IMG/VR virus record: IMGVR_UViG_3300033485_000031
Location: 1 to 46,268 of that record
Source: a virus
Lineage: Duplodnaviria > Caudoviricetes
Strand: one strand, 5' to 3'
Length of the DNA: 46,268 nucleotides
Part shown: positions 1-46,268 of the stretch, in pieces
Position numbering within the stretch: position 1 is the stretch's first letter
Layout of the letters: each line of letters opens with the position of its first letter
Translations under genes and position numbers: made by a program
The notes under the pieces: generated by a model
The model's input: the letters and a program-made list of their open reading frames with translations, nothing else
Databases searched by the model: none
What the model was told of the DNA's origin: nothing

Positions 1-127
1 TCTGAACAGCCAATATGTTTGGCTTGAATATCTCCCGTATGCTCAAGCGCTCATGGATGCGATGGCGATGCTCGATCCCGAGGTGATGAACGCCATTCGC
101 GAGGCAATGATGAACGCCGACCTATCT
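1..127. repeat. Terminal direct repeat (circular assembly overlap), copy 1
   Basis: 1-127 is identical to 46142-46268 and the capsid ORF reads in frame across the junction. Confidence 0.97.
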
Positions 128-268
128 GATCAATTGTTGCCCTTGGATATGATGATCAAGGAACTCGGTGCCACGGGCGCGGCCGATAAATTGATGCTTG
201 GAGCCTTTCCCACGCTTGTGGTCAGCCGCCCGAACGCTTGCGGCATGCGAAAAAACATCAGCGTTTGA
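1..268 (+). CDS. Major capsid protein, 3' part
   Basis: Same frame as the 45330 ORF after circularisation; ends LVVSRPNACGMRKNISV. Confidence 0.85.
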   Translation, partial: LNSQYVWLEYLPYAQALMDAMAMLDPEVMNAIREAMMNADLSDQLLPLDMMIKELGATGAADKLMLGAFPTLVVSRPNACGMRKNISV

Positions 269-300
269 TTCTTCACCCATAAGTTTTTTAGAGGCACTGC

Positions 301-825
301 ATGAAATTCAAGGCGACGAAGGCCAAGGTGGCCTTCAAACTTCCCGGACAGCCGGGCGACCGAAAAGAAATTACCCTTAAAGAGGGTGAAACCGTCGAAA
401 TTCAGGAACGGTATGCCCGCGCCTTTGCCACCGGCGGCAAGGGGAATCGAGGCCTTGCTGGGCAGCTCGGGCTTGTTCCTGCGACCGCTGAGGATGAGCG
501 TTTGCTGAATGCTGCAACGACCATTCAAGGCAAAACACAAAACGCCGTGAACCATGACGAGCTGGCCAAACGAACCGCGCGCATGGAAGCGGAGCTTGTC
601 GAGCTTCGCGAAAACGCTGCCAAGGGCGGCGGACAGGCCGCGCAGCGGGAAATCGAAAGGCTTCAAGCGTTGCTCAAATCGAGCGAGCAAGAGCGCGCCC
701 AGCTTTCCGAAAAGCTCATGAGCTTTGAAAGCCGGTTGACCATGCTTGAAGCGGACCAAAAGCCCAAGCCCGCCAAGCCCGCCAAGCCCCATAAGGCCGA
801 CTCTCCCGAGAGCTCCGAGGGCTGA
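301..825 (+). CDS. Hypothetical protein, coiled-coil C-terminal half (head-associated)
   Basis: GAGG RBS; position after capsid; heptad-rich; KPAKPAKP tail. Confidence 0.7.
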   Translation: MKFKATKAKVAFKLPGQPGDRKEITLKEGETVEIQERYARAFATGGKGNRGLAGQLGLVPATAEDERLLNAATTIQGKTQNAVNHDELAKRTARMEAELVELRENAAKGGGQAAQREIERLQALLKSSEQERAQLSEKLMSFESRLTMLEADQKPKPAKPAKPHKADSPESSEG

Positions 826-1242
826 GTGCCGCCCCCGCTGACAGAGGCGGAAGAGCTTGAAGTAGCTCTTTTGCTTGGGTATCCAGCGGACTACCGCAAT
901 GAAAACCCGCTTTTTTACGGTGCTTTTCAGCGGATCAACGCCTCAGTAGCAATCTATAACAAGACCGTTTCAATCCTCGCTCAAGTGGCCGCGCTTGATT
1001 CGTCCATTGCATCCACCGCCACAACGGCAGGCATCAAGCTTTTGGACAAGGGGGATATTGAGTTTTTCGGCAAAGGAAACGCTCAGTTTGAAGCCCTTAA
1101 CCAGCAGAAGCGCGTGCTGGCAGGATTGATGTCGAACTTATGCGGCGTGGCCATTTTGAACGACATCACAAGCGGCAAAGGTTACGAAAACTCTCTTTTC
1201 TGGGGGCCTGCTCAATGCGGAAAGCCCTCAACCCAATGGTGA
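826..1242 (+). CDS. Putative head-tail adaptor
   Basis: 138 aa helical protein in neck position. Confidence 0.5.
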   Translation: MPPPLTEAEELEVALLLGYPADYRNENPLFYGAFQRINASVAIYNKTVSILAQVAALDSSIASTATTAGIKLLDKGDIEFFGKGNAQFEALNQQKRVLAGLMSNLCGVAILNDITSGKGYENSLFWGPAQCGKPSTQW

Positions 1243-1246
1243 TTCA

Positions 1247-1783
1247 ATGGCTGTTCAATGCGTAATCGGCGGCGATGTTTTGATCAAACTGCTTCTTCGC
1301 GAACACAACAACGCAGTGCAGGCGATTGCGGAGTTGGAATCACGCGTCCATGCCGATCGGTCAAGCGAGAGCGCGGGCGCGCGTGATTTGCCTTCAAGCA
1401 CCGCACTTGAGGTCACAGCCCCCAACGCCACAAACCTGGCTACGGCGATCACGCTGGCCTTGGACCTGAAGCGCGTGGCGTTTGCCCATTTCCGCGATGA
1501 CCTTGCCCACAAAGAAGCGGGCGAGTTTGATTTGGGTGTTGTAGATCCCACGAATGAGGCCTCTTTGGTCGCATGGTGTACGGCTTACAAAGTTGAGCAC
1601 AACGGGCATTTGGAGGACACTGACAAGCACTTGATTGCCGATGTCACAAATGCAATCGCTGCCTCGACGCCTACGGATTTGGCCGAGTGCATCACGTTGC
1701 TAAACGAAGCCAAGACCGACCTGAACGCCCACATCCTCGACGCGCCCACCGGCCCCCAAAAGATTCGAGACTTGACCGAATGA
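1247..1783 (+). CDS. Putative virion structural or decoration protein with internal repeat (ATNLATAITLALDLK / PTDLAECITLLNEAK)
   Basis: Two similar helical repeats; inside the head operon. Confidence 0.55.
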   Translation: MAVQCVIGGDVLIKLLLREHNNAVQAIAELESRVHADRSSESAGARDLPSSTALEVTAPNATNLATAITLALDLKRVAFAHFRDDLAHKEAGEFDLGVVDPTNEASLVAWCTAYKVEHNGHLEDTDKHLIADVTNAIAASTPTDLAECITLLNEAKTDLNAHILDAPTGPQKIRDLTE

Positions 1784-2259
1784 AAACGAGTTTGCTTGCT
1801 TTATTTGTTTGCCTTTGCGCATGCGGAACCACGATCGATCCGTTGCCCATTCAGGACGCAGGGATGGATGGCGCGGGCGGGAGTGCAGGCGCGGGCGGCT
1901 TCGGTGGAAGCGGCGGGGCCGATCCATATCCCATTGGCGAGTGCATGACCTTCGACGCCTACCCAGGCGAAGGCGCGGCGTGTGCCGTTGACGCCGATTG
2001 CATGCCCACCACAAACCCGTGCGCGCCCTCCGCATGCATGTCCGGCCATTGTGTCCTGCTCGATCCTGGGGAGGGCCAGCCAGGCATGTGCAAAGAGGGC
2101 TGGTTTTGTAGGTATCTTGACAAGGCCGGCCCGCCGTATGGCTGTTGTCGCAATCCGCCACAATGCATTTATGACGCCTCAAACAATTGCCAGGTGAGCG
2201 GCCAATGCCCTTATTCCCCTGGGCTTTGGTGCAATCCTGACGGCTTTTGCTGCCAATGA
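1780..2259 (+). CDS. Cys-rich lipoprotein with Gly/Ala linker (myxobacterial type)
   Basis: Signal peptide MKTSLLALFVCLCAC with lipobox-like Cys; GAGGSAGAGGFGGSGG linker; many spaced Cys; ATGA overlaps at both ends. Confidence 0.75.
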   Translation: MKTSLLALFVCLCACGTTIDPLPIQDAGMDGAGGSAGAGGFGGSGGADPYPIGECMTFDAYPGEGAACAVDADCMPTTNPCAPSACMSGHCVLLDPGEGQPGMCKEGWFCRYLDKAGPPYGCCRNPPQCIYDASNNCQVSGQCPYSPGLWCNPDGFCCQ

Positions 2260-2723
2260 CCATTCGTGATGCAGTCCTTCCCATCCTCGATGCCGGCCGC
2301 GAATCCCTAGATATTGATTTTGGCCTTCGCCGCTACAGCCTGGCTTTATTCACGCGCGAATGGCCAGTAGGCACGATCCCCGGTGCCCACGGTGTAACCC
2401 CCGCAGAAACCACCATGCCGCTCGTTGTAGGAGCATCGGGGCGCCCCAAGGTCATGCAGTTGAGCGCGCGCGAGATTGCCGCTTCTGGAGGCCTTTACGA
2501 GGACCGCGATCTTCGTGTCGGCCCGTTCACCCCGCCCTTTGATGGAGGCGGCGCCGAGCCTGATTGGTTCCGCCCTTCAGTTTCAGGCGACCGCAAAGAA
2601 TACTATGTGCAGGTTTCCAACGCAGACACGGGCGAAGAAAACGAGCTCTACAAGATCCTTTCGGTTGATCAATCAAGGCCTCTCCGTTGGATGATGGTCA
2701 TCCGCAAGACCGGGGCGATCTGA
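2256..2723 (+). CDS. Putative head closure (stopper) protein
   Basis: Beta-rich, about 155 aa, neck position, coupled start. Confidence 0.5.
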   Translation: MTIRDAVLPILDAGRESLDIDFGLRRYSLALFTREWPVGTIPGAHGVTPAETTMPLVVGASGRPKVMQLSAREIAASGGLYEDRDLRVGPFTPPFDGGGAEPDWFRPSVSGDRKEYYVQVSNADTGEENELYKILSVDQSRPLRWMMVIRKTGAI

Positions 2724-3118
2724 TGCCTGATTTTAAGCCTTTCGCCCGCTGGTTTGAGCCGCGCATGCAGGCCGCAACGCTGGCCGTTGCAAAGCGTGGG
2801 CAGCTCATCATCGGAAACACGGCGCCGATAAAAACGGGCTACATGCGCAGCCCTGCGCCTGAAGGCTCGACGGAGATTGATCGGACGGAGCTTGCAAGCG
2901 GGCGGACAAAGGTCATGGTGACGGCGATTTATGCGCCTTTTGTGGACGATGGAGCGGGCGGCCGAAAGCGTGGCGCGGGCTTTTCCAAACGGGCGCGTGA
3001 CATGCTGGACGACCAAGCATCAAAGGTTTTCCGCGATCGGCTTCTCGCCCCATTCAGCGCGGGCGGAGATGGCGGCGAAAGCGCAGCATCAGCCGGCGGA
3101 TTGAGGGGCTACCGATGA
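2723..3118 (+). CDS. HK97 gp10-like neck or tail completion protein
   Basis: APIKTGYMRS...YAPFVDDG resembles the PVxTGxLRxS...YAxxVExG pattern. Confidence 0.6.
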   Translation: MPDFKPFARWFEPRMQAATLAVAKRGQLIIGNTAPIKTGYMRSPAPEGSTEIDRTELASGRTKVMVTAIYAPFVDDGAGGRKRGAGFSKRARDMLDDQASKVFRDRLLAPFSAGGDGGESAASAGGLRGYR

Positions 3119-3900
3119 ACGAAGAGAGCGGCTTTTTTGGCGCTGGAAACGTCCAGTTTCCGTTGACCACATCGAATGCAAAATCGCTTTTGGAGGATGC
3201 TGACCCGGCTGTGTTCTGGATCGGTAAATACCTTAAAGCGATGTTGGAGCATCACGCGGGAGCGCGCATGGCCGCGGCGTTTGCGGCGGCTGGGCTGACG
3301 AAGCGCGATGGCTCACCCGCTGGAATTGTGGGCACGCTTTACGGCCACGACCCGATCCCAAACGGAACGGTTTTCCAAGGTGACTTCCCGTTGCTTGGCG
3401 TGTTTCGCACCACCTCAGAACAAGGCAAAACCGGCACGGTTTCCGAGCACGTTTCGACCGCGCACAACGCCGTTTTGGTAAGCTTTATTCATGTTCTTTA
3501 TGTGCTGCCCCCGCTCACTGCTGCCCAGGCAAATCAGCTATTGCCAGTGCTCCGAATCGTTGAAACCATTACGCTTGAAAAGCTCTGGCTCGGCTTTGAT
3601 CCAAATTGGGAGGACGGCGAGCTTGTACGCGTGAAAGCCGGATGCGCATCAATCCGATTTGTGGGCTCGGAATACGGCACAACGATGCCCGGGCCATCGC
3701 AGGGAGAGCAGCGCAGAGAAGAGGGCGCGCGAGGGCGTTATCCCGTGATAATGATGCGCTTGGAGATCGCGGAAGAGCGCACGTATTCGACGGCCACCGA
3801 GGCCAATCAGCCATTGGAAGGCGTCGACATTGAAGTGCAGGCAGACCACGAAAACGGAGCTGTAACGATTGCAGAAATCAAGGTGGATTATGGCGATTAA
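3115..3900 (+). CDS. Putative tail terminator
   Basis: Position just before the sheath; FPLLGVFR segment; 261 aa. Confidence 0.45.
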   Translation: MNEESGFFGAGNVQFPLTTSNAKSLLEDADPAVFWIGKYLKAMLEHHAGARMAAAFAAAGLTKRDGSPAGIVGTLYGHDPIPNGTVFQGDFPLLGVFRTTSEQGKTGTVSEHVSTAHNAVLVSFIHVLYVLPPLTAAQANQLLPVLRIVETITLEKLWLGFDPNWEDGELVRVKAGCASIRFVGSEYGTTMPGPSQGEQRREEGARGRYPVIMMRLEIAEERTYSTATEANQPLEGVDIEVQADHENGAVTIAEIKVDYGD

Positions 3901-4156
3901 AAAGGTTTTGAAGGTTCGCCCCGTGGAGGGGCGGCTCGTCACGAACTACGAGCATCAGGCGAACGGAACGCTTGCGTTTGTTGGTCACAAGGCTAAGCGC
4001 GATGGAGCTGTGACGCGCTGGAAACTGATTGAAAACGTCGTTGAACTGCCAGATCGAGCAGAATATAGGCATGCGGTCAAGCGCGGCGACTTGAAGGCTG
4101 CAACGCTCGAAACTGCAAAGATCTGCGGCACCACCATGGAGGCTCCCAATGCCTGA
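3890..4156 (+). CDS. Small pre-sheath protein (Mu gp38/DUF2635-like)
   Basis: KVRPVEGRLV...YRHAVKRGDL pattern; coupled to the sheath gene. Confidence 0.55.
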   Translation: MAIKKVLKVRPVEGRLVTNYEHQANGTLAFVGHKAKRDGAVTRWKLIENVVELPDRAEYRHAVKRGDLKAATLETAKICGTTMEAPNA

Positions 4157-5687
4157 TTCAATTTCGCTTACCGGTTTTGGAATCAACGACCCTTTGCCCG
4201 CCGTTCGCCTCGAAATCAATTTTGGCGTGGGCGATGCTTCGCTTTCGCAGGGGCCGCAAAGTGTCGTGCTTGTTGGATCGAAATCGGCGGCAGGAATCGC
4301 CACTCTGGACACCGAAATCTACGGCCCGCTCTCGTCGCCAGCGCTGCTTTCGGCGGAAGATGCCAAGACGCTTTTCGGCCCTGGTTCCGAGCTGGCCCGC
4401 ATGTACGAGCGCTTCATCAAGGCAAACCCTTCAACGCCTGTTTACGCCGTAGCAATTACGCCCGGTGAATCTGCGGTTGCGGCTGATGGCGATGTGGTTT
4501 TGACGGGGCCTGCGACGGCAAACGGAAGCATCAAATATTCGTTGTCACGCACTGAATTCGTTGAGATCGGTTTCATCACCGGCGAAAGCATCACGACGAT
4601 TGGCGATCGTTTGGAGGAAGCAATAAACGCCGAAATTGATTGGCCGATTACGGCCTCCAATGCGGCTGGCACGATCACGATGACTGCGAAATGCCTTGGC
4701 CCGCGCGGCAATCAGATCCGCCACATAGTCGCTGTATTGCCGATCACGGGCACGGGTATCACGGCCACGCCCACGGCCTCGACAGCGCTTTCGGGTGGAA
4801 CGGTCAATGATGACATCGATGCGGCTTTGCAGACGATTGCAAACACCAAATTCAGCTACATAGTTTTGGCGCACGCCGACTCTTCGAACATCACGGCGGC
4901 GGCAACCTATGTGGCGACTGAAGCGCTCCCCATGGGCGGCAAAAGGCAGCGCTTGATCGTGGCCTCGGTGGATACTTTGGCGGGCGCAATTGCAATCACC
5001 ACGGCGCTCAATTTCAGCCGCGCAGAATTGATCTGGCTGGAGGAGGCGGATGAGCAGACAGGCCAGCTTGCCGCGCAGGCTGCTGCGATTTACACATCCG
5101 GCGAGAGTGCCGCTGTTTTCCAGGTCAATTGGGATGGGTTTCCCGCCAGTGATTCGCAGCGCGCGCAATGGTTCGTCCAGGCACCTTTGAGCGGCGAGAA
5201 GGCGACGGTTGCGGAGCTGCAAGCGGCGCTGAACGCGGGGGTGACGCCGATCTCTGTGGACCAGCAGAACAACACCAAATTGGAGCGCAGGATCACTACC
5301 AAATACCAAACGAACGCGGCCCCCGACTACCGCGTGCGGGATGCCCACAACGTCAGCGTTTGCGACTACTACGGCGATAAAATCTACGAGGTCATGACCC
5401 TCAAATATTCGCAGCGGACGCTCATCGATAACCTCCCCGATGGGAAGACCCCTGCGAGCAATCCAAAACTTGTGCAGATCAAAGAGCTCAAAGCCGAAAC
5501 CAACAAACTGACGCGTCAGTTTGGCGTGGAACAGGGAGGGCTCGGGCTCACAAAAAACGCTGGCGAGACGATTTCGAAGACCGTTGTGGAGCGTTCAACC
5601 AACACAAACCGCGTGAATATTCAGGTTCCGCTTCAACCGGTGGATCTTCTCCATCAGGTTGCAATCGAGATCAATCAAGTCGCTTGA
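4149..5687 (+). CDS. Tail sheath protein (Mu gpL-like)
   Basis: 512 aa; AKTLFGPGSELARM, TAKCLGPRGN, ALNAGVTPI, RRITTKYQ, RVNIQVP motifs of Mu-type sheaths. Confidence 0.9.
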   Translation: MPDSISLTGFGINDPLPAVRLEINFGVGDASLSQGPQSVVLVGSKSAAGIATLDTEIYGPLSSPALLSAEDAKTLFGPGSELARMYERFIKANPSTPVYAVAITPGESAVAADGDVVLTGPATANGSIKYSLSRTEFVEIGFITGESITTIGDRLEEAINAEIDWPITASNAAGTITMTAKCLGPRGNQIRHIVAVLPITGTGITATPTASTALSGGTVNDDIDAALQTIANTKFSYIVLAHADSSNITAAATYVATEALPMGGKRQRLIVASVDTLAGAIAITTALNFSRAELIWLEEADEQTGQLAAQAAAIYTSGESAAVFQVNWDGFPASDSQRAQWFVQAPLSGEKATVAELQAALNAGVTPISVDQQNNTKLERRITTKYQTNAAPDYRVRDAHNVSVCDYYGDKIYEVMTLKYSQRTLIDNLPDGKTPASNPKLVQIKELKAETNKLTRQFGVEQGGLGLTKNAGETISKTVVERSTNTNRVNIQVPLQPVDLLHQVAIEINQVA

Positions 5688-5711
5688 CATCTTCCGATGG
5701 GCGGATAAAGT
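5684..5711 (+). promoter_or_regulatory. Sigma70-like promoter of the moron (TTGACA-N16-TAAAGT)
   Basis: The -35 overlaps the sheath stop codon. Confidence 0.6.
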
Positions 5712-5737
5712 CGCCCCGTTGCTCATTCCTTCCCCAC

Positions 5738-5776
5738 AGCCCTGCCGGACAGCTCCTACCGGCAGGGCTTCTTTCT
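5738..5776 (+). terminator. Intrinsic terminator-like hairpin
   Basis: AGCCCTGCCGG / CCGGCAGGGCT stem followed by TCTTTCT. Confidence 0.6.
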
Positions 5777-5791
5777 ATCAAGAGGTTTCCA

Positions 5792-6097
5792 ATGGCTGGT
5801 TTTGAAGTCGTGCTAAAAGAGCTCAAGAAGTTTGATGGGCAACGGTTTTGCCGCGCCGGATGGAACGGAAAACGCATGTGGATCGCGAGCATGTCGGGCC
5901 TCAAATTGCCTGCTGCATCCAGCGCGATGCCGGGCCCGAAAGTCAATGAGCGCACGGCGCTGTTGATCGGCAAGGATGCGCCGCTGGATTCGCAGCCGTA
6001 CATTGTGATGTGGACGGCCGAGCAAAAATGGCAGCCAGGGTTCTTACTGAGCCAAGCTGATGTTTTTGCTGAGGACTGGCAGCCTTTCGCTGGATAA
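5792..6097 (+). CDS. DUF2829 / Thoeris anti-defence Tad2-like protein
   Basis: RAGWNGKRMWI...PYIVMWTAEQKWQPGFLLSQADVFAEDW fits the RxGWNGK...SQxDxxAEDW signature; AGAGG RBS. Confidence 0.85.
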   Translation: MAGFEVVLKELKKFDGQRFCRAGWNGKRMWIASMSGLKLPAASSAMPGPKVNERTALLIGKDAPLDSQPYIVMWTAEQKWQPGFLLSQADVFAEDWQPFAG

Positions 6098-6120
6098 ACA
6101 GCATCGCGAAAACTAATCCG

Positions 6121-6159
6121 CCCAGCGGCGCCCATGGCCCTGCTGGGCTTCTTTCTTTT
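6121..6159 (+). terminator. Intrinsic terminator after the DUF2829 gene
   Basis: CCCAGCGG...CTGCTGGG stem plus CTTCTTTCTTTT. Confidence 0.55.
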
Positions 6160-6236
6160 GTGCCGCATCACCAATCCGAAAAAGCGTTGTGAAGCTGCGC
6201 GCGCCTCATATTCTTGGCGGCGAAGGAGCTGTTTTT

Positions 6237-6761
6237 ATGAGCAACGCAAAGGATGTTTTCGAAATGGTTTTTCAGGCCGAATGCGAACACCGCCAAAAAG
6301 GCGAGAGCATACCGGAACCCGCGCATGAGCAGACGCGAAGAGACGCGGCGGTGCTGGGGATCGAGCTTCCACCGCTGCCTGATTGGGCTCAAAAACACAT
6401 CGATCCGGCGGACCAAAGCGGGCTTGCAACAATGCCGATCGAGGCACTGCGGAAACTGCCCATTGAACGGCGCGAGTTGATTTGTGAATTCCCATGCGGC
6501 GCGCTCGTGTGGTCGCTCGAAGACTCTGAATATGCCTACATTATGCAAATGGACGTGTGCCAAGTATTTTCGTCGATGGGGATGAAGAGCGGCGAAAAGC
6601 TAAACGCTGGCGTGATGGTTTTAACGCTGTATTTCCCGCATCAAGATCGGCCGGCTACGGTCGCGGCAACGATTGCCGAGCGTGTTAAAATCATCGGCTA
6701 TCACGCAGGGCTGACCCCGGAAAATTTGCGCCTTGCGCTGCTCACGGAAGCCGAGGCTTGA
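6237..6761 (+). CDS. Hypothetical protein (second moron gene)
   Basis: AAGGAG RBS before ATG 6237; 174 aa. Confidence 0.7.
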   Translation: MSNAKDVFEMVFQAECEHRQKGESIPEPAHEQTRRDAAVLGIELPPLPDWAQKHIDPADQSGLATMPIEALRKLPIERRELICEFPCGALVWSLEDSEYAYIMQMDVCQVFSSMGMKSGEKLNAGVMVLTLYFPHQDRPATVAATIAERVKIIGYHAGLTPENLRLALLTEAEA

Positions 6762-6831
6762 CTTTCTACGCTGGCTTGAAACAATAGCGGCCTCCTAACT
6801 GCCCGGGCAGAACCCCCGCGCAGAAAACCCC

Positions 6832-6874
6832 GATGGCCGATCGTGGACTCCCCATGATCGGCCATCTTCTTTTT
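6832..6874 (+). terminator. Intrinsic terminator-like hairpin before the tube gene
   Basis: GATGGCCGATCGTGG / CCATGATCGGCCATC stem plus TTCTTTTT. Confidence 0.65.
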
Positions 6875-6885
6875 GTGGTGCAAGA

Positions 6886-7257
6886 ATGGCAACTTACGAG
6901 AGCACAGGGCAGCTAGTAATCGACGGCGTGCCGGCCTACGATTTGACAGGGCTCACAAAGACCACGGACGCCCAAAAAAACCGCGTTTTCACAAGCGAAG
7001 GCTTTGCAGGCATATCGCGGGGCGCGGGCTTCACCGAAATTCAGGTGATGCGCGCCATTCCAATCGCTGGTTCAAATATCGACGTTGAGCAATACGTCGA
7101 TTCAAGCAACAGTGTGCCGGTGCAGGTTTTCACGGGCGGGAAAGTTTACGCCTTTGATGCTCATTTTGAGCGCTCGACGAATACAACAGGCGTGAACAGA
7201 GCGGCTGAAAACGCCTTCACACTGGTTGGCCCGCTCACCCTTGGGATTCCAGCGTGA
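6886..7257 (+). CDS. Tail tube protein
   Basis: 123 aa, beta-rich, between sheath and chaperone. Confidence 0.75.
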   Translation: MATYESTGQLVIDGVPAYDLTGLTKTTDAQKNRVFTSEGFAGISRGAGFTEIQVMRAIPIAGSNIDVEQYVDSSNSVPVQVFTGGKVYAFDAHFERSTNTTGVNRAAENAFTLVGPLTLGIPA

Positions 7258-7901
7258 GCAAGCCCGGCGAAGAATTCAGCGGCAAGTGGCCATTGATTTG
7301 CGCAGGCGCGCGGCATAGCGAGGTCGTGCCGTTTCCGCGATTGCTGGCCGATGGCTCGCCGGTTTGCTATTTGCGCATTCGGAATCTCACCCTTGCGGAA
7401 GTCGGCCAAGCGACGGCCCGCGCTCATGCGAGATCGGCCGCTGCAATCCGGGCAAGCGATCCAACCTATAAGGGCGAAATAAGCCGCGAATCGCAGGCGT
7501 ACCGCGATGTTTTTGAGCAATTTGCCGCACTTGAACAGCTCAAACGCGCATGTCGAGATCTCGATGACCCAAGTAAGCCATTTTTCCCAGCAGCCGATGC
7601 GGAGCACGCGCCGAAAACCGCAATCGAGGCCGTATTGGTCCAGGAAGAGATCGCCTCACTTTATCAGCGGCTTATGGTTTTCCGCATCCAAACAAGCCCC
7701 GATAAATACTCGGTGGATGATGCGCAAATTGACCAATTGGTCAAGCGCATGGAGGCAGGCGAAGATCCCACCTTTTTTTTATCTGGCTTGAAATTGGATC
7801 TCGTGATTCGGCTAGCGCCGCTTTTAATACTGAAGCTTTGCAGCTCACTGAGGGACAAGTATGGATCTGGCAGCTCTGCCGATCAGGCTACAACCTCGTG
7901 A
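7254..7901 (+). CDS. Tail assembly chaperone (G); -1 frameshift product (G-T) ends at 7948
   Basis: Position before the tape measure gene; ACC TTT TTT TTA slippery run at 7770-7781; -1 frame open to TGA 7946-7948. Confidence 0.75.
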   Translation: MSKPGEEFSGKWPLICAGARHSEVVPFPRLLADGSPVCYLRIRNLTLAEVGQATARAHARSAAAIRASDPTYKGEISRESQAYRDVFEQFAALEQLKRACRDLDDPSKPFFPAADAEHAPKTAIEAVLVQEEIASLYQRLMVFRIQTSPDKYSVDDAQIDQLVKRMEAGEDPTFFLSGLKLDLVIRLAPLLILKLCSSLRDKYGSGSSADQATTS

Positions 7902-7951
7902 TGGAGCGCGAATGGGAGCGGAAAAGGAGCGAGGCCAAGGCCCGGTGAATT

Positions 7952-9910
7952 GTGGCTGAACCAGTCATTATCCCGGTAGAGGTCCACGGCTGGCAGGCCG
8001 CGCGAACGATCATCAAGTCGTTGCGCGAAGACGTGGCCGACCTCGAAAAATCTGCCAAGGGGATCAATTTCGGCGGGCGCGGCGGCGGGGTATCAGTTCC
8101 GTTTTCTTCCAGCCTCAACGCCTCTTTTAGCGGCGCCGTTTCTCATGGGCGCCCCGGGCCTGCGACCGATTACATGGGCATCGGCGATCGGATCAACAAC
8201 GCGATTGATTCGATGGTGGCGCGCGGTCTTGGCGGAATGGGCCTTGACCTTTTCAAAAGCGGTTTGGCCCTGGCAACCGAAGGCCTTCGAACGTTTGCAA
8301 CGGCCTTGATCACCGATGTGGTCGTGCCGTTTACCAAATTAGAAACAACTGCCACCCAGATCGCCAATGCCAGCGGCGGAAAGCTTATTGCGCCCGAAAT
8401 CACGGGGATGGTGCGGGCCGAGAAGCTGCGCTCGAATATTGGCGAAGATGCTTTGCTGGAGGCTGCAACGAAGTTTCAGGACATCACCGGCCAATCCAAA
8501 CTTGCTTTCGAAATGCTGGACACGATCGGCATGCTCACAAAGGGGCGCGGCGGCTCGGCTTCGGAGCAGGCCGCCTTTGCAGCTTCGGTTTACAAGCCCG
8601 GCATGGGCAAGGCCGATTTGGATAAGTTACTTATGGCGATGGTCGGCCAAGGCGATATCGGCGCGATTCCCTTGGCGCAAATGGCCAAGCTTGGCGGCAA
8701 AATCGTGGCGCCAGCGGGCGAAATGGGCGGAGAATATTCGCGGCGCATCGTGACCAGCACGGGCCTTTTGCAGGCCGCTCGCCCTGGATTCGGCACCACG
8801 GACCTTGCCAGCACGGGCTTGAATACCTTTTTCACAAACATCTCTACGAACATGGCCAAGCTTGAAAAGGCGGGGTTTGGCCAATTCTTCGAGACAGGCG
8901 CGGAAGGCAAGCGCGTTGTTTCCGATCCGGCCCAGCTCATCGGGGCATTGCTGGCCAAGACCTCGGGGAATATCAGCGGGCTGAAAGAGCTTGGTTTCAC
9001 GGACCCCGGCGCACGATTCACGCGGGCATTTTCCGAGCAATTCAAGGGCGGATTCGAGGCGGCGAAGGGGCGCGGGGAGACTGATGAAAAGGCACGTGAA
9101 TCCGCAGGGAAAGCCGTGGCGGAGTACATCAAGACCTTCATAAACGCGACTTCATCGATGGAAGCCGAAAGCAAAAAACGCGACGCTGTGATGGCGACCA
9201 CGGGCGAGCGCTGGGAAAGCGCCATGAACCGCATCAAAGACAAGATGCTCAGCGTGATGCCTGGCATTGAAAAGCTCGTTGATAGCTTTGAGCAGAGGGC
9301 GCCGGACATCGCAGACGCGGCCGAAAAGATCGCGCTGGCTTTGGTCGATGTGGCTGACTTCCTAGATTCATGGGTCATCGGGCGCGATACATCCACAAAG
9401 GAAGGTAGAGCCCGCGCAGAATCCAGGGATACGCGGCAATTTGCGCGGCAAGCCGAGGTCATGGAGCGCGCTGGCCTTGGCGGGCAGTTGAGCAAATACC
9501 TCGGCGGGGAAAGCGCGATCGCCAAAGCGCGAGAAGAGGCAATCGCTGGCTTTGAGAGCGGACAAACCAGCAACATTTTTCGCGCTCGCGCAGGCACAAC
9601 GACACGCGGCTATACGGAGGAGAGCGAACAGAAAGCCCGCAAAGCGGAGAGCGCATATTTCAGGGGCACGTATCTGAAAGAGATTGAGGCTGCTCCAGAG
9701 CGTGGGCTTGAAATGGCGCGCGGAGCTTTGCAGCGCGGGGAGTTGACGAAGGAGCAGTTTGCAGGCCTCGAAAAATTTGCCGGACAGGTCACAAAAGCAT
9801 CGCAGGATTTCGGCACGCTGAACGATGCCCTGCTGGAGGCCGTGAAAAACCTTAACAAGCTTGCTGAAAGCGGCGGAGAAGCCGCAAAGGCAAAGCCGCT
9901 TGGGCAGTGA
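7952..9910 (+). CDS. Tail tape measure protein
   Basis: 652 aa, Ala/Gly-rich and helical, after the chaperone. Confidence 0.85.
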   Translation: MAEPVIIPVEVHGWQAARTIIKSLREDVADLEKSAKGINFGGRGGGVSVPFSSSLNASFSGAVSHGRPGPATDYMGIGDRINNAIDSMVARGLGGMGLDLFKSGLALATEGLRTFATALITDVVVPFTKLETTATQIANASGGKLIAPEITGMVRAEKLRSNIGEDALLEAATKFQDITGQSKLAFEMLDTIGMLTKGRGGSASEQAAFAASVYKPGMGKADLDKLLMAMVGQGDIGAIPLAQMAKLGGKIVAPAGEMGGEYSRRIVTSTGLLQAARPGFGTTDLASTGLNTFFTNISTNMAKLEKAGFGQFFETGAEGKRVVSDPAQLIGALLAKTSGNISGLKELGFTDPGARFTRAFSEQFKGGFEAAKGRGETDEKARESAGKAVAEYIKTFINATSSMEAESKKRDAVMATTGERWESAMNRIKDKMLSVMPGIEKLVDSFEQRAPDIADAAEKIALALVDVADFLDSWVIGRDTSTKEGRARAESRDTRQFARQAEVMERAGLGGQLSKYLGGESAIAKAREEAIAGFESGQTSNIFRARAGTTTRGYTEESEQKARKAESAYFRGTYLKEIEAAPERGLEMARGALQRGELTKEQFAGLEKFAGQVTKASQDFGTLNDALLEAVKNLNKLAESGGEAAKAKPLGQ

Positions 9911-9913
9911 GCC

Positions 9914-10801
9914 ATGGCGCAGGCATTTGACAACTTAGAGCTTGCTTCGTGGCGCGGGATCGAGTTCCCAACGATCTCGCCCGGCTTGAATTTCCGGCAT
10001 GGAATGGCCGTGCATCAGGTCATCGATCGGGATGGCGGGTTTCCCGAGCCCACGGGGCGCGGCCCCCGAATGGTGCGCATTCAGATCCCCTTTCTGGAAG
10101 GCCTTCGCGGCTACGACGATCCGCCGCTTTATCCCGATCGATACGATTTATTTGAGCGCGCTTTTGAAGATAAATCCCAAGGAACGCTTGTGCATCCAAA
10201 GCGCGGGGCGATGCAAGTTTTCCCGGACACATTTGAAACGGCCCTAGACCCCGATAAGCGCAACGGGCAGATCGTCACGGCCTCGTGGGTCGAGACGAAC
10301 GATGCGCCGCTTGAAGATGTCGTTTCAATCCGCCGATCCGCTGCCAGCTTTCGCACCACGGCCCAAGCTCTGGACGCGGGGATCACCACGCTGCCCGCTG
10401 GCCAACAGCCCAACATCCAAGCGGAAGGCTTCACCTCCTTTGACGACTTCGCTGCAAAGCTCCAAGGCGTCCAGCGCAACGCCGATTTCCAGCGCGCCCA
10501 AGCTGCGCGGAAGGCCGATCGGATCATCGGGCTCGCCCGCACTGTGAAGGCCGCTACAAGCCCAGCGAATGCGCCGCTTTTGGACACCGTGGAGCGCTTC
10601 ACGCAAGCCACCCGGGAAACACGCGACGCCGTGATCGCATTGCTCAGGCCGACACGATTTCAGCGCGTGGGCGCGGACTCGACGATTGCATATCTCGCGC
10701 AGATTTATCAAAACACCGCTGATGATTTGCTTGCCCTTAATCCGCAGATCCGCGGCCTGCAATCGCTTCGCGCGGGCGCGGTCATCAAGGTTTATAGATG
10801 A
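9914..10801 (+). CDS. Mu gpN-like DNA circularisation N-terminal domain protein with C-terminal LysM-like domain
   Basis: ASWRGIEF, EPTGRGPR, GTLVHPKRG; C-terminal LAQIYQNTADDLLALNPQI...LRAGAVIKV. Confidence 0.85.
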   Translation: MAQAFDNLELASWRGIEFPTISPGLNFRHGMAVHQVIDRDGGFPEPTGRGPRMVRIQIPFLEGLRGYDDPPLYPDRYDLFERAFEDKSQGTLVHPKRGAMQVFPDTFETALDPDKRNGQIVTASWVETNDAPLEDVVSIRRSAASFRTTAQALDAGITTLPAGQQPNIQAEGFTSFDDFAAKLQGVQRNADFQRAQAARKADRIIGLARTVKAATSPANAPLLDTVERFTQATRETRDAVIALLRPTRFQRVGADSTIAYLAQIYQNTADDLLALNPQIRGLQSLRAGAVIKVYR

Positions 10802-12132
10802 CCCTCGACGGCGAAAGCGCGCTCGACACGATCACCCTGCGTTCCACGGGCTTGCAACTCGATATTGAAAACGCCTTGGCCTACAGCGTGACGACCTCGT
10901 ACCAGGCGCCAGCGGCCCGATTTTCATTCACCATTGCCGATCCTTCTGGCGTGCTCGGCCGGGAAGTTTTGGTGCCGGGCGCAAAGATTGAAATCCTTTG
11001 CAACTCTCGGCCGCAATTGGCCGGCTTCATCGGGGAATCGACGCGCAGGCGCACCAAGGACGGCGGGACGGTTTTGCAGATCGCCGGGCGCGACATACTA
11101 GGCCCGCCCATCGATGCCAGCGTCAACCCGTATTTTAGCTTTTCCGAGCGCATGACGGCTCTCGATGCGGTGTTGGGCGTGCTCGCCCCGTTCGGCATTC
11201 GCAAGGTTTACAACGCCGATGCACTCAATGTTTCGGCCATGACCGGAAACGCGAAAAAGCTCCCATCGTCCACGAGCTCAGAAGGCGTTTCCGTGGCGTT
11301 CATTGCCATCGATGACAAGGGCGAAGAGACGCCGAGCTTTGAAACGATCGTTTGCAATTATCAGCGCTTTGCCAATCGCCGTGATTTGAAGGCGATCCCA
11401 CTCACCCAATTGAAACCGCGCGAGAATGAGGGGTGCGTGCAATTCCTTCAACGGATTTTGGAGCGCTTGGGCTTTCGGATGTGGGCGGCGGCGGATGGCT
11501 CTGGAGTAGTGGTGACTACGCCGGATTTTGATTCCGATCCCGCGCATGAATTAGTGACAGGGCCAGAAAACGATCGCCTTATTGATTTGGAGGTGCGCGA
11601 AAACCTCGATGCACAGCCGGGCGTCATCATTCTTCGCGGAAATTCCAGCGGCACGGGCACGCAAAAAGAGGGCTTGAAGGTCATCCAAATCAATGAGCTT
11701 GTCGGCCTTAATTCCAGCGGGCAGCCATACGAATACATCAAGCGCATCATTGCCCAAAACAAGGGCGCGAAGGTTCTGCCCATTAGGCCGCAATTGCTTC
11801 CCAGGGGAGCGGTCATTGATAAATCTTTTCGCGGGGCTCCGCTGTATTCGAAAGACGATGAAGCCCGCAACGTGGAGCAGCTTGAAGCGGCGTGCCGAAA
11901 GATGATGATGGGATTTCAAATACGCGCTTTTGATGCGTCGTTTTTGGTGCGCGGCTTGACCTTCAACCGGGCGCCATGGGCGGTGAACACAATGATTCGG
12001 CTTAGGGATGACAAGCTCGGCATTGACCGCGCCTTGTGGCTTGCCGAGCGTACGTTTTCAAAAAGCAAGGGCGGCGGCACCACCACATCGGGACGCCTCG
12101 TGCTCCCCTATACGGCATCGGTATCAGCATGA
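10798..12132 (+). CDS. Baseplate hub (Mu gpP/gp44-like)
   Basis: IAGRDILGPPIDAS, PWAVNTMIRLRDD, FSKSKGGGTTT motifs. Confidence 0.8.
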   Translation: MTLDGESALDTITLRSTGLQLDIENALAYSVTTSYQAPAARFSFTIADPSGVLGREVLVPGAKIEILCNSRPQLAGFIGESTRRRTKDGGTVLQIAGRDILGPPIDASVNPYFSFSERMTALDAVLGVLAPFGIRKVYNADALNVSAMTGNAKKLPSSTSSEGVSVAFIAIDDKGEETPSFETIVCNYQRFANRRDLKAIPLTQLKPRENEGCVQFLQRILERLGFRMWAAADGSGVVVTTPDFDSDPAHELVTGPENDRLIDLEVRENLDAQPGVIILRGNSSGTGTQKEGLKVIQINELVGLNSSGQPYEYIKRIIAQNKGAKVLPIRPQLLPRGAVIDKSFRGAPLYSKDDEARNVEQLEAACRKMMMGFQIRAFDASFLVRGLTFNRAPWAVNTMIRLRDDKLGIDRALWLAERTFSKSKGGGTTTSGRLVLPYTASVSA

Positions 12133-12812
12133 GCGCGCGCATCCCCAGCGACACGATCGATTTTCCGGCAATCAGCTCCACGGAACAGCTTCCCAACGGG
12201 GCGATCTTGCTCCACACCGCCCAAAGCACAGATGACCGCTTCGTGAGTGCGACCAATTCGCCTTTCTGGCAGCAGATCGGTTTTGCGTCCAGGCCTGCGA
12301 AGCCCACTATGGCGGGCGCGGCGGAGACGGTCGTTTTAGTGTTTGGCAACGAGAACCAAGCCTTTGCCTCTCGCGACCTTCGCTGCGCGCTTCCTGCCGG
12401 CTTGGAGCCTGGGGAAACGGTCATGTACGCGGGCGGTCCTTCGAACACAGGGACCGGGCAGATTCGGCTTTCCGACGATGGCGGGGCCGAAATAAAGATT
12501 GAGGTCCGCAAGGGAAATGTGGGCTCAGGTGATCCTGTGAGGATCACGTTGTCCTCTGAGGGCAACATTGAGATCAACGCAGGCGTGCGCGGGCGGATTC
12601 GCATTACCGAAACGGGGATTGAGCTTGGGAATTCCGCAAGCCTTTCGGCCGCGCTTGGAGAGCAGACCAAGGCCATGATCGATAAGCTTGTGCTTGCAAT
12701 TGCATCTGCGACGGCGGGCGCAAATCCGATCGTATTCAACCCGCTTTTCCTTCCGCCCACGCCCACGGAAACAGAAACAATTCTTTCGAGCGTCGTAAAG
12801 GTAATGCCATGA
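12129..12812 (+). CDS. Baseplate spike (Mu gp45-like)
   Basis: QQIGFASRP...AETVVL...DLR...LEPGETVMY pattern. Confidence 0.8.
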   Translation: MSARIPSDTIDFPAISSTEQLPNGAILLHTAQSTDDRFVSATNSPFWQQIGFASRPAKPTMAGAAETVVLVFGNENQAFASRDLRCALPAGLEPGETVMYAGGPSNTGTGQIRLSDDGGAEIKIEVRKGNVGSGDPVRITLSSEGNIEINAGVRGRIRITETGIELGNSASLSAALGEQTKAMIDKLVLAIASATAGANPIVFNPLFLPPTPTETETILSSVVKVMP

Positions 12813-13273
12813 GCGAATGGAGCGGCGCTGGATTGTGCCCAGCGGGAATCACCCCGGCTGGATATGGCTTTCAGCCATTGGGCGAAACGGCGAAGCCGCA
12901 AGCTTTCCGCTTACCCGATGGCTCGACGGGGGAAGCCGCAAAGATCAACGCCAAGACCTACGATTTTGAGCTTGATGAGCGCGGGCAAAAGCTGGGCATG
13001 ACCGGGCCACAACAAATGGTGTTGCTCGCGCTGAAAACCATGAAGGGGAGCGCGGCCACGGACATTGGGATCGAGCCATTCCCCGATCGCATTTCTGAGC
13101 AAACGAATCGCATTGTGGATGCGCGCATCACAAACGCTCTTGCCCATCTGCGAACGCGCGGGATCATCGATTTGAAGTCAATCGAAATCGTTGAGCCCAA
13201 AGAGGGAGCGCTTGCAATCACGGTTGTTTGGCGCGACGTTTCCAGCGGCACGACGGAGCGCACCCCCCTATGA
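12809..13273 (+). CDS. Baseplate wedge / sheath initiator (gp46/gp25-like)
   Basis: 154 aa between the spike and J-like genes. Confidence 0.6.
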   Translation: MSEWSGAGLCPAGITPAGYGFQPLGETAKPQAFRLPDGSTGEAAKINAKTYDFELDERGQKLGMTGPQQMVLLALKTMKGSAATDIGIEPFPDRISEQTNRIVDARITNALAHLRTRGIIDLKSIEIVEPKEGALAITVVWRDVSSGTTERTPL

Positions 13274-14760
13274 GCACGGCCGAAAACATCCAGATCAAGA
13301 CCGTTGAGGAGACCCGCGATGATTATTTGCGCACGTATTCCAATGCGCTGATTGAGCGCGGGATCGCGAATCCTCTGACATCCGATGGCACGGAGATTTT
13401 CAACAAGGCGACGGCCTTGGCCCAGCAAATTTACGTTGCAAGCGCGACGATCCCAGCGGCGGTGGATGAAGCGCTTGAAGACACGGCTATTCAGAACCTC
13501 CCACGGCTTGCCGCGATGCGCGGGATGGGGCTTCGGGCAGCGGGTGGAAGTGCTGGGGATGCCATTCCGACAATTGCGATCGCAGGTTCGGTGCTCATTC
13601 CCGCTGGCGCGGAGCTGATTGATCCTTTGGGTCTTCGGTATCGGGTAGTTTTGGGCGGGCCGACGTTCAGCGGGCAGCCAGTTGGAATCGAGAGCTTGGA
13701 CACTGGCGCGGCGACGAATCGGGCGGCGGGCACAACGCTAACCTTCACGGCGCCCCCGCTGTATGTGGAGCCCAAGGCCACCGTAGGTGCGAAGGGGCTT
13801 CGATTTGGCGTAAACGCTGAGGATTTGGAAGGGCTTCGTGCTCGGCTTTTGGAGCGGATGCGGCACCCTCCAAACGGGGTGAATTGGCCGACGTACACGG
13901 AAGCGGCGGAAGGGGCGAGCGCGGTGCAGAAGGCCTTCGCATATCCCGCATGCAATGGGCCGAGCACGATGCACATTGCCGTTGTCGGGGCGCCCACCAC
14001 GGCGAGCAAGCTTCGGGACTTGGACGCGCTTACGGTGTCGCTTCGGGTGGCTCCACTGGTTCAGGCCGAGACGTTTTCGTTTGTGGAGCTTGTGGTCACT
14101 TCGGTCGTCAATGAGTCCGTGGATGTGGCGATCGCGCTGGCCATACCGGCTTCGCCGGCAGCTTCTCCCCCGGGGCCCGGAGGTGGCTGGATTGATGCGA
14201 TTCCGTTCCCCGTGCTGGCATCGCCTGGATATGTGGCCGTGTCCAACGTCGTTTCGAGCGTGGAGATCGAGGTTTCAAGCGATGTGGCCCCCGTGGTCGG
14301 CGGCTCTGTTTCGTGGGTTTCAACGGACGATTGGACGCTTCGCACGGCCCTGATCGAATCGTTCACGGGAACCAATCCGTACGCGATCACGCTGTCAACG
14401 CCCTTCGTGAGCGCGGGCGCCGTCGAGATTGCCGTAGGCGATTGGATCTTCCCGGCTTCCGAGCGCGGAGAGGATTACGTCGCGCGGCTCTTTGAGGCCT
14501 TTTCTCGGCTTGGCCCGGGCGAGAAGACCGACATCGCGGGCTTGCTGCCTTTCGCCCTTCGACAGCCCCCGCCGGCTGAGAGCTGGCCGTCTGAAATGAA
14601 GGCGCCTTTCTTAAAATCTTTCGCAGGCGACGCGGCGGAGATCTCCGATTTCGCGTATGCATACCGAAGCGCGATCACGCCGACGCTTCCGGCCTCCATT
14701 TCGGATGCGCCTTCGATCTTCGTGCCGCGACAAATTGGTTTTTACCCTCTGAGTGATTGA
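13270..14760 (+). CDS. Baseplate J-like protein (Mu gp47)
   Basis: LPRLAAMRGMGLRAA, GAATNRAAGT, GVNAEDLEGLRARLLERMRHPPNG. Confidence 0.88.
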   Translation: MSTAENIQIKTVEETRDDYLRTYSNALIERGIANPLTSDGTEIFNKATALAQQIYVASATIPAAVDEALEDTAIQNLPRLAAMRGMGLRAAGGSAGDAIPTIAIAGSVLIPAGAELIDPLGLRYRVVLGGPTFSGQPVGIESLDTGAATNRAAGTTLTFTAPPLYVEPKATVGAKGLRFGVNAEDLEGLRARLLERMRHPPNGVNWPTYTEAAEGASAVQKAFAYPACNGPSTMHIAVVGAPTTASKLRDLDALTVSLRVAPLVQAETFSFVELVVTSVVNESVDVAIALAIPASPAASPPGPGGGWIDAIPFPVLASPGYVAVSNVVSSVEIEVSSDVAPVVGGSVSWVSTDDWTLRTALIESFTGTNPYAITLSTPFVSAGAVEIAVGDWIFPASERGEDYVARLFEAFSRLGPGEKTDIAGLLPFALRQPPPAESWPSEMKAPFLKSFAGDAAEISDFAYAYRSAITPTLPASISDAPSIFVPRQIGFYPLSD

Positions 14761-15295
14761 AATGAAATTATTTGCTTTGGTTTTAGGTGCCTTGATGTCC
14801 ATCCCCCAAATCACCACCCTTCCATCGACCGTTTCCTACGCCCAGCTTGGGGGCGATAAAGTTGATTTCGCGCCCATTGTTGACCCAAGCACCGACACGC
14901 CTGCAGCGGTCAATAACGCCGTAAAGCTTCTGTCTGCGCAGCTTTCGCGGACTTCAATCCGGGCGCGCGTGCGCTTTGAGGTGGTGGCCCCCGACGAATT
15001 CACGACGCTGTCGTTTCAAAGCGTTTGGGGCATTTCTCCAGAGCCCACCTATGCGCTCACAAATACGCCCAACACGAATTCTTACCTTGTGACCTTTCCG
15101 GCTTCGGTCACGGTCAATGGTATATCGATCCCTGTCAATTTGGATTCAGCGCAGGTATCTACCAATAAAATTGGCTATGTCGTCTCGGCCGAGAAGGTTG
15201 CACCAAACCAATTTGTTGTGCAGTTTCGAGAGGCTCAAGACAACGCGAACACGTTTACCAATGCCGGCTATTTCGTTGAACTTTGGGTGATGTGA
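14753..15295 (+). CDS. Hypothetical baseplate-region protein
   Basis: Coupled ORF, beta-rich; true start uncertain. Confidence 0.6.
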   Translation: MIEMKLFALVLGALMSIPQITTLPSTVSYAQLGGDKVDFAPIVDPSTDTPAAVNNAVKLLSAQLSRTSIRARVRFEVVAPDEFTTLSFQSVWGISPEPTYALTNTPNTNSYLVTFPASVTVNGISIPVNLDSAQVSTNKIGYVVSAEKVAPNQFVVQFREAQDNANTFTNAGYFVELWVM

Positions 15296-15570
15296 TGGGC
15301 GATCTCCGCGTTTTGCCAGTCGCCCGCGAAGGCAATGAAGGCGTTGTCGAGGCCTTGAAAGAGATGCTCGCCATTGCAGAGCGCGGAGAGCTTCGTGCCG
15401 TGGTGGTCGCTGGGCATTGGGATCGGCCCGGTGATCCCAACTGCACGGTCATCCGCTGGGGAGCCGCCCTCGACGGCAGCAATGCGATCCTGGTCACAGC
15501 TTGCGAACGTGCCAAGCTCGTTTTATGCGGCGTCACTGTGTTAAGCGCGGGTGATCCAACACAAGGGTAA
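15295..15570 (+). CDS. Small hypothetical protein
   Basis: Start overlaps the previous stop; 91 aa. Confidence 0.6.
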   Translation: MGDLRVLPVAREGNEGVVEALKEMLAIAERGELRAVVVAGHWDRPGDPNCTVIRWGAALDGSNAILVTACERAKLVLCGVTVLSAGDPTQG

Positions 15571-15573
15571 GGC

Positions 15574-16275
15574 ATGAGCGGCGGATACAATTACAGCCCA
15601 GAGGTAGGCGGCGGAGAGACAGGGCTCTCCGCCGAACTCATTTCAAGAGACCTCGCATCCGCCGATGGCACGGCCTTCGCGAACGAATGGGAAAGCTACT
15701 CATACGCCGAACACTTGGCAGAGGGCCGATGCCTTGCCTATTTGAGCGGCCTTGCCCGCAAGCTCGCATTCATTCGAGACCCTGCCCACGCCGTCGAAAC
15801 ACTGCCCCGCCTTGAACGCCTCTACGGCACAAGGCCGCGCTACGGCATGCCCGAAGTGGAACGGCGTGATCTTATCCTTCAACGCCTGGCAATCGAAAAC
15901 CGATTTCCCGATCTAGCCTTGATCCAATCGATCGTGGAATCTGCTTTGGGCGAAGCCTTCATCGAGATGCTTTACGCGGACTCGACGATTGCAGCGGGCT
16001 CAATCCCAGGGGGCGCCTCCATCCCAGGGGGCGCAACCCTTTCAGATCAGCCGTGGCGTTCGAATATCGCTTCATTCTCGGCTCTCTGCACCCAAGGCGA
16101 TCTCAGCTTCGCGGAATATCAGCGGCGCCTTGGCGAAGCCCGCGAACGCCTCAAAGACGTTATGCCCGCATGGAGCACTTTTTATGCGGTCGAAGATTAC
16201 CCAAGCCCAACGCCGGGCTTCATTTTAGGCCCCGAAGGCGTTGGCTCAAGACTTGGGATAGGAAGGCTCACATGA
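15574..16275 (+). CDS. Baseplate wedge subunit (Mu gp48/YmfQ-like)
   Basis: DPAHAVETLPRLERLYG...ERRDLI...MPAW pattern. Confidence 0.7.
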   Translation: MSGGYNYSPEVGGGETGLSAELISRDLASADGTAFANEWESYSYAEHLAEGRCLAYLSGLARKLAFIRDPAHAVETLPRLERLYGTRPRYGMPEVERRDLILQRLAIENRFPDLALIQSIVESALGEAFIEMLYADSTIAAGSIPGGASIPGGATLSDQPWRSNIASFSALCTQGDLSFAEYQRRLGEARERLKDVMPAWSTFYAVEDYPSPTPGFILGPEGVGSRLGIGRLT

Positions 16276-16931
16276 GTTTTAGCGAGGTATGGCCGGACAA
16301 ATCAAACGGCCAGACAATTACAGCTCCAGAGCTGAATCAGCTCAAAGCCCAACAGGCGCTTGCCATTGATAAAACCGGCGATACCGTGCCGGGCCTGATC
16401 ACGTTCGATGTCAATATCGGCTACACCCCGCGCACCGTTGACAGGGAGCGCTTTGCGTGGGAAAGCTATGTCGATTCGATCACATCGCTGCCACACTTTG
16501 GACGTACAAGCCCAGCCGATATCAACGAAAACACCTTCCGGCAATTAGCGATCCCAACGCTTCCGCGAACTATCGGGCAAATATTAACTCTGCCGCACGG
16601 GTGCACAGTCACCGAGATATCGTGCAAATTTAAGCCTGCCGGTGGTCATCTAAATCTACCAGACAATCAGCCGCTTTTGCTTCTTTTAAGTCGACCAATA
16701 TTAGGTGGTGTTGCGTCGTCATCTCTATCGGCCCAAAACATAAAGGCCAATGTTGCGGATTACAACAACACAAGCATTACGGCTATCGGCACAGGCTCAG
16801 AGGTAATTGATTTAAACACCAACGCTTATTGGCTTGAATTTGTTGGTGAGTATGGGGCGAACGCCCTCACTGGGCTTATTTTCCAAGGCGCAAGCATCAA
16901 GCTCGAAATCACTGAACAGGATGTGGCGTAA
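16272..16931 (+). CDS. Tail fibre / baseplate-attached protein
   Basis: N-terminal GQTITAPELNQL...IDKTGDT typical of fibre attachment segments. Confidence 0.6.
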   Translation: MSFSEVWPDKSNGQTITAPELNQLKAQQALAIDKTGDTVPGLITFDVNIGYTPRTVDRERFAWESYVDSITSLPHFGRTSPADINENTFRQLAIPTLPRTIGQILTLPHGCTVTEISCKFKPAGGHLNLPDNQPLLLLLSRPILGGVASSSLSAQNIKANVADYNNTSITAIGTGSEVIDLNTNAYWLEFVGEYGANALTGLIFQGASIKLEITEQDVA

Positions 16932-18247
16932 TGGCAAGCCCTCTTTGCACAGTAAACACGCTTTCCACGGTCGATGGAGTCGATGTTACGGCTGCATCCA
17001 CGGTATCGATTGAGCTTATCGATGCGGCCGGCGTCAATAGCTGGGAAATTGAGTGCATAAGCACCGATGACAGCAACCTCAAAGCCACGATCAATGGCAC
17101 GCTGACCGTCGATAATATCACCAAAACGGCCGAATTCACAGCACCCGCGTTGGGCTCGGCTATGATCTGGCGAAGCCGCGTAAACAGCGGGCGAGATTCC
17201 AACGGCCGCCTTGATCCATCGCTCACAACGACCTTTGGAATCTATGTTTTGAGCGCCCAAGGCAATCGGGTGATTGCGGTCAACGAAACCACCGAGGGAA
17301 GCGCGTCCTTTGGATGGGTTGTACCAATCAATTTGATTCTGCGAAACACGATCCTTGATATCACCGCAACGGCGGGCGCTGGGCTTGTCTATTCAGCCGG
17401 CGAATATTTCATCCAAAGCACGGACAGCTCCATCAACATCCTGGCTGATGAGATCCGCCTGAACCCGATCAGCGCCGTGAATCACGCGAACCAAACCGAT
17501 CCTGCCCTTCATGCGCTGGCCACGGGAGCCGCAAACGGATTCCTTTCGAGCCCACATTATTCGCTTTTGGCCGGGGCCACACCTTTGGCCACGCCCGAAG
17601 CCTTGGTTCTGCGGGATATCTCTGGTTATGCGGCATTCGCACGCGTCTACACGCCGTCGCTGCGCACTGAGGACGGCACGACCTCCACCGCCCTTGCCAT
17701 CTCCACGGGCTCTGCATCTGCCGGGGCGAGCGGTATTTCATCCCTGGCCAGCGGCGGAGCCACAGGCGGCAATGCCGGGGCCGTCCAGATCGCCGCGGGC
17801 ACATCGACCACCAATCGAGGCGGCGACGTTTTAATCACCTCGGGCGGGTCGGGCGGCTCATCCCAGGGCGGCGATGTCGCGATCAATTTCGTGGCTGGCG
17901 CTTCGGGCAAATATGGATCGCTGGCAATCGGAGCCAATACGGCCGACGACGGAGGCGGCGAAAAGGTCATCTCGATCGGCAATGCCGCTGTCCTGCCCAC
18001 AACGAACCCATCAGCCGGCGTGATCGTGTACGTCGAGAGCGGCGCTTTGAAGGCCCGTGGCACCTCTGGGACGGTCACGACGCTTGCGCCCGCCGAACCT
18101 CACTGCCCAAAGTGCGGGCTTGACTTCGCTCTCGAATGGGCGAACCCCGAGAGCGGCAAAAAGCTTTCGATTTGCGCTCCTTGTTTCGTGGATGCTCTGC
18201 ATGACGCAGGCATCAACACCGATTTTGCCTTTAAGGATGCTCGATAA
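16931..18247 (+). CDS. Tail fibre protein with C-terminal CxxC...CxxC motif
   Basis: Gly/Ser/Thr repeats (GGDVLITSG, GGDVAINF); HCPKCG and ICAPC at the end. Confidence 0.7.
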   Translation: MASPLCTVNTLSTVDGVDVTAASTVSIELIDAAGVNSWEIECISTDDSNLKATINGTLTVDNITKTAEFTAPALGSAMIWRSRVNSGRDSNGRLDPSLTTTFGIYVLSAQGNRVIAVNETTEGSASFGWVVPINLILRNTILDITATAGAGLVYSAGEYFIQSTDSSINILADEIRLNPISAVNHANQTDPALHALATGAANGFLSSPHYSLLAGATPLATPEALVLRDISGYAAFARVYTPSLRTEDGTTSTALAISTGSASAGASGISSLASGGATGGNAGAVQIAAGTSTTNRGGDVLITSGGSGGSSQGGDVAINFVAGASGKYGSLAIGANTADDGGGEKVISIGNAAVLPTTNPSAGVIVYVESGALKARGTSGTVTTLAPAEPHCPKCGLDFALEWANPESGKKLSICAPCFVDALHDAGINTDFAFKDAR

Positions 18248-18248
18248 A

Positions 18249-18638
18249 ATGAGCACTCCGAATTACGAAGGCAGCGTTTTGCAGGACGAGGCGACGACCA
18301 CCGACGATACGCCCACGACAGTTGGAATTCTCAATCCCTCATCTGCATGGCACGGGGTCGTCTCAGCCTGGTTGCACGTGTATGATCCGTCTGATCATGC
18401 TGTCAGCGCGGACTTTGAGTTGCGTGGTCGAGCAGAACGCGACGCTGAGGGAAACTGCACGGTATACAGCTCACGCATTCTTGAAAAAGAATGCCACGCA
18501 TCTTTAATGACGTTGAGCGCTGCAATTGCATCGATATCCATTGGTAATCAAAGCTATATTGGGATTGTCGGTTTCGGGGTGGCTGCGACAAATCTCCGAT
18601 GGTATATTCAATCAAAACATTTATTTGGGACGGTTTAA
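18249..18638 (+). CDS. Fibre-associated protein, paralogue A
   Basis: ATTTDDTPTTV motif shared with the next gene. Confidence 0.6.
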   Translation: MSTPNYEGSVLQDEATTTDDTPTTVGILNPSSAWHGVVSAWLHVYDPSDHAVSADFELRGRAERDAEGNCTVYSSRILEKECHASLMTLSAAIASISIGNQSYIGIVGFGVAATNLRWYIQSKHLFGTV

Positions 18639-18639
18639 T

Positions 18640-19008
18640 ATGCCACTTACCATAAATCAAAAGGCTGATAGTACAGTTTCTACGACGGATGGAACCCCGA
18701 CCACTTTGGCCACCATTGCAATTGCAGCGGGTGCGCCAGTTAATGTGATCGAATTTGAGCTTAAAGCTCGCGGAACTGAAAGCGCAACGGGGGATAACTT
18801 TACTCGCAAAATCGAAGGCACGATCAAGCGCTTTGGTGGTGCTGCTGCTGCGTTGGTTGGTGCTACCACCGTCTGGACGCGTCGAGACACAAACGCTGCA
18901 ACGTGGGATATCAGCGCGGCCGCATCTGGAAACAATCTTGTCGTCACTGTGACTGGACAAGGTGGAAAAACGATCGTGTGGACAATTCTTGAATCCACGT
19001 TTAGGTGA
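18640..19008 (+). CDS. Fibre-associated protein, paralogue B
   Basis: STTDGTPTTL motif; beta-rich. Confidence 0.65.
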   Translation: MPLTINQKADSTVSTTDGTPTTLATIAIAAGAPVNVIEFELKARGTESATGDNFTRKIEGTIKRFGGAAAALVGATTVWTRRDTNAATWDISAAASGNNLVVTVTGQGGKTIVWTILESTFR

Positions 19009-19012
19009 CGTA

Positions 19013-19435
19013 ATGGAAGATCAAATTCGCTGGGCGAAAGCCATCAACGAACTCACGCCGCTGATCGCGGTTTTGCTGTTTTTGGGCGCGCTTCTCGTAA
19101 TTGTGATCGTGTTGTGGCGAGGCGTCCCGAAGCTTGGAATTGTCGGCCTTGGAACCGAAATAAAGGCCGAATTGCTTGGGATTAAAACCGGCGTGGAACG
19201 CGGGATTGTGATGGGCGAACGGATGGAGGATCTTGTTGTTCGTTTAGAAGGGCGGATCCTGGCCCAGGTGGATCGGCAGGCGGCGGATCTTTCAGTGACG
19301 CGGCAGGAACTATCGGATCTGAAAGTGCGCTTCGCTCGCCTTGAAGGTGAGCTCTCCGCTCAATCTGCGCCCGTATCGTCGCGAGCAGGACCCGCAAGCC
19401 AAAGAGCGCTGCCCAAAGGCATCCCAGGGAAATAG
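19013..19435 (+). CDS. Holin- or spanin-like membrane protein (one TM plus coiled coil)
   Basis: Hydrophobic LIAVLLFLGALLVIVIVLW, then coiled coil; last gene of the late operon. Confidence 0.5.
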   Translation: MEDQIRWAKAINELTPLIAVLLFLGALLVIVIVLWRGVPKLGIVGLGTEIKAELLGIKTGVERGIVMGERMEDLVVRLEGRILAQVDRQAADLSVTRQELSDLKVRFARLEGELSAQSAPVSSRAGPASQRALPKGIPGK

Positions 19436-19461
19436 CCGCGCATGCAGCGGGCACCCACAGA

Positions 19462-20022
19462 TCAGCCCGCACGGCGCGCAAGCCTCCACGACACCACCGC
19501 CAACACGGCAATATCCACGACCACCCCGCCGAGCATTGAGCCCCCAAAAGCCCAAAACACCGCTGCAACGGCGTTCCCGATCAGCCCAGCGATCACGGGC
19601 AGCACGATCCACCAATCCACAAGCGCCCGCCGATAATAGGCGCCCCCAAGCCCAGCGCCAGCGCAGAACGCAAAGGCCAGCGCATAGCCCACACCGCAGG
19701 CCTCCAGGCGCGAAGCTGGAAAGCCGAATTGGAGCACTGCCCAGCCAAGCCCCAAAGCGAAGCCTACGGCGCCCAAGGCCATCGCCAGAGCCGCCCAAGC
19801 CCATCGCCCGCCGGAAAGTACGCCGGCGCCCAAAACCAGAGCCGCAGAGCCAGCCGCGGCAAGCGCATAGAGCACGGGCTGCCAGGGCCACCCCGGCGCA
19901 AGGCCTGCCGAAACATCAGCGGCCAAAAGGCCAAGCAATGAGGTGCCGATCTCCATTCGCCCACGTGCCAGAGCAATCAGGCACGCGAGCGCAACGCTTG
20001 TAATGTGCAATGTATGAATCAT
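19462..20022 (-). CDS. Multi-pass membrane protein
   Basis: About six hydrophobic segments; coupled to the upstream ORF. Confidence 0.65.
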   Translation of the reverse strand: MIHTLHITSVALACLIALARGRMEIGTSLLGLLAADVSAGLAPGWPWQPVLYALAAAGSAALVLGAGVLSGGRWAWAALAMALGAVGFALGLGWAVLQFGFPASRLEACGVGYALAFAFCAGAGLGGAYYRRALVDWWIVLPVIAGLIGNAVAAVFWAFGGSMLGGVVVDIAVLAVVSWRLARRAG

Positions 20023-20624
20023 TGGCGATCCGGCGGCGGAGGGGGGGGCTCAGGATCGCCGGGCCCAATGTCTGCGGCTCTGTAAAGCGCGAAAGACTGT
20101 TCCCACGCTTTCAAACCAAACGCCGGGCCCTGCTTTTTCCAAGCCTGGGGAACGTCCTGCGTCGCCCACCACGCGTCATAATCCTTGCGCCGCTGCTCTT
20201 CGCTGGGCAAGGCCTTCGTGGGCGCGTCAAATAGCGGCTGGTTGCGATTGATCGCGCGAGCGATCTTGTCAAGTTCCGCCTTTTCTTCAGGAGTGCAAGC
20301 CTGATATCCGACAGGATTTGTCAAACCTTGCGGCGCAAGTCGTTCAAATACCAGGGCGCCAGTCCATTCCCCATATGCCTTCGTCGGGGGCGGAGGCGGA
20401 GGATCTGGATCGCCTGGGCCAATTGCGATCGGCTCGGATGTGGGCTCCGGGAGCAGCCGCACGACTTCGCACGAGGCCACAAGACCGATCCGTTCGTGGA
20501 CGGAAAACCGAACGCCCGGATCCTCGATCTTGTTCGCCGCCGACTTTGCCTTAATCACCGCCGCCGCAAGCTCTTCCACCGTTTGGCACCCACGGAACTT
20601 CAAAACAGATTCTTGCACGTTCAT
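20019..20624 (-). CDS. Hypothetical protein with duplicated IGPGDP[DE]PPPPPP motif
   Basis: RBS GAGGAAAGGA; motif occurs mid-protein and at the C-terminus. Confidence 0.7.
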   Translation of the reverse strand: MNVQESVLKFRGCQTVEELAAAVIKAKSAANKIEDPGVRFSVHERIGLVASCEVVRLLPEPTSEPIAIGPGDPDPPPPPPTKAYGEWTGALVFERLAPQGLTNPVGYQACTPEEKAELDKIARAINRNQPLFDAPTKALPSEEQRRKDYDAWWATQDVPQAWKKQGPAFGLKAWEQSFALYRAADIGPGDPEPPPPPPDRQ

Positions 20625-21136
20625 TTTCCTTTTCCTCTTCTGATTCGGCCGCCCAATGTGGCCGGCTGATGTTCAATCGGAGCTTCGCCGCCGTATTGCA
20701 GGCCAAGCTTCGTCAAGATTTCCGCCCCCAAAATTATCGTGTGGCAATGGCCTAAATCTCGATGTTTTTTCGCACAATAGCAAAGCAAAACGATGTCTTC
20801 GCTCTGCGCGAATCGAATGAGCCAATCCCAGGCCATGCGATCTACCTTGTACGACACCCGCATCTATGAAAGGTAGGCTTCGCGGTAGTCCGCCCACAGC
20901 TTTTCAGATGCCGCTTTAAACTGCTCTTTGACCTCTCCAAGGCCTTCCGCAGCGGCGCCGATTGCGGCTTCCTGCTCCGCCCGGTCGAGCTGTTTTCGCT
21001 GTTCCAGGAAGCCGCGCAGAAGTGCCCAGCTTGGGGCAAATGCTAGGCCCACCCCGCCCGTGCCCCTGGACACATCGAGCCTCTTGAGCGGGCCGCAATA
21101 GGTAATTCGCGCGCTGTAGATCACATGTCTGCCCAT
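20621..21136 (-). pseudogene. DUF488-like gene interrupted by in-frame TAG at 20864-20866
   Basis: FAPSWALL...WADYREAYLS*MRVSY...IVLLCYC...HCH all in one frame. Confidence 0.65.
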
Positions 21137-21202
21137 TTTTCGCCGAACCAATGCGCGGCGATTGCGGCGCAAACGAGCAACAACGGCGTGCACAAAACGG
21201 CC

Positions 21203-21574
21203 TCAAACAAGGTAGCTGCTCCTCTCCGCTCCGCCTATGCTGTCGTCCTGCTGTTGGTCAAGCCAATTTATCGCGGCGCAAATCACATGCTCGTGCTCGC
21301 CCTCATCACGCGCCCATTGGCCGTGCACCGCGACGAGCTCGCCCGTTTCCCCGTCGTGCTGCAAGCGTTGGGCGAGAATTTCGACGCCATCCACGCGCCA
21401 TCGGCGCATGCGCTTACGCTCAAATAGCTTTAGCACCACGCTCCGCCCGATAATCCCTTTGCGCTTGAAGTGCATCAAAAGCGCGCCGCATTCACCATCG
21501 AAAAGAGCCTTCAACCCGTCCCGCGCGTTCACCCAATCGGCAATTTCGGTTGCCTTGTCGAGAAGCTTTTCCAT
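21203..21574 (-). CDS. Hypothetical protein
   Basis: ATG directly after the upstream stop; 123 aa. Confidence 0.6.
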   Translation of the reverse strand: MEKLLDKATEIADWVNARDGLKALFDGECGALLMHFKRKGIIGRSVVLKLFERKRMRRWRVDGVEILAQRLQHDGETGELVAVHGQWARDEGEHEHVICAAINWLDQQQDDSIGGAERSSYLV

Positions 21575-21575
21575 A

Positions 21576-22280
21576 TCAATTATCGCTTATGATTCGGGTG
21601 ACGACCCAATGGTTTTTCTTTATTCTCATCCATACCGCCGTAAAGCCTTTCCCGGCATGCGTCATCCTCACCGCCCATTCGCCGTTTGGCTTGCGCTTCA
21701 CGAGCTTTTCGAGGTGCCGCAACATCATCCAGCCGTTGCGCTGAAACTTGCGCGGCGGCCCGCTGAACATACCAAAGCACATGACCTCGTTGCCGTCGCA
21801 ATATATTGCAGTCCATCCATATGTGGAGTTTATGGCCGTGCTCCTTTTTCCGAGCACCATGCCCACTTTGAGCCCGTCGTTTGTCCACGAAACCAAGGCA
21901 TTTCGCAGGTCAAGTTTTTCTTTGGGCGCATCCTCGTCAATGATCACCTTGCCCGTTTCCGGATCCACTTTCCGTGGGCTTAGATAGATCACATTTTTCG
22001 CGACCCTTTCGGCATAGCGCTTTCGGTGCTCCGCGTGCCTTGTCTTTCGGCTCAGTCGTGAGCGCTTTTTGGCCAGCGTGTACGCCTCAAAAACAGCTTT
22101 TTGCATAGCCGCCGTCTTGCCATAGCGTCTTTGATTTGTTTGACCCTCAATCATCGCCTGAATCCTTTGCTCCTCAATTTTGGCAAATTGGCGAGCAGCA
22201 CATGAATACCATGGGGCGTATTGGAAACCCCAGGCTGTTTCAAAAGCCTTTCGATGCGCCTCAAACTCTTTTTTATTCAT
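21576..22280 (-). CDS. Hypothetical basic protein
   Basis: AGGA RBS; overlaps the stop of the DUF5131 gene. Confidence 0.65.
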   Translation of the reverse strand: MNKKEFEAHRKAFETAWGFQYAPWYSCAARQFAKIEEQRIQAMIEGQTNQRRYGKTAAMQKAVFEAYTLAKKRSRLSRKTRHAEHRKRYAERVAKNVIYLSPRKVDPETGKVIIDEDAPKEKLDLRNALVSWTNDGLKVGMVLGKRSTAINSTYGWTAIYCDGNEVMCFGMFSGPPRKFQRNGWMMLRHLEKLVKRKPNGEWAVRMTHAGKGFTAVWMRIKKNHWVVTRIISDN

Positions 22281-23158
22281 AGCAGTTTTCCTTGCATCGG
22301 TTTTGGATAGCAGCCCTGCGCCGGATACTCACGCACGCGGAGATGGGGCGGCAGCTTGGAAACGTCCTCGATTGCCTGCCCGCGTCTTCCAATGCCCAGA
22401 AGCTTGGCGTCCAGTTGCTTGGGAAAAAACTTCGCACCAGCGATGAGGCATTGCGCTTTGGCGGATTCGCCCCGATACAGCGGCACTACGCGCGCCTTAG
22501 ATCCGCTTTCAGAGCCAAAAATAAGCCATTGCACGCGACCTTGCCGATTGCCCAACACGCTTGAAAAATCAACATCGCCCAAAGCCGGCTCGTAGCTGAT
22601 GAAATGCACGGGCGCAGGCGCTATCATCGCTTCCTTTGCGCGCCACAGATACGGCTGTGATTCGACGGTCACGCCGTACCAAACGTTCGCAGGCCATTGC
22701 CCTTTCATCCACTCCCAAGGGCATACTCTGTTAAAAACATCGGGCCGCTTTGTTAAAAAAAGCCATAGCAAGTTAGGCGTTTGCGGCACCAATTCATCAA
22801 ACACCATGCGCCGCTTCGCGTCCAGATTGCGCCTATCCTCTGCGATATCCATCATGGAGCCGCAAAACACCGCGTGCTGTTCCCCTGCCTTAAACGCTTT
22901 TGCATTCCAGTCCAGCGGCGCAGTGTCGTGGGCAGCTTTGAAGTCAAGCCGTCGTGCGCTTCCGGCTCCCCATAGATCATTTCCGAGCCTGTGCGCAAAA
23001 GCCTCGGCGTAGCAGTTCTCGCATGCTGGGCTGTTCGTGTCGCCATCGCGTCCAGAAGCTTTTTCACACCCCCACCACGGATTGAAGGTATACCCGGGCA
23101 TCAAGGATCCGTCCGCCCGCGGGAAATGCGCCCACGGGATTTTTGTTTCCGCGCTCAC
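22277..23158 (-). CDS. DUF5131 / phage Gp37-Gp68 family protein (three-Cys, radical-SAM-like)
   Basis: FNPWWGCEKAS...ACENCYAE, VFCGSMMD, LTKRP, NVWYGVTVE, FISYEPALG, WLIFGSESG, FFPKQ. Confidence 0.9.
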   Translation of the reverse strand: MSAETKIPWAHFPRADGSLMPGYTFNPWWGCEKASGRDGDTNSPACENCYAEAFAHRLGNDLWGAGSARRLDFKAAHDTAPLDWNAKAFKAGEQHAVFCGSMMDIAEDRRNLDAKRRMVFDELVPQTPNLLWLFLTKRPDVFNRVCPWEWMKGQWPANVWYGVTVESQPYLWRAKEAMIAPAPVHFISYEPALGDVDFSSVLGNRQGRVQWLIFGSESGSKARVVPLYRGESAKAQCLIAGAKFFPKQLDAKLLGIGRRGQAIEDVSKLPPHLRVREYPAQGCYPKPMQGKLL

Positions 23159-23361
23159 CTAGGCCTCCAATTCTTCCAAAAAAAGTGCACGTCGTAAGCC
23201 ACTGAGTTAAGGATATCTTTGCGTCGATACCGCTTACAAGATCTTGCCTTGCGTTCGCATTGGGTTACGGATTGATCTCGGATACGATTTAACTCCTTTA
23301 GCGCGCGTTTTTCCAATACAAGATACCAATGCCGCACCTTCCGCCTTGTGGGCCAGTTCAT
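23155..23361 (-). CDS. Small basic hypothetical protein
   Basis: Coupled on both sides. Confidence 0.55.
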   Translation of the reverse strand: MNWPTRRKVRHWYLVLEKRALKELNRIRDQSVTQCERKARSCKRYRRKDILNSVAYDVHFFWKNWRPR

Positions 23362-23858
23362 CGCGGCACAACCTTGACCGACGAAAGCGGATATGCCGCC
23401 CGCGGCCCTTCATCCTCCACAACGTCAACGATAATGCTTCCAAGCTCTGCGCCATCCCCAGAGGGCACAGCCCCATATGGGCCAACACAACCCCGAAAAA
23501 GCCGCGCGTCATCGGCCACCTGAACGCGATCGCCCGGCTTCGGGATCGGGCCAAGCGGCGTGATCATCCGAAGATCAAAGCCAATTGCTTCGATTTCCGG
23601 CACGGTCAGAACCGTGCCCTCTGGCGCGCGCCCCAACAACTTGAAGCACAGTGCCGGCCCATCGCCGTTGAACGGCATGCGATCGTAGGCGACAGACACT
23701 CCCAGAAGTTTTGTGAGGATCTTCGCCGTGCTTTCGTGACCGACGTGGGACCTATATCCCATCTTGCGCACAAGGCTGCGCGCTTGCAACACGCTCACAG
23801 GGATGGCGGCGAACACCCCAGAAGATACCAAAATTGTAGTGTTTAAAATTGCGATCAT
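23358..23858 (-). CDS. DUF1874 / STIV B116 / AcrIII-1-like cA4 ring nuclease with C-terminal extension
   Basis: ILNTTIL...SHVGHESTAKILTKLLGVSV..DR...FKLLGRAPEGTVLT..EIEAIGF follows the AcrIII-1/YddF pattern, including the catalytic GH. Confidence 0.88.
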   Translation of the reverse strand: MIAILNTTILVSSGVFAAIPVSVLQARSLVRKMGYRSHVGHESTAKILTKLLGVSVAYDRMPFNGDGPALCFKLLGRAPEGTVLTVPEIEAIGFDLRMITPLGPIPKPGDRVQVADDARLFRGCVGPYGAVPSGDGAELGSIIVDVVEDEGPRAAYPLSSVKVVPR

Positions 23859-23870
23859 AATAACCGCTCT

Positions 23871-24218
23871 TCACCCGTCCAGAATCGCTATCAATTTCCA
23901 CCCAATTTTGCCGTCGCGCGGATCCCACCCAAGCATTTGGCAGGTTTCGCGGATCCGCTCGCACGCGCCACCCATCTCTTGCAGACTCAAAAAATCAACG
24001 TTCGCCGGCCCTCGCCAATCGCACGCGTACGCGACCCACGCGACGATCCAAAATTCGCCGTCGAGCAATCCGATCATGGTTCCATGTGGCTGGAATTGCT
24101 TGAACCGATCGTCCTCACCCGCTTCCAAAAGCAGCGCCTCTAAGTCGGCGCACCGTTCTTTCACGTTGACCGGAGCTTGCACCCCGTAAACCAAGTAGGC
24201 CTCAGCATTTTTGCTCAT
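23871..24218 (-). CDS. Hypothetical protein
   Basis: AGGAGG RBS; 115 aa. Confidence 0.75.
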   Translation of the reverse strand: MSKNAEAYLVYGVQAPVNVKERCADLEALLLEAGEDDRFKQFQPHGTMIGLLDGEFWIVAWVAYACDWRGPANVDFLSLQEMGGACERIRETCQMLGWDPRDGKIGWKLIAILDG

Positions 24219-24290
24219 CGTATCCTCCTAACGCCCAAAGCCCGGGGCTCTACGCCTACCGGGCTCAATACGTGATTAGATGTGCACCAG

Positions 24291-24653
24291 TCATTTGGAC
24301 TCTACCTCCGCCGCCCACTGCTCCCGCGCCTCAATCCAGCCGACGGTGACGATCATGCCGGCGACCTTTTTCACAAAGGCGCGGTCAATGCTTTGGTCAC
24401 AAGCGTATTGCGTAGGTATTCCCGCGGCTTTTAGAGCGCGGTATTCGTTCGGCGTCCAGCCGGCCTCCTTGCGTCGCCGCAGAAGCTCTTCACCGGCCGC
24501 CTGCCTGCGCTCGGCCACGGCCATTTCGGCGAGAAAAGGGGCCGCTTCTGGCGATTCCTTGGCCGTGGCAGCCACTCTATTTCGCGCCTGAGCAAGCCAA
24601 CGTTCGCTATACAGCCAAGCTTCCAACCGCTCATCTTTTGCAAACTCTTTCAT
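24291..24653 (-). CDS. Hypothetical protein
   Basis: GGAG RBS before MKEFAK. Confidence 0.6.
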   Translation of the reverse strand: MKEFAKDERLEAWLYSERWLAQARNRVAATAKESPEAAPFLAEMAVAERRQAAGEELLRRRKEAGWTPNEYRALKAAGIPTQYACDQSIDRAFVKKVAGMIVTVGWIEAREQWAAEVESK

Positions 24654-24688
24654 ACCCATTCTCCATTGCATTCCGCGTGCCAATCACG

Positions 24689-24997
24689 CTACGCACTTGT
24701 GCTGCCATCACACTCCACCAACTCTGCTGTGGCTGTGTCCCAGCAATCCCACACGGCGTCGACAATCTCCTTGTCGAGTTCGGCGAGGACGCACTCTTCC
24801 CACTCGCCTTGGACCCCGAGATCAACAAAGTCACCATCGAGATCGAACAAGCTAACCAACCCATCGCACTCATATTGTACGAGATACGGCTCCTCTCGGA
24901 GCAGAGCGTTCGAATACCATTTTCGCTCGCCAAGAACCTTAACGATCGTCAGCTCCGCATCGTCGCAGCCAGCTTCGCTTTTGATGAAATGTGCCAT
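24689..24997 (-). CDS. Acidic hypothetical protein
   Basis: AAGGAG RBS; very Asp/Glu-rich. Confidence 0.65.
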   Translation of the reverse strand: MAHFIKSEAGCDDAELTIVKVLGERKWYSNALLREEPYLVQYECDGLVSLFDLDGDFVDLGVQGEWEECVLAELDKEIVDAVWDCWDTATAELVECDGSTSA

Positions 24998-25018
24998 ATT
25001 TCTAGCTCCTTTGCCCAC

Positions 25019-25270
25019 TCACGCCACAAACTCAATCCAACCAAGCACGGCTTTGGTGCCGCGCACCCATCGCCCGCCGTCACAACGCGCGGTGACCGTC
25101 CCATCGTCGCAAAACACTTCGAGCGTGTAACCCTGCCCCGTGAGCCGCAACGCCTCCACGAGTTCGCCTCCATCTTTCAGATCGATCTCCCAAGCGTCGA
25201 CCTTCAAAAGAGTACCTTTGGAGGCTTCCCTAATTTGCGCTTCAATATCCGACAATTTGATGGGGTCCAT
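25019..25270 (-). CDS. Hypothetical protein
   Basis: GAGGAG RBS before MDPIKL. Confidence 0.65.
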   Translation of the reverse strand: MDPIKLSDIEAQIREASKGTLLKVDAWEIDLKDGGELVEALRLTGQGYTLEVFCDDGTVTARCDGGRWVRGTKAVLGWIEFVA

Positions 25271-25280
25271 TCGAAACTCC

Positions 25281-25601
25281 TCAGTAGCAATCGCGAACTT
25301 CAATATCGTATGCGCCCAAATATCGCGCATCATGCGCCTCTTCGGCTTCGTAATTCACTTTCGCGCGCTTTGCAGCCTCGCGCACCGTGATCGTCCAGCG
25401 GCTTTCGTATGCCTCGAATCCAGCATCTTTCAGCGCCCGCACAGCCTTGCTCACATCCTCGGCTTCATGGTTCGGGGATGCGCGCTTTTTGTTGTGGATA
25501 AGGTCTACAAGTTTCTGATGTTGGGCATTTGTCTTGACGACAAAGATGCCACCCATACCCGCCGCCTTCAATGCCTCATCGATTCGTTCCGCCTTGCTCA
25601 T
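25281..25601 (-). CDS. Hypothetical protein, first gene of the leftward early operon
   Basis: Start MSK lies inside the left inverted-repeat arm. Confidence 0.65.
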   Translation of the reverse strand: MSKAERIDEALKAAGMGGIFVVKTNAQHQKLVDLIHNKKRASPNHEAEDVSKAVRALKDAGFEAYESRWTITVREAAKRAKVNYEAEEAHDARYLGAYDIEVRDCY

Positions 25602-25956
25602 GCGGAACGATATATACACGTCCTGTGCCAAGGCCACGGGGAAGCCAGTTTTGCAAAAAGCGCTTGTTTTTCGGCGGTGGCGCCGTTCGCGTAAGACTAA
25701 AAGTGAGGTCCGGCGATCTCACTTGAGGCACACAGTCGGCATCACGAGCCCCGCAGGCCTTAGCCGGCAAAGAAAAGCGTGCCAATCATCCGCTATGAAG
25801 TCAAAACCAGGCAGTGAGGAGTGCCGTAGTCCTCACTTGATGCTTTCAGTCCTCAATTCTGGCCCGCACCGTTTTTGATCACGCCCTCAAAAACAAGCTG
25901 AAACGTGCTTTTGATTGATGGCACGAACCGTGTATATATCGTTCCGCATGAGCAAG
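25593..25956. repeat. 28-bp perfect inverted repeat (25593-25620 / 25929-25956) enclosing a divergent control region
   Basis: CGTGTATATATCGTTCCGCATGAGCAAG on both strands, each preceded by TGGCAC at the same spacing. Confidence 0.92.
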
Positions 25957-26211
25957 ACAATGTTTGACAAGGCCACCAAACTGATAACGGAAAGAGCAGC
26001 CGGAAACGGTTGGGCGCAATGGAGCGAGCTGCTTGCGGCCGAGGGCTTCCCCCAAATACCGATCACCGAGGTATCGATGTGGGCAGGTGCCTATAGGCAC
26101 GGTGAGGCCATCCCGGAAGCGGTCGTGCCTCATGCTAGTTTGTATAATGCGATGCGCCCCCATATGCGTAAGATCCCTGGCGAGCCAGTGCGCTTTGTGG
26201 GGGTGTCATGA
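25948..26211 (+). CDS. Hypothetical protein, first gene of the rightward operon
   Basis: Start MSK lies inside the right inverted-repeat arm. Confidence 0.65.
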   Translation: MSKTMFDKATKLITERAAGNGWAQWSELLAAEGFPQIPITEVSMWAGAYRHGEAIPEAVVPHASLYNAMRPHMRKIPGEPVRFVGVS

Positions 26212-26498
26212 AAGTTGTTTTAATACTCGCCGATAAGTCCAGCAGGCCAGCGGCACCACCCGCGGCCGACAGCTCCTTTGCCATTGCCGATGGCGCATGC
26301 CCGGCGTGTAAGCGTGCTCCATTCCGCGTGCATGGCCGACGAATTGAAATAGCGGCCGACGATCGCCATTGGGAGGCGGAGGCGCATTGCCTGGATTGTT
26401 GCGCAGAGGTGGGGATTCTCCGCGTTGGGCCGGTTGAAACGATCTTTGGACTCACTGAGGACGCCGCCGTTTTGAATGGGCGCGCCCGCGTCTATTGA
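26208..26498 (+). CDS. Zinc-ribbon-like hypothetical protein
   Basis: CPAC...CLDC; ATGA coupling. Confidence 0.65.
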   Translation: MKVVLILADKSSRPAAPPAADSSFAIADGACPACKRAPFRVHGRRIEIAADDRHWEAEAHCLDCCAEVGILRVGPVETIFGLTEDAAVLNGRARVY

Positions 26499-26505
26499 TA
26501 CGCCA

Positions 26506-26907
26506 ATGGAAGACGAATGCGTGATTGAAAGGTTCGTTTGGGGATACCACGATATTATGTCGGGGGAGGTGTTTTCGGCAAATTGGCAAGCCCTTGAAAG
26601 CACATACCAAAATATCGACGATGCAGAAAGGGCAATGCAAACATTACCAATTGGGCTGTATCGTATAAAGGGCCTTTGCGCGCCTTGGATTGTCGGCCAT
26701 ATTGGCGATGTTTTTTATGCTTGCATTTGCGTCGATAACGATATTGTCGCCAATATGTTTTTCCCGTCTGAATTGGATGCCCGCCTTTGGGTGGCTGATG
26801 AAATGCTTACGCGTCCCTGCCGGTGTGCGAAGACACATCGATGTCATCGTGCCGGATGTATTAAAGCTGTTTACATAATTAAAAGGACCAACGATGGACG
26901 AGCGTAG
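26506..26907 (+). CDS. Hypothetical protein
   Basis: Continuous ORF in a lower-GC block. Confidence 0.5.
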   Translation: MEDECVIERFVWGYHDIMSGEVFSANWQALESTYQNIDDAERAMQTLPIGLYRIKGLCAPWIVGHIGDVFYACICVDNDIVANMFFPSELDARLWVADEMLTRPCRCAKTHRCHRAGCIKAVYIIKRTNDGRA

Positions 26908-27142
26908 TTTTGTTGTAATTGTGGCTGGATTGGCGTATGACCTTCGCGTAAATTATCTGGCTGAATATCTGCTTGGAGCGATACGAAGCATAAGTATTTA
27001 TGGGATCGGTCGATATCGCCGTCAGTGCCTTTTTTACCTCGATGGATCTGATGGCTATATGAGACTGGAGGGAGTCGCCGAATGGGAGCCCTTTGACGCC
27101 GATAAAATTAGGCGGGCAGTCGAAGCCTGGAGAGCAGACTGA
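26894..27142 (+). CDS. Hypothetical protein
   Basis: AAGGA RBS; 82 aa. Confidence 0.6.
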   Translation: MDERSFVVIVAGLAYDLRVNYLAEYLLGAIRSISIYGIGRYRRQCLFYLDGSDGYMRLEGVAEWEPFDADKIRRAVEAWRAD

Positions 27143-27180
27143 CCACGAAGCTTATTTCGAGCGCATTCCGCAGCCGTGGC

Positions 27181-27594
27181 ATGGACGTTTGGGCTTCCAA
27201 AAAGGCGATGACGCTTGCGCGCTTGTCATTTCGGGCCTTTTCCGCCAAAGACGTGCTGTTGCGCGCACTAAACCGGCCAGAAGGCGGCGAGCAAAGGGAG
27301 CTGCGCGTGACATTGATGGAGCTCACCATTGCGGCGGACTGTGACAATATACCCACCAACAACTACCGCTTGTTTAACTTGCTATGCCGGCTTGGGCTTC
27401 TACGCCAATCCGGTTGCGTTCAGATTATGAAGCGCTCAACGGGCAGGTCCTCCCGCTGCGTCAACGGCTATATTACCGTACCAACGCTTAAAATAATAAC
27501 GCCGAAAAGAATAATTATTATTGATGGGGAGCGGCCACACGAACTGATAGTTGCCGCTTGCAAAGAAGCAAATGCAACTCTTCAGGATTGCTGA
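27181..27594 (+). CDS. Hypothetical basic protein (possible winged helix)
   Basis: 137 aa ORF ending at the convergent exonuclease gene. Confidence 0.45.
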   Translation: MDVWASKKAMTLARLSFRAFSAKDVLLRALNRPEGGEQRELRVTLMELTIAADCDNIPTNNYRLFNLLCRLGLLRQSGCVQIMKRSTGRSSRCVNGYITVPTLKIITPKRIIIIDGERPHELIVAACKEANATLQDC

Positions 27595-29135
27595 ACCCAT
27601 TGCGGGGCGCTCGGCCATTCCCCAAACTCAGCTTCATCTAGGTTGTCGAAGCCGGTGCTGAAATATTTCTGCGCCCCCGTGGCCCTTAAAACCCCTTTAA
27701 CCCACGCACGTTTTTGAGCGCGAGCAAACACGCTATGCACTAAATCACAAATGGGTGTCGCGCCATCCTTACGTTTGAAGGTCTTCTCGTTGCTATTGCA
27801 GGCCGCTATAGCCTCACCTACCTGATTATCAGCTCCAACCTTGTAGACCCGGCATCGAACAATAAACAGCACGATCTGATGCTCGCCAAAAAGCTGTATC
27901 ACTTCCTTCAAGACCTTAAAGCGCGGATAAATACCGAAGACCTTTGCAAGACGTTCCGCACCCACGTCAAAAAGCGCTGGTTTATTGCCGCACCCTGGAA
28001 TCAAACCGTAATCGTTTTTCCCATCCGGGGGACCGAAACTCAGAGCCCGCGTAATAAGGGCGTACAGTTCCCGATCCCGCGCGACCAATTCGACGGGAGC
28101 CCATAGCATCCTGGGCGGCTCAACTAACGCGATCGCTTTTGACTGTGCCTCGACGTTGGTTGCATCCCTTTCGGTTATGAGTTTGTTTTGAATGGTCTGA
28201 AATTCTTCATCACTCACTTCGCCCCCTTCCGGGATGGGCAAGCTTGGCGGTTGCGTCGTTGTTGTGGGGGCCTCCTCTATCGTTGAGCAGTCGATCGGCA
28301 ATTCATAGGCTACGCGCGCCAATTTAACCGCCTTCTCCACAGCTGATATGCCTTGCTCCTGGCATATTTTGATATGCTTTGGCGTTTTCCCATCAGCAGT
28401 TTTTTCGTCTGAAAATATAGCGGCTTGAATGGCATCGACAGTCTTCCAATTGGCCTTTTTTAGCAGCTCAATCGCTGTCTTTTCGCCGATGCCTGGGTAT
28501 GGACTGTTTTTTCCACCGTATCCATCGCTCGGATCCCCTGCAATAGCCTTTAGGCTAGCTACAAGCTTTGGATGCACGCCAAGCCATTCCGTAACAGCCG
28601 TGACATCCACAACGATCTTTTGGCCTTTGATCTTGCGCAACAGCCGCACTTGAGGTTCATCATCCCGCACAAGCTGAGCCAAGTCGCTATCATTGCTTCG
28701 GATGTCGCACGAGTGGCCAGCCTTGCGCGCCCACCCAACGACGGTGCCGATCACATCGTCGGCCTCGTATTGACCGATCTTGATGGACGTCTTGCCATCG
28801 TCTTCTGGGTTGGCGTCCTCTTTTGCAGGCGCTCGCATAACAATATACCCTGCCGCTTCGCAATTTGCAATCGTATCTTTGAGCGCAAGCCATAAATGCT
28901 GTGCGCGCTCTTCTCTGTCTTTTTTATACGTCGGCCATATCGACCTGCGCCAAGGAATTTGAGGCCAATTGTCTTCTCTTTCATCGCCGTCAACGGCTAT
29001 CACAACGCGATCATATTGACCACACGAAGCGATATCCTTCATGGTAAAATCACGCGGCAGATTGCCATCGGCATGTGCACCCGCAAGCGCTATGGTCCAA
29101 AATACTGATGATATGTCTACAACAAGAATATGCAT
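27582..29135 (-). CDS. 5'-3' exonuclease (PolI-N/FEN-like) fused to a C-terminal putative ssDNA-annealing domain
   Basis: LVVD, WRRSIWPTYKKDR, YEADDVIGT, SNDSDLAQL, GDPSD...PGIGEKTA (H3TH); C-terminal DYGLIPGCGNKPALFDVGAERL...AQKRAWV. Confidence 0.85.
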   Translation of the reverse strand: MHILVVDISSVFWTIALAGAHADGNLPRDFTMKDIASCGQYDRVVIAVDGDEREDNWPQIPWRRSIWPTYKKDREERAQHLWLALKDTIANCEAAGYIVMRAPAKEDANPEDDGKTSIKIGQYEADDVIGTVVGWARKAGHSCDIRSNDSDLAQLVRDDEPQVRLLRKIKGQKIVVDVTAVTEWLGVHPKLVASLKAIAGDPSDGYGGKNSPYPGIGEKTAIELLKKANWKTVDAIQAAIFSDEKTADGKTPKHIKICQEQGISAVEKAVKLARVAYELPIDCSTIEEAPTTTTQPPSLPIPEGGEVSDEEFQTIQNKLITERDATNVEAQSKAIALVEPPRMLWAPVELVARDRELYALITRALSFGPPDGKNDYGLIPGCGNKPALFDVGAERLAKVFGIYPRFKVLKEVIQLFGEHQIVLFIVRCRVYKVGADNQVGEAIAACNSNEKTFKRKDGATPICDLVHSVFARAQKRAWVKGVLRATGAQKYFSTGFDNLDEAEFGEWPSAPQWVQQS

Positions 29136-29165
29136 TTTAACTGCTCCTTTTGTCTTAAATGATTA

Positions 29166-29648
29166 TTAAATTAGCTGCATTTGTTTCGCGTAAACCGGAT
29201 CGATGCGCACAACTTCTGCGTTGCAAGCGGCGCGGATGTCCCTGGCAAGATACTGGGTGAGCTTATCAAGAGTGGCCTTGTCAGGCTCCTCTTTTGCCCA
29301 GACGATAGCCAAAAACCCGCATTCTTTTCTTGCTCGTGGCGTTAAAATTACCCACGGCAAAAAAACATCGTAGCGATTTAAAATCACAATGGGGTTTTCT
29401 TCCGGGCGCCTCATTACGGCCTTCTGCATTCTTATGCGGCAGGCTCCCCGCCTCCCTCTTGTGCCCATACGAGCCAGTTTACGACGTTGTTTGCGTATTA
29501 CAGGCAAAGCGAAAGGCTCTACGACGCTCGCCGCTACGTGATCAATAAACGCCCTTTGGCGTCTTTGATATGGATCCGGCGAAACTTTTTGAAACTCACC
29601 GCGCATCCAAGTCAGCTCCGCCACACCGATGAGGTTTAAACTTGGCAT
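29166..29648 (-). CDS. Hypothetical protein
   Basis: 160 aa; overlaps the upstream stop. Confidence 0.55.
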   Translation of the reverse strand: MPSLNLIGVAELTWMRGEFQKVSPDPYQRRQRAFIDHVAASVVEPFALPVIRKQRRKLARMGTRGRRGACRIRMQKAVMRRPEENPIVILNRYDVFLPWVILTPRARKECGFLAIVWAKEEPDKATLDKLTQYLARDIRAACNAEVVRIDPVYAKQMQLI

Positions 29649-30010
29649 TTTTTCGCTCCTTTATCCACAAGCATAGAAAAATCCAAAGTGATTCGCCCAT
29701 TGGGGCCATAGTAAAGCTTTCCAGGCGGCTTGGGCCGTGGCTTGCTTTTGCCGGCCAAAACTTCATCCACGGTCAAGCCCGTGACTCTCGCGCGGAGGTA
29801 AACCGCGCTCTTCTTCACGCCAAGGCGTTCCAGTCCGCTCCAATCGTGTGCCTCCTTTCGGCGCGGTTTCGCTCGCCCGCCCTTCCCAATGGCTTCCTCC
29901 GCGGTAAGGCCAAGGCGCTTCATCCGCATTTCCAAAGCCTTCGGAGTCAAACCAAGGCGCTCGGCAGCTTCGCAGAGAGTCCGCCGCGTCTCACTCACCG
30001 GGCGTGGCAT
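29636..30010 (-). CDS. Tandem HTH DNA-binding protein
   Basis: TLCEAAERLGLTPKALEMRM and LERLGVKKSAVYLRARVTGLTVDEVL. Confidence 0.7.
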   Translation of the reverse strand: MPRPVSETRRTLCEAAERLGLTPKALEMRMKRLGLTAEEAIGKGGRAKPRRKEAHDWSGLERLGVKKSAVYLRARVTGLTVDEVLAGKSKPRPKPPGKLYYGPNGRITLDFSMLVDKGAKKCQV

Positions 30011-30287
30011 TGCTTCTTCCTTCGTTTCCTGCCTGCGCCGCCAAGATTCCAAGCGTAGCCTCTTCAAGCTCGCCGATGACGATGAATTCGCCCGCGCTCA
30101 TCCCGCAGGCCTGCGCCAATTTATCGACCGTGCGAAACGTAGGGCTGATCTGCCCTGCGGCGACCCTCCGCGCGGTGCTTTCAGGGATGCCCGCGCGTTT
30201 GGCCAATTCGCTTATTTTAAGACCGGTAATCCCCAGCACCCTGGCGATTGCGTTCCCAATTGGGTTGTCTCGTGCTCTTTCTTGCAT
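29991..30287 (-). CDS. XRE-family HTH regulator (repressor or Cro-like)
   Basis: LKISELAKRAGIPESTARRVAAGQISPTFRTVDKLAQACG. Confidence 0.85.
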   Translation of the reverse strand: MQERARDNPIGNAIARVLGITGLKISELAKRAGIPESTARRVAAGQISPTFRTVDKLAQACGMSAGEFIVIGELEEATLGILAAQAGNEGRSNATPGE

Positions 30288-30375
30288 GACGCCCAAGTAG
30301 CAGATATGAGTGCAGTCGTCAACCAAAAAGATTTTGTTTGCGTTGGACGCGTCAATTGGCTATTTCGGCGTCATG
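30285..30375. promoter_or_regulatory. Divergent promoter switch with imperfect inverted repeat including both ATGs
   Basis: Left TTGACG-N16-CTACTT-N7-ATG; right TTGCGT-N16-CTATTT-N7-ATG; no SD on either side. Confidence 0.6.
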
Positions 30376-31149
30376 AGCAACAATTCTGTTTTGTGGACCG
30401 GTTTCGGGGTGAGGCATGAGCAGCCTCCTCCATTAGGCGTTTGGCTCGTTGATCCTCCATGGAGATTTCGCGATGGGTACGGGCCGCGGGGCAGTGATGG
30501 CAAGTACGGATCGATGTCGCTGGACGAGTTGAAAGCGATGCCTTTGCCGCCGTTGGCGAAGCACTGCGCGCTCTTCCTTTGGCGAGTCACTTCCCAGCAA
30601 GAGGAAGCTTTCGAACTCGCGCGGGCGTGGGGATTCGAGCACAGCGGGGCCGAACTCGTTTGGGTCAAATATCGCGAGTGTGCCCTTTGCGCAGGACTTG
30701 GAAGAGCGGACCTCACAAAACTTGAAGTCTGCCACGGATGCGGCGGGGAAGGTGAACATCGCCTCATGGCCAACGGCTGGACGCTTCGCGCCTCGCATGA
30801 GACCTGCCTAATCTTTCGGCGCGGGCGCCCGAAGGTTTTGAACAACTCCACGCGGAGCGTGATTGAGGCCCGGCTTCCCATCGAGCTCGTTCCCCGCACG
30901 GGCAAAAAGCCCGGGATGAAGCGCGTCTCTATCCACTCGGCCAAGCCCGAGGTGTTCGCGGAAACTGCGCGCATGCTGTTTGCGGGGCCTTACGGCGAGA
31001 GTTTTGCCCGCTATGCTCGCCCGGGATGGTGGTGCAGCGGAAAGGAGTTGGGGATGTTTCACGGGGTCGATGCGGGCGATCGCTTTCGAGTGGACATTCG
31101 GCATCGTTCGGCCGCTTTTCCACGAAAGGCCAGCGATGAAAAGGCTTGA
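30373..31149 (+). CDS. MT-A70 family N6-adenine methyltransferase with zinc-finger insertion
   Basis: VDPPW, Y.SMSLDELKAMP, LFLW, AWGF, LVWVK, RASHETCLI, HSAKPE, ESFAR..RPGW; CALCAGLG and CHGCGGEG insertion. Confidence 0.9.
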   Translation: MSNNSVLWTGFGVRHEQPPPLGVWLVDPPWRFRDGYGPRGSDGKYGSMSLDELKAMPLPPLAKHCALFLWRVTSQQEEAFELARAWGFEHSGAELVWVKYRECALCAGLGRADLTKLEVCHGCGGEGEHRLMANGWTLRASHETCLIFRRGRPKVLNNSTRSVIEARLPIELVPRTGKKPGMKRVSIHSAKPEVFAETARMLFAGPYGESFARYARPGWWCSGKELGMFHGVDAGDRFRVDIRHRSAAFPRKASDEKA

Positions 31150-31876
31150 TGCGTTGGCGGTGCCGCTTTGCCTTTTGGATGACCGGGCGTGGCGGGTTTT
31201 GCTTTCGCTGAACTTCATTGCCGATTCGGGCGGGGCTGTGGACTTTGCAAGCCTCGGTGTGCTTTCTGCACGTATCTACGGCGATTCCGGGCGCGCGGGC
31301 GAGCTCTCTGCGGCTTTGGATTCGCTGGCCAGCTCCAGCGCCGGCGGGCCGTGGATTCGTCGCACTGAAAACCGAATCGAGTTGCTGGCCAAGACCAAAA
31401 ATAAACCCGCTGCGCGAGCCGTCCAGGCCTCGATCGCTGTCGTGGCCACTTCGGATCTAACCGAGCGGCAAAAGCGCATCGTGGCCGCCCTCGAATCGCT
31501 TCCCGGGGCACCCAAGGTCTGGCCAGAGATCGAGGCCTTCGCTCGCCGGCTGGAACTTGCCCGCCCTGATGTCGAGATCGAGCGGGAAGTAAATGCCGCT
31601 GGGCTTTGGCTTCAAAGCAATCCGAGCCACGCCAAAAGCAACCTTGCCCGCTTTGTTTCGAATTGGATTTTGAGGTGCAGGCCTTCGGATGCGGCGGCGC
31701 CCACGGAGGATGAGGCCGAGGCCGAGTCTTTGCCGCCCTTGGTTGAGGCCGCGGCGCTTCATCCGCGCGTAGCCGCGCTTTCCAAGAGGGCCGAATTTTT
31801 GGGCCCCAATTTGGCTGCCTTGGCTGGGATTGGGCAATTTGCAACGAACGAAGGGAAGGAAACCGATGGGCGATGA
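31136..31876 (+). CDS. Putative replication initiator or helicase loader
   Basis: Directly upstream of DnaB; WLQSNP..KSNLARFVSNWILR resembles phage O-like C-terminal segments. Confidence 0.55.
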   Translation: MKRLDALAVPLCLLDDRAWRVLLSLNFIADSGGAVDFASLGVLSARIYGDSGRAGELSAALDSLASSSAGGPWIRRTENRIELLAKTKNKPAARAVQASIAVVATSDLTERQKRIVAALESLPGAPKVWPEIEAFARRLELARPDVEIEREVNAAGLWLQSNPSHAKSNLARFVSNWILRCRPSDAAAPTEDEAEAESLPPLVEAAALHPRVAALSKRAEFLGPNLAALAGIGQFATNEGKETDGR

Positions 31877-33449
31877 TTCACGCGCCTTGAAGCTCGTAGC
31901 TTCGAAAAGGGCTCTCTCCAAAGATCAGCGCGAAGCTCTTGTTTCACGGGCTGAAAAGCTCGGCTTCGACGCCGCAATGCGCTCGATGGGGGCGCTCGAA
32001 TTGGCGCCCCCTCATGATCTCGATGCAGAAGCGGCCGTGCTTTCGCATTTAATGCTTAAACCACGCGAATTCTTGCGCTTTTCCGAGGTGCTCCAAAAGG
32101 ACGATTTTTATTCGGAAGCCAATCAAAAGATTTGGCATGCGATTGAGGATTTGCTTCAAATGAATCGCGAGCCCGATATCGTCGCAATTAACGCCTATTT
32201 TCGAGAACGCAATTGGCTCGTTCAAATCGGCGGACCGTCGTATTTAGCCCAAATAATCGAAGGCACGCCCATCATCCCCGATGCGAACTATTTGATGCAT
32301 GCAAGGACGTTGGCGAAGCTTTCGCGGCGCCGAAAAATTGCCTCTACCTGCCAAGTTATTGCGGCCGAATCGTACAACGAGCTTTCGGAAGATTGGGAAA
32401 CCGATGTTTTGGCCCGCATCCACCGTGCGGCCGAATACAATGAAATTGGGGAGGATGATTGTTCTGTTAGCGGCGCCGTCCGGGATGCCTACGATTCAGC
32501 CGTTGCGCTCACGCAATCCACGAAGGCTTCGCCGTGGTTCCCCTTGAGCGATCTTGATTCAATACTTGGCCGGGAGCTTGGGCAAAAGGTTGTTTTGATC
32601 AAGGGTAAATCGGGCGGCGGGAAAAGCGCTTTTGCCGGGGCCTTCGCTGTCGAGGTTGCGGCGGGCTTTGATGTCGAGCAATACGATGACAACGATGCAG
32701 TTCACAGGTATTGGCGGCACAAAAAGCGCATTGAAGACAACATTTTGCACATCCCGCGGGGTGTTGTTTTGTTTTCTCTCGAAATGCGCCGGGCTGAAAT
32801 CGCAATGCGACTGTGTTGCTCTCAAGGACTCGTCAATTCCGAAACGATAAAACACAATTTAATGGGCGCCGATGACTGGCGCAGATTTAACGCGGCTGCC
32901 CAATTTATTCAGGACTTGCCATTAAAAATAGACGATCGCGCGCCTCTTACCTACCCCAGAATGAAGCTCAGAATAAAGCGCATTGCCGACGAATTCGCCG
33001 CTGTTGGTGTTCGCTTGCGGCTTGTGATTGTTGATTATGCCCAGCTTTTAAGCGCTCCACCAAATTCCGGCGTTTCTTCGAAGGAAGAGCTTCTTTCTGA
33101 CATCGGGCAGCGCGTGAAAAACGAAATCGTTGGTGGTGCTGACAGCAAGCTTTGTTTTGCTTGGCTTACGCAGATCGATAAATTGACAGGCGAACCTAAA
33201 CACTGCAAGGCCTTGTTTGAACACGCGGATATCGTGATCAAGATATCGGCGGAGAGTGCAGCGGCCAAGGGGCGTGGAGATTCGCCTTCAATGCCACGCC
33301 GCACGAAGATCGCAGTCGAAAAGAATCGTGGCGGGCGCGGCGGTGATGATGTTTTTGCGCATGGCTGGTTTCACAAGGCCTTCACGCGGTTTCACGATGC
33401 CGAATCGATTTACGCGGATGCGCCGCAATACAATCAGTATGGAGGCTGA
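31866..33449 (+). CDS. dnaB: DnaB-like replicative helicase
   Basis: PPHDLDAEAAVL, DFYSEANQKIW, Walker A GKSGGGKS, LFSLEM, VIVDYAQL, ADIV, VEKNRGG. Confidence 0.93.
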   Translation: MGDDSRALKLVASKRALSKDQREALVSRAEKLGFDAAMRSMGALELAPPHDLDAEAAVLSHLMLKPREFLRFSEVLQKDDFYSEANQKIWHAIEDLLQMNREPDIVAINAYFRERNWLVQIGGPSYLAQIIEGTPIIPDANYLMHARTLAKLSRRRKIASTCQVIAAESYNELSEDWETDVLARIHRAAEYNEIGEDDCSVSGAVRDAYDSAVALTQSTKASPWFPLSDLDSILGRELGQKVVLIKGKSGGGKSAFAGAFAVEVAAGFDVEQYDDNDAVHRYWRHKKRIEDNILHIPRGVVLFSLEMRRAEIAMRLCCSQGLVNSETIKHNLMGADDWRRFNAAAQFIQDLPLKIDDRAPLTYPRMKLRIKRIADEFAAVGVRLRLVIVDYAQLLSAPPNSGVSSKEELLSDIGQRVKNEIVGGADSKLCFAWLTQIDKLTGEPKHCKALFEHADIVIKISAESAAAKGRGDSPSMPRRTKIAVEKNRGGRGGDDVFAHGWFHKAFTRFHDAESIYADAPQYNQYGG

Positions 33450-33451
33450 GC

Positions 33452-34174
33452 GTGTTCCAAGCCGTTTATTTTGAATTCAAAGTGTTGAGCGAGAACCACT
33501 ATCGAAGCGTGAACAATCGCTTTGCCGCCCAAGGCGCCGATAAAAAGCAAAAGAAAGCTTTTTCTGAGGCGCTTTCTCGATTGAAACAATTCCCGCTTTA
33601 CCTTTCCGATGGGCGGCCAAACGAATTCAAGATCAAATTGGTTCGTGTGGCTAACAGCGCGCTTGATTACGGCAATTTTGTTGGAGGTGTGAAAGCCGGG
33701 CAGGACACCATCGCCGAATGGATCGGATTGGACGACGCTTCAACGAAATTGAAATTTGAGTATTTGCAACAGCGTTGCCCGCGCGGCTTTTTCGGCGTCC
33801 TCATCGAGATTGAAGACCTTTCCGAACTCTACGAGCACGAAATTGTTTTGGGCGATTGCCCGCGCCGGGAAGGCCAGGCCGAGCGTGATCCATCGTGGGC
33901 GCCCAAGCGCAATGGCGGGCAATTCAAACGCGCAAAGAAGACCGCCAAGTCACCGAAAGAGCCCGCGCTGTTTTGCTGGGTTGTTCTTCCTTGGATGCAG
34001 CGGGCGGGCGAAGGCACCTGCGCCACGCGAATCTTTTCTGGTCTAAAAGATGGCGAGGTGCCTCCACAAACTATTTGGATTGATGACCCGAATGGCTTAA
34101 AGATTCAATTCACGCGCACACGGCGCAATTTTGGTTCCCCGCTTGGGGAAGTTTGGTTGTTTCAAAGGAGCTAA
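33452..34174 (+). CDS. RusA-like Holliday junction resolvase with C-terminal extension
   Basis: LDYGNFVGGVKAGQDTIAEWIGLDDAS fits the D..N...K...D...DD spacing. Confidence 0.6.
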   Translation: MFQAVYFEFKVLSENHYRSVNNRFAAQGADKKQKKAFSEALSRLKQFPLYLSDGRPNEFKIKLVRVANSALDYGNFVGGVKAGQDTIAEWIGLDDASTKLKFEYLQQRCPRGFFGVLIEIEDLSELYEHEIVLGDCPRREGQAERDPSWAPKRNGGQFKRAKKTAKSPKEPALFCWVVLPWMQRAGEGTCATRIFSGLKDGEVPPQTIWIDDPNGLKIQFTRTRRNFGSPLGEVWLFQRS

Positions 34175-34176
34175 AC

Positions 34177-34659
34177 ATGGCACGCACAAAGAAGAATTCT
34201 GAAACCAATTCGACAAATGCACCGAAAGATGATCCGGAAAAGGACATCGAAAGGCGGCAATTCAAAAGGGAATTGCCCGTGCCTCTCCAGGGTGAAGAGC
34301 TTAACAGAAAAGCGGTAAAAGCCGCTCAGCAGAGGGCGCAAGCCGCCGAAATGCAACGCGAGCTTGACGATGTTGTGAAGCCCAAAAAGCGCGCCATCAG
34401 GAAGCTCGAAAGCGATGCGGCCAAGCTTGAAAAAGAGGTGGCCGAAAAGTCAAAAACCGAATTGGTTTTGTGTGAGGAGCGGCGTGATTTTCGGGTAAAC
34501 GAAGTAATTGTGGTCCGCTGCGATACCGGCGAAGTCCTCGATGGAGGGCCGCGGGCTCTTACCGGAATGGAGCGGCAACGGTCGATGAAATTGTCCGATG
34601 CGAAGGCCGAAACGGTGGTGCTGCCTGATGCGGCGGAAAAGGGCGCGGTGAAGCCATGA
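34177..34659 (+). CDS. Hypothetical coiled-coil protein
   Basis: AAGGAG RBS. Confidence 0.7.
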   Translation: MARTKKNSETNSTNAPKDDPEKDIERRQFKRELPVPLQGEELNRKAVKAAQQRAQAAEMQRELDDVVKPKKRAIRKLESDAAKLEKEVAEKSKTELVLCEERRDFRVNEVIVVRCDTGEVLDGGPRALTGMERQRSMKLSDAKAETVVLPDAAEKGAVKP

Positions 34660-34883
34660 AAGAGGTCATTGCCGCGCGTGTGAAGGCCCGCATGGAGGCG
34701 CTGGGCATGAAGCGTGTGGATTTGATCAGAAATGCTGGCGTATCTGGTCAAACCATTGACGGACTGCTCAGGGCAGAAAAGGATTACTCATTAAGCGTTT
34801 TGACTTCTGTTGCCAATGGCCTCGGGATGTCTCTGCGCGAGTTTTTGGGTGCTGGGCTAAATAGCCCAAGCGATTCCCGATAG
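34656..34883 (+). CDS. XRE-family HTH protein
   Basis: MKRVDLIRNAGVSGQTIDGLLRAEKDYSLSVLTSVANGLGMS. Confidence 0.8.
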   Translation: MKEVIAARVKARMEALGMKRVDLIRNAGVSGQTIDGLLRAEKDYSLSVLTSVANGLGMSLREFLGAGLNSPSDSR

Positions 34884-35014
34884 GCGCGCACGATTCACGC
34901 GATCGAGTTTCCCGCGTTCCGCCCTCGCTCATCCCCATTCCGAGCAATTCAATCGATGGTCTTGTAATGCCGTGTAAGGCGGACATTGATTGTCCTACCA
35001 CGCTCACAATTATC

Positions 35015-35042
35015 TTGAAGCCCTTGTTTTCAAGCCTATAAT
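35015..35042 (+). promoter_or_regulatory. Promoter TTGAAG-N16-TATAAT with CTTGAA/TTCAAG palindrome, upstream of the transposase
   Basis: Consensus -10; operator-like palindrome overlapping the -35. Confidence 0.6.
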
Positions 35043-35180
35043 GAACATCTCAAAATAAAAACGCCATCCCGCTTGCTGGTAACAATCGAGATGGCTCCGA
35101 TGCCTGAACGGTTGCCCGTCCCGCACTCTCAACAAGCGGAAGGGTAGGACAGCCGTTCGGAAAGGTCAAGGGCTTTTTCG

Positions 35181-36248
35181 ATGAACGTGCTTCCCTTGTC
35201 GAAGCGCGCGGAAGTGGTCGCGCATCTCACGGATGGGGCCGGCGTGCGCACATCATCCCGCTTGTGTCGGGTGCATAAGAACACCGTTTCATCCTTGGTT
35301 TTGAAGGTCGGCCAAGGGTATTGGAATCTGCACAATAGGCTTGTGCGCGGGCTCCAAGTGCATCGCATCGAGGCCGATGAGATGTTCACCAATGTTTTGA
35401 TCCGCCAAGCGAACCTTCCGCCGAATTGCGACGATTCCGAGATTGGCGAGCAATGGGTATGGGTGGGCATGGCCACGGCTTCGAAGCTTGCGATCTCGCT
35501 TCATGTGGGCAAGCGGACAGCCGAGAGCGCGTATATCTTCGCCCGGGACCTTCGGGCAAGGCTCGCGACCATCCCGTTTATTTGCACGGATGGGCTTGTC
35601 GAATATGTGGACGCCTTCAAGACGCACTTTCGGGGCGCGGCCGACCATGCCCGCGTGGTGAAGAACTTCGGGCGAAAGAAGGACTACGACAAGGTTGCGC
35701 CGCCCCGGGATATGGTGAGCATCGAGAAGCGCGTTGGAAGCGGCGATCCCGATTTAGAGGCTGCTGGCACGAGCTACGTGGAACGCTTCAATTTGACCTT
35801 GCGCCATTACCTGCGAAGGCTCACGCGCCGATCGCCCGGGATGTCCAAGAGCTTGCGGCACTTGAAGGCGATGCTCGCGATCTTCATGGGCGTTTACAAT
35901 TTCGTGAGGCCGCACGGCTCCCTGCGATGCACGCCCGCGATGGAGGCCGGGCTCACGGATCATGAGTGGACAATGGAGGAATTCATCGAGGCATGCCTTG
36001 AAGCCGAGCCTTGTCCGTTGCCCGTTCCCCGGGCTCTTGAGCCTCACCCCGATGCGAATAAGCGTAAGACGGAAACGAAGCCCGAAGGCCGAGGCGCGAT
36101 GCGTAGAACGTCCACGGGCGCCGTCTTGCGTGCCGTCCAGGGTGGGAAGGGGACGCCGCCGATCTCAAAGAAGCACATCCCCGCCTTGGCCCGATGGGTT
36201 CAAAGGGAGCTGTTCGATGGGCTCGATGAGCCGCCTAAGCGGGAATAA
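35181..36248 (+). mobile_element. IS1-family DDE transposase (single ORF); element ends not identified
   Basis: HTH GAGVRTSSRLCRVHKNTV; IEADEMF, HVGKR, CTDGL..Y, TSYVERFNLTLRHYLRRLTRR...SK, YNFVRPH...TPAMEAGL. Confidence 0.85.
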
Positions 36249-36310
36249 AAAAGCACAACCCAACACCCGGGGATGTTGACAAAGCAAGATAAGAAAGTCT
36301 TCGCATCAGC

Positions 36311-36485
36311 AAAAGAGTGATGCAGCCTATCGGCTCACAAGTTTCAATCCACTCGCGCGCGGGTTCCGCATGCGAGGATTACGCTTGTATCCAAGGTGAT
36401 CCGAATGGGCCAACAATTTGTGGTGGGGTATTTTTATAGGAGAACATTTGTGTGTTCTTGTGAGCCGTAGGCTCATCTTCTTTTT
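36311..36485. ncRNA. Candidate structured ncRNA enclosing the solitary repeat
   Basis: 36311-36341 pairs, with three bulges, with 36457-36484; internal hairpins. Confidence 0.5.
36341..36376 (-). CRISPR. Solitary CRISPR-repeat-like unit (type I-C-like); no array
   Basis: Minus strand CTCGCATGCGGAACCCGCGCGCGAGTGGATTGAAAC: hairpin plus the canonical GTGGATTGAAAC 3' end; intergenic, single copy. Confidence 0.65.
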
Positions 36486-36614
36486 GATACGATTTTTGTT
36501 GCAGATCCAAAAATTAATGGCTTATACACGATCGCGTTGTGAAGCGCGCTGCGCGCAGCGCGCATCGCATCTTTTGAACCAAGGCTTTGCTTATCGACTC
36601 CGATTCTTCGCTTT

Positions 36615-36754
36615 AAACAAAACAAAACCCGAAGCGACATCACCCGCTTCGGGTTTTCGAATTGAAGTACGTCGCGACACCTCAAAAGCCCGCGACGAAC
36701 CCTTCTGCCCCAATTCGTTGCACGATATTATGCGACGCGGGACGGGTTTGTCAA
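36615..36754 (-). ncRNA. Candidate sRNA of about 100 nt with own promoter (TTGACA-N16-CATAAT) and terminator
   Basis: Promoter 36754-36727; nested stems GAATTG/CAATTC and CGTCGCG/CGCGACG; 13-bp terminator stem 36624-36657 plus U tract. Confidence 0.5.
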
Positions 36755-36809
36755 CGGTTTTTTTGATGTCGCGCCTCATGGGGATTTCCCCGGAAAGGCG
36801 GCATCCACG

Positions 36810-37022
36810 ATGGAACCGCGTCGCGTTGTCATTAACGGTAAAGACTATGTGGTTGTTTATTGCGCTCACTTCTTTCACAAAGGATTGAAGCGGCGCGTAT
36901 ATGCTAGAGATCACGGAAAGGCATGTTTTGCCATTCACATTCCTGTGGAGAAATACCGTGGAGCAGCGAACGACCAATTATCTTTGCCGTTCGATGAAGC
37001 CAAGAACGATAATAATCAGTAA
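36810..37022 (+). CDS. Small hypothetical protein with clamp-binding-like QLSLPF motif
   Basis: GAAAGG RBS; RRVYARDHGKACFAI; DQLSLPF near the C-terminus. Confidence 0.65.
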   Translation: MEPRRVVINGKDYVVVYCAHFFHKGLKRRVYARDHGKACFAIHIPVEKYRGAANDQLSLPFDEAKNDNNQ

Positions 37023-37036
37023 ATTGGTAACAGATT

Positions 37037-37071
37037 AGGCGCCTATGAAGCCCTAGAGTTCATAGGCGCCT
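37037..37071. terminator. Hairpin between convergent genes
   Basis: AGGCGCCTATGAA / TTCATAGGCGCCT 13-bp stem. Confidence 0.65.
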
Positions 37072-37076
37072 CACTC

Positions 37077-37301
37077 TTAGCCCCTTGCTTCTATCGCGCG
37101 CCAATTTGGCGGTGCGCCGCACGCAATGCAATCGCCTTCGGGATCGGTCAGCCTTCCGAGCAAGGCATCAATCGAGATGTTCATCGCGAAGGCCACGCGG
37201 ATCATGACTTCCGCTGAGATCCTGTGCTTTGCCTGAACGACCTCGTTATCCGAAGCGAGAATGGAAAGCTGACTCTCGCCCATGGACAGCGCCTTACACA
37301 C
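37077..37301 (-). CDS. XRE-like HTH with C-terminal CxxCG, possibly 5'-truncated
   Basis: ISAEVMIRVAFAMNISIDALLG...CIACG; no good RBS or start. Confidence 0.5.
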   Translation of the reverse strand: MCKALSMGESQLSILASDNEVVQAKHRISAEVMIRVAFAMNISIDALLGRLTDPEGDCIACGAPPNWRAIEARG

Positions 37302-37363
37302 GGGCTTCCACGGTCGACATGGTGTTGATTTTGGGAGCCCGTTTTCTTTCTATTGAGGTTGCG

Positions 37364-37906
37364 ATGGACTCTCGCGTCGCCGTGCTTTTCTGCGATCCCA
37401 AGGGCGTCTACAGCGGCATCGACGGCCTTGACCTTTGGAGCGCAGATCGCGATGCGCGGCTTTACCAAGGCCCGGATCCCGTAGTTGCTCATCCACCGTG
37501 CGCGAGGTGGTGCCGGCTGGCCAAGCTTGTGGCTTCGCAGGGCGGCAAGCCCGTGGGCGACGACGACGGCTGTTTCGCTTCTGCGCTGGCTTCCGTGCGG
37601 CGATGGGGCGGAGTTTTGGAGCATCCAGCCCACAGCCTTGCATGGGCTGCCTACGACCTTTTAAGGCCTGTGCGCGGCGCTTGGATGCGCGGCACTTGCG
37701 GCAGCTGGGTGTGCGAGGTGGATCAATCGCATTATGGCCATCGAGCGATCAGCAACGCCGTTTCCGTTCGCAAAAATTCTTCTGGACATCGCCAAAAGCG
37801 CCCTCGTGATCTTGTCTTGAAAGTCTTCGCTGCTCTTGGCGTCTTTGTTTCGGATCTTGCGATGGCTTCGACTACGGCCTTTGTTTTGGCTGTTCGGGAT
37901 CCCTGA
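37364..37906 (+). pseudogene. Divergent C5-cytosine methyltransferase-like gene, apparently truncated after YGHRA (about 37745)
   Basis: GAGGT RBS; VVAHPPC (motif IV-like), VLEHP (motif VI-like), VDQSHYGHRA (motif VIII-like), then sequence lacking later motifs. Confidence 0.55.
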
Positions 37907-38294
37907 AGGAAAGCGGAGAGGTCTTCTTTTCTTTCAGCGGGTTCGATCTTCTGAACCGCTTTCGAGCTCCGCGCGGGGCAGCTTCGCGCGGCCTTGCTCG
38001 CCCTTCGGGCATCGCATCCGCGACTCGCTCCCCGTGCTCGCTGTAAACGCACACAATTTTTTTGTTATTTCGTTCAGATGGAAGATCAGAGCGGGGTTCC
38101 TCTTGAGACGTCACAGATAAGAGCAAAAATTCTTCGAATCCGTCAACGCCCTCTTGTGTTGTTTTGAAAAATAATCTCCAGGCTTGACGCACTCGCGCGA
38201 ATTCGCCCAAGGATTGCGAACCCGCCCAAGTTTTTGCTCTGCGCGCTCAACATATTGGTTGACATCCTAAAACAGCGTGCGCTACATGCGTTGG

Positions 38295-38855
38295 ATGAGC
38301 GAAGATCAGAATTCAACAGGGCAAGGCATCACCAACACGGCGGAGCAGATTCGAAAAGATCCAGCGGTCGGGCTTGGATTTTTGGCCGGCTTCAACACCA
38401 TTGAGCAACAAGAGGAGAACGGGCAACGCGAGTTCATAAAAAGCGATCTGCTCCCCGTGAAGCTTTTGGGTCAAGAAAAGCAATTCGAAGCGCTGGGATT
38501 TACGCTTGGGCCCCAAGTGGAAAGCGACAAGCTGTTCAGGCACGTCATCCTGCCGCAAGGATGGAGAAGGCAGGCGACGGATCATCCGATGTGGACGGAT
38601 ATCGTTGATGGCGACGGCTGTAGGCGCGTCGCTGTTTTCTATAAAGCAGCGTTTTACGATCGCAAAGCAACTGCCAGCCTCGTCGCTCGCTACTCGATCG
38701 AATGTGTTGACGAAGAGGCAGAGCGCTGGATTGTTTACGACTGCAAGCTGAAAAAGCCTGTTTTTGAGCCAGATGATGGCGCTCGTGACGCTTGCGTTGA
38801 TTGGAAGGAGGCTCGCCCGCGCAAAACGCTTATCGAGGAATGGAGCGAGCCATGA
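38295..38855 (+). CDS. Phage hypothetical protein (VFYKAAFYDR motif)
   Basis: Preceded by TTGACA-N17-CTACAT-N7-ATG; LPQGW..QATDHPMW..IVD..G.RR..VFYKAAFYDR. Confidence 0.8.
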   Translation: MSEDQNSTGQGITNTAEQIRKDPAVGLGFLAGFNTIEQQEENGQREFIKSDLLPVKLLGQEKQFEALGFTLGPQVESDKLFRHVILPQGWRRQATDHPMWTDIVDGDGCRRVAVFYKAAFYDRKATASLVARYSIECVDEEAERWIVYDCKLKKPVFEPDDGARDACVDWKEARPRKTLIEEWSEP

Positions 38856-39049
38856 GCACCCAAGAAAGACGCGGAGTGAAAGCTATTGCAGTGCTGCTGG
38901 TGACGCTGATTGTTCTTCCGCCCGCATCGGTGTTTATTGCGTGGGCAGTTGGATTTTTCAGCGCAACACAGGCCTGGTGCGTGGCTATTTTGGCGATGGC
39001 CCAAACATTGTTATGGATGGTGGCCATCGTTGCCGGGGGGAAGCGATGA
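38852..39049 (+). CDS. Small two-TM membrane protein
   Basis: Two hydrophobic segments; ATGA coupling. Confidence 0.65.
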   Translation: MSTQERRGVKAIAVLLVTLIVLPPASVFIAWAVGFFSATQAWCVAILAMAQTLLWMVAIVAGGKR

Positions 39050-39503
39050 CCATCCAAACGATCCCCTATCCGCGCCACGGGCTCACGCTGGGCGGTTGTT
39101 GTTGGGGCGGCGATCGGAAGCCTACTCATATCCCGGTTATTGGTGCACGCCAGGCGGCAAAGTCGAAGAAGGGGAAACACACGCGGATGCCTTGCGCCGC
39201 GAACTGCGCGAGGAGCTCGGGGTTTACCTGCCGCCAGACTTGTTGATCGGAGGTCCGGCGGTGTACGTCCATACCTTCGTGAGCGGCGATACCTGGATAG
39301 TGGTCACCTGCTATCGCATGGACGCCATGGCTTTAATCGAGGAGCCAAGCGCCAAAGACGGCCTTGACGAAATTGCATGGTTCGATGCCGATTCGCTTAG
39401 GGACCTGTATAATTCTCGCCGGCTGATAAGAGCCGATGCAGCGCAGTTTTATAGCTTGCTGGCGTTGATTTCTGACAATGATCCGGAAGATGAGGTGCTG
39501 TGA
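39046..39503 (+). CDS. NUDIX hydrolase (5' end apparently frameshifted)
   Basis: Nudix box PGGKVEEGETHADALRRELREELG; the coupled ATG 39046 is in another frame. Confidence 0.8.
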
Positions 39504-39904
39504 TGGATATCAAAAACGATTTGGAGTCCCTGCGCGGCCTGGCAGCCCGGGAATCCCAGCCGGCGCCCCAGGTTTCGACATGCCCGCCGATATGGCCCTC
39601 GCTGATAGCGCAGACGGAGCCGGGCGCCGCGCTTATCGAAAAGAACGGTGATGGCCGCGTGCTCAGGGGCCTTGCCGAGCGTATGCGGGCGCGAATGGAG
39701 CGCGGCCTGGCAAACTACGGCATGCCGCTTCGGGCGCACAATGGGCGGGAAGCTCTTGCGGACTGCCAAGAGGAGGTTTTGGACGCGCTGGCCTACGCGG
39801 AGCAGGCAAGGCAGGAAGGCCGCGCCGATCACGCGCTGGTAAACGAGCTCTTTGCGCTGGCCTACAAGCTCGAAAAAATGCGCATGGAGGCCGCGGACAA
39901 GTGA
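39500..39904 (+). CDS. All-alpha NTP-pyrophosphatase (MazG-like) protein
   Basis: GLANYG..L..HNGREALADCQEEVLDALAY with EExxD motif. Confidence 0.55.
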   Translation: MMDIKNDLESLRGLAARESQPAPQVSTCPPIWPSLIAQTEPGAALIEKNGDGRVLRGLAERMRARMERGLANYGMPLRAHNGREALADCQEEVLDALAYAEQARQEGRADHALVNELFALAYKLEKMRMEAADK

Positions 39905-40284
39905 TCAAGACCGAGGATGTTGACTGGACGCTTCAAGCCGAGATGGCCAAGCATATCAAGCTGCGCATGGCCGAGCGCAAAATGACCCGCTATGCGCTGG
40001 GCAAAAAGGCAGGGTTGCGCGGGCAGCACATCAAGGACGTGCTCGAATGCAAAAAAAACGTGCCAGTCTCGACGATGTACAGGATCGCACAGGCCTTGGA
40101 GTGCAGCGTGGAAACGCTATGCTCCGGAGAATATAAGCCAGGTGCGAAGCTATCGAGAGAGGCCGTCCGCGTGGCCTGGGAAATCGACGATATCCCGCCA
40201 CGGCATGCCCGAAAGAAAAAAATCATCATGGACATCCTGCAAGAGGCCCGGAGGGAAGCCGAGCAAAATGAGTCTTTTGAATGA
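39901..40284 (+). CDS. XRE-family HTH protein
   Basis: MTRYALGKKAGL...VSTMYRIAQALECSVETL. Confidence 0.8.
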   Translation: MIKTEDVDWTLQAEMAKHIKLRMAERKMTRYALGKKAGLRGQHIKDVLECKKNVPVSTMYRIAQALECSVETLCSGEYKPGAKLSREAVRVAWEIDDIPPRHARKKKIIMDILQEARREAEQNESFE

Positions 40285-40723
40285 AGTCTACGACGTTGGT
40301 ATTTGTCCGCATTGCGACGCGGCAGTTGATAAAAAGCTATGCGAAGAGCGCGGGCATTGGCAATGCGAGGTTTGCAAGGCCGAATGGTGCGGTATCTGCG
40401 GCCTCGATCATGCTATGGCGGCGGATTCAGCGACGTATTTTCAAGAGCTTTTGGAGGCGCATATCGAAAACAACAAGGTGCCGTTTGGATATCGGCCGTT
40501 TGCGAAGCTGGACGAAGCAAAGCTCAACTGGCTGATGGAGCAACTGAAAGAAGAAAAGGAGCAACGAAAGAGGGACCGCCAGATTGGCAGCATAGGCGAT
40601 CCACCAAAAATGCAATATGATGATGTTGAACCATCCGCAAACAAAGACACAAGATTCAACCAATACGCGAATCAAAGCCAAGCGGATGCGTGGGGCCAAG
40701 GGCGCAGACCGAGAACAGCTTGA
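40268..40723 (+). CDS. Zinc-finger hypothetical protein
   Basis: CPHC, CEVC, CGIC. Confidence 0.65.
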   Translation: MSLLNEVYDVGICPHCDAAVDKKLCEERGHWQCEVCKAEWCGICGLDHAMAADSATYFQELLEAHIENNKVPFGYRPFAKLDEAKLNWLMEQLKEEKEQRKRDRQIGSIGDPPKMQYDDVEPSANKDTRFNQYANQSQADAWGQGRRPRTA

Positions 40724-40758
40724 CAGCGAAGACGAATGAGCCGAACGGGAGGTGATAT

Positions 40759-41304
40759 ATGGCTAAAGTTTTAGAGCTTTTTAAGCGGCCAAGTGGGCGT
40801 CCCAAAGAATCGCAGGTCAGCGAACCGACTGCCTGCCCAATCACTAAAGGCGATTGGGCAGGGGGCACCACCGTGGATGGCGTGGTGGTGCTGATTTTGC
40901 GACGGCATGATGTGAAAAGTATATGCGAAACCAGGATAGATCTATGCGTTGAAGATGCGGAAGCATTGCGGGAAGTGCTATCGACATCAATATATGATGC
41001 AAAAAAGCAATTGGCGCGTATACGCGGAGAGCATTTATGGTTCATTAAGCTATCAGATGAGCGCGATAAAATCGTAGCGTGTCATGGAGGCGGTGAGGCC
41101 TTGTTTAGAAAGAGCATCGCCAGGAAGGCGCGGACGTGTGCCGCATGTGGAGATAAATGCGGGCCTGGCTTGATATGGGTGTTTGACCGCCGCGTATTGA
41201 AAGAATCGGCCAGGAATCGAGTGATTGAATGGCAATATTTTGCCATCTGCACAAAGTGCGGCGTTCCGCAGGACCCATCGTTGAAAGAGATAAAAAACTC
41301 TTGA
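40759..41304 (+). CDS. Hypothetical protein with C-terminal CxxC...CxxC
   Basis: GGAGGT RBS; CAAC and CTKC. Confidence 0.7.
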   Translation: MAKVLELFKRPSGRPKESQVSEPTACPITKGDWAGGTTVDGVVVLILRRHDVKSICETRIDLCVEDAEALREVLSTSIYDAKKQLARIRGEHLWFIKLSDERDKIVACHGGGEALFRKSIARKARTCAACGDKCGPGLIWVFDRRVLKESARNRVIEWQYFAICTKCGVPQDPSLKEIKNS

Positions 41305-41335
41305 CACGCCGTCTGCAATAGCAACGCTGGACGAA

Positions 41336-41872
41336 ATGCCCGCCGCGAAAAAAGCCGCTCGAAAGCGCGCGAATCCGCACAGCAAAGCCAATTTAAAGAT
41401 CAAGCCGTGCTCGGTTTGCACGCATGCGCAAGTGGATCGGATCAATCACCTGCTCCGCTGCAATGCGCTTCAAACAACGGTTGCCAAGGACTTTGGGCTT
41501 TCGCATTGGGCGGTGCATCGCCATCTCCGCCGCAACCATGTGGAGCTGCGCACGGCTATTCTTCAGGACATCGAAATCTTCATCGATCTCGATGCGCCGA
41601 AAGCAGCGCGTGAATGCGTGCGCGTGGCCGCGCTGATGCTCCAAAAAATCATCGATAAAGGCGAGGGCGATATCAAAGAAGGACTGCGGGCGATCGAGGT
41701 CCTGATGGACGCCGTGCGCCTTGCGGCGCAACTCGCCGGGAAGCTCAATCCGCAGCCGGGCACCAATGTGGCCAACGACCATGAGATCAAAGAGGCGACC
41801 ATCAAGCTCGAAAAGTTGCTTGCAGAGCACGAATTGAAAGCTCCATCGCCGCCGGCCGAAACGCTGAATTGA
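41336..41872 (+). CDS. Terminase small subunit (putative)
   Basis: CSVCTH plus HTH (VAKDFGLSHWAVHRHLRRNH), directly before terL. Confidence 0.7.
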   Translation: MPAAKKAARKRANPHSKANLKIKPCSVCTHAQVDRINHLLRCNALQTTVAKDFGLSHWAVHRHLRRNHVELRTAILQDIEIFIDLDAPKAARECVRVAALMLQKIIDKGEGDIKEGLRAIEVLMDAVRLAAQLAGKLNPQPGTNVANDHEIKEATIKLEKLLAEHELKAPSPPAETLN

Positions 41873-41873
41873 T

Positions 41874-43202
41874 ATGCAGGCGCGGGAGCACAACCCCGAA
41901 GGCGAAGCGCGGATTGTTGAAATCGCATCGAGGCACAGCGGGCGCGAAGCTCTGCGGGCGCTGTCCGATCGCGAACGGTATTCGATCACCAAGGATTGGA
42001 GCATGATGGCGCGGCCTAAGCAGCTTCGCCCGCGCATTCCGTTTCATGTGTGGCTAATCCTTGCTGGCCGCGGCTTTGGCAAAACAGAGACGGGCGCGCA
42101 GACCGTCAGCGAATGGGCAAAGACGCCGAACACCTTGATCGCCTGCGTAGCGCCCACGCATCGAGATTGCCGCGAAACGCTTGCAAAAGGCCAAAGCGGC
42201 ATTATCGCAGCCCATCCGAAGTGGGCACAGCCGAAATACAACCAGGGTCACGGGATCATCGAGTGGCCGAACGGCTCTCGCGCCTATCTCTATTCAGGCA
42301 AAGATCCTGATCGTCTTCGCGGCCCAAACTTCCACAAGGCTTGGATCGACGAAGCCGCTGCATGCGACTACATCGACGATATTTGGGAGATCGCTGTAAA
42401 GGCCGTGCGGCTCGGGGAAAACCCCGAGATCGCCATCACGACCACCCCGAAGCCAATCCCATTTTTGAGGGAACGCCTTGACGAAGATTCAACCGTCGTG
42501 ACCCACGGCACAACCTGGGAAAACGCGCGCAACCTATCGGCGAAGGCGCTTACCTATCTAAAAAAAACCTATGCGGGCACGGATGTTGGGCGAGAGCAGC
42601 TCGAAGGCGAATTGCTCGACGATGTTGCAGGCGCACGCTTCAAGCAATCGTGGTTCGACCAATATCGAACGCTTCGATTTCCGTTCGTGGATGAGTACGC
42701 GATCGCCATTGATCCAAGCTCTTCGGATAAAACTTCCGCGTGCGAGTGCGGAATTGTGGGCGGCGGAATCGGGGAAGGCGGGGCCTGCTATGTGCTGCAT
42801 GACGAATCGATGAGGGCCACACCGGCAAAGTGGATAGAGAAGGTTCGCGATCTCGCCCAAAGGAAAAAAGCGAAGCGCATCATCTACGAGGCCAACTATG
42901 GCGCAGGCTTCATCGAGGATTTGTTTATGCTCTTGGCGCCCGAGCTTGTGCCGCTACTGCGCCCCGTCCACGCCGATCGCGATAAATGGGCGCGGGCTGA
43001 ACCAGTCTCAGCGCTTGCCCAGAATGGCCTTCTGCGCATGTTTGGCCACCATCCCGCGCTTGAAGCCCAGGCCACAACCTGGACGCCCAGCGCTCGAAAA
43101 AGCCCCGATCGAATGGATGCGATGGTGTGGTTAGCCATCGCTGAAAAGCTCAAGAAAGAGCCATCTTTGCACTTAAAGAACAGGGATACGGTTTACGGAT
43201 GA
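41874..43202 (+). CDS. terL: Terminase large subunit
   Basis: Walker A AGRGFGKT, RLRGP, Walker B WIDEAA, ITTTP, nuclease AIDP, YEAN, SPDRMDA. Confidence 0.95.
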   Translation: MQAREHNPEGEARIVEIASRHSGREALRALSDRERYSITKDWSMMARPKQLRPRIPFHVWLILAGRGFGKTETGAQTVSEWAKTPNTLIACVAPTHRDCRETLAKGQSGIIAAHPKWAQPKYNQGHGIIEWPNGSRAYLYSGKDPDRLRGPNFHKAWIDEAAACDYIDDIWEIAVKAVRLGENPEIAITTTPKPIPFLRERLDEDSTVVTHGTTWENARNLSAKALTYLKKTYAGTDVGREQLEGELLDDVAGARFKQSWFDQYRTLRFPFVDEYAIAIDPSSSDKTSACECGIVGGGIGEGGACYVLHDESMRATPAKWIEKVRDLAQRKKAKRIIYEANYGAGFIEDLFMLLAPELVPLLRPVHADRDKWARAEPVSALAQNGLLRMFGHHPALEAQATTWTPSARKSPDRMDAMVWLAIAEKLKKEPSLHLKNRDTVYG

Positions 43203-44563
43203 AAACAAAGATTCTCGACCGCACGCACAGCACGTTGGATCTCGATCTGCTCACCGAATACAACGCGCTTTTTGAGGGCGGGCAGACGTTCCATAAAGAG
43301 CTTCGACGCTTCGCCCCACAGCTTCCCGGAGAGTCCAAGCCCAACTATCTCTACCGGCTTTCGCGGATGCGATATCGCGGGTATGTAGGGCCGATCGTGC
43401 TTCTGTTCGCCTCTGCGCTGTTCCGCGCGCCGTATGAAATACGAGCTCTTCGCCAAGGCATTCCGGTAGATATGCATCTTGCGATCGAAGCGCTCAAGAC
43501 GGATGCTGATGGGCATGGCATGGACTTGATCGCCGTGGCAAAAAAAGCCTTCATCGACACGGCTATCGGCCGCGTGTCTTGGCTGCATTGCGAGATGGAG
43601 GATGGGCGCCTAACCATCGAGGCAGAAAGCCCGTTTTGCGTCATCAATTGGCAAACAGAAAGCGATGGCTTGGAATGGATTGTGGAGGCCGAAACAAGCT
43701 TCAAACTGGCCTCTCCGTACGCCGAAAAGGGGACGTATGTGCGGCGCTGGCATATCTACGATGAAACATCAGAAACGATGTTTGAAGCCGCGTGGCCAGA
43801 AGACAAAACAGAACCAGAGGAAGCCCAACAAATCAGCGTTGAACCGCATGGTTTTGCTCAATGCCCATTTGTACCGGTGTGCGCTCCGCCGGGGATGTGG
43901 TTGATGGGAATTCTCGGCGATGTGCAGCGGCGCATTTTTGAAATCTCAAACGCCTTTGATTCCGCCCTTAATGGCGCGGCCTATCCAACTGCCGTGCATG
44001 AAAAGCACAACCCAACATCGGAGCCCAAAATCACACCGGGCGGGCTTGCTGAGATCGCTGCAAACGAAAAGCTTTATTGGATCGCTCCGCCGGCGGCTCC
44101 GTTCGATGCGTTAAGCAATCGTGAAAAAATGTTGATCCAAGAGCTTGGCCGGCTTGCTGCTCAAATGGCCTACGGCGTCGATTCGAATGCGCCCGCGGCT
44201 CTTGGGCGAAGTGCGGAATCGAAGGCGGCGGATCAGCAAAGCACCATCGTATGCCTTCGTGAATTTGGCCGCGTGATCCGTGAAGCGCTGCAAGTGGCTC
44301 TCCAAATCTGCGCCGATGGAATCGGGTTCGACGCCCAAATCAGCGTGGAGGGCTTCACCGAATTTTCGGATGACTCGATCAGTGAATTGGTGGCTGCACT
44401 GAAAGAGACCACTGACCTCGGGATGAAGTCGCCCCGATTAAAGGCAGAGCTGCAAAAATCGCTTGCTAAAAAGCTTTTGCCCGGTGCAGCGTCAAGTGTG
44501 ATGGATGCAATTCAAAAAGAGCTTGACAGCCCAGCCCAGCCCAATCCAACGCCATTGACATAA
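43199..44563 (+). CDS. Portal protein
   Basis: 454 aa after terL; HGFAQCPFVP and SAESKAAD motifs. Confidence 0.85.
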   Translation: MKTKILDRTHSTLDLDLLTEYNALFEGGQTFHKELRRFAPQLPGESKPNYLYRLSRMRYRGYVGPIVLLFASALFRAPYEIRALRQGIPVDMHLAIEALKTDADGHGMDLIAVAKKAFIDTAIGRVSWLHCEMEDGRLTIEAESPFCVINWQTESDGLEWIVEAETSFKLASPYAEKGTYVRRWHIYDETSETMFEAAWPEDKTEPEEAQQISVEPHGFAQCPFVPVCAPPGMWLMGILGDVQRRIFEISNAFDSALNGAAYPTAVHEKHNPTSEPKITPGGLAEIAANEKLYWIAPPAAPFDALSNREKMLIQELGRLAAQMAYGVDSNAPAALGRSAESKAADQQSTIVCLREFGRVIREALQVALQICADGIGFDAQISVEGFTEFSDDSISELVAALKETTDLGMKSPRLKAELQKSLAKKLLPGAASSVMDAIQKELDSPAQPNPTPLT

Positions 44564-44654
44564 GCCGAAACCACCCTCCATCTTTGGGGTGCGCTGCGCG
44601 TTAGCTCCCTGGCAGCCCGCGCGGCTGAAAAGCCAGAGCACCCAAAGGTGAACC

Positions 44655-45320
44655 GTGCCCCCAAACGAATCCAACGACCAAAACCAGACCACGCCGAACC
44701 CGAATGCAGGAACGCAGAATCAGGCGCCCGCATTCGATCCTGTTGCTTTTGAAAATAAGCTGATGGCGCAAAACCGAAAAATGATCGACGGCGCGCTTGA
44801 AACTTTCGCCAAAAAACTTGGCTCGACCGATCGCAGCGAAAACCAGCGGGCTGAAAACCAAAGACCCGATGGGCAACCCGCTGGGCAAACGAAGGCCGAC
44901 TTGGAGATTGCCACGCTTAAAAGGCAACTCGAAGAGGTTTCGGCGAAGCAAAACGCTGCAATCGAGGAAGCCCGACAGGCAAAGATTTCGGAAGCGATCA
45001 TCGCCAATTCAACGGGCAAAGTGCGGACGGCGATGACCAAACATTTTTCGGCGTTGGTCGCCCAGCGCATCAAAACCGCAGAAGGCGATGGCACGCTGTT
45101 TTTGGATCTGGACGGGAAGAGTTTTGGGATCGCGGAGGGGATTTCCGAACTGCTTAAGCGGGACGATTTTGCAGGCTTCCGGGAAGAGCCAAAAGCTCCA
45201 CCACGGCGGTCCGTGAATGCGCCCGAAGGTGGGCCAAGGGCGGTTTTGAAATTCAAACCGGAACAAATTTCAAAAATGAGCGGCGACGATCTAATTAACG
45301 CCGCAATGAAAAAGGATTGA
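44655..45320 (+). CDS. Scaffolding protein
   Basis: Low-complexity N-terminus and coiled coil, directly upstream of the capsid gene. Confidence 0.7.
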   Translation: MPPNESNDQNQTTPNPNAGTQNQAPAFDPVAFENKLMAQNRKMIDGALETFAKKLGSTDRSENQRAENQRPDGQPAGQTKADLEIATLKRQLEEVSAKQNAAIEEARQAKISEAIIANSTGKVRTAMTKHFSALVAQRIKTAEGDGTLFLDLDGKSFGIAEGISELLKRDDFAGFREEPKAPPRRSVNAPEGGPRAVLKFKPEQISKMSGDDLINAAMKKD

Positions 45321-45329
45321 GGAAACGCT

Positions 45330-46268
45330 ATGGCTGATGTGCCGTTTACGCTCGCGCTCATGATTGGGGCAATCCCGTATTTGCTCCCGATGACCTCACA
45401 AATTGGGCGTACCGCGCCTCTTTATTCTCGCCTTCGCAAGGTCCGGGCCTCCGGTAAATTGGCAAGCGAGGTGATCGAAAAGGGCGGCGCGACCGTTTCG
45501 AACATTGCGGAGGGTGCAGACGGGCCCGATGCAAGCGTGAACGGTGAAGATAAGTACGTGCATGATTTTGGCACATATAGCTCGGTGATCAAAATCACTG
45601 AGCAGGCCCGCCGCGCGTCAAGTGTGTCCACGGGGCCTGCCGGAAGCACAGGCACTTATTCGGCGAAGCTTGCGAACCAGGTTGCAACGCGCGTTGTGCA
45701 GATTCTCGAAAAGCTTGAAAGCCACCTCTGGACCGGAACAGGCCCGGGCGCGAACCAAATTGTCGGGTTCGAGGACGCGATCGGCGACACCACGAACACT
45801 TATGCTGGTATTGATCGCACCATCCCGGGAAATGAATATTGGCAACCCAACGTCTTTGATGATGGTGTTCCCACGTCTCCGACGAAGGCACTTATCGAAG
45901 ACGACATGACCGAAATCGCTACCAACGCCTATAAGCCTGGCAGCCCCGACATCATCATCGCCAACGATAAAATTTTTAATGCTGTCCGCCAAACTCTCCA
46001 AGGGCAGGTCAGCTACAACGTCACGACCCAAAACCCTGCGATGCCTAACGATCTTTCGGTTCAGGTTTCGATGGGCGTGCTGCAATTCGGCAATGCCGTG
46101 ATGTTCAAGGACGTTTATGCGCCCGTCGATTCGATCACTTATCTGAACAGCCAATATGTTTGGCTTGAATATCTCCCGTATGCTCAAGCGCTCATGGATG
46201 CGATGGCGATGCTCGATCCCGAGGTGATGAACGCCATTCGCGAGGCAATGATGAACGCCGACCTATCT
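45330..46268 (+). CDS. Major capsid protein, 5' part (continues across the origin to 268; about 359 aa)
   Basis: ATG 45330 after GAGG RBS; open frame MADVPFTLAL...YAGIDRT...WQPN...PDIIIAN joins the frame of ORF 53..268; follows portal and scaffold; size fits an HK97-fold capsid. Confidence 0.85.
   Translation, partial: MADVPFTLALMIGAIPYLLPMTSQIGRTAPLYSRLRKVRASGKLASEVIEKGGATVSNIAEGADGPDASVNGEDKYVHDFGTYSSVIKITEQARRASSVSTGPAGSTGTYSAKLANQVATRVVQILEKLESHLWTGTGPGANQIVGFEDAIGDTTNTYAGIDRTIPGNEYWQPNVFDDGVPTSPTKALIEDDMTEIATNAYKPGSPDIIIANDKIFNAVRQTLQGQVSYNVTTQNPAMPNDLSVQVSMGVLQFGNAVMFKDVYAPVDSITYLNSQYVWLEYLPYAQALMDAMAMLDPEVMNAIREAMMNADLS
46142..46268. repeat. Terminal direct repeat (circular assembly overlap), copy 2
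   Basis: Identical to 1-127; 127 nt is a common assembler k-mer length. Confidence 0.97.

Follow-up and report, generated by a model that had tools for sequence, protein, structure and literature searches.

Solitary repeats of type I-C CRISPR systems give rise to crRNA-like RNAs that control Nezha, Gabija and CRISIS genes (bioRxiv 2024.12.27.630466). These RNAs have an 11-nt handle, are cut by Cas5c 3' of the hairpin, use TTC or TTA PAMs, and repress promoters that start 37-46 bp downstream of the target, the end to which this distance refers being ambiguous in the accessible text. I-C Cascade recognizes TTY, and a full 35-nt R-loop precedes the binding of Cas3 (bioRxiv 2023.08.05.552134). 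CreR and CreA, with which the present locus is compared, are also crRNA-like regulators (bioRxiv 2023.03.10.532045; bioRxiv 2026.06.02.729485), and repression by a single guide can extend to divergent promoters on both sides of its target (bioRxiv 2023.03.10.532045). Viruses produce crRNA-like RNAs named Cracrs, which silence host cas or creT promoters and for which nine PAM-proximal pairs were the inclusion threshold (bioRxiv 2024.10.29.618823), and phage mini-arrays have been surveyed (bioRxiv 2023.03.03.530964). Racr RNA anti-CRISPRs such as RacrIC1 act by sequestration regardless of the spacer (PMC10651486). In the accessible parts of the Cracr, Racr and mini-array papers, to which statements about these systems are limited throughout, viral guides are aimed at host promoters or act as decoys (bioRxiv 2024.10.29.618823; PMC10651486; bioRxiv 2023.03.03.530964). 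Of the crRNA-like regulators known so far, some protect the cas locus in which they lie and others, on phages, silence host promoters.

The DNA analysed here, called the window, is a viral record of 46,268 bases, that of a tailed phage with terminase, portal and tail sheath genes; its CheckV completeness is 61%, though direct terminal repeats are present. The original prediction offered two options for a solitary CRISPR repeat in this record, namely a folded RNA of about 175 nt that presents the repeat to host Cas proteins as a decoy, and a guide that leads host Cascade to the phage's own locus as a CRISPR-sensing switch. We favour, with a probability of about 55%, the explanation that a solitary I-C-like repeat with its guide borrows host Cascade to repress the phage's own promoter or promoters. 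The parts of the module are as follows.

36341..36376, minus strand: solitary type I-C-like repeat, a hairpin closed by CTCGC/GCGAG and then an 11-nt tail
36351-36341, minus strand: the 11-nt tail, the would-be 5' handle after Cas5c cleavage
36311..36340, minus strand: guide ('spacer'), with a 10-nt seed at 36340-36331 and, distal to it, a bulged match to the target
36455..36457, plus strand: PAM TTC, the type I-C PAM (TTY in the accessible text of bioRxiv 2023.08.05.552134), seen as TTC also in locus L021
36458..36484, plus strand: protospacer-like target, also a terminator-like hairpin with a T run on the plus strand
36250..36279, minus strand: intrinsic-terminator-like hairpin with a T run, where the predicted guide transcript would stop short of the convergent transposase gene

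On the minus strand, the letters from 36376 to 36341 form the predicted 36-mer, and the claim that it is single-copy holds in that its exact 12-nt tail occurs once in the phage; two tails with one mismatch, at 967 and 10322, belong to coding DNA, have no repeat-like hairpin and were rejected as further repeats. Among 300 shuffles of the whole genome, 3 also produced the 12-nt tail. A search of 185,579 species genomes with a pattern of the stem base and tail gave 22 loci, six of which are CRISPR arrays (L012, L013, L014, L017, L021 and L024, with L013 and L014 on a single contig). The repeats of these arrays have the five stem-closing pairs and the final 11 bases of the phage repeat, in agreement with the view that its 3' end is typical of type I-C repeats, and the same stem base and tail are found in the solitary repeats of two host loci, L009 and L018. 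Comparison of the 36-mer with known repeats thus yielded true I-C arrays of the same stem base and tail, but none of the arrays among the 22 loci is from Myxococcota, the phylum singled out beforehand, and the search thus did not reveal the cognate repeat of a host. Most single, non-array hits among the 22 resemble coding DNA. The similarity of L011, 82% like the phage repeat, falls in apparent coding DNA, and the viral matches L001 and L002 are chance matches within other genes; all three were set aside. Rfam gave nothing for the feature at its gathering threshold, and four weak matches with E values of 0.19-0.92 were treated as chance. Hairpins at 36536-36571 and 36624-36657 were rejected as further repeat units, as neither is followed by a guide with a local target. 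The hairpin followed by an 11-nt I-C handle that characterizes I-C crRNA-like regulators is present in the phage repeat, and the regulatory repeats of hosts differ in stem from their own arrays (L018). In the L021 array, which is of the same repeat subtype as the phage repeat, a spacer has a long match to a TTC-flanked site about 500 nt away, and this site contains an 11-nt duplication (L021 2740-2800).

The 30-nt guide recurs on the opposite strand at 36458-36484, 117 nt away and directly after TTC, with the 10-nt seed and three gaps that had been described. The gapped alignment has 26 identities over the 30 guide positions, three gaps and one mismatch. Without gaps, the match consists of the 10-nt seed and 15 of 30 positions overall, so that the at least nine PAM-proximal matches to a nearby TTC- or TTA-flanked site which characterize I-C crRNA-like regulators are present, and a full match is not. 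The identification of TTC as the type I-C PAM agrees with the TTC/TTA and TTY given in the accessible parts of two preprints (bioRxiv 2024.12.27.630466; bioRxiv 2023.08.05.552134). When the 724 nt upstream were shuffled 20,000 times, the seed with TTC arose four times and the seed alone 179 times; these shuffles understate chance somewhat because the first eight seed bases are over-represented in the phage (eight occurrences against 1.6 expected). With the longest seed match of the whole phage, the target is also, among 20 seed matches of at least 8 nt, the only one that follows TTC. Among 412 loci, the pattern of PAM plus seed was found only in the phage contig itself and in the phage locus L108. 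Hairpins are predicted within the guide.

Two further sites near these elements were noted. A seed-like site at 35002-35009 was rejected as a target, having a TAA flank instead of TTC and only eight matches; the surrounding stretch, 34995-35012, repeats the first eight bases of the seed with a TAGG-like match 5 nt before the -35 element of the transposase promoter. The palindrome AGAACA-N6-TGTTCT at 36441-36458 overlaps the PAM; it might be bound by a protein as an operator, or form a hairpin in which a ribosome-binding site and start codons are masked.

The seed statistics bear on the possibility of a relic or a coincidence, in which a decayed repeat happens to lie beside an inverted copy of a terminator-like sequence. 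The single known copy, the target being itself a terminator-like hairpin, the over-represented seed 8-mer and a guide for which no promoter was found would agree with such an origin. Against it, the handle, stem and PAM are intact and the seed is register-exact from guide base 1, with a downstream terminator and a host-like geometry on top, and so we regard a relic as very improbable.

The host-like geometry emerged from a survey of the 57 best Cas5d-hit loci of Pirellulales/Pirellulaceae, taken from draws with hits in 33 of 251 and 65 of 401 genomes. Nine of the 57 loci have a handle and a TT-flanked seed of at least 9 nt. L137 was left out of these nine for its degenerate handle and 9-nt match; in the remaining eight, a solitary handle is accompanied by a TTC-flanked seed of 10-18 nt. 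The target lies on the opposite strand, 93-236 nt upstream, in seven of the eight (L009, L018, L115, L118, L127, L281 and L282) and on the same strand in one. Since L126/L286 and L281/L282 are related pairs, the host cases represent about six lineages; L126/L286 were first found by a pattern built from the phage repeat, and L009/L018 were not found blind. TTC precedes nine of the 12 seed matches of at least 9 nt in the host Cas5d loci. The phage spacing of 117 nt falls inside the host range, its 10-nt seed is the shortest among the cases seen, and its guide terminator starts about 60 nt after the handle, compared with roughly 25-45 nt in the host cases. In L009 (Rhodopirellula) and L018 (Rubripirellula), antisense solitary repeats have an opposite-strand TTC-flanked seed match 226-236 nt upstream and the feature adjoins the start of cas5c, the L009 repeat lying between cas3 and cas5c. 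A conserved hydrophobic ORF of 63-68 aa with a ribosome-binding site lies between the TTC target and the repeat in these two loci (L009 7372-7563; L018 ~6909-7115); it is present in two of 401 Pirellulaceae genomes and is a candidate CreTA-like peptide toxin. L010 (minus strand, 6740) and L134 (2494) have a solitary handle and a terminator near cas5c and no nearby TTC target, and their targets may be further away.

Two scans of viral contigs, covering at least 245 loci of other stem subtypes, served as a control. Among the matches listed are 159 distinct solitary I-C repeats, 145 of them with at least 300 nt upstream, and an opposite-strand TTC-flanked seed of at least 9 nt was found for none of these 159; four viral loci of the phage's own stem subtype likewise have no such TTC-flanked target. 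Since the layout occurs in host loci and is missing from the viral solitary repeats listed, the phage module looks like a complete host-type crRNA-like regulator of the CreR/CreA/CRISIS kind and not like a typical decoy. Nine of the 159 listed viral solitary I-C repeats (L159, L168, L170, L174, L240, L327, L355, L376 and L382) have a flanking direct duplication of 9-15 nt whose first copy lies 42-64 nt upstream and follows TTC/TTT (or CTT/TCT); these look like repeats inserted into a former protospacer.

The same comparison raises the somewhat unlikely alternative that the module is a captured cas3-cas5c leader, whose RNA silences the host cas promoter in trans as a Cracr, a role absent from the original prediction, or soaks up Cas5c/Cas7 as a Racr, the local target then being a passenger or serving only to adjust the level of the RNA itself by feedback. 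Host cas leaders have exactly this layout, and viral copies of host regulatory guides, I-C included, are documented in the accessible parts of the literature. No cas5c remnant follows the target, however: a 146-aa plus-strand ORF from 36448 was considered and has no relatives. Moreover, the Cracrs described in the accessible text aim at host promoters and not at their own genome, and a local target accompanies none of the 159 viral solitary repeats among the matches listed.

To place the module relative to transcription, the following elements have to be added.

36485..36493, plus strand: candidate extended -10 promoter TG-A-TACGAT, expected to start transcription near 36500, some 43 nt away from the PAM
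36379..36447, minus strand: 22-codon ORF that takes up the interval from PAM to repeat, without a ribosome-binding site
36405..36470, plus strand: 21-codon ORF with a strong ribosome-binding site, its translation only predicted

The transcribed strand had been left uncertain; the polarity of the repeat and the terminator-like hairpin at 36279-36250 both point to the minus strand as that of the guide transcript, which is therefore the most likely one. A convincing minus-strand promoter was not found between 36620 and the repeat, and the strong promoter at 36754 is followed by a terminator, so that the guide would have to be transcribed by read-through from 36754 or with a different sigma factor. 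The candidate plus-strand promoter at 36485-36493 comes from our own scoring with sigma-70 frequencies and was missed by a stricter promoter scan; weaker plus-strand alternatives have starts near 36520-36535. A second ribosome-binding site at 36438-36442 precedes putative mini-ORFs of three and six codons at the target. These mini-ORFs with their Shine-Dalgarno sequence overlap the target and do not lie downstream of it, and the first Shine-Dalgarno/start pair downstream of the target belongs to a 70-aa gene. The hairpin at 36624-36657 sits between the 36485-36493 promoter and this gene, which may have its own promoter.

In the favoured explanation, a minus-strand guide RNA would be transcribed and cut by host Cas5c at the base of the hairpin, and the guide would be loaded into host Cascade, which would bind the target through the PAM and the 10-base seed without cleavage and turn down the adjacent promoter or promoters. 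Minus-strand transcription, processing, binding and lack of cleavage are all inferred steps, the last because a 10-bp match is far below the 35-nt R-loop that recruits Cas3. The main output would be the plus-strand promoter at 36485-36493, giving a structured transcript that runs through two strong hairpins toward the 70-aa gene. This promoter is the most likely regulated output and at the same time the weakest step of the argument, and the 70-aa gene is the best candidate for the regulated gene. The candidate start, about 43 nt from the PAM, falls within the 37-46 bp range of CRISIS genes in the accessible text of the I-C report. The guide's own transcript is probably repressed as well, since the two host cases closest to it have the guide promoter on the far side of the target. 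Where the host has active I-C Cascade, the cassette carrying the module would thus stay repressed, and absence or saturation of Cascade, or its blocking by an anti-CRISPR, would release it. Several points count against this explanation: the guide module is known in a single copy, the guide has no convincing promoter, the plus-strand promoter is a candidate and is separated from the 70-aa gene by a hairpin, the seed is short, the guide terminator starts further from the handle than in hosts, predicted hairpins fall within the guide, and the 22 genome loci include no array from Myxococcota. The original option of guiding host Cascade to the phage's own locus is therefore partly supported, by the stem and tail of the I-C arrays, by the antisense host repeats between cas3 and cas5c with a TTC target, and by the absence of the layout from the viral solitary repeats listed. 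A pure decoy of 175 nt is less likely as it leaves the TTC unexplained, although loading of any guide brings competition for Cas proteins as well.

The bulged distal match is better than that of 1,999 among 2,000 shuffles, and distal bulged matches beyond chance are likewise found in L009 and L018. They are absent from the other five opposite-strand host cases, which consist of seed and TTC alone, and so the earlier argument that the bulges fit an RNA duplex better than an R-loop is not borne out. If guide positions 12, 18 and 24 are removed, 25 of the 27 remaining bases match, and the best triplets (11, 18 and 23 or 24) give 26 matches; the 12, 18, 24 pattern was chosen post hoc. The bulges may be indels that defused a once-perfect self-targeting spacer, or may reflect an RNA duplex or an unusual R-loop. 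Guide positions 12, 18 and 24 are left unpaired in type I R-loops, and as a bolder possibility Cascade might bind far past the seed while the shortened target avoids Cas3.

The distal match is also the starting point of an RNA-level switch, in which a transcript of about 175 nt would fold back on itself, the repeat being a Cas5c cut site or decoy and the pairing controlling a small ORF between the arms, with DNA binding secondary. The minus strand of 36250-36520 folds at -88.8 kcal/mol (z -5.3) with the guide and the upstream arm paired, and the plus-strand fold of the region has a z of -3.8. In L009 and L018, where the distal match recurs, a consensus promoter lies beyond the target, which allows the primary RNA to fold back, and the 63-68 aa hydrophobic ORF separates target from repeat; short ORFs are present on both strands of the phage locus. 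Such a switch, however, leaves unexplained the TTC and the position-6 mismatches of the host cases, which are signatures of DNA targeting; the distal match is missing in five of seven opposite-strand host cases, and the 22-codon minus-strand ORF has no ribosome-binding site. Taken together, these observations make a switch acting mainly at the RNA level improbable, and repression through borrowed Cascade is preferred.

The repeat-guide feature lies 63 nt behind an IS1-family transposase gene, within an element made up of the following parts.

34848..37312, no strand: approximate extent of the mobile cassette, the cargo at ~36249-37076 being replaced in a relative
35181..36248, plus strand: IS1-family transposase, with named relatives, Pfam rve_3 above the cut-off and the IS1 model just below it
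36620..36754, minus strand: small-RNA unit, with a promoter at 36754-36727 (11/12 of consensus) and a 14-pair terminator at 36657-36624
36810..37022, plus strand: 70-aa gene of a small unnamed family (7 relatives, 51-71 aa)
37077..37301, minus strand: small helix-turn-helix ORF, with HTH_3 clusters at 0.91 as a lead, shared with run X2

Relatives of the transposase are named IS1 family transposase, as expected of an IS1-type DDE enzyme. Its best named relatives are from Sorangium (43-49% identity), a hint of a myxobacterial host for the phage. The HTH-like ORF is convergent with the transposase gene and closes the cargo. The transposase side is found from 34848 onward in other flanks (runs X6 and X2) and the HTH side up to 37312 in one X2 contig. 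Between 36217 and 37110, one contig of X2 has 949 bases of other DNA, and in X3 the contig of a related phage has 792 such bases between 34702 and 37301. Each of these joints is seen in a single contig at 80% likeness and can stem from other organisms or repeats; the X2-X7 contig comparison covers the cassette outside 36250-36850. No clear terminal inverted repeats or target duplication were found at the cassette ends, and the two guide/target arms were rejected as IS ends, the cassette edges mapping to 34848 and ~37312. From these joints, the element is read as a mobile cassette with exchangeable cargo.

On one contig of run X2, a CRISPR-repeat-like 27-mer that resembles a type I-E repeat is joined to a piece of the transposase (at 35585); this junction is probably a host spacer against the cassette. 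The junction, by which the cassette seems to meet CRISPR pressure, would also suit the captured cas3-cas5c leader, as would the HTH ORF and the small orphan gene within 1 kb, which recall the acr/aca genes near Racrs in the accessible text.

The 70-aa protein has no significant match in Pfam, PHROG, PADLOC or PDB, and its family was not found in 401 Planctomycetota genomes and the other loci examined; 172 nt of the gene are identical in run X7. From the small-RNA unit, a transcript of about 100 nt is predicted, and it would run antisense to any leader on the plus strand. In its 5' part, this RNA repeats 36741-36773 imperfectly and in inverted orientation; that stretch precedes the 70-aa gene, an arrangement reminiscent of antisense control. 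A similar short motif is found near the C-termini of the transposase (36190-36220) and the 70-aa protein (36975-36995), which we take to resemble a sliding-clamp-binding motif; it is conserved in the transposase alignment and not in the 70-aa family. Elsewhere, the metagenome scan returned the guide module only from this contig, no such repeat or cargo was found in 79 IS1 loci of phages or around the downstream neighbour gene in 50 phage loci, and the cargo DNA has no significant match among annotated phages and plasmids.

A more specific and tentative extension of the borrowed-Cascade explanation, possible but on balance doubtful, is that the element senses the CRISPR status of its host by recruiting I-C Cascade to repress its own 70-aa cargo gene in a CreTA-like circuit. 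The gene would be released when Cascade is missing or blocked by the anti-CRISPR of a competing phage. Since a phage would pay a high price for plain toxin addiction in hosts that lack I-C, a gene with a conditional role or an anti-CRISPR RNA that limits itself is as plausible as a toxin. If true, a parasite would read the CRISPR state of its host through a guide and its own PAM-flanked target and tie a gene to it; alternatively, an RNA anti-CRISPR would limit itself without an Aca protein. The module measures less than 300 bp, and its bulges bear on how far Cascade tolerates targets that lack bases opposite unpaired guide positions.

Cas5d, Cas7 and Cas1 models had no match in the whole 46-kb phage and PADLOC cas models none in 58 of its ORFs, as anticipated by the claim that it carries no cas genes. 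With no cas model match, the module does not lie in or beside a cas locus, and because it is outside any cas locus it is not filed as a host CreR/CreA. A literature search, taking in few subscription journals and leaving preprint supplements aside, found no phage-borne or IS-borne guide aimed at its own element, and the supplements of the Cracr preprint may hold self-targeting cases.

Compared with the accessible descriptions of I-C crRNA-like RNAs, CreR and CreA, the phage module shares one degenerate repeat with a hairpin, an 11-nt handle, a short PAM-proximal match and TTC, as well as a target that adjoins a predicted promoter (a candidate in the phage) and a 3' hairpin or terminator. In those descriptions, CreR, CreA and CRISIS guides sit in cas loci and regulate cas, toxin and defence genes, whereas the phage guide belongs to the cargo of an IS1 cassette; its seed is 10 nt, against 16 for Nezha. 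The Pirellulales antisense repeats of the cas3-cas5c gap have the same strand arrangement, distance and TTC, and L009 and L018 also share the stem base and the bulged distal match. Unlike the phage module, however, the Pirellulales repeats face cas5c or another gene of the cas locus, and their guides have no sequence relationship to the phage guide; the interval from target to repeat holds a hydrophobic ORF and its ribosome-binding site in L009 and L018. As in Racrs, a solitary I-C repeat lies in a viral genome, on a mobile element outside arrays and cas loci and with small genes nearby, as far as the available text describes them; a local PAM-flanked target, absent from the 159 viral solitary I-C repeats among the matches listed, sets the module apart. 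Like the Cracrs and phage mini-arrays in the published parts at hand, it is a phage-borne, host-regulator-like guide with at least nine PAM-proximal pairs, and I-C cases occur among them; the described Cracr targets are in the host, whereas the PAM-flanked target of this module is in the phage itself.
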